This document shows positions 1 through 64,000 of a stretch of DNA of 64,000 nt, piece by piece. Position 1 is the first letter of the stretch; each line of letters starts with the position of its first letter. The translations under genes and the position numbers were made by a program. Source of the DNA: a virus. Below the pieces are notes generated by a model. It had not been told where the DNA came from and did not search any database. It saw nothing but the letters and a program-made list of their open reading frames with translations. Where the stretch lies: IMG/VR virus record IMGVR_UViG_3300045988_091501, positions 32,001 through 96,000 of that record; one strand, given 5' to 3'.

Positions 1-903
1 TCTAAGGTAGAAGTTTCTGCTTATGACGGAGATTATGCACACTACTGTGAAAACCCTATCGTTAAGTCTTTTGCTGATTCCATCTTTGATAGAATGATTG
101 ATATGATTCTACCCGAAGCACTTAATACTTCTGTAGGTCTTATTGCTGAAATTGCATATATTGATTGGGGTGATACTGCAAAGTTTGACCTTGACAACAA
201 TGCACTTTACAATGTCTATAAAGCTGGTTACAGACAAAAGAATGGTCTATTCCAACAACTTGAAGGTCAAACTGTAACTGTTGCTCCCGAAAATAGACAA
301 GTATCTCTTACTTTCACTTTGTTTGAGATTCTTACCGGAAGAAAGTCTATTGCAAAGGAAGTAATGAAGGCTGTTCGTTCTATTGAACTTGAAATGGTTG
401 ATGAAGCATGGGATGCGTTTACTGGTGCAGTAAATCATGCTAATACACCTAACGAACTAAAAGTTCAAAACTATACACAAGCAACTGCTGTTGGTCTTGC
501 AGATAAGGTAACTGCTTGGAATGGTGGAAAGAAGGCTGTATTTGCTGGAACTCCTTTATCTCTTTCCAAGATTGTACCTACTGATGCAAATTATCGTTAT
601 ACTCTTGATGATGATATGGTTAGATTGGGATATGTTAAGGACTTTATGACTTACGATGTAATTCCTACTCCTAACTTTGCTGATAGAAAGTCTACAACTT
701 ACGGATTAAAGTTACCCGACAATAAGATTTATGTTGTATCCCCTGCTTCTGACAAGATTATCAAGATTGCAGTAGGAGGTTCTTTGACCGTTCCTAGTGG
801 GCAATTTGAGAACGCTAATATGAGCCAAACTCATACGATTAATAAAGCGTGGGGCATCGTTTGTGCGACTAATTCAATTTGCGGTCAAATTTCTCTACAA
901 TGA
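1..903 (+). CDS. major capsid protein candidate, C-terminal ~300 aa (5' end lies left of the window)
   Basis: Frame 1 is open from nt 1 through the listed ATG at 94 to the TGA at 901-903, so the gene enters from the left edge. It is the first gene of a long same-strand virion operon. The assignment rests on position and size only; no signature motif was read. Confidence 0.5.
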   Translation, partial: SKVEVSAYDGDYAHYCENPIVKSFADSIFDRMIDMILPEALNTSVGLIAEIAYIDWGDTAKFDLDNNALYNVYKAGYRQKNGLFQQLEGQTVTVAPENRQVSLTFTLFEILTGRKSIAKEVMKAVRSIELEMVDEAWDAFTGAVNHANTPNELKVQNYTQATAVGLADKVTAWNGGKKAVFAGTPLSLSKIVPTDANYRYTLDDDMVRLGYVKDFMTYDVIPTPNFADRKSTTYGLKLPDNKIYVVSPASDKIIKIAVGGSLTVPSGQFENANMSQTHTINKAWGIVCATNSICGQISLQ

Positions 904-918
904 TAGAGTAAATAAATT

Positions 919-947
919 AAGGGAGCTTTATTGCTCCCTTGTACATA
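919..947 (+). promoter_or_regulatory. hairpin + GTACATA element
   Basis: AAGGGAGC-tttatt-GCTCCCTT followed directly by GTACATA (941-947). Confidence 0.45.
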
Positions 948-981
948 TTAAATGAAGATAATTAAGGAGATTTTTATATAA

Positions 982-1695
982 ATGGCAGAAGAAATTAAAA
1001 CAACTTCAACTAGAGGAAGAAAACCTAGACCAAAGGTTGAAGAAACAGTTATGGAGCAAAGTGATATGACTCAAATGATGGCTAAAATGCAAGAACAAAT
1101 TTTAGCGCTACAAAAGCAATTAGCTGAGTCTACCGAAAAAGCAAAAAAAACAGATAAAGAAAAATCTGATTTACAACAATTAGTTGAAGCACTAAAGTCT
1201 GATGGAAATACAGAAACTAAGAATTTACCAAAGAAAGTAAAAGTTATTAGTTTAGTTCCAAATATTTATAATCTTACTACTCAAGAAGATGGGAAAGGGA
1301 AGGCTTTTACTTTTAAAGAATTTGGTCAGATGATTACAATGAAAACTTCTGAATTGGAAGAAATTCTTTCTATTCAATCATATCGTAATCAAGCAGAACA
1401 AGGTTATTTTTATATTCTTGATAAAGATATTGTAGAAGACCAAGACCTTACAGAAGCATATAAACATATTAGTAATAAAGAAGCTATTGAACATGTTATG
1501 AATCTTGATAGTGATGAATGTGTTGATATTTTCTGTGGATTGAATAAAGATATGCAAGAATCTTTAGCGGCTCAAATAGCTGAAAATATGGCTAATGGTG
1601 CAAGATTAGATAGAAATAGAATTGCTGATATTTCTATAAGAACAGATATTGATATTGAAAAAATTGCAGAACAATTCAGAAAAATTCACAAATAA
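982..1695 (+). CDS. hypothetical virion-module protein (K/E-rich, coiled-coil-like N half)
   Basis: ATG is preceded by an AAGGAGA SD. 237 aa, charged and low in complexity at the N terminus. It sits directly after the capsid gene, a scaffold- or decoration-like position. No motif recognised. Confidence 0.7.
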   Translation: MAEEIKTTSTRGRKPRPKVEETVMEQSDMTQMMAKMQEQILALQKQLAESTEKAKKTDKEKSDLQQLVEALKSDGNTETKNLPKKVKVISLVPNIYNLTTQEDGKGKAFTFKEFGQMITMKTSELEEILSIQSYRNQAEQGYFYILDKDIVEDQDLTEAYKHISNKEAIEHVMNLDSDECVDIFCGLNKDMQESLAAQIAENMANGARLDRNRIADISIRTDIDIEKIAEQFRKIHK

Positions 1696-1701
1696 ATAGT
1701 A

Positions 1702-1732
1702 ATGGGAGTTCTATAACTCCCATGAGTACATA
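1702..1732 (+). promoter_or_regulatory. hairpin + GTACATA element
   Basis: ATGGGAGTT-ctat-AACTCCCAT, then GA, then GTACATA (1726-1732). ATG lies 21 nt from the G. Confidence 0.45.
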
Positions 1733-1746
1733 AAGGAGGTGGCAAG

Positions 1747-2226
1747 ATGCGTGTGACATTTAAGGATGTGTTAAATAGAGCATATACCACATTATTCACT
1801 GATTATAAATTAGACAACCTAATTAAGATGGATGAGCAAGCATTTTACACTTTCTTAGGCGGTTTTTTGGTTAATGCTACAGACCTTTTTTCTGGAACGT
1901 TGACCGATTTATCATACCATTCAGAAGTAATAAAAGATGAAAATGGCAATGATAATATTGAATATGTATTTGATGCTGATTTATCAAGTAAAGAAGTATA
2001 TATTCTTTGTCTTGGTGTAGCATTAGGTTGGTATAAGAAAGCATTAGATGATGTAACTCAATTTAAGTTGCATTTGTCAAGTAAAAATTTTAAAAACTTC
2101 TCCGAACAAGCCAATATTTCCAAACGATTAGAAAGACTTGGGGCAATGGAAGAAGAACTTTCAGAAGCTATTACTGCATATCAACTTAACAATTTTGATA
2201 AATTACCCTTCTTTGGAGGTGCTTAA
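1747..2226 (+). CDS. hypothetical head-completion/connector-module protein
   Basis: AAAGGAGG SD. 159 aa. Its stop overlaps the next start (TAATG). Position lies between the capsid and tail genes. Confidence 0.7.
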   Translation: MRVTFKDVLNRAYTTLFTDYKLDNLIKMDEQAFYTFLGGFLVNATDLFSGTLTDLSYHSEVIKDENGNDNIEYVFDADLSSKEVYILCLGVALGWYKKALDDVTQFKLHLSSKNFKNFSEQANISKRLERLGAMEEELSEAITAYQLNNFDKLPFFGGA

Positions 2227-3506
2227 TGTTTAATTTTAACATAAAGAATTATTTAGACAAAATAGTACAGACTCCAAAAGAATATTATCAAGGTCTTGTT
2301 CAAGCTACAATAAATGACCAATGGATAAATACAACGCAATTATTTACAATTAAAGAACAATCAGCTTTGCCATTTGTAGACGAATATACAGAATATGAAG
2401 CATGGGTTGATGTTATTTCAGATAACTTAATTAACACTTCAAAAGTATATTCAGACTTTGTTAGGGTTTTGTTTCAAGATATTGACCATAAACAGAATTA
2501 TAAAGGTCAGTATTATAAAATGGCTTTAGATGGTGAGCATGAAGAATATTATATATGCTATGACCGTATGGGAACACTTGACCAAGTAGCTGATTTTAGT
2601 TGTGTTCGGTGCAATAATGTATTGACTTGGATTGATGAATATGGTAAAATAGTTGAGATGCCTTGTTATTTAGGAACAGACATTAGTTCTACAAACAATT
2701 TAATTAACAAAGATGGTACTGTACCCAACACAAGATTGATTATTCTTGTGCAAGCTAACGACTATACTATGTCCATTGTTAAGAATCAAAGATTTATGTT
2801 CCAACATTCTACTGCATTTAAGGTGGAAGAAGTAAACAATTATATGCGTGAAGAAGGTACAAATGGTCAAGTCACTTGTGTAAAAATTTATGTGGATTAT
2901 AGTGCTTTGTTGCCAAGTGATAATAAAGAGTTAAACATATGTGATTATTACAAGGTTGATTACACATTAAAGATTGACCAAGGCAATATTGAACAAACGC
3001 AAGGATTTAAAGGTAAATTAACAGCAACAGTTAAGAATGGAACTGATGTTATAGATGTACCTTTAAAGTGGTCTACAAGCGATTCTGACGTTGTTGAAAT
3101 TGATGAGCAAGGAAATTATCAAGTTATAGGAGAAATAGGCTCTATAGGGCAAATAACGTGTTTTATGGCTGATAATGAAAGCATATATGACACGATAACA
3201 ATTAAAATTGTGGATGACTATTTACCTGAAAAGAAAATTGTTATTAATCCTAATAATATCACAGAATTGAATCAAGGTCAAGTAATTGATTTTACTTGTG
3301 GTGTGTATATTGAAGGAGAGAAACAAAACGAGGTTGTAACTTGTATGTCAAGTGGAGCAGATGTATATTCTTATACATTGACAGAAACACTTGATGGATA
3401 TAAACTTGCTGTGAGACAAGAATCTGATAATGATTTGGTTTTAACTTTTAGTGCTGACGGTTGTGATGACGTTGTAATGACAATCGAATTATTAGGACTA
3501 TTGTAG
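2226..3506 (+). CDS. virion protein with C-terminal Ig-like (Big_2-type) domains
   Basis: 426 aa. The C-terminal third contains Big_2-like strings (LTATVKNGTDVIDVPLKWSTSDSDVVEIDEQGNYQVIGEIGSIGQITCF...ITIKIV), followed by a second similar unit. Confidence 0.7.
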   Translation: MFNFNIKNYLDKIVQTPKEYYQGLVQATINDQWINTTQLFTIKEQSALPFVDEYTEYEAWVDVISDNLINTSKVYSDFVRVLFQDIDHKQNYKGQYYKMALDGEHEEYYICYDRMGTLDQVADFSCVRCNNVLTWIDEYGKIVEMPCYLGTDISSTNNLINKDGTVPNTRLIILVQANDYTMSIVKNQRFMFQHSTAFKVEEVNNYMREEGTNGQVTCVKIYVDYSALLPSDNKELNICDYYKVDYTLKIDQGNIEQTQGFKGKLTATVKNGTDVIDVPLKWSTSDSDVVEIDEQGNYQVIGEIGSIGQITCFMADNESIYDTITIKIVDDYLPEKKIVINPNNITELNQGQVIDFTCGVYIEGEKQNEVVTCMSSGADVYSYTLTETLDGYKLAVRQESDNDLVLTFSADGCDDVVMTIELLGLL

Positions 3507-3522
3507 TTGTAGGAGGAAAATT

Positions 3523-4137
3523 ATGTTAGCGAATGAAAATAATTATATGGCTTTTAATGATTTTTCAGAGATACCAGACCTCCCCTACAAAATTATTGAA
3601 GTGTTATTGACAGATACAAGTCAAGATGCAGAAGATTTTTGGAAATTGCTTAAATATACAGAAGTTAATGCACTAAAACAGAAAAATCTTACATTAAAAG
3701 AGAAAAGGGCAATGATATGGCAAGGAGAAAGCATTGAACAAAATTTTAATGTTTTCTTAAAACCTTTAATCGGTTCTGCCATGGATAGTGCCGAAGCCCA
3801 AACACAGTTAAGATTATATAGATATAATACAACTCCTACAACACAGTTTGAAGCAATAGTATGTTTTGAAGCAGACTTTGTTACAAATGAAAAGACTTCA
3901 TTAGTAAGAAGAAATAAAATCTTGTGTGAAAGAACAGATGTTATGGAAGCACTATTCCTATCTGTTATGAATGGAAGAGATATTGAAATTGGTAGTGGAG
4001 TGTTTCAATTCAATAGAGAATTGAGTAGGTCTTGTAATAGCCAATTAAATATTGGTAATTCTAAATCGTTCTACGGTCGTAGTTTGATATTAGCATTACA
4101 ATTTGTTGGTGCTGATAGTGGAGGTAGCTGTGGTTGA
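3523..4137 (+). CDS. hypothetical head-tail joining module protein
   Basis: GTAGGAGG SD. 204 aa. Co-oriented and tightly packed with its neighbours. Confidence 0.7.
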   Translation: MLANENNYMAFNDFSEIPDLPYKIIEVLLTDTSQDAEDFWKLLKYTEVNALKQKNLTLKEKRAMIWQGESIEQNFNVFLKPLIGSAMDSAEAQTQLRLYRYNTTPTTQFEAIVCFEADFVTNEKTSLVRRNKILCERTDVMEALFLSVMNGRDIEIGSGVFQFNRELSRSCNSQLNIGNSKSFYGRSLILALQFVGADSGGSCG

Positions 4138-4930
4138 TTTAGAAACATTAGAGTTGAATTATTTTGTAAATATGGATAATGTACCATATGAATTAAAAGA
4201 TGGTGGTTTGATTTATATTAAACCTATTTTAGTGAAAGATTATTCACGATATTCATGGGCGAAAGAAATTTTGAGTATAGAGAAGAATGAAATAAATGAC
4301 ATTGAAATTATTCAAATGTCTTATCTTGAATTTCTTATCAAAAAAATATTCGCAATGAACAAAGAATCAGAAGATAAACTAAGATGGTTAATTAAATTGT
4401 GTATGGATGAAGATTATGTTGCATTTGTAGATAATAAAATATATATCTGTGAACAAGATACAACAATTAAAGCAATTATCAGACCAAAAGAATTTGACGA
4501 TATTTCAAAGATAATTCAATCACAAAATGACCCAAATTATGATGACAGATATGTTTCACCCGAAGTTAAAGAGTTGATGCAAGATTATTATAAAACAAAA
4601 TATAGTAATATCACTTCTCCAACTTTAGAAAAGAAGAAAGCATTTGTATCAAGTAAGACAAGTAAAACATTTAAAGAATTGAATGAATTGCCTTATCGTG
4701 AATTTGAATTGATATATGATGCTTGCAAAGATAGTGAAATATACATAGGGCAGAAAATTATACAAGGGTCTTATAAATATGATGTAAAAGAAGATATTAA
4801 GCACCCATTATTTGTACCTAAGAAAGATCCATATGAAGAATTGTTTACAGATACTTCTATATTGGCAAGTAAAGGTATTAGTGGTGCTGAAAATCTAACT
4901 GCAATGAACTTACAACAAAATAATGCTTGA
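4130..4930 (+). CDS. hypothetical head-tail joining module protein
   Basis: The track ORF begins at TTG 4103. I prefer GTG 4130, which lies 5 nt after GGAGG (4120-4124) and overlaps the upstream stop. The start is uncertain (4103, 4130 or ATG 4172). Confidence 0.6.
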   Translation: MVDLETLELNYFVNMDNVPYELKDGGLIYIKPILVKDYSRYSWAKEILSIEKNEINDIEIIQMSYLEFLIKKIFAMNKESEDKLRWLIKLCMDEDYVAFVDNKIYICEQDTTIKAIIRPKEFDDISKIIQSQNDPNYDDRYVSPEVKELMQDYYKTKYSNITSPTLEKKKAFVSSKTSKTFKELNELPYREFELIYDACKDSEIYIGQKIIQGSYKYDVKEDIKHPLFVPKKDPYEELFTDTSILASKGISGAENLTAMNLQQNNA

Positions 4931-5039
4931 CATTATGTTCAAGATATAATGTACTTATAGGGTAACGCATGGTGGGGGTATACTCTCACCACCCTAATAA
5001 TAAAAAATAACAATGTAAAAATATAGGAGGATATAAAAT

Positions 5040-6113
5040 ATGTCAACTCGCTTTGTTTTAGCCTCTGTAGGTACGGTTCAATTTTTTGACCAATCTAGCG
5101 GAGACTTAATTGTAACAAGTAAGACATTAGTAGATAGTGGTATTAACTTTTCTGTAACAGCAGAAGATATTCGTGGCGGTATGGCAAACGCTCTTTTAAG
5201 CCAGTATTTCCATGACTCCGCAATGGGATTAACTCTTACAGACGCACTCTTCTCATTAGAGTATATGGCTTTAAATGTCGGAGGTACAATTCAAACTGGT
5301 GCAGATGTTCTTACATTAGAACAAGTTACCACAACCGAAGCAAATAAAATTACAGTCAAAGAAACACCTCAAAAGTTTGGTAATTTTGGTGTAATTGGAT
5401 GGTATTCTTTGCCCTCAGAAGATAATTGGACTAAGATTACTTTTGATGCAGATACAAAAACTGCAAATGCACCTGACTTACCTCAAGGAACAACCGTTTG
5501 TGTAAAGTATACTAAGACAGATACAAGCGCCGAACAATTTGTTGTAAGCTCTGCATTTATTCCTGCGCAAGTATATGGTGTACTTACTTTGCCTTTGTTT
5601 AAGTTTGGAACAGAAGCAAAACAATTTTCTAATAGTTCCAAAGTTGGTGAGGTTCAAGTAGTAATCCCCAACTTTATCTTTAGTGGAGCTATGGATTTGT
5701 CTTTAACCGCAAGTGGATCAACAACTACTCCGTTAAGCGGTAATGCTCTTGCAACATTTACAGGACTTGAGGGTTGTGATTCTAATGAGGGCTACTATGC
5801 TTATGTTAAGCAAATTACTTATAACAAAGATGAATTTGCTGATGTAAAGGCTATTGTTGTAGCCGATGCTAATTTGGAATTGAAGGCTAAGGAAACACAA
5901 ACTTTACAAGTATATGCTATTTATAGTGGTATTAAAGCCCCCAAACTCATTGACAATTCAAAATTAACCTTCACCAGTAGCAATGATACTTATGCTTCTG
6001 TTGATGCGAAAGGTGTGGTTACCGCTAATGCAGAAGGTCATGCCGATATTGAAATCGTGGTAAAAAATCGAAATACCTTGATGACTGCCGCAGTTGTAGA
6101 TGTTCAAGCATAA
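5040..6113 (+). CDS. major tail (tube) protein with C-terminal Ig-like (Big_2-type) domain
   Basis: TAGGAGG SD. 357 aa. C-terminal Big_2-like string (ETQTLQVYAIY...LTFTSSNDTYASVDAKGVVTANAEGHADIEIVV). Two hairpins follow it, and the second is a terminator. Confidence 0.65.
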   Translation: MSTRFVLASVGTVQFFDQSSGDLIVTSKTLVDSGINFSVTAEDIRGGMANALLSQYFHDSAMGLTLTDALFSLEYMALNVGGTIQTGADVLTLEQVTTTEANKITVKETPQKFGNFGVIGWYSLPSEDNWTKITFDADTKTANAPDLPQGTTVCVKYTKTDTSAEQFVVSSAFIPAQVYGVLTLPLFKFGTEAKQFSNSSKVGEVQVVIPNFIFSGAMDLSLTASGSTTTPLSGNALATFTGLEGCDSNEGYYAYVKQITYNKDEFADVKAIVVADANLELKAKETQTLQVYAIYSGIKAPKLIDNSKLTFTSSNDTYASVDAKGVVTANAEGHADIEIVVKNRNTLMTAAVVDVQA

Positions 6114-6159
6114 AAATAACTAAGTTGAAAGGAGAGTCTTTATGGCTCTCCTTAATTAA

Positions 6160-6192
6160 AAAGACTTGGTTATAAAGCCAAGTCTTTATTTT
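6160..6192 (+). terminator. intrinsic terminator after the tail tube gene
   Basis: AAAGACTTGG-loop-CCAAGTCTTT followed by ATTTT. A second hairpin, AAGGAGAG...CTCTCCTT, precedes it at 6129-6153. Confidence 0.65.
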
Positions 6193-6213
6193 ATAAAGAA
6201 AGGTGGCTTTTAG

Positions 6214-6735
6214 ATGTATAATAATTATATGCCTAATAATTTTGGCATGAATAACAATCCTAATCCTATGAACATGATGAACATGGGACAATTAAGTACA
6301 TATCAACAACCTCAACCACAAAACCAACAGCAACAAAATAGTGGCAATCCTTTTATAATGGTGTCAAATATGAAAGAAGCAAAAGAAAAAATTCTTCCAT
6401 ATGGTAGTACAGTTTGGATGCGAGATAGTAGTGACCCATATCTGTATGTCAAGGGAATATCTTTAACGGGTGACCCCTCATTTCATGTATTAAAGGTTGA
6501 AGATGTGACAGACCAAATGTTAAACAATAATGGTCAAACTCAAAACAATAATCAATTTGTTCAAATCCAAGATTTTAACTTATTAAATCAAAAGGTTGAA
6601 CAGTTGCAGAATAGTGTGAACTATTACAGTGATATTTTAAATAAGGCAATGACTCCGACTCAACAAGTAGTTGAAGAACCTAAAAAGGTTGGTAGACCTC
6701 CAAAAACTGAGAAAGTTGGTGAGGTAAATGGCTAA
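6214..6735 (+). CDS. Q/N-rich low-complexity protein
   Basis: 173 aa. The first ~45 aa are almost only N, Q, P and M (MYNNYMPNNFGMNNNPNPMNMMNMGQLSTYQQPQPQNQQQQN). A second N/Q tract sits mid-protein. The C-terminal tail is basic. Confidence 0.65.
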   Translation: MYNNYMPNNFGMNNNPNPMNMMNMGQLSTYQQPQPQNQQQQNSGNPFIMVSNMKEAKEKILPYGSTVWMRDSSDPYLYVKGISLTGDPSFHVLKVEDVTDQMLNNNGQTQNNNQFVQIQDFNLLNQKVEQLQNSVNYYSDILNKAMTPTQQVVEEPKKVGRPPKTEKVGEVNG

Positions 6736-6958
6736 TTTTTGGGATTCTATAGGTGGTGCAAAACCACAATCACAAGGTAACAATTTTAATTTACAAGGAT
6801 TTTTGAAATTTGCTCAAGAAATGAAGGGCAAAGACCCTAATGTGGTATTACAACAAATGATACAAAATGGTCAAGTAACACAAGACCAAGTAAATAATGT
6901 AAAGCAACAAGCACAAGGAATAGAACAAATGTTGAAAACATTAGGAGTTCGATTATAA
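6728..6958 (+). CDS. small Q-rich protein
   Basis: 76 aa. The ATG overlaps the upstream stop and follows a GGTGAGG SD. Glutamine-rich. Confidence 0.6.
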   Translation: MANFWDSIGGAKPQSQGNNFNLQGFLKFAQEMKGKDPNVVLQQMIQNGQVTQDQVNNVKQQAQGIEQMLKTLGVRL

Positions 6959-7221
6959 AATAGAAAGGTGGCAAAGAAACATTAGTTACATTTCCAAGTA
7001 ACTGATAAAATGAAATGAAAAGATTATATGTAGTTTACAACGCTACATTAGGTATGCTTAAAGGAGGTGTATCTAGTGTTAATTTGTAAATATAGATTAT
7101 ATACAATCTCTAGTGCATCTCTTTTAGATATATAATATATCTATATAATGGGTGCGCAACATTATGTATGGTGTATTAACAACTAATAAACTATATTTTA
7201 TAATGTAAAGGAGATTATAAC

Positions 7222-7896
7222 ATGGCAATGGATGGAAACGGATTAAGCGTAGCAGATGCAATGGCTTTAGCAAATGGAAGAGATGGTGACGGTCTATTCG
7301 GAGGCGGCACAAGTGGTGGTATTCTAGCTCTTATTATCATCTTCGTACTTTTGTTCGGTACGGGAAGTGGTTTTGGATTCGGTGGTAATGGTGCAGTAGC
7401 AACTCAAGCAGATATTCAAAGAGGCTTTGACACACGAACAATCGTTTCTAAACTGGACGGAATTACTAACGGAATTTGTGATGCAAGTTATGCTAATGCT
7501 AATCTTATTAACAATGTAAGGTTTGATACTATGCAAGGCTTTAACAGTGTAAATCAAGGTATTGCTAATTTAGGTTATGAGCAACAAAATTGTTGCTGTA
7601 CCACTAACCGCAATATCGACAGCTTAAAGTATGAAAATGCACAAAACACTTGTGCAATCGTAAACGCTATTCATGCTGATGGCGAAGCAACAAGAGCTTT
7701 AATGCAAGCTAACACTGTTCAAGAACTTAGAGATAAGCTACAAGAACGTGATAACACAATTTCTAACTTTATGCAAAGTCAAGGGCTTTTAACTGCACTT
7801 GGCAGATACGTAACAAATCCTCCCTGTTATCAAGGTTATAACGGATATGGTTATGGATATGGTTGCGGATGTAACACTGGTGTAACCGTAGCATAA
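7222..7896 (+). CDS. Gly-rich membrane protein with CCC cluster and Gly-Tyr-Cys tail
   Basis: AAAGGAG SD. 224 aa. One hydrophobic segment (ILALIIIFVLLFG) is flanked by G-rich runs. It has an internal QQNCCCTTN cluster and ends YQGYNGYGYGYGCGCNTG. Confidence 0.7.
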   Translation: MAMDGNGLSVADAMALANGRDGDGLFGGGTSGGILALIIIFVLLFGTGSGFGFGGNGAVATQADIQRGFDTRTIVSKLDGITNGICDASYANANLINNVRFDTMQGFNSVNQGIANLGYEQQNCCCTTNRNIDSLKYENAQNTCAIVNAIHADGEATRALMQANTVQELRDKLQERDNTISNFMQSQGLLTALGRYVTNPPCYQGYNGYGYGYGCGCNTGVTVA

Positions 7897-7956
7897 TAAA
7901 CAGACATTCAATAAGGGTGTCTGAAACATGACACCCTTTAAAGAAGGGAGAATATC

Positions 7957-8373
7957 ATGTTAGAAGTTGGAAATACAAGTGCAACAGCTTTGACGGCTAA
8001 CGATAAAATTCCATTTACAACAGTGTTCTTTAATACTAACAACAGGACTTCTTTTGACTCTGCAAACAACGCATTAGTCATTAAAAGGCGTGGAATTTAT
8101 AAGGCTGGCGGTAGTTTTGTTTTTACAGCTACTAATGCAGGGAATGTATCAATTTCCATGTATGTAAATGGGGCTTCTGAACCTACTGCTGTATCAACTT
8201 TTACTGCTATAGCTGGTAGCACATATACTTTTACCATTCCATCAAAATATATTAAAGCAATCCCATCTGTAAGTGGAAGTACAATTCCTATCACTTTCGT
8301 AGTGAGTGCTGATGGTACTTTAGATAGTGCTAACGCTTATGTGTATTACAATGAAACTGTAAATGAGCAATAA
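7957..8373 (+). CDS. BclA C-terminal / C1q-TNF-like jelly-roll domain protein (candidate)
   Basis: 138 aa. The pattern IPFTTVFFNTNN...ALVIKRRGIYKAGGSFVFTATNAGNVSISMYVNG...STYTFTIPS...ITFVVSADGTL resembles the beta-sandwich C-terminal domain of Bacillus/Clostridium exosporium BclA-like proteins. Confidence 0.45.
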   Translation: MLEVGNTSATALTANDKIPFTTVFFNTNNRTSFDSANNALVIKRRGIYKAGGSFVFTATNAGNVSISMYVNGASEPTAVSTFTAIAGSTYTFTIPSKYIKAIPSVSGSTIPITFVVSADGTLDSANAYVYYNETVNEQ

Positions 8374-8569
8374 TAGACAATGGGAAGCTCTTGACGCTTT
8401 AAGTGTCATTAGCTTCCTTATTGGTTGGTTCAACTTCTTTGAGAATGTTGACCAAACAACTATGCAAGATGCTATACAAAATGCAGTAAGTGATATACAT
8501 GAGCATTTGAAAGAGCAAGACAAAAAGATGGATGCTATAATAGAAATGTTAGGTGGTGAAAGTCAGTGA
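8363..8569 (+). CDS. small hypothetical protein with one hydrophobic segment
   Basis: 68 aa. The ATG overlaps the end of the upstream gene. LSVISFLIGWFNFF segment. Weak SD. Confidence 0.5.
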   Translation: MSNNRQWEALDALSVISFLIGWFNFFENVDQTTMQDAIQNAVSDIHEHLKEQDKKMDAIIEMLGGESQ

Positions 8570-9021
8570 AAGATAGAGAAATAATTGAAACATATATGAA
8601 GTCTTTGAAAGAAGAACTTTGTATGTATTCCGAAAATCTGTCTGAGAAGACTTTACCATATATTGATGAATTAAAGCATCGGTATGATAAATGGGAAAAG
8701 GACTTATGCAAACTTGACGGTACATGGGTCGAGGGAAAGAAGCATAAAGAGGACAGAGAACGACAAGATATAGAACAGACAGAAATAGATGAAAAATTGT
8801 ATGATGCAGTAGATGAATTTGCTGATTACAAGAAATACAAAGAAGAGTTCATAAGCACTGGTAGTAGCTCTGCCAAAGATATGAGCAAGCAAGAACTTGG
8901 TCATTTTCTTATGAATTTGAAAGATATGTTCAAGGAATTGAATGAGCATAGTAAAGACGATATTGAAGAACGTTCTATGGTGAAAACTGCCATTAAGGAA
9001 ATTTATCAACTATTCAGTTGA
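8566..9021 (+). CDS. hypothetical acidic/charged protein
   Basis: GTG start overlaps the upstream TGA (GTGA). 151 aa. An intrinsic terminator follows at 9034-9061. Confidence 0.6.
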   Translation: MKDREIIETYMKSLKEELCMYSENLSEKTLPYIDELKHRYDKWEKDLCKLDGTWVEGKKHKEDRERQDIEQTEIDEKLYDAVDEFADYKKYKEEFISTGSSSAKDMSKQELGHFLMNLKDMFKELNEHSKDDIEERSMVKTAIKEIYQLFS

Positions 9022-9033
9022 TAATATCGTCAC

Positions 9034-9061
9034 AAAGGAGCAACTTTCATTGCTCCTTTTT
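9034..9061 (+). terminator. intrinsic terminator
   Basis: AAAGGAGCA-actttcat-TGCTCCTTT followed by a T run. Confidence 0.65.
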
Positions 9062-9114
9062 ACATATATAAGGGGTGAGGTAATACTTGCCCCTACTAAG
9101 GAGTGAGAATAAAT

Positions 9115-9489
9115 ATGTGTCAACATATGTATTATAAAGATGAAACAGAATATTTTCCAAGGCTGTATTGTAACATTGACGATAAGATATGTATATATGC
9201 TAAACAGTGCTTAAAGGAAAACAAATTCGTACCAAATGGAGATTTATGGAAGGAATGTTACAAGATGATTGAAGATAAAATTAAAGAAATCCCACAAGGC
9301 TCTTATTATGTGCAATCATATAGACCGAATAGAAGTGGTAAATTATTCTTATATGTTGTAATCAATGACCATGTTGAAAAAATACCAACAGAATTAACAT
9401 CTATTGACCAAGATTATATATATCTTAAAGAAGGACTTGACCGATATGAAGTTTCTCTTACGCCTTTTAGGGAAACTAGAAAGAAATAG
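9115..9489 (+). CDS. Cys-rich protein upstream of the MazF-like toxin (candidate non-canonical antitoxin)
   Basis: ATG 9115 follows an AAGGAGTG SD (the track start at 9103 is GTG). 124 aa with four N-terminal Cys (CQH...C...C...C). Its stop lies 1 nt before the toxin ATG. No RHH, AbrB or MazE-like motif recognised. Confidence 0.6.
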   Translation: MCQHMYYKDETEYFPRLYCNIDDKICIYAKQCLKENKFVPNGDLWKECYKMIEDKIKEIPQGSYYVQSYRPNRSGKLFLYVVINDHVEKIPTELTSIDQDYIYLKEGLDRYEVSLTPFRETRKK

Positions 9490-9490
9490 A

Positions 9491-9853
9491 ATGAAGAGGA
9501 AAGCAATAAAACAAGGCGAGGTTTGGATGTGCAATTTACCTAAAGGCGAAGATTCAGAGCAAATGGGTGTACGACCATGTTTAGTAATGAGCTTGGACAT
9601 TAGAAATGAAACAAGTTCAAATGTGTTTGTATTCCCCATAACCCACGCCAAGAAAAAAGACCAACCTTGCCATTATATATTATACAAAGAACATTATCCA
9701 TTCTTTACATATAAAGAAAACACTGTGTTATGTGAAGAGGGTAGAAGTATAAGCAAGAATAGATTAGATAGGTGTATAGGTGTTATCTTTGCAAAGGACT
9801 TAGTTGAAATATTGAAATGCAAAGAATTTGTATTTGTTGAAAAAAATGATTGA
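9491..9853 (+). CDS. mazF: MazF/PemK/EndoA-family endoribonuclease toxin
   Basis: From ATG 9491 the protein reads KQGEVWMCNLPKGEDSEQMGVRPCLVMS...VFVFPITH...NTVLCEEGRSISKNRLDRCIG. This parallels B. subtilis EndoA ([27 protein letters not shown]...AAIT...DSVILLEQIRTIDKQRL). Confidence 0.85.
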   Translation: MKRKAIKQGEVWMCNLPKGEDSEQMGVRPCLVMSLDIRNETSSNVFVFPITHAKKKDQPCHYILYKEHYPFFTYKENTVLCEEGRSISKNRLDRCIGVIFAKDLVEILKCKEFVFVEKND

Positions 9854-9878
9854 CAGCCTTCTTTCTTTGTAGTATAAT
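9850..9878 (+). promoter_or_regulatory. sigma-A-type promoter TTGACA-17-TATAAT inside the late operon
   Basis: TTGACA at 9850-9855, a 17-nt spacer, TATAAT at 9873-9878. About 30 nt upstream of the 9909 gene. Confidence 0.65.
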
Positions 9879-9904
9879 AAGACCATATTAAAGAAAGGAG
9901 GCTG
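9854..9904 (+). promoter_or_regulatory. 15-bp hairpin pairing the promoter spacer with the downstream Shine-Dalgarno
   Basis: CAGCCTTCTTTCTTT (9854-9868) pairs with AAAGAAAGGAGGCTG (9890-9904), with one G-U pair. The loop holds the -10 element. The 3' arm contains the SD of the 9909 gene. Confidence 0.55.
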
Positions 9905-9908
9905 TAGA

Positions 9909-10247
9909 ATGATTAAGAAATTCATTGTGTCTTTATCTTCTATCATTGGTATATCTTGCATTATATACTATACAAGTAAATATTATATTGAAAGACAACT
10001 ATGCTTTACAGATAATATGCTCATTCCTTGGACAATTATATCCTCTTGTATCATCGTTGCCTTAATAGTTGGTTTATTTTCTTTATGGAAAGTAGATAAG
10101 ATAGAAAGACAGAATAATGAAATGAAATCAATATTGCTAAAGTTGACAGAAGATTCAGAAGAATATTATGATTCATTATGTCACCACTTGCAAAATAGTA
10201 GAGAATTAAGTTTAGATATTTTTGACAAAATGCAAGAAAGGAATTAG
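9909..10247 (+). CDS. small membrane protein (2 predicted TM segments)
   Basis: AAAGGAGG SD and its own promoter at 9850-9878. 112 aa with two hydrophobic segments and a charged C-terminal tail. Confidence 0.7.
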   Translation: MIKKFIVSLSSIIGISCIIYYTSKYYIERQLCFTDNMLIPWTIISSCIIVALIVGLFSLWKVDKIERQNNEMKSILLKLTEDSEEYYDSLCHHLQNSRELSLDIFDKMQERN

Positions 10248-10249
10248 TG

Positions 10250-10570
10250 ATGAATAATCAGCAAAAATGGTTTAGCCGTAACAACTTTAGTGACAACTAT
10301 GATTATGCTGAAAAGGTGCTAAAGAGGTTTAATCTTGACAAGTATCATTTTGCCTATGATGGTGGTGAACTGGCTTTATTGATTGAAAGTGGATTAAAGA
10401 AATATAAGGTGGTAACTGATGAAGTAGAATGTTTGATGAAGATTTATAGGTGTGATGTTCATGCAAATTTTGGCAAGTACACCAAAGAAAACTTGGTACT
10501 CAAAAAGACGTTTAATGACGATTGTATATGGAATAGTATCAAGTGGATTGCAAAGGATTCAAAATTGTAA
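10250..10570 (+). CDS. hypothetical protein, partner of the 9909 membrane protein
   Basis: ATG 10250 lies immediately after the upstream TAG (the track start at 10247 is GTG). 106 aa. No motif recognised. Confidence 0.65.
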   Translation: MNNQQKWFSRNNFSDNYDYAEKVLKRFNLDKYHFAYDGGELALLIESGLKKYKVVTDEVECLMKIYRCDVHANFGKYTKENLVLKKTFNDDCIWNSIKWIAKDSKL

Positions 10571-10589
10571 TCGTACATAGTTTTTCCTC

Positions 10590-10618
10590 TTGACTTTTCC
10601 TCCTTTATATGGTATAAT
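10590..10618 (+). promoter_or_regulatory. sigma-A-type promoter TTGACT-17-TGgTATAAT
   Basis: TTGACT at 10590-10595, a 17-nt spacer, extended -10 TGGTATAAT at 10610-10618. Upstream of the 10649/agrB-like pair. Confidence 0.65.
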
Positions 10619-10640
10619 GTATATATCAGATAAAGGAGGA
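10598..10640 (+). promoter_or_regulatory. 11-bp hairpin pairing the promoter spacer with the downstream Shine-Dalgarno
   Basis: TCCTCCTTTAT (10598-10608) is the perfect complement of ATAAAGGAGGA (10630-10640). The loop holds TGGTATAAT. A T-rich tract runs up to ATG 10649. Confidence 0.55.
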
Positions 10641-10648
10641 TATTTATT

Positions 10649-11110
10649 ATGTTAAGAGAAATGATAATTGATTTTATGTTGTTTAGTTTTGTAGAAGGAC
10701 TTTTATATGCAATGTTCTTCAACAGAGTGTGTAAATGTAAAAAGTTTAATATATTTGAAATCATTGTAATGAGTATAGGAAATTGTGTGGTATTTTGCTT
10801 ATTTCCACCAATTATCTATCAGATATTTATGATGGGCTGGATGGCATTTTGTTTACATCTAAAGAATGGAACAGACCATACAACATTTCAATATGTTAAG
10901 TATAGCTTTTTAGTTATGGTCGGACAGTTGATAACCGAAATGGTATTTGCTATGTTTTATGATTTTGTTTTAAACATTGATTTTTCTAAAAGTTCACCAT
11001 TAACTGTATTTATTATAATGATTCCAATTAGAGCAATACAGTTTATTATTATATATAAGTTAGGAGGATTCAACATGAAGGGTTGGATGGGTGGAGTAGT
11101 TCGTAAGTAA
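10649..11110 (+). CDS. polytopic membrane protein (~5 TM), upstream partner of AgrB-like gene
   Basis: AAAGGAGG SD and its own promoter at 10590-10618. 153 aa, almost entirely hydrophobic. An in-frame AGGAGG-N6-ATG at 11062-11077 could also initiate an 11-aa peptide, MKGWMGGVVRK. Confidence 0.7.
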   Translation: MLREMIIDFMLFSFVEGLLYAMFFNRVCKCKKFNIFEIIVMSIGNCVVFCLFPPIIYQIFMMGWMAFCLHLKNGTDHTTFQYVKYSFLVMVGQLITEMVFAMFYDFVLNIDFSKSSPLTVFIIMIPIRAIQFIIIYKLGGFNMKGWMGGVVRK

Positions 11111-11136
11111 TTACAACTACAACAAAAGGTCTTGTC

Positions 11137-11163
11137 GGCTCTTCCTAAGAACCGAAGTACATA
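11137..11163 (+). promoter_or_regulatory. imperfect hairpin + GTACATA element
   Basis: CGGCTCTTCCTAAGAACCG, then AA, then GTACATA (11157-11163). ATG 11180 lies 23 nt from the G. Confidence 0.4.
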
Positions 11164-11179
11164 AAAAAGGAGTGTTGAT

Positions 11180-11707
11180 ATGTTAGACAAACTACAATTA
11201 TTTTTGAAGTCTAAAATTGGTCAACCTTGGGCTTATTATATAACTTGTGTTGTCTATCTTATATTAACATTCGGTGGACTAATAGGCATAGGTTATATAT
11301 TTGGTGTTTGGTGGCAAATGCTTGTGTTAGGAATTTGTTTAAGTTGTGTTCGCAGTTACACAATGGGATTCCATTGTCACACAAATGGTAAATGTTTTAT
11401 CATTAGTTCAATAATTGGCATAATGTTCTCTATTATATTACAGACTATTCCTATATGGGTAGTCTTTTTATTATGCTTATATTCTTGTGTAGATATTTAC
11501 AAGAGAGCGCCGATAGAGTTAAATACAGAACATGAAGGGAAAGATGAGGACTGGCATTTCAAAAGGGTTGTATTGATTATGACTATTTATATGGCTATTT
11601 CTCTTATAACATATTATTTTGGATTAGAGCAATTATGTAAATGTGTATTATTAAGTCTTGTAATGACAGACTTATTACTATTTAAAAACCATAAAGAATA
11701 TATATAG
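11180..11707 (+). CDS. agrB: AgrB-like accessory gene regulator protein B (peptide-processing membrane protease family)
   Basis: 175 aa polytopic membrane protein. It contains VRSYTMGFHCHTNGKCFIISS, which matches the AgrB core R-x-x-x-G-G/x-H...C...S. The His-to-Cys spacing is 7, as for S. aureus AgrB H77/C84. Confidence 0.6.
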   Translation: MLDKLQLFLKSKIGQPWAYYITCVVYLILTFGGLIGIGYIFGVWWQMLVLGICLSCVRSYTMGFHCHTNGKCFIISSIIGIMFSIILQTIPIWVVFLLCLYSCVDIYKRAPIELNTEHEGKDEDWHFKRVVLIMTIYMAISLITYYFGLEQLCKCVLLSLVMTDLLLFKNHKEYI

Positions 11708-11720
11708 AGGGGATAGATAT

Positions 11721-12173
11721 ATGGAAGAAAATCAAGAATTACACGACCTTAAAGCCAAGGTTAATAAAATAGAATATACAGAAATCAAAGAATTAAAAGA
11801 TGAAATTCAGAAAGTAAAAATTGATCTTAACACAAATAATATTTTAACAAAGCAATGTATTGAAAGTAATGATAAAATGTCAAATACATTAGATACATTA
11901 AAGGACACAATGATTGAAGTGGCTCAAAGTGTTAATGATAGTAATAAAGTAACATTAGAATTGGCTTCAACAGTAAAAGATTTGAATGATAAAGTAAAGA
12001 ATGTTGAAAGCACAATGGATAAGAAATTTAATGAAGTAAATGAACGAATTGAAGTTATTGATGATAAAGGTAAATTTGATTGGATGCTATTTTTAAAGCA
12101 TAACGCAGTTAGTATTTTGCTTGGAATAGGTGCTTTAATTTATGCTTTGTCACAACTTGGAATAAATCTATAA
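11721..12173 (+). CDS. XhlA-like coiled-coil protein with C-terminal membrane anchor
   Basis: 150 aa. A long heptad-like K/E/N/D-rich region is followed by one C-terminal TM (AVSILLGIGALIYALSQLGI). This is the architecture of PBSX XhlA-type lysis-accessory proteins. Confidence 0.45.
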   Translation: MEENQELHDLKAKVNKIEYTEIKELKDEIQKVKIDLNTNNILTKQCIESNDKMSNTLDTLKDTMIEVAQSVNDSNKVTLELASTVKDLNDKVKNVESTMDKKFNEVNERIEVIDDKGKFDWMLFLKHNAVSILLGIGALIYALSQLGINL

Positions 12174-12185
12174 TGGAGGTAATAC

Positions 12186-12365
12186 ATGGTAACAATAGCA
12201 AGGATTGGCGGTCAAGTTGAACAAGCAACCGCAGAATTATATGGTTTATCTATTGATAATAAGCCTATTAGTGATGATATTCCTAATGCTTCTACATTTT
12301 ATGAGATGGACACAAAGATTGCATTTTTATATGATGCAGAAAATAAACAATGGTTAGAACAATAG
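12186..12365 (+). CDS. small hypothetical protein (59 aa, below the track cutoff)
   Basis: I translated ATG 12186 to TAG 12363-12365 by hand: MVTIARIGGQVEQATAELYGLSIDNKPISDDIPNASTFYEMDTKIAFLYDAENKQWLEQ. GGAGG SD. It fills the gap between neighbouring genes. Confidence 0.6.
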   Translation: MVTIARIGGQVEQATAELYGLSIDNKPISDDIPNASTFYEMDTKIAFLYDAENKQWLEQ

Positions 12366-12374
12366 GAGGGTAAT

Positions 12375-13109
12375 ATGGACATAATTGATATTGTTCTCTC
12401 AAAGAAATATACAGATAAATCATTACAAGGTATTACTGGCGCTTTAGATGGTAAGAATTGTACGATTAAATCAGCCACTAAAACCGATGGTGTCACAACT
12501 GTTATATTCGCATGGACAGCAGATGATGGGACAGAAAAGACAACAACCATTCAAGTTAATGATGGAAATAATGATTACGAAGATTTAATTAACAGACCCA
12601 AAATTGAAGGTGTTGACTTAATTGGTAATCTTACATTTGAAAATTTAGGCGTTGCAAGTGCTACTGATTTAGCACAAACAGATGGACATTTACAAGATTT
12701 GGCAGACTTAGTAGGTAACAAGGCTAATCTACCTATGCCAAATGAAACAGTAGTTGGTAACATTAAACATGTTGATACAAAGATTGATGGTCTAATTGAT
12801 GATAATGCAACTGGAATAACTAAAACATTTTCAAGTGATAAGATTGCAAAGACCTTTGCTACACTTGAAGAAGTAAACGAACGTATACCCCAATATGAAA
12901 TCATGCCTATTGCAACGGAATCTTGTGGTGGTCAAGTGGTTCAATTTATTGGAACAAGCACAAGTGACTATACACATGGATATTTTTATGAATGTGTTCA
13001 AAATGATGGAACATATAAATGGACAAACATAAAAATTCAAGAAAACACTATTACACAAGAACAATATCAAAGTATATTAGATAGATTAGTTGCTTTGGAA
13101 AATAAATAA
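12375..13109 (+). CDS. tail-fibre/receptor-binding-like protein
   Basis: GGAGGG SD. 244 aa. Fibre-like strings (INRPKIEGVDLIGNLTFENLGVAS, VVGNIKHVDTKIDGLIDDN) and a C-terminal coiled-coil tail. Confidence 0.5.
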   Translation: MDIIDIVLSKKYTDKSLQGITGALDGKNCTIKSATKTDGVTTVIFAWTADDGTEKTTTIQVNDGNNDYEDLINRPKIEGVDLIGNLTFENLGVASATDLAQTDGHLQDLADLVGNKANLPMPNETVVGNIKHVDTKIDGLIDDNATGITKTFSSDKIAKTFATLEEVNERIPQYEIMPIATESCGGQVVQFIGTSTSDYTHGYFYECVQNDGTYKWTNIKIQENTITQEQYQSILDRLVALENK

Positions 13110-13134
13110 TAAACAGAAAGGAGGCTCATAGAAG

Positions 13135-13308
13135 TTGACAACGGATGATTATTTGTCTAAAATTAGCAAACGGTCTGACAGATTTGGTTCACAATTAAAC
13201 AAACTTATGGATTTTTGTGGAGTAGATTGTTTAGTAGACGTTAGTTATGATATGGCAAAAATGTTTTACGAAAAAATGGTCAGAGAAAATATAGATGATA
13301 GTATTTAA
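13135..13308 (+). CDS. small hypothetical protein (57 aa, TTG start)
   Basis: AAGGAGG at 13118-13124 is followed by TTG 13135. Hand translation: MTTDDYLSKISKRSDRFGSQLNKLMDFCGVDCLVDVSYDMAKMFYEKMVRENIDDSI. An intrinsic terminator follows. Confidence 0.45.
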   Translation: MTTDDYLSKISKRSDRFGSQLNKLMDFCGVDCLVDVSYDMAKMFYEKMVRENIDDSI

Positions 13309-13332
13309 TGTTAGCTTCTATGAAGCTGATTA

Positions 13333-13362
13333 TGGAGAGGTGGAGACATCTCTCCATTTTTT
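13333..13362 (+). terminator. intrinsic terminator closing the accessory island
   Basis: ATGGAGAG-gtggagacat-CTCTCCAT followed by TTTTTT. Confidence 0.7.
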
Positions 13363-13368
13363 AATTTA

Positions 13369-13396
13369 GGATGGGTAAGACACCCATCCGTACATA
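13369..13396 (+). promoter_or_regulatory. hairpin + GTACATA element
   Basis: GGATGGGT-aaga-(C)ACCCATCC followed directly by GTACATA (13390-13396). ATG 13413 lies 23 nt from the G. Confidence 0.45.
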
Positions 13397-13412
13397 GAAA
13401 GGGGAAAATATT

Positions 13413-13778
13413 ATGAAATTAAATAGGAATTACTTAACAAGCACTGAACTTATGGATATTGTAAAGGAATTAGTTCAACATAATAATGTAGTTGAAAGAG
13501 AAATTATCAAGATTGCTATGTTGGTTCAAATATTAACTGATTGTGAGAAAAAGGAAACAGCTAATGACTATTATGATGAATATGTCCAACAAAAAGATAT
13601 AGACTTTGAAATTGATGTATGCAATGCCTATATGGTTGATAAATTAGTAGATAAGGAATTATCCATTGACCATTTATTAAAATCATTTATGGAAAATCTA
13701 AGCAAGCAATTAAATGGATTTGATTTGAATGAAAGTATTGACAAACTTAAAGGTGTGATGAGTAATGACAATAAATAG
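13413..13778 (+). CDS. hypothetical protein in tail-assembly-chaperone position
   Basis: 121 aa, acidic. Preceded by the hairpin-GTACATA element and a GAAAGGGG SD. The assignment rests on position only. Confidence 0.6.
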   Translation: MKLNRNYLTSTELMDIVKELVQHNNVVEREIIKIAMLVQILTDCEKKETANDYYDEYVQQKDIDFEIDVCNAYMVDKLVDKELSIDHLLKSFMENLSKQLNGFDLNESIDKLKGVMSNDNK

Positions 13779-14259
13779 CTTTGCTGGATTGCAAGCACAA
13801 GTAACAATTAAATTAGAACAAGCTATTGATTTAACTATGAAACATTTTGAGCAAGAATTATATAATTGTATTCAAAGTGAAGTATATAGTTATGACCAAG
13901 AGTGGTATATAAGAACAAATGAACTACTTGATAATTGGGAAATTATTACTACAAAAAGTAAAAATTCTGTTGAAAGCGAATTGTCGTTTAGTAAACCAAT
14001 AAGCCATAGCGGAAGTCCATTATTTCAACATGGATTTGAATTTATCAATGGTGGCAATACATTTTTAAGTAATCAATCATTGCTAGAAATAATTGAAGAT
14101 GGGAAAATAGGTGCTATTGCTAATTTCCCACAAATAGGAAGTAGACCGTTTTGGTCGGAATTTTGGAAAATTGTAGATAGAGATTTAAACAAGGTATTTA
14201 TACAAAATTGTCAATCTGTTGGCTTACCGATTCAACAAGGACAATTTAGTTATAGTTAA
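13765..14259 (+). CDS. hypothetical protein in tail-assembly module
   Basis: 164 aa. Its own ATG lies 14 nt inside the upstream ORF, after AAAGGTG. No motif recognised. Confidence 0.6.
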   Translation: MTINSFAGLQAQVTIKLEQAIDLTMKHFEQELYNCIQSEVYSYDQEWYIRTNELLDNWEIITTKSKNSVESELSFSKPISHSGSPLFQHGFEFINGGNTFLSNQSLLEIIEDGKIGAIANFPQIGSRPFWSEFWKIVDRDLNKVFIQNCQSVGLPIQQGQFSYS

Positions 14260-14271
14260 AGGAGAAAAGAT

Positions 14272-14796
14272 ATGATAACTTTAGGGTTAGATATGAGTAG
14301 TAAGAAAAGTGGTTATAGTCTTTTCAATGATAAAGAATTAAAACTATACGGTCTTTGGGAAATACCTGAAGATATTACTGAATGGCGTGATAGAATTGTG
14401 TGGATGGGCAGACAGTTGGATAGTTTTGTAAAGGAACACAAAGTAGACCAAGTGTTTGTAGAAGATGTTCCTTTGTCTATGGCTAATCCACAAACATTGA
14501 AAATTCTATCAGCATTACAAGGAATGATTATATCCGTGTGTATTCTTAATAATCTTAAAGTATCATTTATTGGAGTGTCACAATGGAGAAGTGCTCTAGG
14601 ATTATTTACAGGCACAACAAAAGGCATGACAAGAGCAGAAATGAAGAAATCAAGTATTGAATATGCTAATAAGACATTTGATTTAGATTTGGTATGGAAG
14701 AGTAAGACAAGCAAGTTTAATCAAGATGACTCTAGTGATGCGATAAATGTGGCTTGGTCACAGTTGATTGATAAGAAACAATTTGGTCGGAGGTGA
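14272..14796 (+). CDS. RuvC-like Holliday junction resolvase
   Basis: 174 aa. N-terminal ITLGLDMSSKKSGYSLF (catalytic Asp context), then VFVEDVP (Glu), then a C-terminal DDSSDAINVAW (Asp) pattern. These are typical of RuvC-fold phage resolvases. Confidence 0.7.
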   Translation: MITLGLDMSSKKSGYSLFNDKELKLYGLWEIPEDITEWRDRIVWMGRQLDSFVKEHKVDQVFVEDVPLSMANPQTLKILSALQGMIISVCILNNLKVSFIGVSQWRSALGLFTGTTKGMTRAEMKKSSIEYANKTFDLDLVWKSKTSKFNQDDSSDAINVAWSQLIDKKQFGRR

Positions 14797-14800
14797 TTAG

Positions 14801-17800
14801 ATGGCTTTACAAGATTTTACACTTAATTTAAAAGCCAATGCTGATGCTTTAGACCAATCAATTAAAAAAGTTACGGATAGGACTTATACAGTTAAATTAA
14901 AACCTGATGGTAGTTCTATTAGAACATTAACTCAAGACGTTACAAGTGCTGATGGTAAATTACAAGGTTTAGTTAAGACCATGACTAAATTTGATGCACA
15001 AGGAAGAGAATTAAATACAACTATTACTCAAAGTGCAAAATATGTTAAAACATGGGGTCAAGAATTTAGTGATTCATTCGGCAAGGTCTTGAGATTCGGT
15101 ACAATTACGGCTATTATTGGAGCTTTTACGAAAGCTATGTATGAAGCTGTTGATGTTGTAAAAGAATTTGATGATGCTATAACTGATTTAAGAAAAGTTT
15201 CTGATTTAGAAGGTCAAGCATTAGATGATTATACGAAAAAACTAGGAGAATTAGGAGAAACCGTTGCGAGGACGAGAGTTGAGATGGTTCAAAATGCAAC
15301 GATTTTCAAACAAGCTGGTTACTCTGATGACGATGCGGCAACATTGGCTAGAGTAGCTGCCCTCTATCAGAACGTAGCGGATTCAGAGGTATCTGCTCAA
15401 GAGGCAGGACAGTTTGTTGTATCACAACTTAAAGCGTATGGATTAGCCGCTTCTGATGCCGCTAGTATTGTTGATAAGTTAAATGCTGTATCTAATAATT
15501 ATTCCGTTTCTAACAGTGATTTAGCGATTGGTTTAACTAAATCAGCCGCCGCATTGCAGACATTAGGAAATACACAAGATGAAGTCATGGGCTTATTAAC
15601 GGCTGGTACTGAACAGCTTACAGGTCAAGCATCCAAAGTTGGTAAGGGATTACAAACAATCGGTATCAATATTGCACAAGTAGCAACAGAAGCAGGAGAA
15701 CTATCATATGAAGTAGGAAATACTACAAAGACAATTTCTTTATTAGACGAAGCCACTGGTGATATGCGCTCCACTTTTGATGTTCTTAGCGATATTGTAA
15801 AAGATTGGAATAGTATGACCGATGCTCAACAAACTGCAATATCAAATGCTTTGGCTGGTAAGACGAGATTCGATGTGTTCGCCGCAGTTATGACCCGTTT
15901 TGACGATGCAATATCAGCTACTACAACATCTATGAAGTCATTTGGCAGTGCAGAAGAAGAAAATGCAAAATACATGGAAAGTATGTCTGCTAAAATTGCT
16001 TTATTAAAGCAACAATTTCAAGAGCTTGTATTGGGTGATGGCGGTCTTGAAAAAGTAGGCAAGATATTTTTAGACTTAGGCATAAATACATTAAAATTAG
16101 TTAATGATTTAGGTGGTCTTAAAACTGTATTAGTTGCGTTAGTTGGTGTAATTGCCACAATAAAGGCTGATTCAGTATTAAACGGATTAACAAAAATAAC
16201 AAATATTATTCCTAATTTAATAGCAAATGTTGGCAAATTGGGAACAGTGTTTAATCTTATTGTATCTTCCCAAATTGATGAAGCATTATCTGGTGGTGCT
16301 ATTCAAGCAATGTCTTTATCTCAGGCATTGCAAGCGGCTGGTGTCTCTGCTAGTGTAGCTCAAATTGCAATAGGGGGTTTATTTGCGGTATTAACTGCTG
16401 GTATTGCTATATATAGTCGTTTAAAACAAGAGCAAGAACAAGCAACACAAAATGCTATTGACAGTGCAAATAGTTTTAAATCATATAGTGATACATTAGG
16501 TAATACTTTAAGTAAAATACAAAGTGAATCTACAACAAAATCACAACTTCTTGAAATCAATAAATCATTAAATGATTCTTATGATAATGAATCTGAAAAA
16601 TTAAAAGATATAAATGATTTAAGGGCTGAGAATGTTGAGCTATTACATCAAGAGGCAGTTGCTAGAGCAGAACAAACTCAACATGAAATTGGAGCAGAAG
16701 CAACAAAACAAAGAAGATATTTACAATCTTCTAATATAGGTCAAGAATCTGATTATGAAAGGGTAGAAGGATTAACAGGAACTCCAGAAGAAAGACTTAA
16801 AAAGGCAACTGGATCATTAAAAGAATTTGAAGCAAATCAAGAAAATTTAAGTAATGCTGAATTGAGAAGATATTCCGCTTTAAGTTCTTATTATAATAAA
16901 TTAAGTGCCGATGTTGAAAATGCTAAGAATGTTGTAGAAACTTATGATGAGGCACAAAAAATAGCCAACTCATCAACAGATGAATGGTCTAAAACAGTAC
17001 AAGAAAATTCAGCAGAATTAGAAAATCAAGGAAGCCAAGTTCAATTCACTGATGAAGAAATACAACAATATGCAGATGATATGGGTATTTCTTTTGAGGA
17101 AGCTAAAGATCAATTAAAAAGTTTCAATGGTGGAATTGATGATACCGCTACAGATATTGATAAATTAGCGAAATCAATAGGTGTATCAGTAGACGAACTT
17201 CAAAATTTTGCTGATACAATGGGTCTTTCTATTGACAGTGCGGCAGAAATCCTTCCTAGATTCAACGAATGGAATGAAGCTGTTGATGATATTCAATCAT
17301 CTTATGAAGTTTTAACTCAGGCAGTTGAGGAATATAATGAACAAGGTGGCTATACCACTGATACTCTACAACAACTATTAGCTTTAGACCCAGCTTATCT
17401 TGCGGCTTTACAAGAAGAAAATGGTCAATTAACAATCAATACACAAATGTTAATGACTAAAGTGCAAGCACAAGCAGAAGAAGCTAAACAAATCATTTAT
17501 AATACTGCAATAGAAAAATTAAATGCTGTTGCTAGTGGTGAAGCCGGTAATGCTACGGAGACAGCAGGGCAACAACATAATAATGCTGTAGCTGGAATTG
17601 ATGCTGAAACTGGTTCATTAAATGAAAATACTAAAGCTAAACTAGCTAACGCAGTGGCAGAAGCTAGAGGTCGTGGAGGCGGTGCGTCTGAGGGTGAAAT
17701 AAACAAAATTTTGTCTGAGATGACCAATCAATTAAAAGCGGTTGACAATTGGGCGAATACTACTGCGAAAAATTTCTCTAAAGGTATGGGAAAAGCCGCA

Positions 17801-19042
17801 AAAGCTACAAACAAAGCTACCAAAGCCGTTAAAGAACAGAAATCTGCCACAGAGACTTTAAAGGATAAATACAAGACAGTAATCGACTTTATCATAAAAC
17901 AATATGACAAACAGATTGATAAGATAAAAGAAGCTAAAGATGCCGCAATTAAATCTGTAGAATCCCAAATCAAGGCTCTTGAAAAGGAGAAGGATTCTAA
18001 GGTCAAGGCTATTGATGCTGAGATTACTGCTTTGCAACGTGAGCGTGATGCAAGAGAAAAGTATTGGCAAGACCAACTTGACAAACTTGAAAAAGAAAAT
18101 GATGAACGTGAACGGAACATTGCTTTACAAGAGAAACAACAAGCATTAGCATTAGCCCAACAAACTAATGTCATGGTGCTTAAAGATGGTCAATTTCAAT
18201 ATACACAAGATGAAAGTGCTGTTGCTGGTGCTGAACAAGATTTAGCACAACAAGAAGACCAAAATGAATATGAACGTCAAAAAGAACTCATTGAAGAACT
18301 TAGAGATACAGAACTTGAATGGTATGATGAGCGTATTCAATCCTTAGAAGATTATAAAGATCAAGTTGAAGAGTATTATGAGAATCAGATTGAGCAACTT
18401 GAAGAATACAAAGAATATCTTGAAGAATATTATGAAGCTCAAATTGAAGCATTAAAAGCCGAAAAAGATGCTGTCAACGAAACACTTGAAGAAGGTGTGG
18501 CTAACCAACAAGAATATTGGGATAAGATGAAGGAGCAGTTACAATCTTTTGTCGAAGAATGGAACGCTTTAGTTGGTGGAATGACATTCCCTAATATAAG
18601 TGGAAGTGGTATTAGTTTAAGTGCTGTCGGTGGTAAGATTTCTGCTTCAATGAACGGTAAATCCACAGGTGATAACAAAGTATCCGCTTATGCAAGTGGT
18701 AAAGGTTCAATCGGTGATTCTGAAATTGCTGTTGTAGGAGAAAATCCTAAGTATCGTGAACTTGTAATCGGTTCTAAGCTGAACAATGACCAAGGTGTTG
18801 TAATGAATTTGAAACGTGGTAGCGGTGTTGTTAATGCTGGTACAACAAACACACTTGCTAGTATATTCAATTCATTAAACGGTCAAAAGTCAGTTGGTCA
18901 ACCTGTAAGCAATAGTAATCAATCTATGAGTATTCAGATAGGCTCAATTAATTTACCAGAAGTAAAAGATGGTCAAGGATTTATTGATTATTTACAGAAC
19001 TTTAGTGCAGATATTACACAACAATCATTTAGAAGAGCATAG
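14801..19042 (+). CDS. tail tape measure protein
   Basis: 1413 aa. TP901-type TMP core (ITDLRKVSDLEG...MVQNATIFKQAGYS...KLNAVSNNYSVSNSDLAIGLTKSAAALQTLG). Central hydrophobic segments and long E/K/Q coiled coils. Confidence 0.9.
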   Translation: MALQDFTLNLKANADALDQSIKKVTDRTYTVKLKPDGSSIRTLTQDVTSADGKLQGLVKTMTKFDAQGRELNTTITQSAKYVKTWGQEFSDSFGKVLRFGTITAIIGAFTKAMYEAVDVVKEFDDAITDLRKVSDLEGQALDDYTKKLGELGETVARTRVEMVQNATIFKQAGYSDDDAATLARVAALYQNVADSEVSAQEAGQFVVSQLKAYGLAASDAASIVDKLNAVSNNYSVSNSDLAIGLTKSAAALQTLGNTQDEVMGLLTAGTEQLTGQASKVGKGLQTIGINIAQVATEAGELSYEVGNTTKTISLLDEATGDMRSTFDVLSDIVKDWNSMTDAQQTAISNALAGKTRFDVFAAVMTRFDDAISATTTSMKSFGSAEEENAKYMESMSAKIALLKQQFQELVLGDGGLEKVGKIFLDLGINTLKLVNDLGGLKTVLVALVGVIATIKADSVLNGLTKITNIIPNLIANVGKLGTVFNLIVSSQIDEALSGGAIQAMSLSQALQAAGVSASVAQIAIGGLFAVLTAGIAIYSRLKQEQEQATQNAIDSANSFKSYSDTLGNTLSKIQSESTTKSQLLEINKSLNDSYDNESEKLKDINDLRAENVELLHQEAVARAEQTQHEIGAEATKQRRYLQSSNIGQESDYERVEGLTGTPEERLKKATGSLKEFEANQENLSNAELRRYSALSSYYNKLSADVENAKNVVETYDEAQKIANSSTDEWSKTVQENSAELENQGSQVQFTDEEIQQYADDMGISFEEAKDQLKSFNGGIDDTATDIDKLAKSIGVSVDELQNFADTMGLSIDSAAEILPRFNEWNEAVDDIQSSYEVLTQAVEEYNEQGGYTTDTLQQLLALDPAYLAALQEENGQLTINTQMLMTKVQAQAEEAKQIIYNTAIEKLNAVASGEAGNATETAGQQHNNAVAGIDAETGSLNENTKAKLANAVAEARGRGGGASEGEINKILSEMTNQLKAVDNWANTTAKNFSKGMGKAAKATNKATKAVKEQKSATETLKDKYKTVIDFIIKQYDKQIDKIKEAKDAAIKSVESQIKALEKEKDSKVKAIDAEITALQRERDAREKYWQDQLDKLEKENDERERNIALQEKQQALALAQQTNVMVLKDGQFQYTQDESAVAGAEQDLAQQEDQNEYERQKELIEELRDTELEWYDERIQSLEDYKDQVEEYYENQIEQLEEYKEYLEEYYEAQIEALKAEKDAVNETLEEGVANQQEYWDKMKEQLQSFVEEWNALVGGMTFPNISGSGISLSAVGGKISASMNGKSTGDNKVSAYASGKGSIGDSEIAVVGENPKYRELVIGSKLNNDQGVVMNLKRGSGVVNAGTTNTLASIFNSLNGQKSVGQPVSNSNQSMSIQIGSINLPEVKDGQGFIDYLQNFSADITQQSFRRA

Positions 19043-19048
19043 ATTTTG

Positions 19049-19076
19049 AGGGGTTGAAACATACCCCTTGTACATA
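19049..19076 (+). promoter_or_regulatory. hairpin + GTACATA element
   Basis: AGGGGT-tgaaacat-ACCCCT, then T, then GTACATA (19070-19076). ATG 19094 lies 24 nt from the G. Confidence 0.45.
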
Positions 19077-19093
19077 TTAAGGAGGGCATTTGT

Positions 19094-19558
19094 ATGTCTA
19101 TGGAAAAAGATAAAATTGCCTATGAGCAGTTATTACAAGGTATTCAATCATATGTCAATAAATGCCTTGAAGAAAGTAACCGAGATATTACAACAACAGG
19201 TAAGATTGTAGAGGTTGTTGAAGATGGTGGTTACACAGTTGAAATAAATGGAGTACAGTATTCAGATATTGATACAATAGGTGGAGAATGTACTTTAAAT
19301 GAAATGGTCAAAGTAGTTATACCACAAGGTCAATATAACAATATGTTTATATTAAAAGGTGGTAGCGGTAGTAGTGGAAGTGTTACTCCAACTCCTAGTG
19401 TAAGTAGAGTATCAAGCGTAAATGGTAAAACGGGCGATGTTACACTTAATTATAATGACGTTGGAGCATTACCAAACAGCTATAAAACTAAACTAGACTT
19501 ATGGGATTTAATAGTTAATACTGATGGTAGTTTGACTTTACAATATAATGGAGGTTGA
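19094..19558 (+). CDS. small tail-fibre-associated protein
   Basis: 154 aa. Contains GGSGSSGS and SVNGKTGDVTLNYNDVGALP, a motif common in phage fibre proteins. Confidence 0.65.
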   Translation: MSMEKDKIAYEQLLQGIQSYVNKCLEESNRDITTTGKIVEVVEDGGYTVEINGVQYSDIDTIGGECTLNEMVKVVIPQGQYNNMFILKGGSGSSGSVTPTPSVSRVSSVNGKTGDVTLNYNDVGALPNSYKTKLDLWDLIVNTDGSLTLQYNGG

Positions 19559-19560
19559 CA

Positions 19561-22500
19561 ATGGCTCAAATTATTGACTTATTGAAAAATACAAGTTTTG
19601 AAGATAAAATGGACTTATTAATTAAAGCTATTTTAAAAGGAGAAAATTGGGATTATACCAAATTAGATAATAAACCTAGTATCAATGGTAATACACTTGA
19701 AGGAAATAAAACTAATGCGCAATTAGGTATTCCTACTAAAACAAGTGACTTAACTAACGATAGTTGGTTTGTATCAGATAAAAATTATGTTCATACAGAT
19801 AATAATTATACAGATTTAGACAAAATAAGTGTTTCATTGGTTAAAGATAAAGTTGACAAAATAGATGGTAAAGGTCTGTCTACAAATGACCTTACAGATG
19901 AGTTAAAAGCTGATTATGATGATGCCGTATTACAAGCTCACACACATAGCAATAAAACTATTTTAGATAATACTACTGCTAGTTATATAACAGAAGAAAA
20001 AACAAAGTTAAGTGGTATTGAGAACAATGCACAAAAGAACACTGTAATAGGTGTTAAAGGTGAAGTTGAAACCGATTATAGAGTTGGCAATGTAAATATC
20101 ACAAAGAAAAACATAGGTCTTGGAAATGTTGCCAATGAACGTCAATGGTCTGCAACTAATCACCCTACTACAATGAGCGGTTATGGTATCACTGATGGAG
20201 CAAGTATCACAGATTATAATACATTAAAAGGTCGTGTAGGTACTAATGAAGATAACATTGCTATGTTAGATAGTGATGTCGAAGGTCTAACTACAGATGT
20301 AGACACGTTGAAAACTGATATGACTACTGTTAAAGGTGCTGTAACTACAATTCAAGGTAATTATGTACCTAAGACAAGAAAGGTTAATGGGAAGGCTTTA
20401 AGTGCTGATATTACATTAGTGGCAAGTGATGTTAAAGCAATTCCTACAAGTCAAAAAGGTACGGCTAATGGTGTTGCTGAATTAGATGCAAATGGACTTG
20501 TGCTTAGTTCTCAACTTCCAAGCTATGTCGATGACGTACTTGAATATGATACAAAGACAGATTTCCCCACAAATGGCGAAAGCGGAAAGATTTATATAGC
20601 AACTGACACAAATTTACAATATAGATGGACTGGAACACAATATGTTGAAATTAGTTCTAGCCTTGCTTTAGGTGAAACAAGTTCAACTGCTTATCGTGGC
20701 GATAGGGGTAAAATAGCTTATGACCATAGCCAAAAAACAAGTGGAAACCCACATAAGGTTACGAAAGGTGATGTGGGATTAAGTAATGTTCCTAATGTTA
20801 CTACAAATGACCAAGCTCCAACTTTTACAGAATCGACAACTTTAACAAAACTTACAAGTGGCGAAAAATTGTCTGTAGCTTTTGGTAAAATTTCTAAAGC
20901 CATTACAGATTTAATCAATCATATTGCGAATAAAAATAATCCACATAAAGTAACTAAAACACAAGTAGGATTAGGTAGCGTAGGCAACTTTAAAGCAGTA
21001 TCTACAGTTGCTTCACAAGGATTAACCGACACAGAGAAAGCCAATGCTAGAACAAATATAGGAGCTGGAACAAGTAATTTTAGTGGTTCTTATGATAATC
21101 TTACAAACAAGCCAACTACTTTTCCTCCTTCAGAACATAATCATGATGACAGGTATTATACTGAATCTGAAATAGATGAAAAATTAAATGCTAAAGTAGA
21201 TAACTCTGCTACTGGTGCTGACTTATTGTTGTCAAAAATTACGAATAGTTGGACTAATACGATTACAGATAACACATATTTTATTAGACAACATATTGAT
21301 GGAGCAAATAAATTTGGCAGAGTTAAATTTTCTGAGTTATGGACATATATAAAAGGAAAACTTGCTAGTGTTGCTACTAGCGGATCTTATAATGATCTAT
21401 CTGACAAACCAACTTTCTTAGCTGGTGGTTCACAAACAACAACATCAACCGCTGACAGTGGAAGTAATGTATTTACTTTTACAAAATCAGATGGAACAAA
21501 TGCAACTTTTACAGTTAAGAACGGTAGCAAAGGTTCAACTGGCGCAAATGGTACTTCTGCTGGTTTTGGAACTCCTACCGCTAGTATAGATGACAATATA
21601 GGCACTCCAAGTGTAACAGTTACAGCTACGGGAACAAATACAGCTAAAGTGTTCAATTTTTCATTTAAGAACCTTAAAGGTGCAAATGGTAACGATGGTA
21701 CGAATGGCAAAGATGGTAAAGGAATTTCTTCTTACGCCATTACATATCAAGCATCTTCAAGTGGTACAACGATTCCAACTGGGACATGGATCACTTCAGT
21801 ACCTACTGTAAGTGCAGGACAATATTTATGGACAAGAACAATTTTAACATATACAGATGACACTACAAGCACCTCTTATTCTGTTGGCAGAAATGGAACG
21901 AATGGTTCTAATGGTACAAGTGCGGGATTTGGCACACCGACTGCTACTGTTGATGCTAATGTTGGAACTCCAAGTGTAACAGTAACCGCAAGTGGTTCTA
22001 ATACTGCTAAAGTATTTAACTTTGCTTTCAAGAATCTTAAAGGAAACACAGGTGCAACGGGTACTAGAGGTTCAGTAATTAATTATGGAACGGCTATTAC
22101 GGGAACTTCAACAACTGCTACTGTATTTTCGGGTTCTGGGTTGTCATCTTCTTTAGTTAATGATATGTATATTAATACTTCTACATTTTATTTATATAGA
22201 TGTACTGTTGCTGGAAATGCGGCTAATGCTAAATGGGTGTATGTAGGAAGTATTAAAGGTGAAAAAGGTGCAAATGGTGTAACACCAACAATTAAAGCCG
22301 CCGCTGGTGCAAACATAGGTGCGGTTGGTACTCCAAGTGTTACCGCAAGCACAAGTGGTACTACTACTACTTTTACTTTTAATAATCTCAAAGGTGAAAA
22401 GGGTACAAATGCAACTACTACCGCAACTGGTACTGCAACTACTGCTGGATTAACAAAACTTTACACAGGCACAGGCACGGCAACTGATGGAACTATGACA

Positions 22501-23256
22501 CAATCAGCAATAAGCAATAAATTAAATAATAAAGCGCAAAGTGTTGTATTGACACCAGACTCTAATCTAAATAGTATTACAACACCCGGATTTTATAGTT
22601 GTGGTGGTGGAAATTCAATATCTAATAAACCATCTGGTGTAGATGCTATAGGACTTATTGTTGTTCATAACGCAAGTGGGTCATATTATACACAGATTTT
22701 AACAAATTCGACTGACTTAAACACTTATAGACGAATGTGCCATAATGGCACTTGGAGCAATTGGACACAGGACATATATACCGATACAAACACTTGGAAA
22801 GCTAATAGTTTATCATCTGAGGGATATGTTGCTAAAGGATCTGGTCAAGCAAATAAAGTTTGGAAAACTGATGCTAATGGCAACCCTGCGTGGAGAAATG
22901 ATGATAATACAACTTATAAAGATGCTACAACTTCTGCTCATGGCTTGATGACTGCTACTATGGTGACGAAGCTTAATGGCATCGCCGAAGGAGCTAATAA
23001 GACTACTGTAGATTCTACATTAGATAGTACATCTACAAATCCAGTTCAAAACAAAGTTATCCATCATGCTTTAAATAATAAACTTTCAACAGATGGAACA
23101 GCGGTTAAAGCAACAGCAGATGCAAATGGTAATACTATAACAACTTCTTATGCAAGCACCATAGAAATTAATGGTAGTAAATTAATATTAAAATCAAAGA
23201 GTGGAGCAACATTAAAGACTATAACATTACCAAGCTCACAACCTACATGGAGTTAA
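19561..23256 (+). CDS. long tail fibre protein with internal repeats
   Basis: ATG 19561 lies 7 nt after GGAGG (the track start at 19555 is TTG). The motif NPHKVTK-x-x-VGL occurs twice. Also GVAELDANGLVLSSQLPSYVDDVLEY...GESGKIYIATDTN-LQYRWTG-QYVEIS. A ~45-aa unit is repeated three times. Confidence 0.85.
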   Translation: MAQIIDLLKNTSFEDKMDLLIKAILKGENWDYTKLDNKPSINGNTLEGNKTNAQLGIPTKTSDLTNDSWFVSDKNYVHTDNNYTDLDKISVSLVKDKVDKIDGKGLSTNDLTDELKADYDDAVLQAHTHSNKTILDNTTASYITEEKTKLSGIENNAQKNTVIGVKGEVETDYRVGNVNITKKNIGLGNVANERQWSATNHPTTMSGYGITDGASITDYNTLKGRVGTNEDNIAMLDSDVEGLTTDVDTLKTDMTTVKGAVTTIQGNYVPKTRKVNGKALSADITLVASDVKAIPTSQKGTANGVAELDANGLVLSSQLPSYVDDVLEYDTKTDFPTNGESGKIYIATDTNLQYRWTGTQYVEISSSLALGETSSTAYRGDRGKIAYDHSQKTSGNPHKVTKGDVGLSNVPNVTTNDQAPTFTESTTLTKLTSGEKLSVAFGKISKAITDLINHIANKNNPHKVTKTQVGLGSVGNFKAVSTVASQGLTDTEKANARTNIGAGTSNFSGSYDNLTNKPTTFPPSEHNHDDRYYTESEIDEKLNAKVDNSATGADLLLSKITNSWTNTITDNTYFIRQHIDGANKFGRVKFSELWTYIKGKLASVATSGSYNDLSDKPTFLAGGSQTTTSTADSGSNVFTFTKSDGTNATFTVKNGSKGSTGANGTSAGFGTPTASIDDNIGTPSVTVTATGTNTAKVFNFSFKNLKGANGNDGTNGKDGKGISSYAITYQASSSGTTIPTGTWITSVPTVSAGQYLWTRTILTYTDDTTSTSYSVGRNGTNGSNGTSAGFGTPTATVDANVGTPSVTVTASGSNTAKVFNFAFKNLKGNTGATGTRGSVINYGTAITGTSTTATVFSGSGLSSSLVNDMYINTSTFYLYRCTVAGNAANAKWVYVGSIKGEKGANGVTPTIKAAAGANIGAVGTPSVTASTSGTTTTFTFNNLKGEKGTNATTTATGTATTAGLTKLYTGTGTATDGTMTQSAISNKLNNKAQSVVLTPDSNLNSITTPGFYSCGGGNSISNKPSGVDAIGLIVVHNASGSYYTQILTNSTDLNTYRRMCHNGTWSNWTQDIYTDTNTWKANSLSSEGYVAKGSGQANKVWKTDANGNPAWRNDDNTTYKDATTSAHGLMTATMVTKLNGIAEGANKTTVDSTLDSTSTNPVQNKVIHHALNNKLSTDGTAVKATADANGNTITTSYASTIEINGSKLILKSKSGATLKTITLPSSQPTWS
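21547..22405 (+). repeat. three diverged tandem copies of a ~45-codon unit inside the tail fibre gene
   Basis: GTSAGFGTPTASIDDNIGTPSVTVTATGTNTAKVFNFSFKNLKGANG / GTSAGFGTPTATVDANVGTPSVTVTASGSNTAKVFNFAFKNLKGNTG / ...GANIGAVGTPSVTASTSGTTTTFTFNNLKGEKG. The similarity is also visible at DNA level (ggaactccaagtgtaacagt). Confidence 0.8.
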
Positions 23257-23273
23257 TAAAGGAGGAAAATTAA

Positions 23274-25421
23274 ATGGCATTAGTTAAACCTATTGCACAA
23301 AGCATATCAGCATTTGACGCAACACAAGATAAGACATTTAGTTTTACCTCTAGTGGCGGTAGCCAAGTTGTTGCCAATAGGATTACAATTAGACTACAAT
23401 CCGATAATAGTGTGGTCTATCAAAATAAAGTAACATCTTATCGGTTTGAACAAACTGTGCCTAGTGGTACTTTAAAGAACGATAATTATTATAATTTCTA
23501 TTTCAATACATTCGATATAGATGACAATATGAGTGATGATAGTAATGTAATTCAGTTTTATTGTTACAGTGAACCTACGTTTAGTTTCACAAATTTGCCA
23601 TTGAATAATTTAGTTGAAAATAGTAGTTATACATTTAATGTAGCTTACAATCAAACAGAGGGTGAACTACTTAATTATGTCAAGTTTTATCTATATGACA
23701 GTTTAGGACAGACAGTTGATGAAAGCGATTTTTATTATGGTCGTGTTCAAATGCCTATTTACTTTTCACATACATTTGGCGGATTCGACAATACCGCAAA
23801 TTATGAAGTAGAAGCTATTGCTACAACAGTAAATGGTATGACTGTTTCTACAGGTAAATATGCGTTTAATGTAAGATACTATCACCCTCAATTATTTAAT
23901 CTATTAGACCTAGAGAATAATTGTGCAAAAGGGTATGTAAATATCAAAAGTAATATAAATGTTGCTGATGGTGAAGTACCACCAGAATTTGATCCACCTA
24001 CATATCTTGATTCATTAGCGGCCTCAAATCCACAAGATTATGTGCATTGGGATATACCATTCACTTATGAAGAAGGTCAAGAAATAAGTCTATGGGTTAC
24101 GCCTAGTGCTTTAGACGTTCACCAATATGGTAACTGGGTAAAATGGTCTAAAGGATTTCGTATTAAGCAAAATTTCACATTTACTGCATTTATGAAAGCT
24201 GGTCGGTTTGGTGAGTTTGCTTTAATTGGAACTAGGCAAAATGGATTTATACTTAGCCTAGTTAGAGAAATTCCTTACACTGAAACGGAAGTAAAGGACA
24301 AGATTGTAGTTGATGGATATGTTAATGGTGTAAGAAAAGTTCATCAAGAATCTAATACCGTTGATATGTTAAATCAAAAGTCAAAGTATATGGTATGGTT
24401 TAGAAAGAGTGAAAATTACTACGATGTAAGACTTGAAGTTCTAAGTCGCGGTACTGATACTTTGGCTTGGGATATAAAAGATATTGAGTTTGAACGTCTT
24501 ACTGATAAATGGTATGTTGGTGAAGATTATGCAATGGGTGAAGAATTTGTTACACAAGCTGATGATATGTCTAGTATATTCCCATTGTTTAACTTGATGC
24601 TATGGAATGGCATATATGACTTTATGGATATTACTGGAAATGTATCAAGGAATTTCGACACAAATCAAAACCCTTATGATTATGATACATTTATACAATG
24701 TAATTTTAATGGTAATATAAGTGGGAGTAATGCGAATGTGCTGTTGTCCCAATTAAGATATGTTCGTATCAAGCGTAGAAAGAAAGGCACGTTTAAGTGG
24801 GTAACATTAAAGCAGTATGAAATTACTTCTGCCGAAGACTTAGAATCTATCTTAATGCAAGATTATTTTGTACCTACAGATTATGATGCTGAATATGCTA
24901 TTGTTCCTGTATTAGATGGTGATGTTGAAGGTGACTATGCTATCAATGGTATTAAGACAAAGTTTACTAATGTAACCATAGCAGACGCAAATACGGCATT
25001 TAGTTTTAGAGGTAACATAATATACAATGGTGATACTAAGAACGCTCCTATGGCTACATACACGCCTTTAAAGGGCAAGTATGCTATCATAGAGAAGAAC
25101 AGTGAACTTGATTATTGGAGTGGTTCAATTACATTAACAGTATTAGGATATAATTTTGACAAAACAAAGAGAATAGATAGAGCAGATGTTGTAAGAGAAA
25201 CAAATGATTTATGCGAGTTCTTGAATAATACAACTGCTAAGATTATAAAGGATTGGAATGGAAATATTCGTCTAGTGCGATTCACAGGTAGTCCACAAGT
25301 GGCATACGCTAATCTATATGGCAATGGTATTGCTTATGTAACTGCTACTTGGGTTGAGCAAGGTGGATATGACAATCAATACGATTTATACGCAAATGGT
25401 CTAGTAGACTTAGAACAATAG
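23274..25421 (+). CDS. tail-tip/baseplate structural protein (distal-tail-like position)
   Basis: AAAGGAGG SD. 715 aa. No enzymatic motif. Assigned by position and size. Confidence 0.55.
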   Translation: MALVKPIAQSISAFDATQDKTFSFTSSGGSQVVANRITIRLQSDNSVVYQNKVTSYRFEQTVPSGTLKNDNYYNFYFNTFDIDDNMSDDSNVIQFYCYSEPTFSFTNLPLNNLVENSSYTFNVAYNQTEGELLNYVKFYLYDSLGQTVDESDFYYGRVQMPIYFSHTFGGFDNTANYEVEAIATTVNGMTVSTGKYAFNVRYYHPQLFNLLDLENNCAKGYVNIKSNINVADGEVPPEFDPPTYLDSLAASNPQDYVHWDIPFTYEEGQEISLWVTPSALDVHQYGNWVKWSKGFRIKQNFTFTAFMKAGRFGEFALIGTRQNGFILSLVREIPYTETEVKDKIVVDGYVNGVRKVHQESNTVDMLNQKSKYMVWFRKSENYYDVRLEVLSRGTDTLAWDIKDIEFERLTDKWYVGEDYAMGEEFVTQADDMSSIFPLFNLMLWNGIYDFMDITGNVSRNFDTNQNPYDYDTFIQCNFNGNISGSNANVLLSQLRYVRIKRRKKGTFKWVTLKQYEITSAEDLESILMQDYFVPTDYDAEYAIVPVLDGDVEGDYAINGIKTKFTNVTIADANTAFSFRGNIIYNGDTKNAPMATYTPLKGKYAIIEKNSELDYWSGSITLTVLGYNFDKTKRIDRADVVRETNDLCEFLNNTTAKIIKDWNGNIRLVRFTGSPQVAYANLYGNGIAYVTATWVEQGGYDNQYDLYANGLVDLEQ

Positions 25422-25433
25422 AAAGGAGAAAAT

Positions 25434-27170
25434 ATGCCTACACAAGCAGAATATAATTTGGCTAAACAAAGGCTACGGGTTAAATATTTTAAGATAAATT
25501 TGCTTAATTATCAATTTCAAAATGTTGGTGAATTAACAGGTGATACGATTGAAACACCAAGTTTTACTATTGATGCAAATTCAGATATTCGTAGAACTTG
25601 TAGTATAGTATTTACTCCTAGAGATAGTTCTTTCGACATTAGGCAAGGAAACAAAATTTGGCTTGATAAATATGTTCAAGTATTTGTCGGTCAAAAAGAT
25701 ATGAGAACAAATAAGATAGAATATACTAATATGGGGATTTATTTAATAAATAATCCCCAACGTGTATATTCTGCAACAGATAACACTTTAACAATTCAAG
25801 GTGTTGACTTAATGGCTAGAATGACAGGTTTAAGAAATGGCAACTTGCAAGGAATACCATACTTAGTACCTCAAGGCTCAAATGTTCGTGTTGCAATTAT
25901 AGCTTGTCTTGAAATAGCTGGGTTTACAAAATATGTCGTTGACGAATGTGAAATTGATACACCTAATGATATTAAAATTGATGTAGGTGGGACAATTTAT
26001 CAGATATTGACAAAATTAAGGGATATACTACCGAATTATCAGATGTATTTTGATGTAGACGGAGTATTCCATTACAACAAAATCCCTAGTGGTAAGAATG
26101 AGCAAGTTATGGTTGATGATGATATATGGAATGTGAATGTGGTCAACTATCAAAAAGCAACTAGCTTTGAAACGTTAAAGAACTCTATTGAGGTGTTTGG
26201 CAAGACGCATGATATTAAGAATTATGGCGGTCAAGCAACTATTGATGGAGATACATATAAAATTTCTATAGCTGGGGTTAAGAAGTTAAGGAAAAATACA
26301 AAGATAGGTTTTAATACAAATGTTGACTTAGGACAGACCAAGAAATTATCAGTGACAACAACTAAGACTAAGGTAAATAGTTCTACAGGCGAGGTTACAA
26401 CAGAAACAACAACTGAAACTTATTCTATTAGAACTGAAAAGGGTGTTGTACCGACATTTAAAAATGAAGATACTTATTATGTTGTTAAGTTTGTGTTCGG
26501 TACTGACCATTGGGAATTTACAAATGTTCAACAAGTAGAGAATCCTGTTGTTGCCGTTATCAGTGATGATGTCTATATTATCAATGATGCAAGTATATCA
26601 CAATTAACAGATGGTATGACATATACATTTAGGACTCCAAAGACAGGGTGTGAGAATGTATACTTACCTTATTTCAGAATTAACAATTTAAAGAAGTTAG
26701 AGATCAAAAACACTGTCAAGTTAAGGAATGATACAACTTATACATTGAAATATTTTGAAGCAAGTGAATATGACCAAGAGAAATATTTTCAATTTATGGG
26801 TGAGGTAACTCCATATGCTCAAATTAAAGAAGAAAATCCTGATAGTCCATATTATGTTGGTGGGTCTGTTGGGGAGATTCGGCAAGTGTTACAAGGTGGA
26901 GATTATGATAATATCTACACAAGTGACTTGGCTATGGAAAGGGCGAAATATGAGTTATATAGGTTATGTAGATTACAAGACAGCGTAACAATAAATACCA
27001 TTCCTATTTACTGGTTAGATGTAAATTGGTTAATAGAGATTACTTTACCCAATAAATATGGAATAGAAGAAAAAGAGTTATACATGATTAAATCTATTAA
27101 CATAGGGAATGGACTAGGAGCTACTCAAAGTATTACTGCTTCAAAATATTATCCATTTTATGATGAGTAA
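25434..27170 (+). CDS. tail-associated/baseplate hub-like structural protein
   Basis: 578 aa. The N-terminal region (KYFKINLLNYQFQNVGELTG...SFTIDANSDIRRTCSIVFTP) resembles the N termini of siphovirus Tal / prophage-tail proteins. Confidence 0.5.
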   Translation: MPTQAEYNLAKQRLRVKYFKINLLNYQFQNVGELTGDTIETPSFTIDANSDIRRTCSIVFTPRDSSFDIRQGNKIWLDKYVQVFVGQKDMRTNKIEYTNMGIYLINNPQRVYSATDNTLTIQGVDLMARMTGLRNGNLQGIPYLVPQGSNVRVAIIACLEIAGFTKYVVDECEIDTPNDIKIDVGGTIYQILTKLRDILPNYQMYFDVDGVFHYNKIPSGKNEQVMVDDDIWNVNVVNYQKATSFETLKNSIEVFGKTHDIKNYGGQATIDGDTYKISIAGVKKLRKNTKIGFNTNVDLGQTKKLSVTTTKTKVNSSTGEVTTETTTETYSIRTEKGVVPTFKNEDTYYVVKFVFGTDHWEFTNVQQVENPVVAVISDDVYIINDASISQLTDGMTYTFRTPKTGCENVYLPYFRINNLKKLEIKNTVKLRNDTTYTLKYFEASEYDQEKYFQFMGEVTPYAQIKEENPDSPYYVGGSVGEIRQVLQGGDYDNIYTSDLAMERAKYELYRLCRLQDSVTINTIPIYWLDVNWLIEITLPNKYGIEEKELYMIKSINIGNGLGATQSITASKYYPFYDE

Positions 27171-27271
27171 TTATATATAGTAAAAGGACAGTGGGTTGCA
27201 AACTATTTTCTAATGACCTTATTAGAATTACTTTTACTATATCTATATCTATAAAAGGAAAGGGCTGTACA

Positions 27272-27850
27272 ATGAACAATAAAAAAGAAAAAGAAGAAGA
27301 AATTTGGAAACCAATAGTTTCATTACAACAGTACAATAAATATTATGAAATTTCTAATTTTGGCAATGTTAGAAATAAAAATCATTATGTTTTAAAACAA
27401 CAAAAGGGAAAACATAATGAATATAGACGTATTATGTTAATTAGAGGGTGTTCTTTTGCTATACATAGGCTTGTAGCAGAAGCTTTTCTTGACAAAGCAG
27501 ATTTTAAATATTGTGATTATGAAGATATTAGCAATATTGATTTAGATAAATTAAAAATCAATCATAAAGATGAAGATCCTTCTAATAATTACGTAGATAA
27601 TCTTGAGTGGTGTACGGATAGTTATAACTGTTCTTATGGTACAAGAAACGAAAGAAGAGCAGAAAAAATGAGAATTCCAATAAAACAATATTCTTTAAAC
27701 GGAGAATTTATTAAGGATTGGGATGGAGCTTACATAGCGAAAAAAGAATTAAATTTCAAAACAGACACTCATATTATAGAATGTTGTGAAGACAAAAGAA
27801 AGACTGCCTATAAATATATTTGGAAATATGCTAATTATGATGAAGAATAA
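27272..27850 (+). CDS. HNH homing endonuclease (NUMOD4 + HNH_3 type)
   Basis: ATG 27272 follows AAAGGAAAGGG. EIWKPI...YYEISNFGNVRNK (NUMOD4-like), HRLVAEAFL, INHKDEDPSNNYVDNLEWCT (HNH). The listed 27191 start adds an implausible leader. Confidence 0.8.
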   Translation: MNNKKEKEEEIWKPIVSLQQYNKYYEISNFGNVRNKNHYVLKQQKGKHNEYRRIMLIRGCSFAIHRLVAEAFLDKADFKYCDYEDISNIDLDKLKINHKDEDPSNNYVDNLEWCTDSYNCSYGTRNERRAEKMRIPIKQYSLNGEFIKDWDGAYIAKKELNFKTDTHIIECCEDKRKTAYKYIWKYANYDEE

Positions 27851-27864
27851 AGGAGATTTTAATT

Positions 27865-28497
27865 ATGGCAAATGAATCAGTATTGTTTAAACGTGGTGAT
27901 AGTGCTACAATTACTAGCACACCAGTAATAGACGGGCAAATACTTTTTGATACAAGTGGCAATGGGAAAATGTATTTAGACAATGGTACAGATAGACTAG
28001 AAATGGGTGGAGCAGTTACAGTTGATGCTTCTCTTTCTAAGACTTCTACTAATGCCGTTCAAAATAAAGCAGTAACAGGTAATATCTTAAATAGTTTAAA
28101 AGAAGTTAGCGCGGCTACACAACAAAATACGATTGCTGGTGCTTTGGCATTAAAAGAGGCAAACAGTGTATTAAAAGAGACAAATAGTAATTTGGGCGGT
28201 TGTTCATTCGAGCAGGAAGGAAATGATTTTTATATCACAGGTGCTGATTCAGTGCGAAAAAAATTGGGTAGAACGGGGACAATCGCTGGTGTTGCCGTAT
28301 ATTTTGACGATCCTCCGCACTCTGTGCTCAAAACTTGGCAAGGAGGTTGCGTAAAATGGGATGGCGACAAGTTGATCGTCACTGTCGAAGATGACTATGC
28401 GCAAGGCCATCTTACAGTAGGCACAGTAATTGGAAAGAGAAATAGACCTCAAACATGGGGAGATACAACGGAAGGGTTTTTCATACTCTGGTATTAA
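27865..28497 (+). CDS. short tail fibre / receptor-binding protein with GC-rich C-terminal half
   Basis: N terminus KRGDSATITSTPVIDGQILFDTSGNGKMYLDNGTDRLEMGG is a common phage fibre N-terminal motif. From about nt 28195 the base composition shifts to much higher G+C. Confidence 0.7.
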   Translation: MANESVLFKRGDSATITSTPVIDGQILFDTSGNGKMYLDNGTDRLEMGGAVTVDASLSKTSTNAVQNKAVTGNILNSLKEVSAATQQNTIAGALALKEANSVLKETNSNLGGCSFEQEGNDFYITGADSVRKKLGRTGTIAGVAVYFDDPPHSVLKTWQGGCVKWDGDKLIVTVEDDYAQGHLTVGTVIGKRNRPQTWGDTTEGFFILWY

Positions 28498-28650
28498 AGT
28501 TCGGAGGTAATATTTATGCGTTATCTAAAAAACTTCTTTAAACTTTGCATTTTGTTTTCCTTCGGCGGATATTTGTACAGTACACATGGAGAAAGTTGAA
28601 ACAGTCGAACTATATTATCTTACTATTTGTGAAGAAGACGTTCGGCGCAT
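28190..28650 (+). other. compositionally foreign GC-rich patch
   Basis: The 60-nt line at 28261 has 30/60 G+C by my count, against 12/60 for the line at 27301 in the neighbouring HNH gene. The patch covers the 3' half of the 27865 fibre gene and the short ORF at 28516. Confidence 0.6.
28516..28599 (+). CDS. possible 27-aa hydrophobic peptide
   Basis: GGAGG (28503-28507) lies 8 nt before ATG 28516. Hand translation: MRYLKNFFKLCILFSFGGYLYSTHGES. It lies inside the GC-rich patch. It is too short to be sure. Confidence 0.3.
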   Translation: MRYLKNFFKLCILFSFGGYLYSTHGES

Positions 28651-28685
28651 ATATAAATTGTTATGTTAAAAGAAAGGAGTTTTAT

Positions 28686-29552
28686 ATGTCATATATAAAA
28701 TTTTTGAATAGTGATGAACACTTAGATGGCGTTGTTAGAGTTGTTGATGAACACACCATTGAGGTTACTGGTTGTAATCAAAATCTAAGTGGTCTACAAT
28801 GGTTTACAGATAGTGATATTATGTTTGGTGATTATAGCAAATTCAAATATGACTACGGTGAACCAAATTTAGGAGATAAAGTATATAAATATACGAATGA
28901 TAACCATAAGTGGAAGAAGCCTATTTACACTACAACATTTAATGTTAATGGTGGTGGAACTGCTCAAGGGGCTTTAACACAAAAGGTTGCAAAGTATGAG
29001 GATTTAGTCATCCCTACAATTACAACAGAAGAAAATTATTTGTTTGATGGTTGGAATCCTGTAATCCCTTCAAGTGGAGATATTACAGAGAACCGAACAT
29101 TTACAGCAGAATTTACTTATGTTGAACCATTAGAATCCGTAAAGGCTCGTAAAATTGATGAAATGAATCAAATTCAACAACAGACTATTGAGAATGGATT
29201 TAACGCAACTTTAACGGATGGAACAGTTGAACATTTTACTCTTACAGGGCATGACCAAACATCATTGCTTGGTTTAGCTGGTCAAGTTCAAGCTGGAATT
29301 GAACAAATTCCTTGGCACACAAGTGACCATGATGAACATTGTAAATATTATTCTAATGCTGATATGAAAATTATTACAGATACGGCTACTTTTTTTGTGA
29401 CTCTACAGGTAACATGGTTTAGAGATTTAAGAATTTATATTAATAGTTTGCAAACTAAAGAAGAAGTAGAAGCTATTGAGTATAATATCATCATTCCAGA
29501 AGAGTATCAAAGTGAAGTATTAAAAGATTTGTTAAAGTCTATGGAGAAATAA
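28686..29552 (+). CDS. fibre-associated protein with Listeria-Bacteroides-type repeat and DUF4376-like C-terminal region
   Basis: ATG 28686 follows AAAGGAG (the track start at 28545 is unlikely). TTFNVNGGGTAQGALTQKVAKYEDLVIPTITTEENYLFDGWNP is InlB-B / Flg_new-like. The C-terminal half resembles phage fibre-assembly DUF4376. Confidence 0.6.
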   Translation: MSYIKFLNSDEHLDGVVRVVDEHTIEVTGCNQNLSGLQWFTDSDIMFGDYSKFKYDYGEPNLGDKVYKYTNDNHKWKKPIYTTTFNVNGGGTAQGALTQKVAKYEDLVIPTITTEENYLFDGWNPVIPSSGDITENRTFTAEFTYVEPLESVKARKIDEMNQIQQQTIENGFNATLTDGTVEHFTLTGHDQTSLLGLAGQVQAGIEQIPWHTSDHDEHCKYYSNADMKIITDTATFFVTLQVTWFRDLRIYINSLQTKEEVEAIEYNIIIPEEYQSEVLKDLLKSMEK

Positions 29553-29553
29553 T

Positions 29554-30198
29554 ATGAGTTATGGTAAGGACATTAGCGGAAGACGGTATGGGAAACTTGT
29601 TGCCATTAAGCCGACTGGTGAAACAAAAAATGGTAGAAAAATTTGGTTGTGCCAATGTGATTGTGGAAATACAAAAACTACAACTGTGACAATGCTAAAT
29701 AGTGGAAAAACTTCTTCTTGCGGTTGTTATAAAATTGAAAAAGCAAGATCTGATTCAACAACTCATAATAAGAGAAATACTAGACTTTATACAATATGGA
29801 GTCATATGAAAGATAGGTGTTATAATCCTAACAGTAAGATTTATAGATTTTATGGAGAAAGAAATATAATTATATGTGATGAATGGAAAAATGATTTTGA
29901 AGCGTTTTATAATTGGGCTATAAATAATGGCTATGACGATTCGTCAACGATCGACAGAATAAATTCTTTTGGGAATTATGAACCAAGTAATTGTAGATGG
30001 ATTACCATACAAGACCAACAAAGAAATAGAACAAATAATAGATTTATCACATATAATAGTGAAACGAAAACTCTTTCCCAATGGGCTACAGAGTATGGGT
30101 TCACGTGGGAACAATTAAGAGATAGAATTGATAAATTAGGCTGGGATTTTGAAAAAGCAATTTTGACACCAATACACAAACATAAAATAGGAAAATGA
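29554..30198 (+). CDS. HNH-related / zinc-ribbon DNA-binding protein (homing-endonuclease-like)
   Basis: 214 aa. RYGKLVAIKP...WLCQCDCGNTKT...SSCGC zinc ribbon, then RLYTIWSHMKDRCYNP...YGERNIIICDEW...IDRINSFGNYEPSNCRWIT, which is a degenerate HNH-like motif. Confidence 0.45.
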   Translation: MSYGKDISGRRYGKLVAIKPTGETKNGRKIWLCQCDCGNTKTTTVTMLNSGKTSSCGCYKIEKARSDSTTHNKRNTRLYTIWSHMKDRCYNPNSKIYRFYGERNIIICDEWKNDFEAFYNWAINNGYDDSSTIDRINSFGNYEPSNCRWITIQDQQRNRTNNRFITYNSETKTLSQWATEYGFTWEQLRDRIDKLGWDFEKAILTPIHKHKIGK

Positions 30199-30199
30199 T

Positions 30200-30670
30200 A
30201 TGAAGTATATATTAGGTAAATTAGGTTTATTCATATCTGTAGGCTTCACTTATTATATGCTAGAATGTTTCTTCCGAGGATATAGTCATTGGTCTATGTT
30301 CCTGCTTGCTGGATTTTTAGGTATATTTGTAATAGACGGTGTGAATGATATACTGTCGTTTGAATGTGACTATCTTATACAAGTGCTAATTGTAACAACC
30401 CTTTGCACAATAGCGGAGGGTTGTTGTGGTTTAATTGTAAATGTATGGTTAGGATTAAATGTATGGGATTATTCCAATATGCCTTGGGGAACATTTTTCT
30501 TTGGACAATGTAATATTATATTCTGTCTTGTGTGGATGGCTTTAGTTGGCTTGTTTGGAATATTTTATTGTGATGGATATGATTATTATATAATGAAGAT
30601 TGATCCTTGTCCTTATTATAAGATATTCGGTAAGGTCTTTTTACGTTTCAAAGAAAGGAAGAACATATGA
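30200..30670 (+). CDS. polytopic membrane protein (DUF1113 / putative ABC-transporter type IV-like)
   Basis: 156 aa with 4-5 hydrophobic segments. LNVWDYSNMPWGTFFFGQCNIIFCLVW resembles the PF06541 core. It lies just upstream of the holin. Confidence 0.55.
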   Translation: MKYILGKLGLFISVGFTYYMLECFFRGYSHWSMFLLAGFLGIFVIDGVNDILSFECDYLIQVLIVTTLCTIAEGCCGLIVNVWLGLNVWDYSNMPWGTFFFGQCNIIFCLVWMALVGLFGIFYCDGYDYYIMKIDPCPYYKIFGKVFLRFKERKNI

Positions 30671-30768
30671 TAGAAGATTTAAGAAAGATTATTATAGATA
30701 TGAGAGCAAATGGTTTGTCTTTAAATACATTGATACGAATAGTAAAAGAAATGTATCGTGTAAAGTAG
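30667..30768 (+). CDS. possible 33-aa protein
   Basis: ATGA overlap with the upstream stop. Hand translation: MIEDLRKIIIDMRANGLSLNTLIRIVKEMYRVK. It fills the gap before the holin gene. Weak evidence. Confidence 0.3.
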   Translation: MIEDLRKIIIDMRANGLSLNTLIRIVKEMYRVK

Positions 30769-30783
30769 AAAGGAGTACATATT

Positions 30784-31152
30784 ATGCAAGAAGCAATTCA
30801 ATTATTAGGATTATTAGGATTGGCTGTTATTAGTAACACTTTAGGTGGAACGTATGTTAATGTAAATATTAAGGATTTTAAGTTCGATTGGAAGAAATTA
30901 GTTAATGGTATCGCAAAGGCTTTAATGATTGCCTTTATGTTCTTATCATTAGCTTATATTTTAGACCAAATTCCTAGCTTAATTGATGTTTTAGGTATGC
31001 AACCTAAGGCTATGATTATTGGTGCTATCAGTATTTATGTCGCTAAAACAGGTCAACACCTAATTGATATTTTTGGACTAAAGAAAGATGAAGTAAAAAA
31101 GGTCGAAGATAACATTCAAGACAAAATTGAAGAAGAATATATGGATAGATAG
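30784..31152 (+). CDS. holin
   Basis: 122 aa. Three hydrophobic segments and a charged K/E/D tail. It lies immediately upstream of the endolysin. GAAAGGAG SD. Confidence 0.75.
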   Translation: MQEAIQLLGLLGLAVISNTLGGTYVNVNIKDFKFDWKKLVNGIAKALMIAFMFLSLAYILDQIPSLIDVLGMQPKAMIIGAISIYVAKTGQHLIDIFGLKKDEVKKVEDNIQDKIEEEYMDR

Positions 31153-31163
31153 GAGATGGTAAT

Positions 31164-32417
31164 ATGACAGTTAAAGAATTTCTTGATAAGATTGTTGATA
31201 ACACCGTCTTAGATTGTAATAGAAATAATCTATTGCCTAGTCCTACATTGGCTCAAGCAATTATTGAGAGTAGATATGGTACTAGTACATTGGCAACTCA
31301 AGCAAACGCTTTGTTCGGTATTAAGGCTAATTCTAAGTGGACAGGAAAGACATATTCTATCAATACAAAGGAATATAAAAATGGTCAATATGTAACTGTT
31401 GTAGCCGCATTTAGAGCCTATGACAGTTGGGATGATTCTATTATTGACCACAACCAATTTCTATTGAAGAATAAGCGTTATAACAATCTTGTGGGGGTAC
31501 GAGATTATAAGGAATATTGTAAACTAATTAAACAAGATGGATATGCAACAAGCCCGACTTATACGCAGACATTGATTGATTGTATTGAAAAATATAATCT
31601 TGCTCAGTATGATGTTATTGCAGAAGAAAAGAAGGATGAAGAGGTAATTGAACCTACAACTCCATTCGTTAAAAGAAAGTTTAATGTTCACGCTGGTCAC
31701 AATCCTAGCGGAATGGTTGCTTGTGGTTCTATTGGATATTTAGATGAGTCCACAGAAAATAGGAATGTATGCAACGGTCTTATTACATCGTTGACAGATA
31801 TGGGGCATATCGCTTATGACTGTACTTGCAATGATGGAACAAGTCAAAAGGATATTCTACAAAAAATTGTTGCTAAGTGTAATTCACATGAGGTTGATTT
31901 AGATATTTCTATTCACTTTAATGCCATTAGCAAAGAAACTGAAAAAGATGGTGTAACCAAGGGTGTAGAAGTATGGATTCATCCTAATAGCAGAGGGACT
32001 GAAACTGAAACAACTGCAAAGGCTATTTGTAGTGCTGTAGCTAATTTAGGATTTACTAATCGTGGTGTCAAGTATAGCAACGGTTTATATGTATTAAAGA
32101 ATACAAAAGCTCCTGCTATGTTGATCGAATGTTGCTTTGTAGATGACCCCGATGATTTTGAACTGTACGATTGTGAAAAAATGGTTAAAGCCATTTTATT
32201 AGGTCTTACTGGTTCTGAGGGCGTTGATAAGCCACAAGTTGAAGATAAGGATTATTATTACACTGTCGTTGTTGGATATTATGCAAATGAAAGCGGTGCT
32301 TTGACATTAAAGAAACAACTTGAAGATTATGGATATTTGTTAAATCCTAATGAAGATGAGTTACATAAGGGGATTGTGACAAGTATACAAAAGATTCCAA
32401 AGGAATACTTAGGATAG
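31164..32417 (+). CDS. endolysin: N-acetylglucosaminidase + N-acetylmuramoyl-L-alanine amidase (Amidase_3) + SPOR domain
   Basis: AQAIIESRYGTSTLATQANALFGIKA...FRAYDSW...GYATSPTYTQ (glucosaminidase). FNVHAGHNP...ISIHFNA...GVEVW...PAMLIECCFVDDPDD (amidase_3). C-terminal YYYTVVVGYYANESGALTLKKQLEDYGY (SPOR-like). Confidence 0.9.
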   Translation: MTVKEFLDKIVDNTVLDCNRNNLLPSPTLAQAIIESRYGTSTLATQANALFGIKANSKWTGKTYSINTKEYKNGQYVTVVAAFRAYDSWDDSIIDHNQFLLKNKRYNNLVGVRDYKEYCKLIKQDGYATSPTYTQTLIDCIEKYNLAQYDVIAEEKKDEEVIEPTTPFVKRKFNVHAGHNPSGMVACGSIGYLDESTENRNVCNGLITSLTDMGHIAYDCTCNDGTSQKDILQKIVAKCNSHEVDLDISIHFNAISKETEKDGVTKGVEVWIHPNSRGTETETTAKAICSAVANLGFTNRGVKYSNGLYVLKNTKAPAMLIECCFVDDPDDFELYDCEKMVKAILLGLTGSEGVDKPQVEDKDYYYTVVVGYYANESGALTLKKQLEDYGYLLNPNEDELHKGIVTSIQKIPKEYLG

Positions 32418-32421
32418 TACT

Positions 32422-32460
32422 ATGGGGAGAGGTCTTAATTGACTTCTCCCCATTTTTTTA
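32422..32460 (+). terminator. intrinsic terminator at the convergence point of the two transcription blocks
   Basis: ATGGGGAGAGGTC-ttaatt-GACTTCTCCCCAT followed by TTTTTTT, immediately after the endolysin stop. Confidence 0.8.
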
Positions 32461-32610
32461 CTTTTTTAGTATTTTAAGAAGCATAGAATATAATTTATAA
32501 ATAAAACTAGAGTGCCATTTATCAATCTTTTGTTGAAGTTTTCGATTGTAGTCATCTACAAACTCAACAAATTCTCTGTACTCTTCTTCTGTAATAGGTT
32601 TATTCTCCAT
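32458..32610 (-). CDS. possible small protein (50 aa)
   Basis: Internal ATG at 32610 (MENKPITEEEYREFVEF...) overlaps the dUTPase stop by 11 nt. The longer 81-aa track ORF would overlap dut extensively. Last ORF before the convergent terminator. Confidence 0.35.
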   Translation of the reverse strand: MENKPITEEEYREFVEFVDDYNRKLQQKIDKWHSSFIYKLYSMLLKILKK

Positions 32611-33163
32611 TTGTTGAACCAAATCCTCCATTCCTTTTTGCTGTAATTTTTCCTTCCTTTGCAAGATAATATTTAGTGAAAATACCTTGTGCAAAAGCAT
32701 CACCTCGTTTTAGATTGATAGTTTTATCATCAAGTGTACTATTAGTTATTTTAATAAAAATATGTCCTTCATTATCAGAATAGAAATAATCTTCATCAAC
32801 AATTCCAACAGTATTATTTAATTGACAGCGATACTTAAAACCAAGACTGCTTCTAGGATAGATTTGTAGCACATAATTCTTCTTCATCTTACATCTAATA
32901 CCTGTAGGAATCTTAACTGTTGTATTAGGCACGATATTCAAATCAATAGGTGTATAGAAATCATACCCTGCACTACCACTTGTAGCACGTTGAGGTAGTT
33001 TGATTGAATCATAAAATGGTCTGATAAATGAATCTAGGTCAATTGTTTTAATAGTTCCATCTTCAAGTTCTCTTGTTGTTTGTAAATTAAATGTCTTAAC
33101 AAAGTCGTTAAAAAATTGTTCGTATGATACCTTTTCAAATTGTGCGACTGTTCTAAATAACAT
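32600..33163 (-). CDS. dut: dUTP diphosphatase (trimeric dUTPase family)
   Basis: LPQRATSGSAGYDFYTP, PRSSLG, GIVDEDY, GDAFAQGIF and a C-terminal RNGGFGSTNGE match dUTPase motifs I-V. GGGAGG SD. Confidence 0.85.
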   Translation of the reverse strand: MLFRTVAQFEKVSYEQFFNDFVKTFNLQTTRELEDGTIKTIDLDSFIRPFYDSIKLPQRATSGSAGYDFYTPIDLNIVPNTTVKIPTGIRCKMKKNYVLQIYPRSSLGFKYRCQLNNTVGIVDEDYFYSDNEGHIFIKITNSTLDDKTINLKRGDAFAQGIFTKYYLAKEGKITAKRNGGFGSTNGE

Positions 33164-33347
33164 TATTTTTCCTCCCGTGTTTATATCTTAATTCCCCAAT
33201 GTCCAAAATCCCATTGATAAACCATAATAATGCAGTGGTAATACACAATACTGTAGAAAATGTAGTAGGTACTTGAAATGCACAGATTATAGCTAATAAT
33301 GACAATGTAAATTTTACAATGATTAAAATAATATTGATTAAAACCAT
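33153..33347 (-). CDS. small membrane protein (2 TM)
   Basis: 64 aa with two hydrophobic segments. AAGGGGA SD. Confidence 0.6.
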   Translation of the reverse strand: MVLINIILIIVKFTLSLLAIICAFQVPTTFSTVLCITTALLWFINGILDIGELRYKHGRKNNVI

Positions 33348-33357
33348 ATTGTCCCCT

Positions 33358-33897
33358 TTACTTTACTTGCATATTCAAATTAGTTACAATCTTAGCACCA
33401 TTGATTGCCTTACCACTTTTAATGTCTTTCTTTAATGCGGTCTTATCTGCTGATACTTCAACCTTTTCCTTGATATATTCTTTAGGCAATGAATTAATAT
33501 CATATACATCAACAGAATCGGATTTACGATATGACAACTTCATTCTAGGTGTTTCCATCTTAAATTCATTAAGACCTTTTGTATCAACAACACCGTCTTC
33601 ATTAGTATACTTCATACGGATATAATTGTCAATACGATTCTTAATACGTTCAGCTAAATTTTCCTTAACTTTTCTACGTTGTGCAATGTTCTTTTCTTCT
33701 GTCTTAAATGCTTCAATGTCTGCTTGTAGGTTCTTGTAGAAACACATTGAGTTCTCAATCTTTTCATTTAAAGCCATTTGAATTTCATCAAACTTAGCGT
33801 TGAAAGATTCTTCGTCAAGCAACTCTCCGGTGTCGGGGTCACACATATAATCTTCTAATACTCTTAGCTGATAATCAATTTCATATAAATTAGCCAT
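33358..33897 (-). CDS. Siphovirus Gp157-family protein
   Basis: From ATG 33897: MANLYEIDYQLRVLEDYM...ESFNAKFDEIQMALNEKIEN...LQADIEAFKTEEKNIAQRRK...LSYRKSDSVDVYDINSLPKEYIK...GAKIV. This pattern is typical of PF05565. Confidence 0.8.
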   Translation of the reverse strand: MANLYEIDYQLRVLEDYMCDPDTGELLDEESFNAKFDEIQMALNEKIENSMCFYKNLQADIEAFKTEEKNIAQRRKVKENLAERIKNRIDNYIRMKYTNEDGVVDTKGLNEFKMETPRMKLSYRKSDSVDVYDINSLPKEYIKEKVEVSADKTALKKDIKSGKAINGAKIVTNLNMQVK

Positions 33898-33910
33898 AAT
33901 TTCTCCTTTC

Positions 33911-34144
33911 TTAAATAGCAAATTTTTTCATTTCATTATAGAAATGAACAATTTCATCTTCATTTACCGAATGAATAACTACCATTGTAGGTTGAGTAAA
34001 GTCTAAACTTAAAACACCTAATAGACTCTTTGCATTAATAACATAATGGTCTTTAATCATATCAATATTTGATTCAAACGATGTTGTGATCTTAATAAAC
34101 TCCTTTAAATCTTCATACTTTAGTTTAATCTTTATACCATTCAC
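33911..34144 (-). CDS. HPr/Crh-like protein lacking the His15 region
   Basis: HYVINAKSLLGVLSLDFTQPTMVVIHSVNEDEIVHFYNEMKKF parallels B. subtilis HPr ([42 protein letters not shown]), including the Ser46-equivalent. No GIHARPA-like His motif. I prefer the GTG at 34144 after AAGGAAGGAG. The ORF is open up to 34225. Confidence 0.5.
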   Translation of the reverse strand: MNGIKIKLKYEDLKEFIKITTSFESNIDMIKDHYVINAKSLLGVLSLDFTQPTMVVIHSVNEDEIVHFYNEMKKFAI

Positions 34145-34535
34145 TACAATCAACTCCTTCCTTAATTTTTGCATGAACCCATTTTGTAGTATTTGTGCTA
34201 TTCCAAGAAGTCCCTCCATTGTCAAAAACGGTTATCATGTTGTTTTCTTTGTCATATCCTGCAAAATGTTTTTTGACATTTTTATTCTCGTGAAAATCCC
34301 AAACATAAATAGGTGTATCAACAGGAACTTTATTCCAATCAATTTCACGTTCTTTATATTCTGAATTAGCCCACTCTGCAAATTGTTCCGAGCAACCATA
34401 TGGTTCTATATTAAATTCACAATTTGAACAATCTGTCCCTTTACAAGGTCGTAAATGACCATTTTGTTTTGCTATCTCTTGACCACTACATACAATATCA
34501 AGAATTTCCTTCGCATACTTTTCTCTGTTTAACAT
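34125..34535 (-). CDS. hypothetical Cys-containing protein
   Basis: ATG 34535 follows AAAGGAGA, just downstream of the deaminase stop. 136 aa with a CSGQ...C...CSNC...C pattern. No family recognised. Confidence 0.6.
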   Translation of the reverse strand: MLNREKYAKEILDIVCSGQEIAKQNGHLRPCKGTDCSNCEFNIEPYGCSEQFAEWANSEYKEREIDWNKVPVDTPIYVWDFHENKNVKKHFAGYDKENNMITVFDNGGTSWNSTNTTKWVHAKIKEGVDCSEWYKD

Positions 34536-34539
34536 AATA

Positions 34540-34977
34540 TTATCTCCTTTCATATTGCCAACCATTATTAGTTGTATAATAAATATTTCTTATACCAAGT
34601 TCTTCAAGTCGTTTAGAACAAGCATTGCATGGTTTTGTAAGCCGTGTAAGTCTTTTACAGCCTTCTTTTTTTTCGCTATACACAAATATACTGCACTTGC
34701 TTAAATCACCCTTAAATGACCTTGTAGCGTGTTGTAGAGCCATAATCTCAGCATGTAAACAAGGTTCATGTTCTTCACTAATATACTCTCTTTCTCCACT
34801 GTGTTCTCTATACTTATTGTATCTCATTTGACAAGGATGAGTTTTTTTAGTGTTCCATCCTATCCCTACAACCTTGTTTTTATACATTATGACAGAGCCT
34901 ATATGTATATTCTTTTTATTGTAATCACTAAATTTACTTGCACTTTTGGCTAACTTAAATCCACGTTCTATGTTCAT
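34540..34977 (-). CDS. dCMP deaminase (CMP/dCMP deaminase zinc-binding family)
   Basis: ATG 34977 follows AAAGGAGA. Contains the HAEIMAL and PCNACSKRL zinc-ligand motifs. Confidence 0.85.
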   Translation of the reverse strand: MNIERGFKLAKSASKFSDYNKKNIHIGSVIMYKNKVVGIGWNTKKTHPCQMRYNKYREHSGEREYISEEHEPCLHAEIMALQHATRSFKGDLSKCSIFVYSEKKEGCKRLTRLTKPCNACSKRLEELGIRNIYYTTNNGWQYERR

Positions 34978-35001
34978 AATTATCTCCTTTACTATGAACA
35001 T

Positions 35002-35030
35002 ATTATACCATAGAATTATTAATTTGTCAA
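35002..35030 (-). promoter_or_regulatory. consensus promoter TTGACA-17-TGgTATAAT
   Basis: Minus strand: -35 at 35030-35025, -10 at 35007-35002 with an upstream TG. Upstream of the dCMP deaminase gene. Confidence 0.7.
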
Positions 35031-35101
35031 CCTATATTTGTTAATCATAATACACACATAGTCCTCTAGTATTATGGTTTAATTTTCTAATTTTTGCCTT
35101 G

Positions 35102-35491
35102 TCAAATATATTCTCCTTTTACATGACCACTTAACACACCTTTAGATTGCAGATATTCCATCCATTCTTCAACTTGTTCAAAGGTGATTAAAGCTGGTTC
35201 AAATGTAGGATTTTTGTGAAGCATATACTGATAATCGTAAGGCTGGCAAAAATCTTCATCTAATACATCAATGCGAATATCTGAACCGTCTTTAGGAATT
35301 GATACACTAAATGAAATATCAAAACCTCTATATCTTTTTGTTTGTGGAAATTTAATAGGTCTACAAAAGTACCAACTTGGTTCATAATGATTAGTAAAGC
35401 CAATTTCTTTCATTTCTTCTTCTGATAAAATATGTGCTTTGATTTTAGCGTTTACTCCATGACTATTTACTTCTACTTTTTCATCAAACAT
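35102..35491 (-). CDS. hypothetical protein
   Basis: AAGGAGG SD and its own promoter at 35516-35544. 129 aa. No motif recognised. Confidence 0.7.
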   Translation of the reverse strand: MFDEKVEVNSHGVNAKIKAHILSEEEMKEIGFTNHYEPSWYFCRPIKFPQTKRYRGFDISFSVSIPKDGSDIRIDVLDEDFCQPYDYQYMLHKNPTFEPALITFEQVEEWMEYLQSKGVLSGHVKGEYI

Positions 35492-35515
35492 AAAATCACC
35501 TCCTTTATGATATGT

Positions 35516-35544
35516 ATTATACCATATAAGGAGGCAATTGTCAA
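35516..35544 (-). promoter_or_regulatory. consensus promoter TTGACA-17-TGgTATAAT
   Basis: -35 at 35544-35539, -10 at 35521-35516. Between the nrdG stop and the 35491 gene. Confidence 0.7.
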
Positions 35545-35547
35545 GAA

Positions 35548-36054
35548 TTAATATAATTCTTTTGCTAAAATTATTTTTTCAGATTTGATTGTTTTATTTA
35601 CATCAATAATCCTCTGATTAGAAGAGCCTATAAGATGTAATTTATAATCTTTAAGAGAATCAATAAATTCCCCATCAATAAGATAATCAACAAGTCCTTC
35701 ACGCAAACAATCTCTTGGAACATCTTTAATTATAAGTTGCTCATAGGTGTAACCACTCCATACAAATATTGGTTTACCAACTTCATGCCTCAGTCTTTGT
35801 AAAAACCAATAAAAATGTTCCCCTTGGTCAAATGGTTCACCACCTAAAATAGATACGCAGTCAATATATGGGCTATTACACAAAGAAATAAATTTATCTT
35901 CTATTTCTTTAGTCCATTCTTCTCCACCTTTAAAGTCCCAAGTTTCTTGATTAAAACAACCTTTGCAATGATGAGAACAACCTTGTACAAATAAAGAACA
36001 CGCTATACCAATACCATTTACAACATCCATATCTCTGATACTTGCATATCTCAT
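35548..36054 (-). CDS. nrdG: anaerobic ribonucleotide reductase activating protein (radical SAM)
   Basis: ATG 36054. GIACSLFVQGCSHHCKGCFNQETW carries the CxxxCxxC cluster. It lies directly downstream of nrdD. Confidence 0.9.
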   Translation of the reverse strand: MRYASIRDMDVVNGIGIACSLFVQGCSHHCKGCFNQETWDFKGGEEWTKEIEDKFISLCNSPYIDCVSILGGEPFDQGEHFYWFLQRLRHEVGKPIFVWSGYTYEQLIIKDVPRDCLREGLVDYLIDGEFIDSLKDYKLHLIGSSNQRIIDVNKTIKSEKIILAKELY

Positions 36055-36101
36055 AAAAAACATCTCCTTTCATAGTATATATTATACCATAAAAAGAGAT
36101 G
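36055..36101 (-). terminator. terminator-like hairpin whose loop carries a -10 element and whose 3' arm is the nrdG SD
   Basis: Minus strand: CATCTCTTTTTAT...ATGAAAGGAGATG (13 bp, two of them G-U), followed by TTTTTT and then ATG 36054. Confidence 0.5.
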
Positions 36102-36109
36102 TTTGTCAA
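36081..36109 (-). promoter_or_regulatory. consensus promoter TTGACA-17-TGgTATAAT
   Basis: -35 at 36109-36104, -10 at 36086-36081. Between nrdD and nrdG. Confidence 0.7.
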
Positions 36110-36114
36110 TGATT

Positions 36115-38283
36115 TTATTTAATTTCGTGATTATCTAAGTGAACAAATCTGTGAGCTATTTCATCTGTTCTTCCATCATTCCAAAAATTACTTCCAATAT
36201 AACCGCAAGTACGTCTGGCTACATTCATCTTGCTATGGTCACGATTTTTGCAATTAGGACATTCCCAAATTAATTCTCCATTTTCATCAATAATTTTAAT
36301 TTCACCATCATAACCACATACTTGACAATAGTCAGATTTAGTATTGAGTTCAGCGTACATAATATTATCATAAATAAATTTTATAATATTAAGCACTGCT
36401 TGAACATTATGTGTTAAATCAGCACATTCAATATATGAAATTGCACCACCCAATGACAGCTCTTGAAATTTTGATTCAATGCTTAATTTATCGAATGGAT
36501 TGATTTCTTCAAACACTGGAATATGATAACTATTAGTAATATAGTTTCTATCTTTTCCGTCTAACTTAACAAAAATATCATTACCAAATCTTTCTTTTAA
36601 CTTCTTAGCAAATTTATAAGTAGTGGATTCAATAGGAGAACCGTATAATGAATATCCTAAGTTATCTTGTTTTTTCCATTGCTCGCACTTGTTGTTTAAA
36701 TACTGCATAATTTCAATCCCAAAAGAATGACCTTTATCATTGTTTGAATGTGATTGTTTTGTCATATATTTAACACATTCATATAAACCAGCATAACCTA
36801 AAGAAATGCTTGAATAACCACCGAACAACAATTTATCAATAGGTTCATGTTGATTTAACCTTGCTAATGCTCCATCTTGCCATAGAATAGGTGCTACATC
36901 ACTAGAAGTTCCTAATAATCTTTTATGCCTTAACATTAAAGCCCTATGACATAACTCACAACGGTCTTCTAAAATATTCCAAAATTTATCCATATTTCCC
37001 TCGGAACTAAAAGCAACATCTGGTAAATTGATAGTTACTACACCTTGATTAAAACGACCATAAAATTTATAATTCCCTTGTTCATCTTTCCAAGGGGCTA
37101 AAAACGAACGGCATCCCATGTTAGGGAAACAATTACCTTCTTTTAATTCTTTCATTTTCTTTTCAGAAATATAGTCTGGAACAAGTCTTTTAGCCGTACA
37201 TTGTGCCGATAGTTTTGTTAAATACCAATAAGGAGAATTTTCGTGAATATTATCCTCTTCAAGAACATATAATAATTTTGGAAATGCTTGGGTTACATAA
37301 ACTCCAACTTTATTCTTCATTCCTTGAATACGTTGTTTTAAAAATTCCTCAATAATCATAGCAAGTTCTTGCTTGTATTCTTTTGTTTCTCCTAAGTACA
37401 TAAACACACTTAAGAAAGGAGCTTGTCCGTTTGTCGTAGACATACTGTTTATTTGATAATTAAATGTTTGCACACCATCTTCAATTTCTTTTGTTAAATC
37501 TTCCATTGCATATTTTTCTGCTTCTAAGTTGGTATTCCCACGTTTTATGTATTTATTATATGCAATATCATAACTATATTTAACAAAGGGTGCAAGATGA
37601 GATAAGCTAATGGTGCAACCACCATATTGTGAACTAGCGACTGCTGTAATAATTTGTGTGGCAACAGTGCAAACAGTCAAAAATCTATGTGGTTTATCAA
37701 TACGAACTCCGTTAATAACTGTTCCATTTTGCAACATATCTTCAAGATTGATTAAATCGCAATTATGCAAAGCCTTTTGACCAAAATAATCCATATCGTG
37801 AAAATGAATTATTCCTTCTTCATCGGCTTGTAAAATGTCTGGTGGCATAAGAAACCTTTTTGTAATATCTTTACTTATAATCCCAGCCATGTAATCTCTT
37901 TGAGTTGTAGCAAGTTCAGCATTTTTATTAGAGTTTTCTTTGTTTAAATATTCATTAGTACCGTTTAATAAATTGATTAAATCTTCATCTGTACTATTCT
38001 GAACATATCTTTGATATTCTCTTACTTGTCTATAGCCCTCATATGCTTTTGCAGTATTTTTTTGTTTATATTTAATCAATTTATCAAATACCATTGATTC
38101 AATAGTATAAATTTCTACTTCTTCAATTTGTTTTTGTAATAATTCTTGTTCGATTTCTTCTGCAATTCTTAATGCAATTTTTTCTTTAATGCCTTCTCCA
38201 TATGGCATTGCTTTCATAATCGCGTTAGAAATTTTTTCTTTATTAAAAGGAACTTCCGTACAATCACGTTTAATTACATTCAT
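36115..38283 (-). CDS. nrdD: anaerobic ribonucleoside-triphosphate reductase (class III)
   Basis: 722 aa. N-terminal ATP-cone (VIKRDCTEVPFNKEKISNAIMKA). C-terminal Zn ribbon (CQVCGYDGE...CPNCKN) and glycyl-radical motif RRTCGYIG. Confidence 0.95.
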   Translation of the reverse strand: MNVIKRDCTEVPFNKEKISNAIMKAMPYGEGIKEKIALRIAEEIEQELLQKQIEEVEIYTIESMVFDKLIKYKQKNTAKAYEGYRQVREYQRYVQNSTDEDLINLLNGTNEYLNKENSNKNAELATTQRDYMAGIISKDITKRFLMPPDILQADEEGIIHFHDMDYFGQKALHNCDLINLEDMLQNGTVINGVRIDKPHRFLTVCTVATQIITAVASSQYGGCTISLSHLAPFVKYSYDIAYNKYIKRGNTNLEAEKYAMEDLTKEIEDGVQTFNYQINSMSTTNGQAPFLSVFMYLGETKEYKQELAMIIEEFLKQRIQGMKNKVGVYVTQAFPKLLYVLEEDNIHENSPYWYLTKLSAQCTAKRLVPDYISEKKMKELKEGNCFPNMGCRSFLAPWKDEQGNYKFYGRFNQGVVTINLPDVAFSSEGNMDKFWNILEDRCELCHRALMLRHKRLLGTSSDVAPILWQDGALARLNQHEPIDKLLFGGYSSISLGYAGLYECVKYMTKQSHSNNDKGHSFGIEIMQYLNNKCEQWKKQDNLGYSLYGSPIESTTYKFAKKLKERFGNDIFVKLDGKDRNYITNSYHIPVFEEINPFDKLSIESKFQELSLGGAISYIECADLTHNVQAVLNIIKFIYDNIMYAELNTKSDYCQVCGYDGEIKIIDENGELIWECPNCKNRDHSKMNVARRTCGYIGSNFWNDGRTDEIAHRFVHLDNHEIK

Positions 38284-38468
38284 CTAATCCATATCTCCTT
38301 ACAATCTTCTTCATCATTACTTTCCATAAATTCCATTTGTAATAATTCTTCATCTATTTTATCATAATCATTTAGCCCATATTCCTCACATCTTATCTGT
38401 CCTCCTTCAAACCATAATAGAGCAATTTGTTCATATGGTTGCTCTAATAAATACTCCTTTAGTGTCAT
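38280..38468 (-). CDS. small highly acidic protein
   Basis: 62 aa, D/E-rich. Its stop overlaps the nrdD start (ATGA). Confidence 0.6.
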   Translation of the reverse strand: MTLKEYLLEQPYEQIALLWFEGGQIRCEEYGLNDYDKIDEELLQMEFMESNDEEDCKEIWIR

Positions 38469-38488
38469 TAGTAATTATATCCTCCTTT

Positions 38489-39199
38489 CTATTTATAAAA
38501 TGTATGACCACTTTCATCTGTGAATTGTTTAGTCCAACCATTCCATTCATTAGGACTACAATCACTTCTGAAAGCAACACAACCGTTAGTAGTGTCTTCT
38601 ACCATGTAAGCATACAACAACGCATATACAGTTGAATCACTAATATTATCACGACCATAAGCAAATTGATTCTTTTGTGTAATCAATTCAACAGGATCAG
38701 TTGGAAATTGATCTGATTCAATCCTGTTTAAGATTACATTGGCAACGTTTACTTTACAATCAAAACTTGCTTCATGTGCTTCGGTTTCAATACATTTAAG
38801 CATCATGGTAATTTCACTCTCTGTAAACACATCATAAGGTGTTTCTGGTAAATCATCAAACTCGTAAATGTTGAACAATGCGTTGTAATATAACTGAAAC
38901 CATACATATTTATCTTGGTCTTTGATGCTTTCAATTAAATATAAGAAATGCAAACACTCTTCATTTTCTCGTTCACTTTGATTATACTCCATTTCAGAAC
39001 ATTTGTCAACATATTTATCATTTAGTTCATTATAGTTAATGCTTGACCTTTCAATATCCCCTTGTAAGCTCGTATTAGCCGATTCTAGGGCTTCAATTTG
39101 TCCTTGCTTAGACTTTATTGTATAGCCCATAATCATTAAAATTAGAGTCAATAAAACGATTCCTACACACTGAATAATATTATACTTCTCTATTTTCAC
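38489..39199 (-). CDS. membrane-anchored SleB-type cell wall hydrolase domain protein
   Basis: GTG start follows AAGGAGA. N-terminal TM (CVGIVLLTLILMIMGY) and a coiled region. The C-terminal EAHEASFDCKVNVANVILNRIESDQFPTDPVELITQKNQFAY matches the Hydrolase_2/SleB core. Confidence 0.7.
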   Translation of the reverse strand: MKIEKYNIIQCVGIVLLTLILMIMGYTIKSKQGQIEALESANTSLQGDIERSSINYNELNDKYVDKCSEMEYNQSERENEECLHFLYLIESIKDQDKYVWFQLYYNALFNIYEFDDLPETPYDVFTESEITMMLKCIETEAHEASFDCKVNVANVILNRIESDQFPTDPVELITQKNQFAYGRDNISDSTVYALLYAYMVEDTTNGCVAFRSDCSPNEWNGWTKQFTDESGHTFYK

Positions 39200-39215
39200 T
39201 TTCTTCTTCTCCTTC

Positions 39216-41486
39216 TTAGTCTACTTGAGTAATAGGAACTTTTGCTTCTTCACATCTCGTCATCAGTTCTTTTAACCATGTATCACGTTCAGCATTGCCA
39301 TCAATCAACAAAGCATCATTATATGTAGCCATATCACCAATATCAATTTGCATAATTTTAGAACGTGTATCAGCAACATATAATAGATTTCTATTTAACA
39401 TTCTTTTGTGGCTAGGACTAACTACATTTAATACATATTTAGCCTCTGACCCTTGGCTTGCGTGGACACTAATACAATATGCTAACAATAAGTTTTGTAA
39501 TTTAACTTTATCAAACACAATCAGTTCTTCATCAAACTGAGCAACAAGTTTCTTATCATCAAGTTCTCTAATAATACCATCTTGACCATTAAATACACTT
39601 GTTAAAGCAACGTCATCTAAACTTAACATATTATCAGATTGTTCAATTTCTTTCCAAGAATCATATGGCAATGCTTGGTAGTCATTTTTCTTATTTAGTA
39701 ATTTATCCCCAACTCTGAAAGAAATTGTGGTTTTGTCTTTATCGACTTTTCTATCTAAGTGCATTTCATTAGGCTTTGGAGGATTGACTTCTGCTTGAAT
39801 TGCATTGTTAATTCTATATGAACCTTCATCTCCTACATTAAACGGACTTAAACAAAGTATATCATGTGGCTTAACCCCTTTAGACAATAGTTTATTGTAC
39901 TGTTCTACAATGGTGTCAAAAATATTATCAGTTTGAACAAATTTGTAATTGTTATACACACTATACTCATTGTTATGTACTTTTACTATATCATTATCAA
40001 AGAACTGCTTTCCTTGTCTTACGTTTGTGGCAACAAATATGCCACCATCGGTATCATATCTAAAGATTTCATCAAGAGTAATCATAGGAACTTTGCCGCT
40101 ATTGATTAAATCATTAAATACACAACCAATTCCTACTGGCATTAACTGAGCTGGGTCGCCAACAAGAACAACTCTGATATTTGGATTCTCAATTACATTT
40201 AACATCATAAGAAAAGTAGGTAAATCTGTCATACTCATTTCATCTACAATTAAAACGTCAGTAGAAATTTCACCATCTCTCAATGCTTTTCTATGAATAG
40301 TGCTTGCTCGACGATTAACGGACTCTGTAATTCTACGTGAAGCCTTCCCAGTCGGTGCTAATAAAGTATAAGTCATTCCATTGCTTTCCATTAGTTTAAT
40401 AATTCCACGAATTGAAGTCGTTTTACCGGAACCGGAATATCCTGCTAGAATCATAAAATTATATTTACAGAACATTTCAAGTGCTTTTCCTTGTTTTTCG
40501 GACATTGTAAAATCATCAATAGTAGTATATTGTGTCCAATCAATATCAAGTTGTGTGCTATTTGTAATCTTGTCTTTCACAAAATCAGCAACTTTACATT
40601 CGCCTTGATAAGTAGACATAATGCTTAAATCTTTTGACTTCTCATCATAATAGAATAAATCATTATTCATTGCGGTAGGAACAATTAAAGGTTCAAGTTC
40701 AGGCACATTATACTCTTCCATGATATAATAATATAAATCATTTCCATTAAGTCTTGTACTGCCCTCTTGTTCATTTCTTTCCAACACACTTAAAATCAAA
40801 TAAGCGCATCTCATTTCACTTACTTTTAAGTCTTTTCTTAATTCCATAATCGCTCTATCAGCAAATTCAAAAGAACGACCAAGTGTTGAGATTAAAACTT
40901 TATAAGGATTGGATTGAATTTCTTTTGCAATATGTTCTTCATCAAGATATTCTTCAATTAACTTCTTGCAGTCACTTACATCAAATTTGTAATCCTTGAA
41001 ATGTTGAATAATACCAAGATACTTATATTTTTCAAGTAAGTTTCTTGCATAAGCACCAAGATACACTTCTCCGACACCTTTGATTCTACTTACATCAATA
41101 ACATCTTTGCCTTGAGTTAAAATCAATTCAATGAAATCAGGATATGCTTCTAAGATATTATCAGCAATTCTTTCACTTGTAGTACAATCCATAAGAATTT
41201 CTTTCTTTTGGTCTAAAGTAAGCGTTGACACATCAAAGTTGCTCATAGATGGAACTGATAAAATTTTATACGTTCCACCGTATCTTTTGTCATAGGCAAT
41301 TTCTTCAATTTCAATTTCATAGTCTTTATTTTCATCTATATATGAATCACCACCTTTCGTTGAAAAGGTAAAGTAAGGACTTAATTTGACACTATCATTG
41401 TGGTCAATAGGACTCCATGAAAATATTCTATAATCATCTTTCTTAAAACAACATTTTACACATCTTGCTTTTAATGTAATACTCAT
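39216..41486 (-). CDS. RecD-like (SF1B) DNA helicase
   Basis: 756 aa. Walker A ILAGYSGSGKTTS, Walker B LIVDEMSM, LVGDPAQLMPVG, and a C-terminal ISVHASQGSEAKYV. This is the AAA_30 + UvrD_C_2 pattern of the RecD/TraA family. Confidence 0.85.
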   Translation of the reverse strand: MSITLKARCVKCCFKKDDYRIFSWSPIDHNDSVKLSPYFTFSTKGGDSYIDENKDYEIEIEEIAYDKRYGGTYKILSVPSMSNFDVSTLTLDQKKEILMDCTTSERIADNILEAYPDFIELILTQGKDVIDVSRIKGVGEVYLGAYARNLLEKYKYLGIIQHFKDYKFDVSDCKKLIEEYLDEEHIAKEIQSNPYKVLISTLGRSFEFADRAIMELRKDLKVSEMRCAYLILSVLERNEQEGSTRLNGNDLYYYIMEEYNVPELEPLIVPTAMNNDLFYYDEKSKDLSIMSTYQGECKVADFVKDKITNSTQLDIDWTQYTTIDDFTMSEKQGKALEMFCKYNFMILAGYSGSGKTTSIRGIIKLMESNGMTYTLLAPTGKASRRITESVNRRASTIHRKALRDGEISTDVLIVDEMSMTDLPTFLMMLNVIENPNIRVVLVGDPAQLMPVGIGCVFNDLINSGKVPMITLDEIFRYDTDGGIFVATNVRQGKQFFDNDIVKVHNNEYSVYNNYKFVQTDNIFDTIVEQYNKLLSKGVKPHDILCLSPFNVGDEGSYRINNAIQAEVNPPKPNEMHLDRKVDKDKTTISFRVGDKLLNKKNDYQALPYDSWKEIEQSDNMLSLDDVALTSVFNGQDGIIRELDDKKLVAQFDEELIVFDKVKLQNLLLAYCISVHASQGSEAKYVLNVVSPSHKRMLNRNLLYVADTRSKIMQIDIGDMATYNDALLIDGNAERDTWLKELMTRCEEAKVPITQVD

Positions 41487-41749
41487 TTTCTACTCCAATT
41501 CTCTAAATAATTAGCTATTTCTGTTATGTTATTTCTTGATTCAATATACTTGTCTATACTTTCTTGAATAAATTGAATAACAGCTTTTGGGGCACAAGAA
41601 ATTTTTACTGAACTCATATAAGAATCATATGAACGTATTGTAGTCCATAGAAACTTCTTTTTTACTTTTACATCACATTGCACTCCTAAACTATCTGCGT
41701 TAATATTTACTTTAAAAGTATAACCATCTTTCTTTATAATCTTAGTCAT
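41483..41749 (-). CDS. hypothetical protein
   Basis: 88 aa. ATGA overlap with the helicase start. Confidence 0.6.
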   Translation of the reverse strand: MTKIIKKDGYTFKVNINADSLGVQCDVKVKKKFLWTTIRSYDSYMSSVKISCAPKAVIQFIQESIDKYIESRNNITEIANYLENWSRK

Positions 41750-41915
41750 AATATTTATATTTATTCTCCTTCTTTTTATTTACAACTTTAAATCCTTTTC
41801 TTGCTTTATATTTATCACAGGTCTGACATAATTTCTTCTGTTCAGCATTTCTTCCTTTGTCACATTTACCTTTACAAATATAATAGATACAAGGTGCTAA
41901 TCTTTCTTTAGACAT
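41742..41915 (-). CDS. small basic Cys-rich (zinc-ribbon-like) protein, 57 aa
   Basis: Hand translation: MSKERLAPCIYYICKGKCDKGRNAEQKKLCQTCDKYKARKGFKVVNKKKENKYKYYD. AAAGGAGA SD and promoter at 41945-41973. Its stop overlaps the next ATG (ATGACTAA). Confidence 0.6.
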   Translation of the reverse strand: MSKERLAPCIYYICKGKCDKGRNAEQKKLCQTCDKYKARKGFKVVNKKKENKYKYYD

Positions 41916-41966
41916 AAAAAATATCTCCTTTCATTGATATAGTAATTATACCATGAAAGGAGATAT
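41916..41966 (-). terminator. terminator-like hairpin whose loop carries a -10 element and whose 3' arm is the next SD
   Basis: Minus strand: ATATCTCCTTTCAT (41966-41953) pairs with ATGAAAGGAGATAT (41934-41921) in a perfect 14-bp stem. The 18-nt loop contains TATAAT. TTTTT and then ATG 41915 follow. Confidence 0.6.
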
Positions 41967-41973
41967 TTGTCAA
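41945..41973 (-). promoter_or_regulatory. consensus promoter TTGACA-17-TGgTATAAT
   Basis: -35 at 41973-41968, -10 at 41950-41945. Confidence 0.7.
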
Positions 41974-41981
41974 GTAAAAAT

Positions 41982-42437
41982 TTACCATCTTAATTCAAAA
42001 TATTTATTATAAATCTTATTCCATTCTGCTTGTGTAATTCCACCTCTATCATATTTTTCTTCTAAATTATAAAGGCATTGTGCAAGATAACGGTCTGTAT
42101 GCCAATTACTAAATAAAGGCTCATATTCATTGTTGATAAGTACACTTAATTGTCCCCCAAATGTGCTTGATACAGATATTCTACCTTTTAAGTATTGACA
42201 TAACTTGGCTTTGGTCTTATCAGAAACATTGTAGCCACGTTTCTCCATTTCTGTAATGACTAAATTACAATACAATCTAAAATGATCCAAGTCATAATTC
42301 ATAATAGGATTGATAAGAATTTGATTAGTTGCCCCTTTTTCATAAATATCTTTAGCAATAGCAACACATTCTCTTAACTGAGAACACAACTGTTGTCTAG
42401 GTAATACATCTAACAAATCATAATGCCATAATCTCAT
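41982..42437 (-). CDS. pyrimidine-dimer DNA glycosylase (T4 endonuclease V / DenV-like) family protein
   Basis: MRLWHYDLLDVLPRQQLCSQLRECVAI...VITEMEKRGYNVSD parallels T4 DenV (LADQHLMAEYREL...ELIAECLKRGFNIKD). Confidence 0.6.
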   Translation of the reverse strand: MRLWHYDLLDVLPRQQLCSQLRECVAIAKDIYEKGATNQILINPIMNYDLDHFRLYCNLVITEMEKRGYNVSDKTKAKLCQYLKGRISVSSTFGGQLSVLINNEYEPLFSNWHTDRYLAQCLYNLEEKYDRGGITQAEWNKIYNKYFELRW

Positions 42438-42440
42438 ATT

Positions 42441-42827
42441 TTACTCCTTTACAATATACTTACTCAACATATCAATTTCTTCTTGTAATTCTTTAATGTG
42501 AGATTCAATTTCTTCCCATTCATCTGTTTCAAAATTATAATAAAAACTTGCTGGGAAATTACCATTATAATCAATATTATTTGTTCTATTGTCATTAAAT
42601 ATTTTATTCAGATAGTTTAGTGCTTCCTTAGATTTACAAACCACATAAGCACTGTCTTGTGATAAACGATAATCATTATCAAGCGGAAGTAATGTTCCAT
42701 AGTCATTATATGCAAACAAGTCTTTACCATACTTATCTTGTAATTCTTTGCTTTCATATCTTTCACATTCATTTTCATACTCAAATTCTTTACCATCAAA
42801 TGCAATATAAATTGTCTTCTCTGTCAT
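42441..42827 (-). CDS. hypothetical acidic protein
   Basis: 128 aa. Tightly packed and co-oriented with its neighbours. Confidence 0.65.
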   Translation of the reverse strand: MTEKTIYIAFDGKEFEYENECERYESKELQDKYGKDLFAYNDYGTLLPLDNDYRLSQDSAYVVCKSKEALNYLNKIFNDNRTNNIDYNGNFPASFYYNFETDEWEEIESHIKELQEEIDMLSKYIVKE

Positions 42828-42831
42828 ATTA

Positions 42832-42996
42832 TTACCCCTTTCTAATATGCCGAATTATTTTATCTAATAAATTAAGTTGCGCGAATAGCTCTTGCCTATA
42901 TGTTCCCTCTGCTCTGTCGTAACTACCAATTCCATATAAATGAGCATCAATATCATCTTTTTGCTCATAAAGCCAAATTAGTAAATCTTTATCCAT
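42832..42996 (-). CDS. small hypothetical protein (54 aa)
   Basis: Hand translation: MDKDLLIWLYEQKDDIDAHLYGIGSYDRAEGTYRQELFAQLNLLDKIIRHIRKG. AGGAGG SD upstream. It fills an otherwise empty 180-nt gap. Confidence 0.55.
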   Translation of the reverse strand: MDKDLLIWLYEQKDDIDAHLYGIGSYDRAEGTYRQELFAQLNLLDKIIRHIRKG

Positions 42997-43010
42997 ATTA
43001 TTTTTCCTCC

Positions 43011-43412
43011 TTAAATAATTCCAATCGTTTCGTCTTCATAATTACATTTCTTTGCTTTTTCAAACATATCTAAATATTTTTCATCAAATTCAAATGTATC
43101 TTTTTTAATATTTGCAATTAATGTCAAGCATCTATTATACATTTCTGTTGTAAAATCTTTGCAATTTATATTATTTCTATTCCTATTAAAAATATAATAA
43201 ATTAAATTAGGAGTTCTCTTAATTGCTTCTGATACCAAAGGCTCTAAAAATAAATGTAAAACAAAATCTTTGGTCAATTCTACTTGTGACTCACCGTAAG
43301 TATAATATTTATCATAATATGCTTGCATAGCTGAAAGTTTGTCTTTATATAATTCTTTGTTGTACCAACCTTTGCAAATTAGCATAATATCAATTAAAGT
43401 ATTATCTGTCAT
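43011..43412 (-). CDS. hypothetical protein
   Basis: 133 aa. The ATG overlaps the upstream stop (ATGA). Confidence 0.65.
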   Translation of the reverse strand: MTDNTLIDIMLICKGWYNKELYKDKLSAMQAYYDKYYTYGESQVELTKDFVLHLFLEPLVSEAIKRTPNLIYYIFNRNRNNINCKDFTTEMYNRCLTLIANIKKDTFEFDEKYLDMFEKAKKCNYEDETIGII

Positions 43413-43573
43413 TCAATCACCTCCACTTCTAAGTTTTCACATCTCAATCTACTAGCAATTTGTTTACTAAATATTTGATATTGATAAGGATGACGCAGAG
43501 CTATACATTCTTCTGCTAATCGTTCACACGCTTCTTTTAATAATTCTACATCATCTGTTAAAATCTTAATCAT
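43409..43573 (-). CDS. small hypothetical protein (54 aa)
   Basis: Hand translation: MIKILTDDVELLKEACERLAEECIALRHPYQYQIFSKQIASRLRCENLEVEVIE. Start and stop are coupled to both neighbours. Confidence 0.5.
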   Translation of the reverse strand: MIKILTDDVELLKEACERLAEECIALRHPYQYQIFSKQIASRLRCENLEVEVIE

Positions 43574-43749
43574 TATCGTACCTCCTGTAACTTTTCATAT
43601 AATTCTTCATACATTTCATTATTGAAATAAACCACTCTACTAGCAAGCATCTTAATAATTTCTTTAGCCTCGTCTAATGTTTGAATATCATCTATTGCTT
43701 TTGGGTCATGTTTCATAATACGTTTGTATAAACTATAAATATTGTTCAT
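43573..43749 (-). CDS. small hypothetical protein (58 aa)
   Basis: Hand translation: MNNIYSLYKRIMKHDPKAIDDIQTLDEAKEIIKMLASRVVYFNNEMYEELYEKLQEVR. TAATG overlap with the next ORF. Confidence 0.5.
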   Translation of the reverse strand: MNNIYSLYKRIMKHDPKAIDDIQTLDEAKEIIKMLASRVVYFNNEMYEELYEKLQEVR

Positions 43750-43752
43750 AAT

Positions 43753-43935
43753 TTAACCCTTCCATTCACAGTGTAATACATTTTTATGGAAATTCATTGC
43801 ACATTCTTTGCACAATAAAATTTTGGTTGAATGGTCAAGATATTCACCTTCCCATCTAACTGTATATTCTTTTGCCTCATTAAAATCTGTAATTTCTTTT
43901 CCACATTTGTCACAATGATATTTAGTTACTGTCAT
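43753..43935 (-). CDS. small zinc-ribbon protein (60 aa)
   Basis: ATG 43935 follows GGAAAGGAGA and lies downstream of promoter 43967-43995. MTVTKYHCDKCGKEI...LLCKECAMNF. The longer track ORF would begin upstream of the promoter. Confidence 0.65.
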   Translation of the reverse strand: MTVTKYHCDKCGKEITDFNEAKEYTVRWEGEYLDHSTKILLCKECAMNFHKNVLHCEWKG

Positions 43936-43990
43936 AATAAAAATCTCCTTTCCATTTGATACTTGTATTATATCATAGGAAAGGAGATTT
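43936..43990 (-). terminator. terminator-like hairpin whose loop carries a -10 element and whose 3' arm is the next SD
   Basis: Minus strand: AAATCTCCTTTCC (43990-43978) pairs with GGAAAGGAGATTT (43953-43941) in a perfect 13-bp stem. The loop contains TATAAT. TTATT and then ATG 43935 follow. Confidence 0.55.
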
Positions 43991-43995
43991 GTCAA
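43967..43995 (-). promoter_or_regulatory. consensus promoter TTGACA-17-TATAAT
   Basis: -35 at 43995-43990, -10 at 43972-43967. Immediately after the dnaE stop. Confidence 0.7.
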
Positions 43996-43998
43996 GAG

Positions 43999-46900
43999 TT
44001 AATCTATACTTTTTAATATTGTATAATCTCTTAAAATTTCTTCTTGTTCTTCACTTTCAACCCACTTGTCATTATTGTCTTTAACACGTTTATTTTGTGT
44101 TCTAAAAGCAGTTTTAATTATGTCCCCACTCTTACATGGGTGGTCTTCATAATTACGTTTATTTGCCTTAATAAAGGTGTTCTCACCATCATTAACGTGA
44201 TATAAAGTAACAAATGGAGTGTTGTATTGATTTAACTCTACTTCTGATACAATGTAAATATTATCATCTGTTGATTTATCAATCAATTCTGTATAACCAC
44301 TAAGTCCTAATTGATAAGCCATTGTTTCAAGTAATGTAATAGGTTTATACATATACTTTGTAGAAACAAAATCAACAATTCCTTGATAATTATTTAGAAT
44401 ATATTCCATTAAAGAAACATTATCAATTTCTTTGAACATTTTTTCTGTTTCTTTACCACAAAATTGTTTAATTTCATGTATATTTAATCCAAAGTTTATA
44501 CATTCATCTTTCTTTAATTGTTTACATTCTCTTAATCTTTTCATAATAGAATCAACATCATTATAAATATTCCATTGATTTATTACATAATTCACATCCC
44601 CATATTCTGCAAAATAATCTAACTTAAATAAAATATCAATACTCTTTTTATTCAAATCACTTTGTAATAAATCTTTAAAAATAAAGAACAACCCATCATA
44701 TTCATTTTTATGTTGACTCATATTGTATAAGATTTGTGGTGCTACCTTTTGCATATTCTTTATACTTGCCATAGTTTGATTGATACAATTGTTTTCTCTA
44801 TCAATGGAAAATTGTCTATTGTCATCACCAAATGCAATAGGTTTTAATTTGATGCCACGTTTAAGCATTTCTTTCTTTAATGCAGTTACCTTATCTTTGT
44901 CACCTTTGTTAGTATATCTTTGTAATGTTACTTTATAAAATTCTAATGGATAATAAGCCTTTTGCCAAGCAAGTGTAACACTATCAATAGCCATACAATA
45001 AGCATGAGCAGAATTGAAACCATAAGAAGCACTATCCTCAATTACTTGCCATACTTTTTCAGCCATTTTCATAGCATTATCTTTGTCTGTTGTTTCTTTT
45101 GTGTTAAGTATAGCTTGTGCAAAATTAGGAATAAACTTTTCTTTTGCTTGTGTAATCACATAATGTTTCTTTTTACTAATAGCTTTAATGATTGTATATG
45201 TTTCACTCATAGGAAATCCCGCAAATCCTAATACTTTCATTAAATGCTCTTGATATAAAATAAATGAGCTTGAACAATATTGGTCTTGAATAAGGTCATC
45301 AAAAGCCTTTATTCCATAATCAAAATGTTTGCGTTGTTCAAATGTTTTATACATTGATTGAAATGATGGTCTAATACCAGCTACAAATTGTGTCAACTCT
45401 GAAATGTTCTTTGGTTTAAATCTCATAACTTTTTCAGTAGATTTTTGTTGCTCACATTGATTCACACACATTGTATAACCATTAGCATAAATATCCCAAG
45501 TCTTACTATCATTGTCAATCTTAGCAAGCAATTCGTTTACAGATAATGGTTCAATTCCTATCTCTTTATAAATATCATAGGTCAATCCAATAGAATCTAC
45601 AATGAGGTAGTCCTGCTTCAACATGCCGAAAGCATCAATAGTGCCACTTTCAATAACCGCAACGAAAGTTTCTTTAGCTTTATCTCCTTGTGATTCAGAT
45701 TTTACCATGATAACCCCGACTTCTTCTACAACATCAAAGTCTGCGCAAATTGTGCCGCAAGGATGTGCTTTCAAATTATCTACAATTCCCATGTATTGTT
45801 GACAACCATCAATTAAATATCCATATTTTTCTTTATCAACATAATCATAAATATCAATAAATTCTTTTTCATCATCATCTGCGTGTTTTAAAGCATTTTC
45901 ATATTTACTAATTTGCTTTGTTACAGTATTGGCTAATTGTGGATCAAGATTATATGCTCTTGAATACATTTTAAATGCAGATTTATAATGCAATGTACCT
46001 AAAGCCAATAGGTCAAATGTTCCTTCTTCCCCAATTATATCTTTTTGCGCTTGTATAAATGGTTCTCTTGATGATACATTGTGGTCAATGTCTGGCGGTG
46101 TGTGAGAATCTAATACTCTTTCTTTTGTTAAAAATCTTTCAGAATACATAAGCACTGGTGAATTAACTTTATCTACTTTTGTAAATCTAAATAATTTATT
46201 CAAATAACAAGATACGCCACTACCTCTACCACTAGGAGTCAATATCCCACCATATTCATCAATTCCACGTTTCATTATTTCATAAGTATCAATGAAATAA
46301 TCAGCCATGTTACATCCTTCAATTTCGGCTATATCATGCTTAATTTCTTTAATATATTCATCATACTTATCTTTGTTAATATCATTAGATTGCCTTTCCC
46401 ATTCATATCTAAGGATATTCTCAAAAACTTCATTTCTTTGTTCTTGTGTTAAATCACGATATTTTTTAGCCACAGGAACTTTTAATGACCTATCCAATAT
46501 AATATCATCAAATGTAAGTATAATATTAGTATTCTCTATTGCTTCTGTAATTTCTTCATCACTTAAAATTCCTTGTTCTTTAAATCTATTAAAGAATGTT
46601 TCATAACTTGGTAAATCCATATACCAACCTTGTTCATCTTCATAACTAATCTTATTAGATTTTAACAAGTCGTCTCTATCTGCCATTTGTGATTCAGTAA
46701 TAACATGACTGTCAGTTCCAGCTATAATTGGAATGTTATATTTATAATGCAATTCCATAATATGAGCATTTATTTCTTTTTGTGCTTGTGTATTATGAGG
46801 TTGCACTTCAAGATAAAAATCTGTGAAATGATTAAATAATTTAAGAACAATTTCATCAATTTTTGAATAGTCAACTACATTAGCATTATCACCAAATGGC

Positions 46901-47415
46901 AAATCTCTATCATCTATTGTATATTTATTCCAAAAGGCAATACAAGCCGATGTAACGAATACATCATCTTTTGGCAATGACAAAAGAATATCTAAATCCA
47001 TTCTATTCTTATAATAATACCCAGTTTTAAATGACTCATAGATTGCTCTATTTATTTTCTTACGACCATTTTCATTCTTTGCTAATAAAATAATATGACA
47101 ATTACTTGAATCAGAAGAATTTCTGTCTTTTACCCAATATGCTTCTGTACCAAATACGAACTTGATTGGTTTATAATTAGGATTTGATTCAAGATTCTTT
47201 TTATTAAATTTTTCAAGGTCATCATAAATCTTAAAATAATTTCCTTGCCATCCGTGTTCAACAGTTGAATAAATTGTTGGTATACCTTGGTCTGCTGATT
47301 TCTTATATTCTTTAAAATAATCCATAGGCACAAGTGGAGAATCTTTATTATATCTATGTGATAAACTCGTATGTTTGTGATAATTACAAAATGATAAAAT
47401 TTTACAATTATTCAT
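43999..47415 (-). CDS. dnaE: DNA polymerase III alpha subunit (DnaE-like, N-terminal PHP domain)
   Basis: ATG 47415 overlaps the HNH stop. PHP (CNYHKHTSLS...GTDSHV), palm motif HTPPDIDHNV, GMLKQDYLIVDSI, FNSAHAYCMAIDSVTLAWQKAYYPLEFY. These are all canonical Pol III alpha strings. Confidence 0.9.
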   Translation of the reverse strand: MNNCKILSFCNYHKHTSLSHRYNKDSPLVPMDYFKEYKKSADQGIPTIYSTVEHGWQGNYFKIYDDLEKFNKKNLESNPNYKPIKFVFGTEAYWVKDRNSSDSSNCHIILLAKNENGRKKINRAIYESFKTGYYYKNRMDLDILLSLPKDDVFVTSACIAFWNKYTIDDRDLPFGDNANVVDYSKIDEIVLKLFNHFTDFYLEVQPHNTQAQKEINAHIMELHYKYNIPIIAGTDSHVITESQMADRDDLLKSNKISYEDEQGWYMDLPSYETFFNRFKEQGILSDEEITEAIENTNIILTFDDIILDRSLKVPVAKKYRDLTQEQRNEVFENILRYEWERQSNDINKDKYDEYIKEIKHDIAEIEGCNMADYFIDTYEIMKRGIDEYGGILTPSGRGSGVSCYLNKLFRFTKVDKVNSPVLMYSERFLTKERVLDSHTPPDIDHNVSSREPFIQAQKDIIGEEGTFDLLALGTLHYKSAFKMYSRAYNLDPQLANTVTKQISKYENALKHADDDEKEFIDIYDYVDKEKYGYLIDGCQQYMGIVDNLKAHPCGTICADFDVVEEVGVIMVKSESQGDKAKETFVAVIESGTIDAFGMLKQDYLIVDSIGLTYDIYKEIGIEPLSVNELLAKIDNDSKTWDIYANGYTMCVNQCEQQKSTEKVMRFKPKNISELTQFVAGIRPSFQSMYKTFEQRKHFDYGIKAFDDLIQDQYCSSSFILYQEHLMKVLGFAGFPMSETYTIIKAISKKKHYVITQAKEKFIPNFAQAILNTKETTDKDNAMKMAEKVWQVIEDSASYGFNSAHAYCMAIDSVTLAWQKAYYPLEFYKVTLQRYTNKGDKDKVTALKKEMLKRGIKLKPIAFGDDNRQFSIDRENNCINQTMASIKNMQKVAPQILYNMSQHKNEYDGLFFIFKDLLQSDLNKKSIDILFKLDYFAEYGDVNYVINQWNIYNDVDSIMKRLRECKQLKKDECINFGLNIHEIKQFCGKETEKMFKEIDNVSLMEYILNNYQGIVDFVSTKYMYKPITLLETMAYQLGLSGYTELIDKSTDDNIYIVSEVELNQYNTPFVTLYHVNDGENTFIKANKRNYEDHPCKSGDIIKTAFRTQNKRVKDNNDKWVESEEQEEILRDYTILKSID

Positions 47416-47971
47416 TACTACCTTCCCTTTCCCACCAATAACCATATGCTGATTTTTGTTTTCCACTAATTACACCATTTATATTAGATGAACATATTTT
47501 ATTATTTTTACAAATTTTAATTGAATTTAAGTATTCAATTGCTTCTTTTGAAGAGTTGAATAATTTAATTTTTTTATGTGTTATTTTATCACACATCCAT
47601 ATTTTTTTCTTTTTTGAAATTGATAAATTTTTATTATGATTTCCATAATTATTATTATATTTTTGTGTGCCCCATTCTAAATTATAATAATTATTATTTA
47701 ATTTATTTTCATCTTTATGACATACAATTGGATAATTATTTGGATTCTCAACAAACGCTAAAGCCACTAATCTATTTATACGATATGTTCTCATATCATT
47801 ATTCCCATATCTTAAAGTTATTTGTTCATATCCATATTTATTTATATGTTTTGTAAGCCATTTATTTGTATTTGTTGACCAAACATTGCCATCATTTGTT
47901 ATATAAAACATTTTTGAATCATCTATTGGTTTAATATATGTATCATCAAGTAAATTTGGTACTAATTTCAT
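47408..47971 (-). CDS. HNH homing endonuclease (NUMOD4 + HNH_3 type)
   Basis: FYITNDGNVWSTNTNKWL, NRLVALAFV, VCHKDENKLNNNYYNLEWGT. AT-rich gene abutting dnaE. Confidence 0.8.
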   Translation of the reverse strand: MKLVPNLLDDTYIKPIDDSKMFYITNDGNVWSTNTNKWLTKHINKYGYEQITLRYGNNDMRTYRINRLVALAFVENPNNYPIVCHKDENKLNNNYYNLEWGTQKYNNNYGNHNKNLSISKKKKIWMCDKITHKKIKLFNSSKEAIEYLNSIKICKNNKICSSNINGVISGKQKSAYGYWWEREGSNE

Positions 47972-48005
47972 AACTCATCCCTTATCTCCTTTCTATATTT
48001 ACTCA

Positions 48006-48034
48006 ATTATATCACAAAAGACCACCTTTGTCAA
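48006..48034 (-). promoter_or_regulatory. consensus promoter TTGACA-17-TATAAT
   Basis: -35 at 48034-48029 (in the loop of terminator 48016-48045), -10 at 48011-48006. Upstream of the HNH/dnaE genes. Confidence 0.65.
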
Positions 48035-48045
48035 GTGGTCTTTTT
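48016..48045 (-). terminator. intrinsic terminator after the methyltransferase, overlapping the next promoter
   Basis: Minus strand: AAAAAGACCAC-ttgacaaag-GTGGTCTTTT. The loop is the -35 hexamer of promoter 48006-48034. Confidence 0.65.
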
Positions 48046-48048
48046 AAT

Positions 48049-48978
48049 CTATTTTAATCCATTAAAAATATGTGCAATAACATCAATAGTCCAACCATTT
48101 CCAATACATTTATATCTTTGTGTATCAGATAATCCTTCTGTATAATTGTCTGGTAGTGTTTGCGCTCGCTCACATTCAATAGGCGTTGGTTTATAATATT
48201 CACCATTTTCGTATTGAATATTAGTTGCTCCGCTATTTGAGATATTTTGTCCTGTCATTAAACATCTCATTTTTTGGTCTAAAGTTCTAATTGCTTTATG
48301 CGCCTTTTCATGTGCAAGAGTTCCTTCTTGTTTATTATTTAATCTATCTGTTATATTATATTGTTCTTTTTCTTCTGTTGGTTGAACAATATCTTTTAAA
48401 GTTAAACCTTTGTCTATTGGTTGTGATACATTCGGGATGTTTGTCCAGTATAGTCTTTTTCTACTTTGCGCAGAAAGCAATTTGCTATCAATCATAATAG
48501 GTTCTACGCCTAATGCTTGAGTAATAACATCTTGCCATTTTTTGCACATCTTTACATTTTCCAATAAAAAATATTTTGGTTTGCTTTCTTTTAATACTCT
48601 TACATATTCCCAAAATAAATAAGAATATCCATCAAATTCAAATCCTTTTTCTTTCAAATCTAAATATTGTTCAAGTGATGTAATTTCTATATTGTCTTTT
48701 GTACTTGCTCCATTCATTCTTCCGGCAAACGAAAAATTTTGACAAGGACTACCCCCAATTAGCAAGTCTAAATAACCATTATATTGTGTTCCATCAACAT
48801 CTCTCACATCCCCAATTTCTGTTATATCGTTCCAATTTTTTTGTGCTATTTTAATTGCATAATCACAAATTTCACTAGCATGATAACCATTAACTTTAAT
48901 TCCAGCTCTGTCTAAAGCACATCTGCCCCCCCCAATTCCATCAAAAAGACTTAATACATTTAATCCATTTTCATTCAT
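48049..48978 (-). CDS. dcm: DNA (cytosine-5)-methyltransferase, no adjacent endonuclease
   Basis: Motif I LSLFDGIGGG, motif IV GGSPCQNFSFAG, motif VI LLENV, SAQSRKRLYW, motif X GNGWT. Confidence 0.9.
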   Translation of the reverse strand: MNENGLNVLSLFDGIGGGRCALDRAGIKVNGYHASEICDYAIKIAQKNWNDITEIGDVRDVDGTQYNGYLDLLIGGSPCQNFSFAGRMNGASTKDNIEITSLEQYLDLKEKGFEFDGYSYLFWEYVRVLKESKPKYFLLENVKMCKKWQDVITQALGVEPIMIDSKLLSAQSRKRLYWTNIPNVSQPIDKGLTLKDIVQPTEEKEQYNITDRLNNKQEGTLAHEKAHKAIRTLDQKMRCLMTGQNISNSGATNIQYENGEYYKPTPIECERAQTLPDNYTEGLSDTQRYKCIGNGWTIDVIAHIFNGLK

Positions 48979-49003
48979 TTTTTATATCTCCTTTCATATT
49001 AAA

Positions 49004-49054
49004 ATTATGTTATTTGTAACATAATCCATCAATTTATGTTAATTATAACATAAA
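49004..49054 (-). promoter_or_regulatory. two operator-like palindromes at the methyltransferase promoter
   Basis: ATTATGTTA-tttg-TAACATAAT (49004-49025) and TTTATGTTA-atta-TAACATAAA (49033-49054). The second spans the -10 hexamer. The first lies between the promoter and the SD. Confidence 0.5.
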
Positions 49055-49070
49055 AAGGAGCTTTTGTCAA
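49042..49070 (-). promoter_or_regulatory. consensus promoter TTGACA-17-TGtTATAAT upstream of the methyltransferase
   Basis: -35 at 49070-49065, -10 at 49047-49042. Confidence 0.65.
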
Positions 49071-49083
49071 GCCCCTTTTGCAA

Positions 49084-49296
49084 TTAAATCTCTTCAATTT
49101 TAAAATAATCATCATAATCAACGTCTTCTAATTCATAATTATCAAGTACAAAATCTAAATAATCTGTATATCCTTCATTTCTTAATTTATTTAAAGCTTC
49201 TTCTTTAGATTCTGCTTCAATAATTCCTTCTCTGTGTCCATATCTTAAATGTCCTACTGCATAATTTGCGTCTTGAAATACTCTAAATTTTGCCAT
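49084..49296 (-). CDS. small acidic protein
   Basis: 70 aa with a D/E/Y-rich C terminus (LDFVLDNYELEDVDYDDYFKIEEI). Confidence 0.6.
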   Translation of the reverse strand: MAKFRVFQDANYAVGHLRYGHREGIIEAESKEEALNKLRNEGYTDYLDFVLDNYELEDVDYDDYFKIEEI

Positions 49297-49307
49297 GTTT
49301 TATCTCC

Positions 49308-49637
49308 TTAACCTTCAATCTTTTTAAATTCAATCTTTTTAAACAATTTTTTGAAATCGTCTTTAGTATATACTCTATATTCATTTTCATATATTCCTTT
49401 ATGTTCGTCTTGATACATTACAATATAATCACCAATATTTACTTTTTCTTCGTTACAAGTAAGCGTCCCAAATTTATTATTATATCTAATAATATTGTTA
49501 GTTGTTGCACCTAAAATCCAATCTGGAATTGTTAAATAATTTTCTGATGATCGACTTGTCAATGGATGCTTTTCATCAGTGTTGTCATATTGAAATTGCC
49601 ATGCCATACATACATTTTCTCTTACATATTTACTCAT
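49308..49637 (-). CDS. hypothetical protein
   Basis: 109 aa. AAAGGAGA SD. Confidence 0.65.
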   Translation of the reverse strand: MSKYVRENVCMAWQFQYDNTDEKHPLTSRSSENYLTIPDWILGATTNNIIRYNNKFGTLTCNEEKVNIGDYIVMYQDEHKGIYENEYRVYTKDDFKKLFKKIEFKKIEG

Positions 49638-49650
49638 AATTATCTCCTTT

Positions 49651-49875
49651 CTATGCCATATAATATCCTTGTTCTTGAATTTTATCCCATTCTGACTTAT
49701 GATACCATAAAATATGGTATTCTTCTACACCCATACAATTAACTAATACTTTGATTTCCAACATAGGGTCAGTTTCAATAAAATTTGGGTCTTTTTCTTG
49801 TATATATTTTTCCCATTTTTTAGTAACATCTACAACTGAAATTACCTTTTTAATATAATGTTCTAATAAATTCAT
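49651..49875 (-). CDS. hypothetical protein
   Basis: 74 aa. TAAATG junction with the upstream gene. Confidence 0.6.
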   Translation of the reverse strand: MNLLEHYIKKVISVVDVTKKWEKYIQEKDPNFIETDPMLEIKVLVNCMGVEEYHILWYHKSEWDKIQEQGYYMA

Positions 49876-50151
49876 TTAATCACCAACCTTAATAATATGT
49901 TTAAATTGTTTTTCATAGAAATCAAGATACAATTCTTTAGCATCACCATTATATGTTGCTTCAATAAATTGAGGATAAATAAAATTATACTTGGTATTTT
50001 TTACAATAAGCATAGCTTTGTTATTTTGAATTGTATGATTAGCCCATACAATAATTACTTTTAAGTCATCGTTTGTTTCATCATTGTCATGAAAACAATC
50101 TGCATCTTTAATTTCTTGATAACATAAATCTAAAAATTCCATTGTGTCCAT
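49876..50151 (-). CDS. hypothetical protein
   Basis: 91 aa. Tightly packed with its neighbours. Confidence 0.6.
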   Translation of the reverse strand: MDTMEFLDLCYQEIKDADCFHDNDETNDDLKVIIVWANHTIQNNKAMLIVKNTKYNFIYPQFIEATYNGDAKELYLDFYEKQFKHIIKVGD

Positions 50152-50152
50152 G

Positions 50153-50662
50153 TTACATCACCATCCAATCTTCTGCTAATACATCACTAATGCTAGGAGT
50201 CCAAGGAACAACTTTACCTTGCACTGTTTTAAGTGCGATATAAGGCTCATATTCAACCAAATCTTGTTCATTGACTAATTGTTCAGCTATTTTAGTACAT
50301 GGCTTATATGAGCCTTGTGGAACGTAATAAATGAATTGATTCTTTCCATTCCAACCTTGTCTTGTTAATTTAGAACCTTTTAACAGTTTGTCTAAGGCTT
50401 CATCAAATTTCATTAAACAATCATCCGTTTCTGCTATATATTGTTTAAATAATGAATTTCCTTTCCAATATATTCTACGTGATTTAGGACAAGCAACTCC
50501 TTTTCTAATGTCATCAATAGTATAACTTTTATATATTGTTCCATCAAATAAAACATCAACAATTTTATGACCATTTGATAAAATATGTACTTCACTGTCT
50601 ATTGATATAAAGTCTACACCATCTGCTCCAATTTCTTCCATTTCTTCTAAAATTGACTTCAT
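50153..50662 (-). CDS. DUF2829 (Tad2-like) domain protein with extra N-terminal domain
   Basis: The C-terminal half, FDEALDKLLKGSKLTRQGWNGKNQFIYYV...YIALKTVQGKVVPWTPSISDVLAEDWMV, matches the DUF2829 pattern (F-x-x-A-L-x-x-x-K-x-G-x-K-x-x-R-x-G-W...W-x-P-S-x-x-D-x-L-A-x-D-W). The N-terminal ~80 aa are unassigned. Confidence 0.65.
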   Translation of the reverse strand: MKSILEEMEEIGADGVDFISIDSEVHILSNGHKIVDVLFDGTIYKSYTIDDIRKGVACPKSRRIYWKGNSLFKQYIAETDDCLMKFDEALDKLLKGSKLTRQGWNGKNQFIYYVPQGSYKPCTKIAEQLVNEQDLVEYEPYIALKTVQGKVVPWTPSISDVLAEDWMVM

Positions 50663-50679
50663 ATTACTCTCCTTTCAAT

Positions 50680-50707
50680 AAAAGGAGTGAATATATTCAC
50701 TCCTTTT
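50680..50707 (-). terminator. intrinsic terminator after the Sak4-like gene
   Basis: Near-palindromic AAAAGGAGTGAATAT/ATTCACTCCTTTT flanked by A and T runs. Confidence 0.65.
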
Positions 50708-50714
50708 CAGTTTG

Positions 50715-51758
50715 TTATACTTCTACATTTCTCTCTCTTGCAAAAGCAACTAGGTTATTATAAATTGTTTCCAACTCAACCAATTGACTGTCTTTTGCTT
50801 CTGAAATTCTTACACCCTCTCCAAGTTGTTTATAAATAATATCCTCTACTTCTTCTGGATATAGTTCAAACAATGCAGTTACATAGGGCTCAATACAATC
50901 TAAGTAATCTTGCTTGGTATATCCATTGGAATCCATTGTAAATGATACTAAATCAGCACCATAATTTTCAGCAGACCTCTTTTGTGCTTCTTTCATAGCT
51001 TCAATTAAATTCTCTGCTGTAAATGGATTGATAACAGGCTGAATATCAAACCTAGAACCAGCATAATATTCGGCAGTTTCATGTGCATATGCAGTAGACA
51101 TAATTGTTTTTCCAGTTGTTTCGTCAACTCCGTTGCCCTTAATATAAAATCTGAAATCGCACATATCCTTTAAAAACCTAGCCGAATCTTTTACAGAATT
51201 AGAACCTTTTGGAACAATTTTAAATACACCATTTCCAACAGCTTTAATCTTACCATTTACTACTTGTTGTTCTTTGATTTCAACGAACTCTTCGTGCATA
51301 ATAAAGATAACAGTATAACCACAAGAACATAATTTATTTACATCCGCTTTAAATGCTGTTCTATATAAAGCATACCCATTAGGCATATCTGATTGACCAT
51401 TCATTTCACTTACATCTCTTACACCATATTCCCTTGCAGTTGCAGTAGCATAGATTTCAATAATGTCTGTTGCAGTATCAATTACAATAGTTTGAAATTT
51501 TTCTTTCATTTGACCGAGGGTTTTTTCATCTGTTAATTGTTTAACTACGTCTACAAAATCTTTCTTTTGTTTAATAGGAATTTTATACCCCTTAATAGCT
51601 GTACCACCAGCTTCTCCCATTAATAATAATGGCTTTGGAAATCTCATAGCTTGAGGTGTTTTCCCAAGGGTATTTCCACCATAAATAAGTATCTTCAAGC
51701 CTTCAATTCCATAAGATACTCCACTCTCTTCCAAACCTAATAAGTTTAAATTTGCCAT
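50715..51758 (-). CDS. Sak4-like / AAA_24-family ATPase (recombination-associated)
   Basis: Walker A KILIYGGNTLGKTPQA and Walker B-like TIVIDTATD. 347 aa with a C-terminal extension. An intrinsic terminator follows. Confidence 0.55.
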   Translation of the reverse strand: MANLNLLGLEESGVSYGIEGLKILIYGGNTLGKTPQAMRFPKPLLLMGEAGGTAIKGYKIPIKQKKDFVDVVKQLTDEKTLGQMKEKFQTIVIDTATDIIEIYATATAREYGVRDVSEMNGQSDMPNGYALYRTAFKADVNKLCSCGYTVIFIMHEEFVEIKEQQVVNGKIKAVGNGVFKIVPKGSNSVKDSARFLKDMCDFRFYIKGNGVDETTGKTIMSTAYAHETAEYYAGSRFDIQPVINPFTAENLIEAMKEAQKRSAENYGADLVSFTMDSNGYTKQDYLDCIEPYVTALFELYPEEVEDIIYKQLGEGVRISEAKDSQLVELETIYNNLVAFARERNVEV

Positions 51759-51803
51759 CTTCTATTTACCTTTCTATATTCACTAATAATAATCAAATTC
51801 TCT

Positions 51804-51828
51804 AAAAGGGCAGACATTACATCTGCCC
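51804..51828 (-). terminator. intrinsic terminator after the SSB-like gene
   Basis: Minus strand: GGGCAGA-tgtaatg-TCTGCCC followed by TTTT. Confidence 0.65.
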
Positions 51829-51839
51829 TATATCTTATC

Positions 51840-52829
51840 TTAGAACGGAGACTTCTTTGTTGAAGAACCAAATGGATTAGCCTTTGTACCACTAGAACTT
51901 GCTCCCTTTGGAGAACTCTTAGGCTTATCCTTGTTCTCTTTAGCGGTTTTCACCATATTGTTAATCTTAATATCACGCTCATTTAATGCCTGTTTCATAT
52001 CTTCGGGATTGATATAGTATTCATTTTCCTCATCGAACGCTTCATCACCACGGAATACACTATATTCAGTAACACTAAATCCACTTACCATGTGTGATTC
52101 TCTACGACCAAAACCACCAGTTGTAGGTTTCTTAACTCCTACTTGCTTAGTGATAATCTCATAATATAGCTTTACAGACTGACCAGCTTCATAGAATGAA
52201 TTGAAATCATCTGCAAGATCAGACTCTACAATAAATGTGAAAGGTGTAGTTTCAGCGTTTCGATTAAATGTATAAAGCTCAACCTTTAGTCTACCTGTTT
52301 CTTCTGCGTCCTCACCCTTTGTTTCAGGGATAATACTGCGAATAATACCACTGATTTCACAGTCTGCACTGTCTTCTTTGGGAACACCAGTAGATGTAAT
52401 TCTAAATCCATTCACTTGTGTAATAGACTTAAATTCATATGTGTCCTTATTAACGTATTCGTTCGCAGATAGGATTCCATCAATCTTAACTCTTGTAGGC
52501 ACTTCCCCATCCTTTGCATTATTCTTAGGAATATAATTTTCAAGAACAGTCTTTAAGGACTTAAAATTCGGATTGTCAATAAGCTGTCCGTTCTCATCTA
52601 ACTTCTTCTCACTTGCAGGGAAGAAATCTACACCAATCGCATTTCCCTTTACATCTACAAGGAACATAGGGTTCTTAAATTCCTTCTTTGCCATCTGTTG
52701 ACAAGTTACCTTCTTTTCAACTCCGTTTGCTCCCTTTAAGGTAACTTCCTTTGTAATCTCTTCAAGATTCATTTCAAGTAATTCACCAATAACCTGCGTA
52801 TTGTTAATACTAGCCTTAATTTCACTCAT
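51840..52829 (-). CDS. putative single-stranded DNA-binding protein
   Basis: 329 aa. The tail is K/S/G-rich and disordered, ending ...NPFGSSTKKSPF, which recalls SSB C-terminal tips. It sits next to the Sak4-like gene. There is no strong motif, so confidence is low. Confidence 0.4.
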   Translation of the reverse strand: MSEIKASINNTQVIGELLEMNLEEITKEVTLKGANGVEKKVTCQQMAKKEFKNPMFLVDVKGNAIGVDFFPASEKKLDENGQLIDNPNFKSLKTVLENYIPKNNAKDGEVPTRVKIDGILSANEYVNKDTYEFKSITQVNGFRITSTGVPKEDSADCEISGIIRSIIPETKGEDAEETGRLKVELYTFNRNAETTPFTFIVESDLADDFNSFYEAGQSVKLYYEIITKQVGVKKPTTGGFGRRESHMVSGFSVTEYSVFRGDEAFDEENEYYINPEDMKQALNERDIKINNMVKTAKENKDKPKSSPKGASSSGTKANPFGSSTKKSPF

Positions 52830-52940
52830 TTTAATTCTAATTCCTTTCTTCTCTTAAACTTTTTAATATGTACTTATCTATAATATCACTCCGAAGAGAT
52901 AATAAAATAAATGTATAATTTAATCTAAGTCATCTCACCC

Positions 52941-53198
52941 TTAGTCATTCACTGTCTTACCATTTGCAACTTTTTCAATTACATCTTTATTCTTTAAGTT
53001 GTTTTTAATAAACTCTTTTAATTCTTCCATTGTACAACCATTGTTAATTTTGTCAAGATATAATTGACTAGCAGTTTCAAAACCAATAACCATATTCTTG
53101 ATAAAGTTCTCTTTTAAACTACTTTCATAGTGATTAACAATGTTTGCCATTGCTTGTTTCTTTGTTGGTTTCTTTGATTGTTTACTTTGCATAGCCAT
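52941..53198 (-). CDS. hypothetical protein (85 aa)
   Basis: Internal ATG 53198 (MAMQSKQSKKPTKKQ...) overlaps the upstream stop. The longer track ORF would overlap the upstream gene by more than 170 nt. Confidence 0.55.
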   Translation of the reverse strand: MAMQSKQSKKPTKKQAMANIVNHYESSLKENFIKNMVIGFETASQLYLDKINNGCTMEELKEFIKNNLKNKDVIEKVANGKTVND

Positions 53199-53496
53199 AA
53201 TATTCAAACTCCCCTCTGTCACATACTGGACATAACCAAGCTGTAAACCATTCTTTATTATTATACTCCAATTCAGTATGAGTCTCGCAATAATTATAAG
53301 GTTGCAGTTTTGCGCTACACTCAATACAATATTGTTCTTTATTAAACCAATCAAGAATTACTTGTTTCATTTTATCATCATTTGTCGTGTGATACAAGTA
53401 AAATAACATATCCTTAATCAATTCTTTCCCATCTGTGCCATCACGATAATAATGTTCGTTGATCGTTTCTACAATTTCTAATGCAAAATTTTCCAT
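53182..53496 (-). CDS. zinc-ribbon protein
   Basis: 104 aa. CIECSAKL...CETH...CPVCDRGE. AAAGGAGG SD after a structured leader. Confidence 0.65.
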   Translation of the reverse strand: MENFALEIVETINEHYYRDGTDGKELIKDMLFYLYHTTNDDKMKQVILDWFNKEQYCIECSAKLQPYNYCETHTELEYNNKEWFTAWLCPVCDRGEFEYYGYAK

Positions 53497-53614
53497 ATAA
53501 TCCTCCTTTATATTTATTAGATTGAGAGATTTATCGGAGTCCCAATATCTAGGACTCCTACAAACGGAGGTAAAAAATGAATAAAAACATTAGAATCCCG
53601 ATAAATCTCTCAAT
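53497..53614 (-). promoter_or_regulatory. structured 5' leader closed by a 17-bp inverted repeat
   Basis: ATTGAGAGATTTATCGG (plus-strand 53521-53537) and CCGATAAATCTCTCAAT (53598-53614) are perfect complements. There is an inner 7-bp hairpin, GGAGTCC/GGACTCC. The leader also contains ACCTCC, which is complementary to the downstream GGAGG SD. Confidence 0.5.
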
Positions 53615-53621
53615 CATGTAT

Positions 53622-53650
53622 ATTATATCATATTATTTAGTTGGTGTCAA
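53622..53650 (-). promoter_or_regulatory. consensus promoter TTGACA-17-TGaTATAAT embedded in the 3' end of the ThyX-like gene
   Basis: -35 at 53650-53645, -10 at 53627-53622. The predicted start falls at the first base of the 17-nt inverted repeat arm. Confidence 0.6.
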
Positions 53651-54280
53651 GCATAATTCTTTAAAATGTGGTAAAGTCTCAATCCAGCCACAAAAGTCTT
53701 GCCACTCTGGAAGCCTATGGAATCTTCTTTGTTGATAAATCGTCTTTAACTGCTGATAATTTGTAGTCATTCTTGCAGTTAAATACATACCACATGGATT
53801 GCTATAAAGAATTTCTAAATATTTTACTTCAGCAATTTCTTGTAGCGGAAACTTATCTCCATCTTTTGCCACTTTAATCTTTTCTTGTAAGGCATTATAA
53901 TCTTCAACTTTTTCTTTAATAACATCAATACATCTTTGATCTGTATATCTAATGTATGCTTTATCTAAGTTAAACTTTGTAATCTTGTGCATTGTAGATT
54001 GACTTGATACAAAATCAATAAAATGATAACGTTCTACTTCTACTGATAATTTAGGTGTAAACTTCCAATCAAATTGAACTACAACACCCTTTAGAAAATT
54101 ATCGTGTCCAGTTCCAGTTTCAACATTTCCAAGTTGCCTTGTTCTATCAGTGATTTCATATGTGCATTTATTAGTATCAATAGCCATAGGATATTTACTT
54201 GCTTTGATTGATTCATCAATACCATATACTTTAACATCACTAATTATATTTTTGAAATCTTCTAAACAAATTTCACTCAT
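53633..54280 (-). CDS. ThyX-fold (flavin-dependent thymidylate synthase-like) protein with degenerate signature motif
   Basis: ATG 54280 (the track start at 54283 is TTG). GHDNFLKGVVVQFDWKFTPKLSVEVERYHFIDFVSSQST aligns with ThyX ([40 protein letters not shown]). TTNYQQLKTIYQQRR...EW aligns with TVNARSLMNFLNLR...WE. However, RHR-x-x-S...S-x-R is replaced by RYH-x-x-D...Q-S-T. Confidence 0.55.
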   Translation of the reverse strand: MSEICLEDFKNIISDVKVYGIDESIKASKYPMAIDTNKCTYEITDRTRQLGNVETGTGHDNFLKGVVVQFDWKFTPKLSVEVERYHFIDFVSSQSTMHKITKFNLDKAYIRYTDQRCIDVIKEKVEDYNALQEKIKVAKDGDKFPLQEIAEVKYLEILYSNPCGMYLTARMTTNYQQLKTIYQQRRFHRLPEWQDFCGWIETLPHFKELCLTPTK

Positions 54281-54405
54281 CAATCTTCCTCCACAATATC
54301 AACAATTCTACCATCATTCACAATCAATCTCTTACCATTTGCATAAAATCTCTCACAATCTTCTAATGTAATACTGTCTAAATCAATTACTTTGCTATAA
54401 TCCAT
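54280..54405 (-). CDS. small hypothetical protein (41 aa)
   Basis: TAAGGAGA SD. Hand translation: MDYSKVIDLDSITLEDCERFYANGKRLIVNDGRIVDIVEED. The TGATG junction couples it to the next gene. Confidence 0.5.
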   Translation of the reverse strand: MDYSKVIDLDSITLEDCERFYANGKRLIVNDGRIVDIVEED

Positions 54406-54414
54406 ATAATCTCC

Positions 54415-55098
54415 TTAATCAATCAATTCAATTTCATCCCAACGCCAGCACAACTGTCCATTTTCTTTATCAATAGCGTTCATATATTTCTTGTCAAATG
54501 TAACTGAAAAGTAAAACCCTCTTTCTTTCATAGTACAATCATAATTAACAATTCCTTCTTTGCCAACATATTCGTCTAAACAAATATATTTATTTTTTCT
54601 ATGTGGTTCAACATTGATAATACGAACTCTTTGACCTTCCTTAATTGTTCTTCCAATTAGACCTCTGCCTTTTGTTGCAGTCTTATTAGTAAAATCCATT
54701 CTATCAATACAATTGTCAACAGCGGTCTTGAAATTAAAATCATCATATTTTTCATAACGTGATGTGTTTGATCTAGAAACTAATTTGTTATCAATATAAT
54801 ATTTTGCATTAGTATGTTTTCCGTCTTCACAAGTAATAATCAATTTGTAATTATGCGATGAATTTAATAATTCAATCATATTGCATGTATTTTTTTCAAT
54901 ACATTCACCGTGACCATCTTTAATGCCGTGACTACTACTACCCCAACCATTTACATCATTATCCCAGTTAATTATAACATTTCTTTCATTAAGGGCAACA
55001 ACTGTACCTTTATCTCCTGCTTTAGTATCAAACCAAGTCTTTCCTGTTGCAACAATTCTGTCTCCTTCTTTTAAACTCATCAATTCTTTAAATGTCAT
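54415..55098 (-). CDS. hypothetical protein with two SH3/Tudor-like KEGD/KEGQ units
   Basis: AAAGGAGG SD. 227 aa. First coding gene after the ~0.9-kb noncoding region. Confidence 0.65.
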   Translation of the reverse strand: MTFKELMSLKEGDRIVATGKTWFDTKAGDKGTVVALNERNVIINWDNDVNGWGSSSHGIKDGHGECIEKNTCNMIELLNSSHNYKLIITCEDGKHTNAKYYIDNKLVSRSNTSRYEKYDDFNFKTAVDNCIDRMDFTNKTATKGRGLIGRTIKEGQRVRIINVEPHRKNKYICLDEYVGKEGIVNYDCTMKERGFYFSVTFDKKYMNAIDKENGQLCWRWDEIELID

Positions 55099-55281
55099 TT
55101 CTTAATCCTCCTTTAATATAATTTTGTGCGTTAAGCTCCTTTTCTATTCCGCACATGTAGTCACACCCTTACTCTACTGACTACTCACCTCATCAAATGT
55201 TTTTAAGGTATAAACATTTCAAATTAAACTTCGCTTGTTAAAGTTTTGAGTCAATTAAAAGCTACGAAAAGTTTGACTTCA

Positions 55282-55373
55282 TTCATGCAATAGGAATCGA
55301 ACCTATACCTCTCCTAGGAATTGTATGCTCTGCCTTACTTACTTGGCATCTCCTAATATTACACCATACATGA
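55282..55373 (-). ncRNA. structured RNA segment with canonical tRNA T-arm but no resolvable cloverleaf
   Basis: ATAGG-TTCGATT-CCTAT T arm (55290-55306). The flanking TGCATGA can pair with TCATGTA at 55367-55373. I could not fold the intervening 60 nt into D and anticodon arms. Confidence 0.25.
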
Positions 55374-55621
55374 ACTTTAATTATTATCTCGGTTTAATCG
55401 ACCTCACCTTAAACGGGGTTGTTCATCAACTCACATGGAACAGTTCTACCAAATTAAGCTATTGCTTGTTTAACGATACAAGCTACCTCCAACTGCCAAG
55501 TCATAACATATAGCCATGGTGCATTGTAGGACTCTAACCTACATTTCTCTTATAGCGAGCGTCTTTATTAGACTAAATACCTATATGTTTCGCACTGTCT
55601 GTGTACTTTAGACGGTGATAG

Positions 55622-55691
55622 TTGGTTAATTTGGAATTGAACCAAAATTTCCTTTATTAAAAAGGCGTACTTACGTTTATACTATTAACCA
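55622..55691 (-). ncRNA. tRNA-like element with aberrant 5-nt anticodon loop (possible pseudo-tRNA)
   Basis: Perfect acceptor TGGTTAA/TTAACCA, D arm GTAT-AAACGTAA-GTAC, T arm TTTGG-TTCAATT-CCAAA. The anticodon arm is CCTTT-TTAAT-AAAGG. Opening one pair gives a TTTAATA loop with UAA at positions 34-36 and a pyrimidine at 37. Confidence 0.35.
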
Positions 55692-55786
55692 ATTTATATA
55701 TTTATCTATAATCTTTTGAATGATTCGGCATATAAATACATTTGTACCCATTAAGTAACATTTTGTGTTTCCTTTCTTAAATAAAA

Positions 55787-55874
55787 TACGCACTCCGAGA
55801 ATCGAACTCGGCTTTACCTTGTTAGGGCTTACGATTTATAAGATCGTGGCTCTTACCTACTGAGCTAAGTGCGC
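55787..55874 (-). tRNA. tRNA with anticodon UAU (reads AUA) and an unusually long 19-nt variable region
   Basis: Minus-strand fold by hand: acceptor GCGCACT/AGTGCGT (G1-U72), D arm GCTC-AGTAGGTAA-GAGC, anticodon arm ACGAT-CTTATAA-ATCGT, variable AAGCCCTAACAAGGTAAAG, T arm CCGAG-TTCGATT-CTCGG, discriminator A. No encoded CCA. 88 nt. Confidence 0.75.
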
Positions 55875-55980
55875 ATGTGAGGTTTGTAGCTTTCACTACC
55901 ATGTTTTATTTTCGATGGGCTAGACCTCAAAGTAACCATCTAGTTAGGAGCGACCTAACAACTTCTTGCTTTATATATGT

Positions 55981-56009
55981 ATTATACCACACATATTAAC
56001 ATTTGTCAA
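55981..56009 (-). promoter_or_regulatory. consensus promoter TTGACA-17-TGgTATAAT driving the tRNA/noncoding region
   Basis: -35 at 56009-56004, -10 at 55986-55981. About 105 nt upstream of the tRNA 5' end. Confidence 0.7.
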
Positions 56010-56162
56010 CTACTTTTTTACAGAAACATGATAACCTTGACTTTCATAATTCTTCTTGGCTGTGTCCTTGTCAGAACTCTTAATAGTAACTTCAAACATC
56101 TCTACAATTCCATTGTCAAGTTCTTTTCTACAAATTAAAACGCTTCTTCCTTGCTTTTTCAT
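56010..56162 (-). CDS. small hypothetical protein (50 aa)
   Basis: GAAAGGAGA SD and promoter at 56194-56222. Hand translation: MKKQGRSVLICRKELDNGIVEMFEVTIKSSDKDTAKKNYESQGYHVSVKK. Its 3' end overlaps the -35 of the tRNA promoter. Confidence 0.55.
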   Translation of the reverse strand: MKKQGRSVLICRKELDNGIVEMFEVTIKSSDKDTAKKNYESQGYHVSVKK

Positions 56163-56193
56163 TATTCTTATCTCCTTTCTTAACTATATATGT

Positions 56194-56222
56194 ATTATAC
56201 CATATATTATATCAAAAGTCAA
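56194..56222 (-). promoter_or_regulatory. promoter TTGACT-17-TGgTATAAT
   Basis: -35 at 56222-56217, -10 at 56199-56194. Confidence 0.6.
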
Positions 56223-56692
56223 CCATTATTTTTATTAAATGGAATAAATGTTTCATAATAATTCTTGCATACATAAACATCATATTCTTCATCTTCATCA
56301 AGTTTGAACACAAATACCATAGTGTTACCACTTCCAGTAAATCTACACCAATCGTTTTCATCATTAGGGTCAAATTTTTCAATACATTCTTTTACCCACT
56401 TATTAATTGTGTCATCATCAATATGTACCCCATTATTAAACGAATAGTAATGTGTTGGAAATTCTACATTGTCTTTAGTCAGCGGAAAATAATCAGCTAA
56501 TTCATCAGCATATGTTTCTTCTCCACAACAAGGACATACTACATATCCAGCTCCATATGTTCCAACTTGAATATCATCATCTTCTACTTCAAGTTCAGAG
56601 CCACAATGCTCACAAGTAATTTTATAAGTTTTTGGTTTAGATTCGTCTTGTTTCTGTGTTACATGATTATACTTATCCTTTAATACTATCAT
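56219..56692 (-). CDS. zinc-ribbon protein
   Basis: 157 aa. CEHCGSEL...CPCCGEE. Confidence 0.65.
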   Translation of the reverse strand: MIVLKDKYNHVTQKQDESKPKTYKITCEHCGSELEVEDDDIQVGTYGAGYVVCPCCGEETYADELADYFPLTKDNVEFPTHYYSFNNGVHIDDDTINKWVKECIEKFDPNDENDWCRFTGSGNTMVFVFKLDEDEEYDVYVCKNYYETFIPFNKNNG

Positions 56693-57075
56693 TATTTTTG
56701 CTCCTTTCTTTGCTCCTTATATTGATAAATACATTCTCTTGCAATCATAGGAATGTTAGGCTTTGCTTGCATATAACAATCCCATTTTTCTAATTTATTG
56801 CAATCTTTTTCAAATGCGTCACCTACTGCAATTTCATATTCACATCTGCTCCATTCTTGCCATTGAATTATTCTTTCAATCTCTTTACATAGTCCTTCAA
56901 ATCCATATAAAGTATCTTCACCATATCTTTCATATTTATAGTTCTTAGGAGAACGTAAATATTTCTTAATAGTCTTTTCAGTGTACTCTTGAACATAACA
57001 ATTTCTAAAAATATTGAATGGTTCAATTTTATTTGTGCTTTGATTATAATTCAATACATAATATTCAAATTTCAT
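56692..57075 (-). CDS. hypothetical protein
   Basis: 127 aa. 1-nt overlap with the next gene. Confidence 0.65.
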   Translation of the reverse strand: MKFEYYVLNYNQSTNKIEPFNIFRNCYVQEYTEKTIKKYLRSPKNYKYERYGEDTLYGFEGLCKEIERIIQWQEWSRCEYEIAVGDAFEKDCNKLEKWDCYMQAKPNIPMIARECIYQYKEQRKEQK

Positions 57076-57079
57076 ATCA

Positions 57080-57883
57080 TCACCTAAGCTTTACTAAATG
57101 TTCATTTACAACAGTCCAACAATTAGGTTTAATCTTCATATCCTTAATCCACTGTTCTACACATTTGTCAATCCGATTGGCAAGTTCTAATTCTTGTTCT
57201 CTTGTAATTTCAAAACTTTCACTTACTTCTCCACACTCACCATACAAACTATCATACATAGATTCAATAATTTCTTCTTCATTACTGTCCCATGACAATA
57301 CTGGTTTTTCACAAGTTCCTACATATATTTCTTCACAAATATCTTCAACACATTCTTTAGCATCTTCAATAGTCTCTTGTTCTGTATCGAAACTACCATT
57401 ATAATATTCACCATCAGAAGACCAACAGTATTTTGTCTTATCTATTTTATCAATCCAATATGGAGGAATATCATCACAATCATCTTCATCAAGCCAACCT
57501 CCAAATTCTTGAGCAATTCCTTTCATAATTTCAACTGATTTACCATAACAACTTAAATTTAAAAATGTAGTTTCTGATTTAACCATATCTTCAAGATTAT
57601 ACTTACTATAATATTCTAAATTTTCATAAAAGTTGATATTTTTATATTCATAAAACATAGCTCTGTTTTCATTACCATCATTAAATGTAATAAATCCACT
57701 TGTTATTTTCCATTCATTACTATCATCATATTTTTCTTTAATGTCACTTAAAAACTGATTTACAGAACCATAATTTTTTTCATGAATTCCATCATTGATT
57801 AATTTATAATGCTCATCAATATAATCAACAATCTGTTCTGCTGTAATGTGTCCTTTTAATCTTAAAATTGTATCACAACCCAT
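57080..57883 (-). CDS. hypothetical, strongly acidic protein
   Basis: 267 aa. AGGAGC SD. Long D/E-rich stretches (WLDEDDCDDIPPYW, EQETIEDAKECVEDICEE, DSNEEEIIESMYD). Confidence 0.65.
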   Translation of the reverse strand: MGCDTILRLKGHITAEQIVDYIDEHYKLINDGIHEKNYGSVNQFLSDIKEKYDDSNEWKITSGFITFNDGNENRAMFYEYKNINFYENLEYYSKYNLEDMVKSETTFLNLSCYGKSVEIMKGIAQEFGGWLDEDDCDDIPPYWIDKIDKTKYCWSSDGEYYNGSFDTEQETIEDAKECVEDICEEIYVGTCEKPVLSWDSNEEEIIESMYDSLYGECGEVSESFEITREQELELANRIDKCVEQWIKDMKIKPNCWTVVNEHLVKLR

Positions 57884-57893
57884 AATCTCGCTC

Positions 57894-58115
57894 CTATTCT
57901 ACAACCAATTTAACATCCCCAATAACAGGTTCAATATCATATGAATTAACATCTTTGTAATATTGATCTTCTTCTAAATCATATAGAATTGGATTTTCTC
58001 CATCAATATCTGTTAAATAAATTCCATAATAACATGGCATTAATCCTTTATTATTGTATTTTACAAGTATTCCACTTTTAATTTTTTCTGTTTTTGTATT
58101 AAATTCTACTTCCAT
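57894..58115 (-). CDS. hypothetical protein
   Basis: 73 aa. Co-oriented and packed with its neighbours. Confidence 0.6.
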   Translation of the reverse strand: MEVEFNTKTEKIKSGILVKYNNKGLMPCYYGIYLTDIDGENPILYDLEEDQYYKDVNSYDIEPVIGDVKLVVE

Positions 58116-58127
58116 ATCTGCTCCTTT

Positions 58128-59813
58128 CTAAAACAAATCATCTTTACAAGGTCTATTATAACATGAAATTTCATATTTGTCAATAATTATTTGATAAGTT
58201 TTTTTACCATTCCATTCATTTATGTTTAATTCACCTACACAATCCATCTTTAGCTTAGTTTTGCTTGGTTCATTTACAAACACATCATTTTCATAATAAC
58301 CTAATTGTAAATTTCCCTTGTCTTTTTTTAGACAGTTAAAAATAACAACATCAACACCTTCTTTATGTAACTTTAATGTGCGTTTATTCTTACCAATAAT
58401 CTGCCATTCTGAAGGAGTAAATACAATATTAGTAATGTGCCACAAAGGTTTTTCTAAGCCTTTGCCCCACAACACACTGTAAGGTTCAAATAGACCAAAT
58501 AATCTTGCAGGTATAGATTTTATTGAATAAGACTTTAGAACGTCTATATGGGGCGTATATGAAAGTTCAAAGGTATTGTAGTAGTCTACAAGTGCTTGAA
58601 TGTTATCAACTTGAATTTGAACACCGCAAGAATCTTCGTGACCACTAGCCCAATCAACTAATTCATTATTATCCAAATCTTCCCTTAATGGAATAGGACT
58701 TCTTAATGAACCAATCATTATATCACCTTTAATAGATCCGACTATTGTAGGCTTGTTATCACATAATGTCTTAATCTTGCCAGCCAACAATCCACTATAA
58801 GAACGTGGTACATCATCACTTGCAAATACAATCAAATTGTTCTGTCCACAAGACAATATCGTGTCTATATTGTTCTGAACCACATCGTTCACAATCTTAA
58901 TCTGATTTTGATGTGATTGCTCTACCATATCTAATGTTTCATTTATATCACATTGACCGATAAAAGCAAGAATAAGCTGTTGTTTTAATTCTATATCGTT
59001 ACAACGACATACACTATTTATTTTAGGAATAATCTTAAAACCAAGGTCACGTTGAGTATAATCGCTACCGATAAACCTATCAATCATAGCACCAAGAAAT
59101 TCATTATTTACACAATCTCTTGTTTCAAGTCCGAAATGATAATACTCTCTATTCTCCATTTCTGACATAATCATACTATCAGATACAAGACTTAATGCTA
59201 CTAAGTCTATGAAATATCCCGACCAATCTAAGCCGAGTTGATTGTCTAATCCTTGTAAGAATTTATGTGTGACTAAAGCACCGCTACCATTTCTTGATAC
59301 ATTATATCTCAGGTCTTGATTATTTATAAGACACCCTTTACCAATTGGTGTAACTATGTCATGGTGGTCTAAAACAATAAGCCCAATACCAAGTCCACAC
59401 AATTCGTCTGCTTGTTCACAATTATTTGTTCCAGCATCAGGAATAATCACAAGGTCAGGTCTTTCTTGTCTAATTCTGTCCATAATATCTTCATCATCAA
59501 GTCCACGTTGTTTACCGCTATGAATAAGAATCTTAATAGTCCACTTGTCACTTAATTTCATAAGATATTGATATAAAATTACAGTAGAACATATGCCATC
59601 TCCATCACCATCTTGAATAATAAACAATGTACTATCTAATTTAGACCAATATTCAATTTCTTGACAAGCATATGGAATATCTTCATATTTCCACCATTCA
59701 TCAAGATATTTGCCAGTGGGATTAAGATATTCTTTCGTATCTTTAACCCCACATTTTTCTAAATACGACTCTACTGTTATAGGCTCATTGCCATATAATT
59801 CATTTACTTGCAT
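58128..59813 (-). CDS. DHH-family phosphoesterase (RecJ-like exonuclease candidate)
   Basis: IIQDGDGDGICS (DHH motif I), VIIPDAG, IVLDHHD (DHH motif). 561 aa. Confidence 0.75.
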   Translation of the reverse strand: MQVNELYGNEPITVESYLEKCGVKDTKEYLNPTGKYLDEWWKYEDIPYACQEIEYWSKLDSTLFIIQDGDGDGICSTVILYQYLMKLSDKWTIKILIHSGKQRGLDDEDIMDRIRQERPDLVIIPDAGTNNCEQADELCGLGIGLIVLDHHDIVTPIGKGCLINNQDLRYNVSRNGSGALVTHKFLQGLDNQLGLDWSGYFIDLVALSLVSDSMIMSEMENREYYHFGLETRDCVNNEFLGAMIDRFIGSDYTQRDLGFKIIPKINSVCRCNDIELKQQLILAFIGQCDINETLDMVEQSHQNQIKIVNDVVQNNIDTILSCGQNNLIVFASDDVPRSYSGLLAGKIKTLCDNKPTIVGSIKGDIMIGSLRSPIPLREDLDNNELVDWASGHEDSCGVQIQVDNIQALVDYYNTFELSYTPHIDVLKSYSIKSIPARLFGLFEPYSVLWGKGLEKPLWHITNIVFTPSEWQIIGKNKRTLKLHKEGVDVVIFNCLKKDKGNLQLGYYENDVFVNEPSKTKLKMDCVGELNINEWNGKKTYQIIIDKYEISCYNRPCKDDLF

Positions 59814-60139
59814 GGTAATTCTCTTACTCTTCTAATAATGTCACAAATTCCTCTGTGATTAAAAGCTCCATAAAGAATATTTAACACATCGTCTTTACTT
59901 ATCAGTTCTTCATTATAATCATCTTTTAACTCAGTAAGTTCTAATGAGTTTTCCATATAGTAAAACCCACCGATATATCCATCTCCTAAATCAACAAGAT
60001 AACCGTTTACACCTTCATCATCAGAAAGGTCTACAATTGTTCCAATTCTATCAATATTATTTACCATGCCATCATCAGACCATTCATCCATATTTAAGAT
60101 TTTAACCTTATCTCCAACTTTAAACTTATAATCACTCAT
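59804..60139 (-). CDS. hypothetical protein (SH3-like KVGDKVKI unit)
   Basis: ATG 60139 lies 9 nt after GGAGG and overlaps the upstream TGA (the track start at 60145 is TTG, too close to the SD). Confidence 0.6.
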   Translation of the reverse strand: MSDYKFKVGDKVKILNMDEWSDDGMVNNIDRIGTIVDLSDDEGVNGYLVDLGDGYIGGFYYMENSLELTELKDDYNEELISKDDVLNILYGAFNHRGICDIIRRVRELPCK

Positions 60140-60704
60140 TATCAATTACCTCCACTTCATATCCTAATGCTTCGCTAATTTGTGCTAATGTCATCTTCTT
60201 AGGCTCTTTACGTTCCCAAATACAAGTAAGATAAATGTTGTCAAACAAATCTTCTAACGAATAAGCCTTGGATTCATAAATTTTCATAATGTCATAATCT
60301 TCTACATAATATCCATTTTCATTTAATTTTTCATCATATGTTGCTTTAAACCAACCATCAAAATTAGAACAAATTAGTCCATCACTTCTCTTTCTTAATA
60401 AATATCTATTTCCGTTTCTACACTCAACAATCATACCTTCTTTTAGCTCCATTTTATTATCCTCCTTATATTCTACAACTGTTACTTCATTTGGCTTACT
60501 AACCACATCTCCGTAATATAAGTGCCTCCCACTATAAACATAATAATTTCTTTTGTTTTCTTTCCAATAAGTAGTGTTCTCATCACCATAGCACCATTTA
60601 ATCCCACGTTTGTAACACTCTTTTATAAATTCTTCTGCTTTTCCTTCTGTTTTGCAATGCACTGCAATCTTGCTATTTTTAAAATCTTCCCAATTAAATT
60701 CCAT
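60132..60704 (-). CDS. hypothetical protein
   Basis: 190 aa. Co-oriented and packed with its neighbours. Confidence 0.65.
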   Translation of the reverse strand: MEFNWEDFKNSKIAVHCKTEGKAEEFIKECYKRGIKWCYGDENTTYWKENKRNYYVYSGRHLYYGDVVSKPNEVTVVEYKEDNKMELKEGMIVECRNGNRYLLRKRSDGLICSNFDGWFKATYDEKLNENGYYVEDYDIMKIYESKAYSLEDLFDNIYLTCIWERKEPKKMTLAQISEALGYEVEVIDNE

Positions 60705-60706
60705 TT

Positions 60707-61075
60707 CTATTCCTCCTTTTCTTCTAACAAATCAATAATTACACTTGTTTTAAATACATATGTTTCATTATTCTTATATTTAGATTTTTTTGATAAATCA
60801 GAAATCGACTTCAAAGATTGTAATTCTTCCTTAACAATCCTTCTTTGTTCACTGATTTCTTTTAATTTTTTCATTAGTTTTGCACTAATAATTGCGTCAC
60901 ATTTCTTCATTTCAATATAGTGCAAAATATCCTCTCTTTGCAAATCATATTCAGATTGTAATTTTGCAAGTTCTGACTTTCTTTTGTTTACTTTATCAAG
61001 AAAATTATTATATTCTAAAATCCATTCAGCACCTTTGCAAGAATGTTCTTTTTCTTGTAAAATTTTATTGTTCAT
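60707..61075 (-). CDS. hypothetical coiled-coil protein
   Basis: 122 aa. GGAGGT SD and promoter at 61100-61128. Confidence 0.65.
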   Translation of the reverse strand: MNNKILQEKEHSCKGAEWILEYNNFLDKVNKRKSELAKLQSEYDLQREDILHYIEMKKCDAIISAKLMKKLKEISEQRRIVKEELQSLKSISDLSKKSKYKNNETYVFKTSVIIDLLEEKEE

Positions 61076-61099
61076 ATTCTACCTCCATTTGATATATGT

Positions 61100-61128
61100 A
61101 TTATACCATATCAATCAATATTTGTCAA
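61100..61128 (-). promoter_or_regulatory. consensus promoter TTGACA-17-TGgTATAAT
   Basis: -35 at 61128-61123, -10 at 61105-61100. Confidence 0.65.
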
Positions 61129-61368
61129 TGCCAATTTCAAATTATTTAATCTTTCTTGTTCTTTTTTAACTTTTTCTTCTTGTTTCCTAATGATGTTTTT
61201 CAGTAATTTTTTCTTGTAATATTCTTCTTTTTCTTTTGAACAATAATAACATTCACCAGATTTCTCTTTAATAGTACAATATAAATGTTGAGTAGCATAA
61301 TTACAATTTAAATCTTTAATCTCCCAAGTTCCATCATAATATACAATTACTGCTGACATTTCTTTCAT
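61111..61368 (-). CDS. hypothetical protein
   Basis: 85 aa. AGGGAGA SD and promoter at 61398-61426. Confidence 0.6.
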   Translation of the reverse strand: MKEMSAVIVYYDGTWEIKDLNCNYATQHLYCTIKEKSGECYYCSKEKEEYYKKKLLKNIIRKQEEKVKKEQERLNNLKLALTNID

Positions 61369-61397
61369 AATTTATTCTCCCTTCATTTGATAAACCA

Positions 61398-61426
61398 ATT
61401 ATAACATAAAAATCCAGTCTTGTCAA
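61398..61426 (-). promoter_or_regulatory. consensus promoter TTGACA-17-TGtTATAAT
   Basis: -35 at 61426-61421 (in the loop of terminator 61408-61436), -10 at 61403-61398. Confidence 0.65.
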
Positions 61427-61436
61427 CTGGATTTTT
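61408..61436 (-). terminator. intrinsic terminator overlapping the next promoter
   Basis: Minus strand: AAAAATCCAG-ttgacaaga-CTGGATTTTT. The loop is the -35 hexamer of promoter 61398-61426. Confidence 0.65.
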
Positions 61437-61443
61437 AATAAAT

Positions 61444-61827
61444 TTAGAAATTAACATTTGCTAATATATCATTCAATTCTTTCTTTGTTGTTTCGCCTAA
61501 CTCTAAATCAAGAATAATTTGAGCAATTTTATCATCACACTCTTTTCTTAATTTTCTCTCTAACTCATATCTTTTATCTCTTCTTGTATTGTCACCTAAA
61601 TAATAAAGACGACAATCAATAATCTCAGCATCCTTCCTTTGTAACATACCGTACTTTTCTGCAATTTGTCTTGCCTTGACATTTGTTTCATTAACTAATG
61701 CTTTAATTTCATCAATCATCTTATCATAATCTTCTTGATAATCATTAGGAATTAAATCAAGTTTCTCTTGATACTTCTTTGTTACCTCTCTTGTGATATA
61801 ATCCTTAATTACTCCTGTTACTCTCAT
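61444..61827 (-). CDS. hypothetical protein
   Basis: 127 aa, followed by the terminator/promoter hairpin at 61408-61436. Confidence 0.65.
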   Translation of the reverse strand: MRVTGVIKDYITREVTKKYQEKLDLIPNDYQEDYDKMIDEIKALVNETNVKARQIAEKYGMLQRKDAEIIDCRLYYLGDNTRRDKRYELERKLRKECDDKIAQIILDLELGETTKKELNDILANVNF

Positions 61828-61844
61828 TGTTTAGTCTCCTTTCT

Positions 61845-62396
61845 TTAAATTCCATACTTTTCAAATAAATTTCTTTGTGGTGCAAATTCACCAAAATATT
61901 CTTTTTCTGCTCTTAATCTTGCTATAATGGCATCTTCTAAATTCTTATAAGAACCTAAGTTAATCTTTTTATGATTATAACCTATTCTTGCAACATAACT
62001 ATTATGTTCTATACTTACACCCATAAAAGGACACTTGCTATTTTTAGGTTTCGATTGATTGTTGCTATTTTGTTTGGGAGTGCATATCCTTAAATTTAAT
62101 TTTCTATTGTCTAAACGATTATTATTGATGTGGTCTATATTTCTCTCTTTATCTTCAATACCCATAATTATGTTATGTAGCCTTACTAATTTTTTATTTT
62201 TGTAATCTCTTGCTCTAACATATAAATTATCTATACTCCAACAATATTCCTTAATTTTATCATAGTCTTCTAAATCAAAATAAAATTTTTCACCTTTAGA
62301 AGTATACCCAATTCCGTATTCACCAGTTAAATCGTAAGTATTATATCTTTTATTTCCATGCAAAGTTAAATTACCACCTCTAATCTTCGTATTCAA
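61845..62396 (-). CDS. HNH endonuclease with C-terminal AP2 DNA-binding domain
   Basis: NIDHINNNRLDNRKLNLRICTPKQN (HNH_3). FMGVSIEHNSYVARIGYNHKKINLGSYKNLEDAIIARLRAE (AP2). There is no in-frame ATG near the 5' end. The start is TTG 62396 or TTG 62363 after AGAGGTGG, and it overlaps the dnaB 3' end. Confidence 0.75.
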   Translation of the reverse strand: MNTKIRGGNLTLHGNKRYNTYDLTGEYGIGYTSKGEKFYFDLEDYDKIKEYCWSIDNLYVRARDYKNKKLVRLHNIIMGIEDKERNIDHINNNRLDNRKLNLRICTPKQNSNNQSKPKNSKCPFMGVSIEHNSYVARIGYNHKKINLGSYKNLEDAIIARLRAEKEYFGEFAPQRNLFEKYGI

Positions 62397-63903
62397 TCTT
62401 TAACTTATCTACATTGATAGGATTGTTTTGCTTATCAGTACAAAACATATCTAATGTTCTACTTGTCGATAAATCAATATACTGAAATACTTTAATATTC
62501 TTTGGATATTTACTACCACGACCTTTAATAATATGTATGACATTGTTTGGATAAATTGTACTACCAAATGATTGTTTATTATTCTTACAATTCCACTTGG
62601 CAATAGCAGATTCAAGTTGTGACAGTTCTTTCTTTGTTGGTGGTAACATAATCATTGTTCCATCTGTTTTACGCACTTGGGATTTACCACCAGCTAAACA
62701 AGATTCTGTTGGATATTCCATATTATCTTCTTGTCCATTTGTTTGAACGGCAGAAATTAAACTAACTCCACATTCACGTTGTACTTGTTTAAGCCTATCT
62801 GTTAATGCAAGCAATACCATATCTTCTCTTTGTGGTACTTTTGTTTCACTTGATATTTCTTTACTTACGAACCCATTATTACTAATGTAATCATAGCATA
62901 TTGTTTTAACATTTTTATTTAAAGCATAGTCTTTAATCGTTTCAGTTAAACTTTTTGTCGTAAACTCTGGATCGTCACAAATATATAACTCACTGTCAAG
63001 GAGAATTTCATTTGCTTTATCAACTCTTTCTTCTTCACCTTCTTCATAACTGCCATCAATAATATGATTTCTTGGAACACCACTTATCCATGCAATAATC
63101 ATAGGGTCAAGTTCATCTCTTAAATCAAGTTCTGTATTTATAAATAATCCAGCACCCTTTCTTGATTTATTTTTAACATAGCATTGTTTGTTTAAATCAT
63201 AATATTCTTTAATTGTAGCTTTACATAAATCGCCCATAGAAAGAATAGATTTGCCACCACCGCTTTTTGCTCCACGAATGATAAAACCATACATACCTCT
63301 ATAAATACCATTGAGATATTCTGATTGAAAACTATTGCCAATCAAAGGTGATTCTTTGAATCTTTCTTTAGACTCCATAAAATCAGTCCCAGCTACATAT
63401 TCTTCCTTTACACGTTTAACATTAAATTGTCGTTTAATTCCTACTTGTAATCCTTCATAATAGTTAATAATATCCTCAATGCTATATTGGTTCAAATTCT
63501 CAAGTTGACTTTCTTCACTTTTATCTTCATCATAGAATTTCTTAATGTCAAACCCTTTTTCTTTATAAGCATTAAGACAACTGAATTTCCTAAACTCTGT
63601 ATAATAGTATCCAAAGTTATCAACATCTGTTAATTCAATAACTGTTGCTATATAATCTTCAAAATTGTTATCCTCTAACACGTTATATTCACTTACAAAA
63701 GGTTTAACAAACTCATCTATATCCATGATACTAACGCTTTTACAACCGTTTAATGCCAAATTATATATCGTAGCATATAATATCTTTTGAAACAATATAG
63801 TCCATTCGTCTTTGTCAAGTGGATATTTTGAATCAAGCGTTAATTCGGGTCGTTGTAAATAGCAACCAAGTAAACGGTCGTTTATAGTATGATTAACCAA
63901 CAT
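62380..63903 (-). CDS. dnaB: DnaB-like replicative DNA helicase
   Basis: 507 aa. N-terminal DnaB-like region (INDRLLGCYLQRPEL) and Walker A FIIRGAKSGGGKS. RecA-like C-terminal domain. Confidence 0.8.
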   Translation of the reverse strand: MLVNHTINDRLLGCYLQRPELTLDSKYPLDKDEWTILFQKILYATIYNLALNGCKSVSIMDIDEFVKPFVSEYNVLEDNNFEDYIATVIELTDVDNFGYYYTEFRKFSCLNAYKEKGFDIKKFYDEDKSEESQLENLNQYSIEDIINYYEGLQVGIKRQFNVKRVKEEYVAGTDFMESKERFKESPLIGNSFQSEYLNGIYRGMYGFIIRGAKSGGGKSILSMGDLCKATIKEYYDLNKQCYVKNKSRKGAGLFINTELDLRDELDPMIIAWISGVPRNHIIDGSYEEGEEERVDKANEILLDSELYICDDPEFTTKSLTETIKDYALNKNVKTICYDYISNNGFVSKEISSETKVPQREDMVLLALTDRLKQVQRECGVSLISAVQTNGQEDNMEYPTESCLAGGKSQVRKTDGTMIMLPPTKKELSQLESAIAKWNCKNNKQSFGSTIYPNNVIHIIKGRGSKYPKNIKVFQYIDLSTSRTLDMFCTDKQNNPINVDKLKIEYED

Positions 63904-63913
63904 AGTTCATCTC

Positions 63914-64000
63914 CTAAATAATTATTGTTTTGACATTGTTTTCTATTTCAATATCACCCTCATCTGTAGTTCTTGACCCATAATAATACCCTCCACCATC
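63914..64000 (-). CDS. 3' end of an ORF that continues beyond the right edge
   Basis: The minus-strand frame reads ...DGGGYYYGSRTTDEGDIEIENNVKTIII, then TAG at 63914-63916, 8 nt before the dnaB SD. Function unknown. Confidence 0.4.
   Translation of the reverse strand, partial: DGGGYYYGSRTTDEGDIEIENNVKTIII

What the first reader, a model, noticed from the sequence alone, without database searches (positions are those of the whole stretch)
41913..41973. Compact terminator-promoter-RBS cassettes: the -10 in the loop, the SD as the 3' arm, the U tract as the SD-ATG spacer
At 41916-41966 a perfect 14-bp stem forms between ATATCTCCTTTCAT, which lies inside the 17-nt spacer of a consensus promoter, and ATGAAAGGAGATAT, which is the SD of the next gene. 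The TATAAT box sits in the 18-nt loop. TTTTT follows the stem and runs straight into the ATG.

The same design recurs at 43936-43990 (13 bp, perfect) and 36055-36101 (13 bp with two G-U pairs, between nrdD and nrdG). Weaker versions are at 35496-35535 and on the plus strand at 9854-9904 and 10598-10640.

Incoming transcripts should terminate or have the SD occluded. Transcripts born at the embedded promoter carry only the 3' arm. Overlap of terminator and promoter signals is known in general. I have not seen this precise arrangement, nested and repeated many times in one genome, described.
Basis: seen in the sequence. Interest (0 to 1): 0.7.

Follow-up and report, generated by a model that had tools for sequence, protein, structure and literature searches.

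The report
Overlapping terminator, promoter and ribosome site
In about 60 bases between genes, this uncultured phage repeatedly nests a consensus promoter inside an RNA hairpin whose far arm is the next gene's ribosome-binding site, so RNA arriving from upstream should be stopped or kept untranslatable while RNA started at the promoter is translated; this is a compact variant of regulatory designs already known in other phages.

Summary
Six intergenic cassettes share one layout: TTGACA, a 17-nt spacer holding an anti-SD 5' arm, TATAAT in the loop, the SD as 3' arm, then usually a T-run and ATG. Four are on the minus strand and two on the plus strand.

Each folds at -21 to -28 kcal/mol (0/200 shuffles as stable). 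Each arm fits its own partner best (1 of 720 permutations). The sense RNA is always more stable than the antisense. T-runs after the SD are specific to these genes (4/6 vs 3/75).

The cassettes are conserved in nine relatives. Most 5'-arm changes keep G·U pairing.

The same layout occurs in unrelated viral contigs and in staphylococcal Herelleviridae. In Kayvirus 515A1, published RNA-seq tables list one such site as both terminator t60 and promoter p59.

Best reading: a stop, restart and mask insulator. It also acts as a recombination joint like the PeSLs of T4-type phages.

The mechanism is inferred, not measured, in this phage. The parts are known (PeSLs, T4 gene e hairpin, promoter-coupled terminators). 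I found no explicit description of the SD-as-arm register, so I rate it a new variant of a known kind.

The parts
41913..41973 (-). Class A cassette 1 (the reported site), between a denV-like gene (41982..42437) and a 57-aa ORF (41742..41915). Layout: -35 at 41973-41968; 5' arm at 41966-41953; -10 at 41950-41945; 3' arm/SD at 41934-41921; T5 at 41920-41916; ATG at 41915-41913.
   Evidence: (dG -27.2, z -6.7)
43933..43995 (-). Class A cassette 2, between a PolIII-alpha-like gene (43999..47415) and a 60-aa ORF. Layout: -35 at 43995-43990; 5' arm AAATCTCCTTTCC at 43990-43978; 3' arm GGAAAGGAGATTT at 43953-43941; then TTATT and ATG at 43935.
   Evidence: (dG -22.9, z -5.2)
36052..36109 (-). Class A cassette 3, between nrdD (36115..38283) and nrdG (35548..36054). 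The helix spans 36103-36059 and includes G.U pairs. A T-run and ATG at 36054 follow.
   Evidence: dG -27.6, z -8.4; also called terminator-like by the scan
35489..35544 (-). Class A cassette 4, between nrdG and a 129-aa ORF (35102..35491). The helix spans 35539-35494. TTTT and ATG at 35491 follow.
   Evidence: (dG -21.2, z -5.5)
9850..9911 (+). Class A cassette 5, between a MazF/PemK-like gene (9446..9853) and a 112-aa ORF (9909..10247). The TGA stop of the upstream gene lies inside the -35 hexamer. The helix spans 9853-9905. There is no U tract.
   Evidence: (dG -25.7, z -6.4)
10590..10651 (+). Class A cassette 6 (-35 is TTGACT), upstream of a 153-aa ORF (10649..11110). The helix spans 10598-10640. 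The U tract is interrupted (TATTTATT).
   Evidence: (dG -21.5, z -4.3)
47972..48048 (-). Class B overlap. The terminator hairpin AAAAGACCAC-TTGACAA-GGTGGTCTTTT has the -35 in its loop. Its 3' arm and T tract lie in the promoter spacer.
48979..49083 (-). Class B overlap. The hairpin AAAAGGGGC-TTGACAA-AAGCTCCTTTT has the -35 in its loop, followed by TATGTTATAAT.
   Evidence: (terminator-like hit 49079-49053)
61369..61443 (-). Class B overlap. The hairpin AAAAATCCAG-TTGACAA-GACTGGATTTTT has the -35 in its loop.

Best explanation
Each class A cassette is a roughly 60-nt punctuation mark that does three things: stop, restart and mask.

RNA that enters from the upstream co-directional gene contains both arms. 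The pyrimidine-rich 5' arm is encoded in the functionally tolerant 17-nt promoter spacer. It pairs with the purine-rich SD region of the next gene and forms an 18-23-pair hairpin.

Where a U-run follows (4 of 6 sites), the hairpin plus U-run should act as an intrinsic terminator. The upstream mRNA would then end in a protective 3' hairpin just before the next AUG. Any polymerase that reads through produces RNA whose SD..AUG region is locked, with a predicted opening cost of 16-24 kcal/mol.

Host sigma-A/sigma-70 holoenzyme starting at the embedded consensus promoter should initiate about 7 nt after the -10, in the loop or at the first bases of the 3' arm. Those transcripts lack the 5' arm and have an open SD (3-9 kcal/mol) on an 18-25-nt leader.

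The net effect is that expression of each downstream unit is insulated from upstream transcription and set by its own promoter.

Because the cassettes share sequence, they also serve as recombination joints for gene gain, loss and replacement.

Shown here: the sequences, the predicted folds, covariation, conservation, the T-run association and the indels at cassettes. Inferred: TSS position, termination, translational masking, and any biological purpose.
For: Structure and statistics in the window:
- Folds at all six sites, with 0/200 shuffles as stable.
- 7 detector hits against 0.1 per shuffled window.
- Cognate arm pairing averages -20.7 kcal/mol against -12.7 for non-cognate pairs. The cognate assignment is the best of 720 permutations. 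Ten other 11-12/12 promoters in the window show no such pairing.
- The sense RNA is more stable than the antisense in 18/18 cassette variants, mean -22.0 vs -16.1 kcal/mol.
- T-run >=4 between SD and ATG in 4/6 cassette genes against 3/75 other genes, Fisher p=3e-4.
- Predicted SD..AUG opening energy is 15.6-23.8 kcal/mol in read-through RNA against 2.8-9.3 in promoter-born RNA.

Relatives:
- In nine relatives at 75-87% aa identity, 5'-arm changes are C<->U opposite G (five positions) or A->G opposite U (one). One U->C mismatch and one change at a terminal position are the exceptions.
- Distant relatives (35-41% aa identity) keep the design with different arm sequences and with T-runs.

Other phages:
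- The same layout occurs in unrelated IMG/VR contigs.
- It also occurs in Staphylococcus Sepunavirus and Kayvirus.
- In Kayvirus 515A1, RNA-seq coverage steps gave terminator t60 and promoter p59 (initiating TU11) at one such site, and t142/p143 at another.

Recombination role.
Against: - There are no transcript-end or translation data for this phage.
- The stems are A/U-rich near the U tract (3-5 A.U pairs at the base), which may weaken termination.
- Cassette 9850 has no U tract and 10590 has an interrupted one, so termination cannot be the universal function.
- The substitution count in relatives is small: 6 pair-preserving against 1-2 disruptive, roughly p~0.02 by my own estimate. C->T is also the commonest mutation in A+T-rich genomes.
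- The Kayvirus evidence is short-read coverage steps, not Term-seq. The authors do not discuss the overlap.
- Why an upstream message should be stopped and immediately restarted by a promoter of apparently the same class is not explained by sequence alone.
Confidence: 0.6

Rival explanations
1. Translational mask only. The hairpin exists to silence the downstream gene on long transcripts, as an isoform-specific translation switch like T4 gene e, I-TevI, B. subtilis sigma-B genes or IS10 fold-back inhibition. The T-runs would be incidental A/T-rich SD-AUG spacers, and little termination would occur.
For: - SD pairing is the only feature common to all six sites. 9850 has no U tract.
- About half of the look-alike cassettes in unrelated contigs lack a T-run.
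- The bases of the stems are A.U-rich.
- Precedents are in PMC3014915 and PMC8208050.
Against: - T-runs are strongly enriched at cassette genes (4/6 vs 3/75). They recur in distant relatives.
- The Kayvirus analogues were picked up as coverage down-steps, that is, as terminators.
- The internal promoter here is of the ordinary sigma-A type, not a distinct temporal class as in T4 or sigma-B.
Confidence: 0.12
2. RNase III processing sites. The 18-23-pair helices in read-through RNA are cut by host RNase III, as in T7 and SP82 early mRNAs (recalled from memory: Panganiban and Whiteley 1983). Cleavage would separate the upstream message and either free or destroy the downstream SD.
For: - Short palindromes around the -10 extend every helix to about two helical turns.
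- This extension is not needed for either termination or SD masking.
Against: - The inner palindrome is also present at promoters without any anti-SD arm, so it is not specific to the cassettes.
- No conserved cleavage motif was identified.
- The T-run enrichment is not explained.
- The idea cannot be tested with these tools.
Confidence: 0.08
3. Translational coupling device. A ribosome finishing the upstream ORF melts the 5' arm and exposes the SD. The downstream gene would then be translated from polycistronic RNA only when the upstream gene is translated.
For: Upstream stop codons lie close to the 5' arm at some sites: 2 nt at 9850, where TGA is inside the -35, and 9 nt at 43995 and 35544.
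Against: - At 41973 the distance is 15 nt, and at 10590 it is more than 25 nt. Both are beyond the reach of a terminating ribosome (reach from established ribosome footprint sizes).
- This does not explain the embedded consensus promoter or the T-runs.
Confidence: 0.05
4. A DNA-level element. The inverted repeat would be an operator for a dimeric repressor that shuts early promoters off, or a cruciform, and the RNA hairpin would be a by-product.
For: The repeat brackets the -10 and the start site, where an operator would be effective.
Against: - Half-site sequences differ between cassettes except for the SD core, and each co-varies with its own partner.
- The repeats are imperfect in a strand-specific way. 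G.U pairs appear only on the sense RNA, and the sense strand is more stable in 18/18 variants.
- Unrelated phages show the same design with other sequences.
Confidence: 0.03
5. Recombination module only. The cassettes would be conserved because they are portable joints for gene shuffling, like PeSLs. The arm complementarity would be inherited from a common ancestor cassette, not selected for RNA function.
For: - nrdG is bracketed by two cassettes and absent in 9/9 relatives.
- L009 carries a chimeric cassette.
- In L007 the cassettes are about 97% conserved between flanks of about 62% identity, with different downstream ORFs.
Against: - The arms differ between cassettes and match their own partners, which common descent alone does not give.
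- Unrelated phages have converged on the design.
- A recombination role is compatible with, and not an alternative to, the regulatory role.
Confidence: 0.05

Closest known systems
PeSLs (promoter-early stem-loops) of T4-type phages (Arbiol et al. 2010, PMC2839356; Comeau et al. 2014, PMC4122927)
   Same: - Many copies per genome of a short intergenic cassette that combines a strong sigma-70-type promoter with a stem-loop. The stem-loop attenuates upstream transcription.
[quoted passage not shown]
- An SD and a start codon sit at the 3' end.
- The cassettes flank small ORFans and mediate deletion or replacement, leaving chimeric cassettes. The same kind of event is seen here at nrdG, L009 and L007.
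   Different: - In PeSLs the SD is described as lying at the 3' extremity, outside the stem. The stems are G-run/C-run or similar.
- Here the SD itself is the 3' arm, the -10 is in the loop and the U tract is the SD-AUG spacer, so translation is drawn into the coupling.
- The phage is unrelated to T4. It has a PolIII-alpha-like polymerase, and its nearest GenBank hits are Enterocloster and Clostridium phages at about 33% identity.
Kayvirus vB_SauM-515A1 sites t60/p59 and t142/p143 (Kornienko et al. 2020, PMC7698491, Tables S2 and S3), and the Sepunavirus site annotated 'promoter' in phiIBB-SEP1 but 'terminator' plus RBS in Quidividi
   Same: - The layout is the same. TTGACA is followed by a spacer with the anti-SD arm, TATAAT in the loop, AAGGAGG as the 3' arm, then T7 and ATG.
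- The sites fold as class A.
- They are listed from RNA-seq coverage steps as both a terminator and a transcription-unit-initiating promoter.
   Different: - They are different phages (Herelleviridae) with no sequence homology beyond the shared signals.
- Only one or two such sites appear in those tables.
- The overlap is not discussed in the paper's text.
SD-sequestering hairpins with an internal promoter: T4 genes e, soc, 49 and I-TevI (PMC3014915); B. subtilis sigma-B-dependent isoforms (McCormick et al. 2021, PMC8208050); IS10/IS50 fold-back inhibition of read-through transcripts (from memory: Davis, Simons and Kleckner 1985)
   Same: - Long transcripts from upstream contain both arms and are poorly translated.
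- The internal promoter starts inside the structure, so its transcripts lack the 5' arm and are translated.
   Different: - In those cases the internal promoter belongs to another class (T4 late, sigma-B), which gives a temporal or stress switch.
- They are single loci and are not coupled to a U tract or terminator.
- Here the internal promoter is a consensus housekeeping-type promoter, and the design is repeated.
Promoter-coupled terminators in bacteria (Fletcher et al., bioRxiv 2026, 10.64898/2026.08.19.745784)
   Same: - One stretch of DNA serves both termination of the upstream unit and initiation of the next.
- The window's class B sites (48048, 49083, 61443) have the geometry described there: the stem-loop supplies the -35, the T tract lies in the spacer and the -10 follows.
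   Different: - In that work the termination site lies about 10 bp upstream of the start site. Neither the SD nor translation nor phages are mentioned.
- In class A cassettes the predicted 3' end lies roughly 15-25 nt downstream of the predicted start site, and the SD is part of the terminator.

Membership tests
PeSL-type composite promoter/stem-loop cassette | Strong sigma-70-type promoter in a short intergenic region directly upstream of an SD and a start codon | tested here: met
   Matches of 11-12/12 with a 17-nt spacer at all six sites. Five of the six carry TG before the -10; 9850 has tag. Intergenic regions are 55-78 nt.
PeSL-type composite promoter/stem-loop cassette | Stable stem-loop overlapping or abutting the promoter | tested here: met
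   dG -21 to -28 kcal/mol, z -4.3 to -8.4.
PeSL-type composite promoter/stem-loop cassette | Many copies per genome | tested here: met
   Six class A plus three class B sites in 64 kb.
PeSL-type composite promoter/stem-loop cassette | Indels or replacements between close relatives bounded by cassettes, with chimeric cassettes at the joints | tested here: met
   nrdG lies between two cassettes and is missing in 9/9 relatives. L009 carries a chimera. L007 has gene replacements next to cassettes that are about 97% conserved.
PeSL-type composite promoter/stem-loop cassette | Resident of a T4-type phage, with the SD outside the stem | tested here: not met
   The phage is not T4-like. The SD is the 3' arm. 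It therefore works like a PeSL but does not belong to the elements described under that name.
Intrinsic (Rho-independent) terminator | Hairpin immediately followed by a U-rich tract | tested here: inconclusive
   A T-run of >=4 follows at 4/6 sites and of >=5 at 3/6. None follows at 9850. Only cassette 3 passes the simple terminator scan, because the loops of the others exceed its limit.
Intrinsic (Rho-independent) terminator | G+C-rich stem next to the U tract | tested here: inconclusive
   G.C pairs come from the SD core only. The lowest 3-5 pairs are A.U.
Intrinsic (Rho-independent) terminator | RNA 3' ends at the U tract | not testable with these tools
   There are no transcript data for this phage. 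The only support is by analogy, from Kayvirus t60 and t142.
Isoform-specific translational masking (T4 e / I-TevI type) | SD (with or without AUG) base-paired in the long transcript | tested here: met
   By prediction only: opening energy is 15.6-23.8 kcal/mol in read-through RNA.
Isoform-specific translational masking (T4 e / I-TevI type) | Start site of the internal promoter lies within the loop or the 3' arm | tested here: inconclusive
   This follows from the usual 6-8-nt distance from the -10, which gives leaders of 18-25 nt. It has not been mapped.
Isoform-specific translational masking (T4 e / I-TevI type) | Internal promoter of a different temporal or sigma class than the upstream one | tested here: not met
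   The internal promoters are housekeeping consensus. The upstream units on the minus strand carry the same type of promoter.
Promoter-coupled terminator (Fletcher et al. 2026) | Termination site up to 35 bp upstream of the start site; stem-loop supplies the -35; T tract in the spacer | tested here: not met
   Class A puts the T tract after the predicted start site. Class B sites at 48048, 49083 and 61443 do fit by sequence.
Known RNA family (Rfam) | Match at or above the gathering score | tested here: not met
   Only two tRNAs matched in the whole window.

The most novel reading that the evidence does not exclude
Class A cassettes may be a widespread and so far unformalised class of three-in-one punctuation elements in phages of low-G+C Gram-positive hosts, covering this group, staphylococcal Herelleviridae and many uncultured contigs. 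On this reading, termination, re-initiation and isoform-specific translation are coupled in about 60 nt by using the promoter spacer as anti-SD. The same elements would double as portable recombination joints. This would extend the new idea of promoter-terminator coupling to translation and to virus genome evolution.
Probability: 0.4. Interest if true: 0.6.

Novelty: new variant of a known kind. Interest (0 to 1): 0.5.

Why it matters
If the cassettes work as inferred, a phage can make each small transcription unit independent of its neighbours with no extra DNA. One hairpin would end the upstream message, hide the next ribosome site on any read-through RNA, and leave the message from its own promoter fully translatable.

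- That is a design rule for annotating densely packed phage genomes. At such sites a 'promoter' call and a 'terminator' call are both right. GenBank records of sister phages currently disagree on one such site.
- It is a ready-made 60-nt insulator part for synthetic biology in Gram-positive hosts.
- It adds translation to the recently proposed general coupling of promoters and terminators.
- The conserved cassettes also mark where genes are swapped in this phage group.

Tried and rejected
- Megablast of 3.5 kb against GenBank phages found nothing. The phage has only remote relatives there.
- The SPO1 host-takeover region was scanned as a candidate classical example. Its early promoters lack the design.
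- The Bacillus phage CAM003 hit from the short-query BLAST is a conventional terminator followed by a promoter.
- Rfam gave no family at the cassettes.
No genome-wide frequency or enrichment against a control hexamer could be estimated, so I dropped a planned control scan.
- In that sample only 18 of 82 promoters with CTCCTT in the spacer had AAGGAG nearby. About half of those had extended stems. CTCCTT in a spacer is therefore not diagnostic on its own.
- Literature searches for an explicit description of 'SD as terminator arm with the promoter in the loop' found none in the held library. The library is open-access only, so this is not proof of absence.
- A citation for IS10 fold-back inhibition could not be retrieved. 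It is given from memory.
- The per-base unpaired probabilities looked unreliable, probably an indexing problem in my script. I do not use them; only the constraint-based opening energies are cited.
- GTACATA as a genome-wide over-represented word is rejected: 15 observed against 11.5 expected. Only its placement is notable.

Full report
**1. What is in the sequence**

The genes around the finding run on the minus strand. Read on that strand, the 66-nt gap between a denV-like gene (41982..42437; Pfam Pyr_excise) and a 57-aa ORF (41742..41915) is laid out as follows:
- stop codon;
- TTGACA (41973-41968);
- a 17-nt spacer holding ATATCTCCTTTCAT (41966-41953);
- TATAAT (41950-41945);
- ten bases;
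- ATGAAAGGAGATAT (41934-41921);
- TTTTT;
- ATG (41915).

Free energies are -21.2 to -27.6 kcal/mol, z-scores are -4.3 to -8.4, and no shuffle out of 200 folds as well.

Short palindromes on either side of the -10 lengthen the helices to 18-23 pairs.

A detector that demands a promoter, a stem of at least 9 bp with an SD in the 3' arm and a start codon finds seven sites in the window. Markov-shuffled windows give 0.1. The seventh site, at 48034, is marginal and belongs to another class (section 2).

- The plus-strand site at 9850 is not weak. It has the strongest arm duplex, -25.4 kcal/mol.
- Site 9850 has no U tract.
- The tract at 10590 is interrupted.

**2. Context**

The window is 31.5% G+C. 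It has no close relative among GenBank phages. Its RecD-like helicase is about 33% identical to those of Enterocloster and Clostridium phages.

The minus-strand half carries replication and nucleotide-metabolism genes: a PolIII-alpha-like polymerase, a helicase, nrdD and nrdG.

Printing every intergenic region shows that the phage overlaps signals as a habit.
- Class A is the finding: six sites with the -10 in the loop and the SD as the 3' arm.
- Class B comprises three sites (48048-47972, 49083-48979, 61443-61369). A G+C-richer terminator hairpin carries the -35 hexamer in its loop and places its T tract in the promoter spacer.
- Ten further 11-12/12 promoter matches show no strong spacer-to-SD pairing (at most -10 kcal/mol, against -17.7 to -25.4 for the six cassettes). 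Three of these ten are the class B sites.

**3. Is the pairing selected, and on which molecule?**

Four lines of evidence bear on this.

*Arm covariation.* The arms differ from cassette to cassette outside the SD core, and each 5' arm fits its own 3' arm. Cognate duplexes average -20.7 kcal/mol and non-cognate ones -12.7. The cognate assignment is the best of all 720 permutations.

*Strand asymmetry.* The hairpins contain G.U pairs that exist only on the sense RNA. In 18 of 18 sequence variants from the window and its relatives, the sense strand folds better than the antisense strand (mean -22.0 vs -16.1 kcal/mol). This argues against a DNA operator or cruciform. It argues for a role in RNA that contains both arms, meaning RNA arriving from upstream.

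*Substitutions in relatives.* Nine relatives from IMG/VR have 75-87% helicase identity, and three more loci cover the plus-strand sites.
- At paired 5'-arm positions, six variable positions preserve pairing. Five are C<->U opposite G and one is A->G opposite U.
- One is a U->C mismatch, and one lies at a terminal position.
- By my own rough estimate this is about p=0.02 against neutral expectation. It is suggestive only, because C->T is the commonest change in A+T-rich DNA.

*Distant relatives.* At 35-41% amino-acid identity, L066 and L076 keep the design at several sites with quite different arm sequences. One such site lies directly upstream of the helicase homologue.

**4. Terminator, mask or both**

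A run of four or more T between SD and ATG is found at 4 of 6 cassette genes but at 3 of 75 other genes (Fisher p=3e-4). The T fraction of that spacer is 0.61 against 0.28. The U tract is therefore tied to the hairpin, which supports selection for termination.

Against this:
- the lowest pairs of the stems are A.U;
- one cassette has no tract at all;
- about half of the look-alikes elsewhere lack one.

SD pairing is the only universal feature.

The predicted cost of opening SD..AUG is 15.6-23.8 kcal/mol in read-through RNA. It is 2.8-9.3 kcal/mol in RNA that starts at the seventh base after the -10. For control promoters the values are 2.2-9.2 and 0.5-4.2 kcal/mol. The start sites are inferred from the standard promoter geometry and give leaders of 18-25 nt.

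**5. Experimental analogues**

A BLAST of the 73-nt cassette against GenBank phages found full-length look-alikes in Staphylococcus phages.

*Sepunaviruses.* The stretch TTTTGATAAATCTCACTTTTATGGTATAAT...AAGAAGTGAGGTTTTTTTATG is annotated 'terminator' with the RBS inside it in phage Quidividi. The same place is annotated 'promoter' in phiIBB-SEP1. It folds as class A.

*Kayvirus vB_SauM-515A1.* Starts and ends were called from RNA-seq coverage steps.
- Table S3 lists terminator t60 as TAATATGTTGACAAATCCCCTTAGTTATGGTATAATTATTCTATAATAACTAAGGAGGATTTTTTTATG.
- Table S2 lists promoter p59, which initiates TU11, at the same site.
- t142/p143 is a second class A site.
- t48/p47_1 encloses the -10 without the SD.
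- t69/p68, t194/p195, t198/p199 and t204/p205 are class B.
- Several late promoters sit inside terminator hairpins.
- The paper's text does not mention these overlaps.

This is moderate evidence, by analogy, that such elements both end and start transcripts.

**6. A second role: recombination joints**

- In the window, nrdG is bracketed by two cassettes.
- All nine relatives lack nrdG in the fetched 22-kb loci. Eight of them have a single cassette after nrdD. L009 has a chimera made of the 5' half of the nrdG cassette and the 3' half of the next one, and it still folds at -15.7 kcal/mol.
- In L007 both minus-strand cassettes differ from the window by one or two bases. The 300 nt on either side are only about 62% identical, and the downstream ORFs encode different proteins.

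These are the kinds of event described for PeSLs.

**7. Comparison with what is known**

- *PeSLs.* In T4-type phages these are repeated composite cassettes of a strong sigma-70 promoter and a stem-loop. [quoted passage not shown] They have been shown to terminate and to promote, and they mediate ORF shuffling. Their SD is drawn outside the stem.
- *T4 genes e, soc, 49 and I-TevI.* The SD is masked in long transcripts, and late promoters inside the structure give translatable RNA.
- *B. subtilis sigma-B genes.* They use the same logic.
- *IS10 fold-back inhibition.* This is a further parallel, cited from memory.
- *Promoter-coupled terminators.* A 2026 preprint describes these across bacteria. 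The stem-loop acts as the -35, the T tract lies in the spacer, and 3' ends fall about 10 bp before the start site. There is no mention of the SD, translation or phages. This matches the window's class B sites, not class A.

I found no paper that spells out the class A register. That register has the 5' arm in the spacer, the -10 in the loop, the SD as 3' arm and the U tract as SD-AUG spacer. The searched library is open-access only.

**8. Verdict**

The feature is real, selected, conserved and recurrent in unrelated phages.

The best-supported mechanism is a stop, restart and mask insulator that also serves as a recombination joint. Rivals or add-ons that remain open are a mask-only role, RNase III processing and translational coupling. 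A DNA-level operator is unlikely.

It is a new variant of known kinds rather than a new principle. Its value lies in tying translation into promoter-terminator coupling, in annotation and in part design. Interest 0.5.

Noticed in passing
window 48048-47972, 49083-48979, 61443-61369 (minus strand): A second kind of overlap. A terminator hairpin carries the -35 hexamer TTGACA in its loop, and its T tract lies in the promoter spacer just before the -10. This matches the 'promoter-coupled terminator' geometry of a 2026 preprint and several Kayvirus terminator/promoter pairs.
   Followed up: partly
window 941, 1726, 10573, 11157, 13390, 19070, 30775 (+) and 52867 (-): GTACATA sits directly after a hairpin and 5-20 nt before an SD in many intergenic regions, mostly in the plus-strand half that holds the long ORFs. 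The word is not over-represented overall (15 vs 11.5 expected), but 8 of 15 copies occupy this slot. It may be a late promoter or a processing motif. The copy at 10573 lies just upstream of class A cassette 10590.
   Followed up: partly
window 35548-36054 (nrdG); L009 16213-16275: nrdG lies between two cassettes in the window and is absent from the fetched 22-kb loci of all nine relatives. L009 carries a chimeric cassette, with the 5' half from the nrdG cassette and the 3' half from the next cassette.
   Followed up: yes
L007 7465-7525 and 9772-9832: Both cassettes are nearly identical to the window's. The 300-nt flanks are only about 62% identical, and the downstream small ORFs encode different proteins. 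The cassettes are islands of conservation at gene-replacement boundaries.
   Followed up: yes
L006 13926-16971; L007 14589-17679: In two relatives nrdD is split into ORFs of about 415-425, 144 and 358-363 aa. In the window and the other relatives it is a single 722-756-aa ORF. An intron or homing-endonuclease insertion is possible.
   Followed up: no
window 55099-56009 (minus strand): A 911-nt non-coding stretch lies behind a 12/12 promoter at 56009. It holds tRNA-Ile(TAT) at 55786-55875 and tRNA-Leu(TAA) at 55621-55691. The rest of the stretch is unassigned.
   Followed up: partly
window 9446-9853 (+): A MazF/PemK-like toxin gene lies in the plus-strand half of the window, which otherwise holds the long ORFs. 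Its TGA stop codon lies inside the -35 hexamer of cassette 9850.
   Followed up: no
window 39009-38981 (minus strand): A 12/12 promoter match without TG lies inside the 236-aa gene 38489..39199. It is conserved in eight of the nine relatives. It could be an internal promoter or a coincidence of coding sequence.
   Followed up: no
window promoters at 61128, 56222, 56009, 35030 and the six cassettes: Most strong promoters share an inner palindrome, ..ATATGG TATAAT ACATAT... The upstream half is the Gram-positive TRTG motif. Why its complement is kept downstream is unexplained, including at promoters without an anti-SD arm. It lengthens class A helices to about two helical turns.
   Followed up: no
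L135 3011-3071 (Quidividi MH321490) and L136 3011-3071 (phiIBB-SEP1 KF021268): Sister Staphylococcus epidermidis phages annotate the same 60 nt differently. One calls it 'terminator' with the RBS inside, and the other calls it 'promoter'. Both are probably right.
   Followed up: yes
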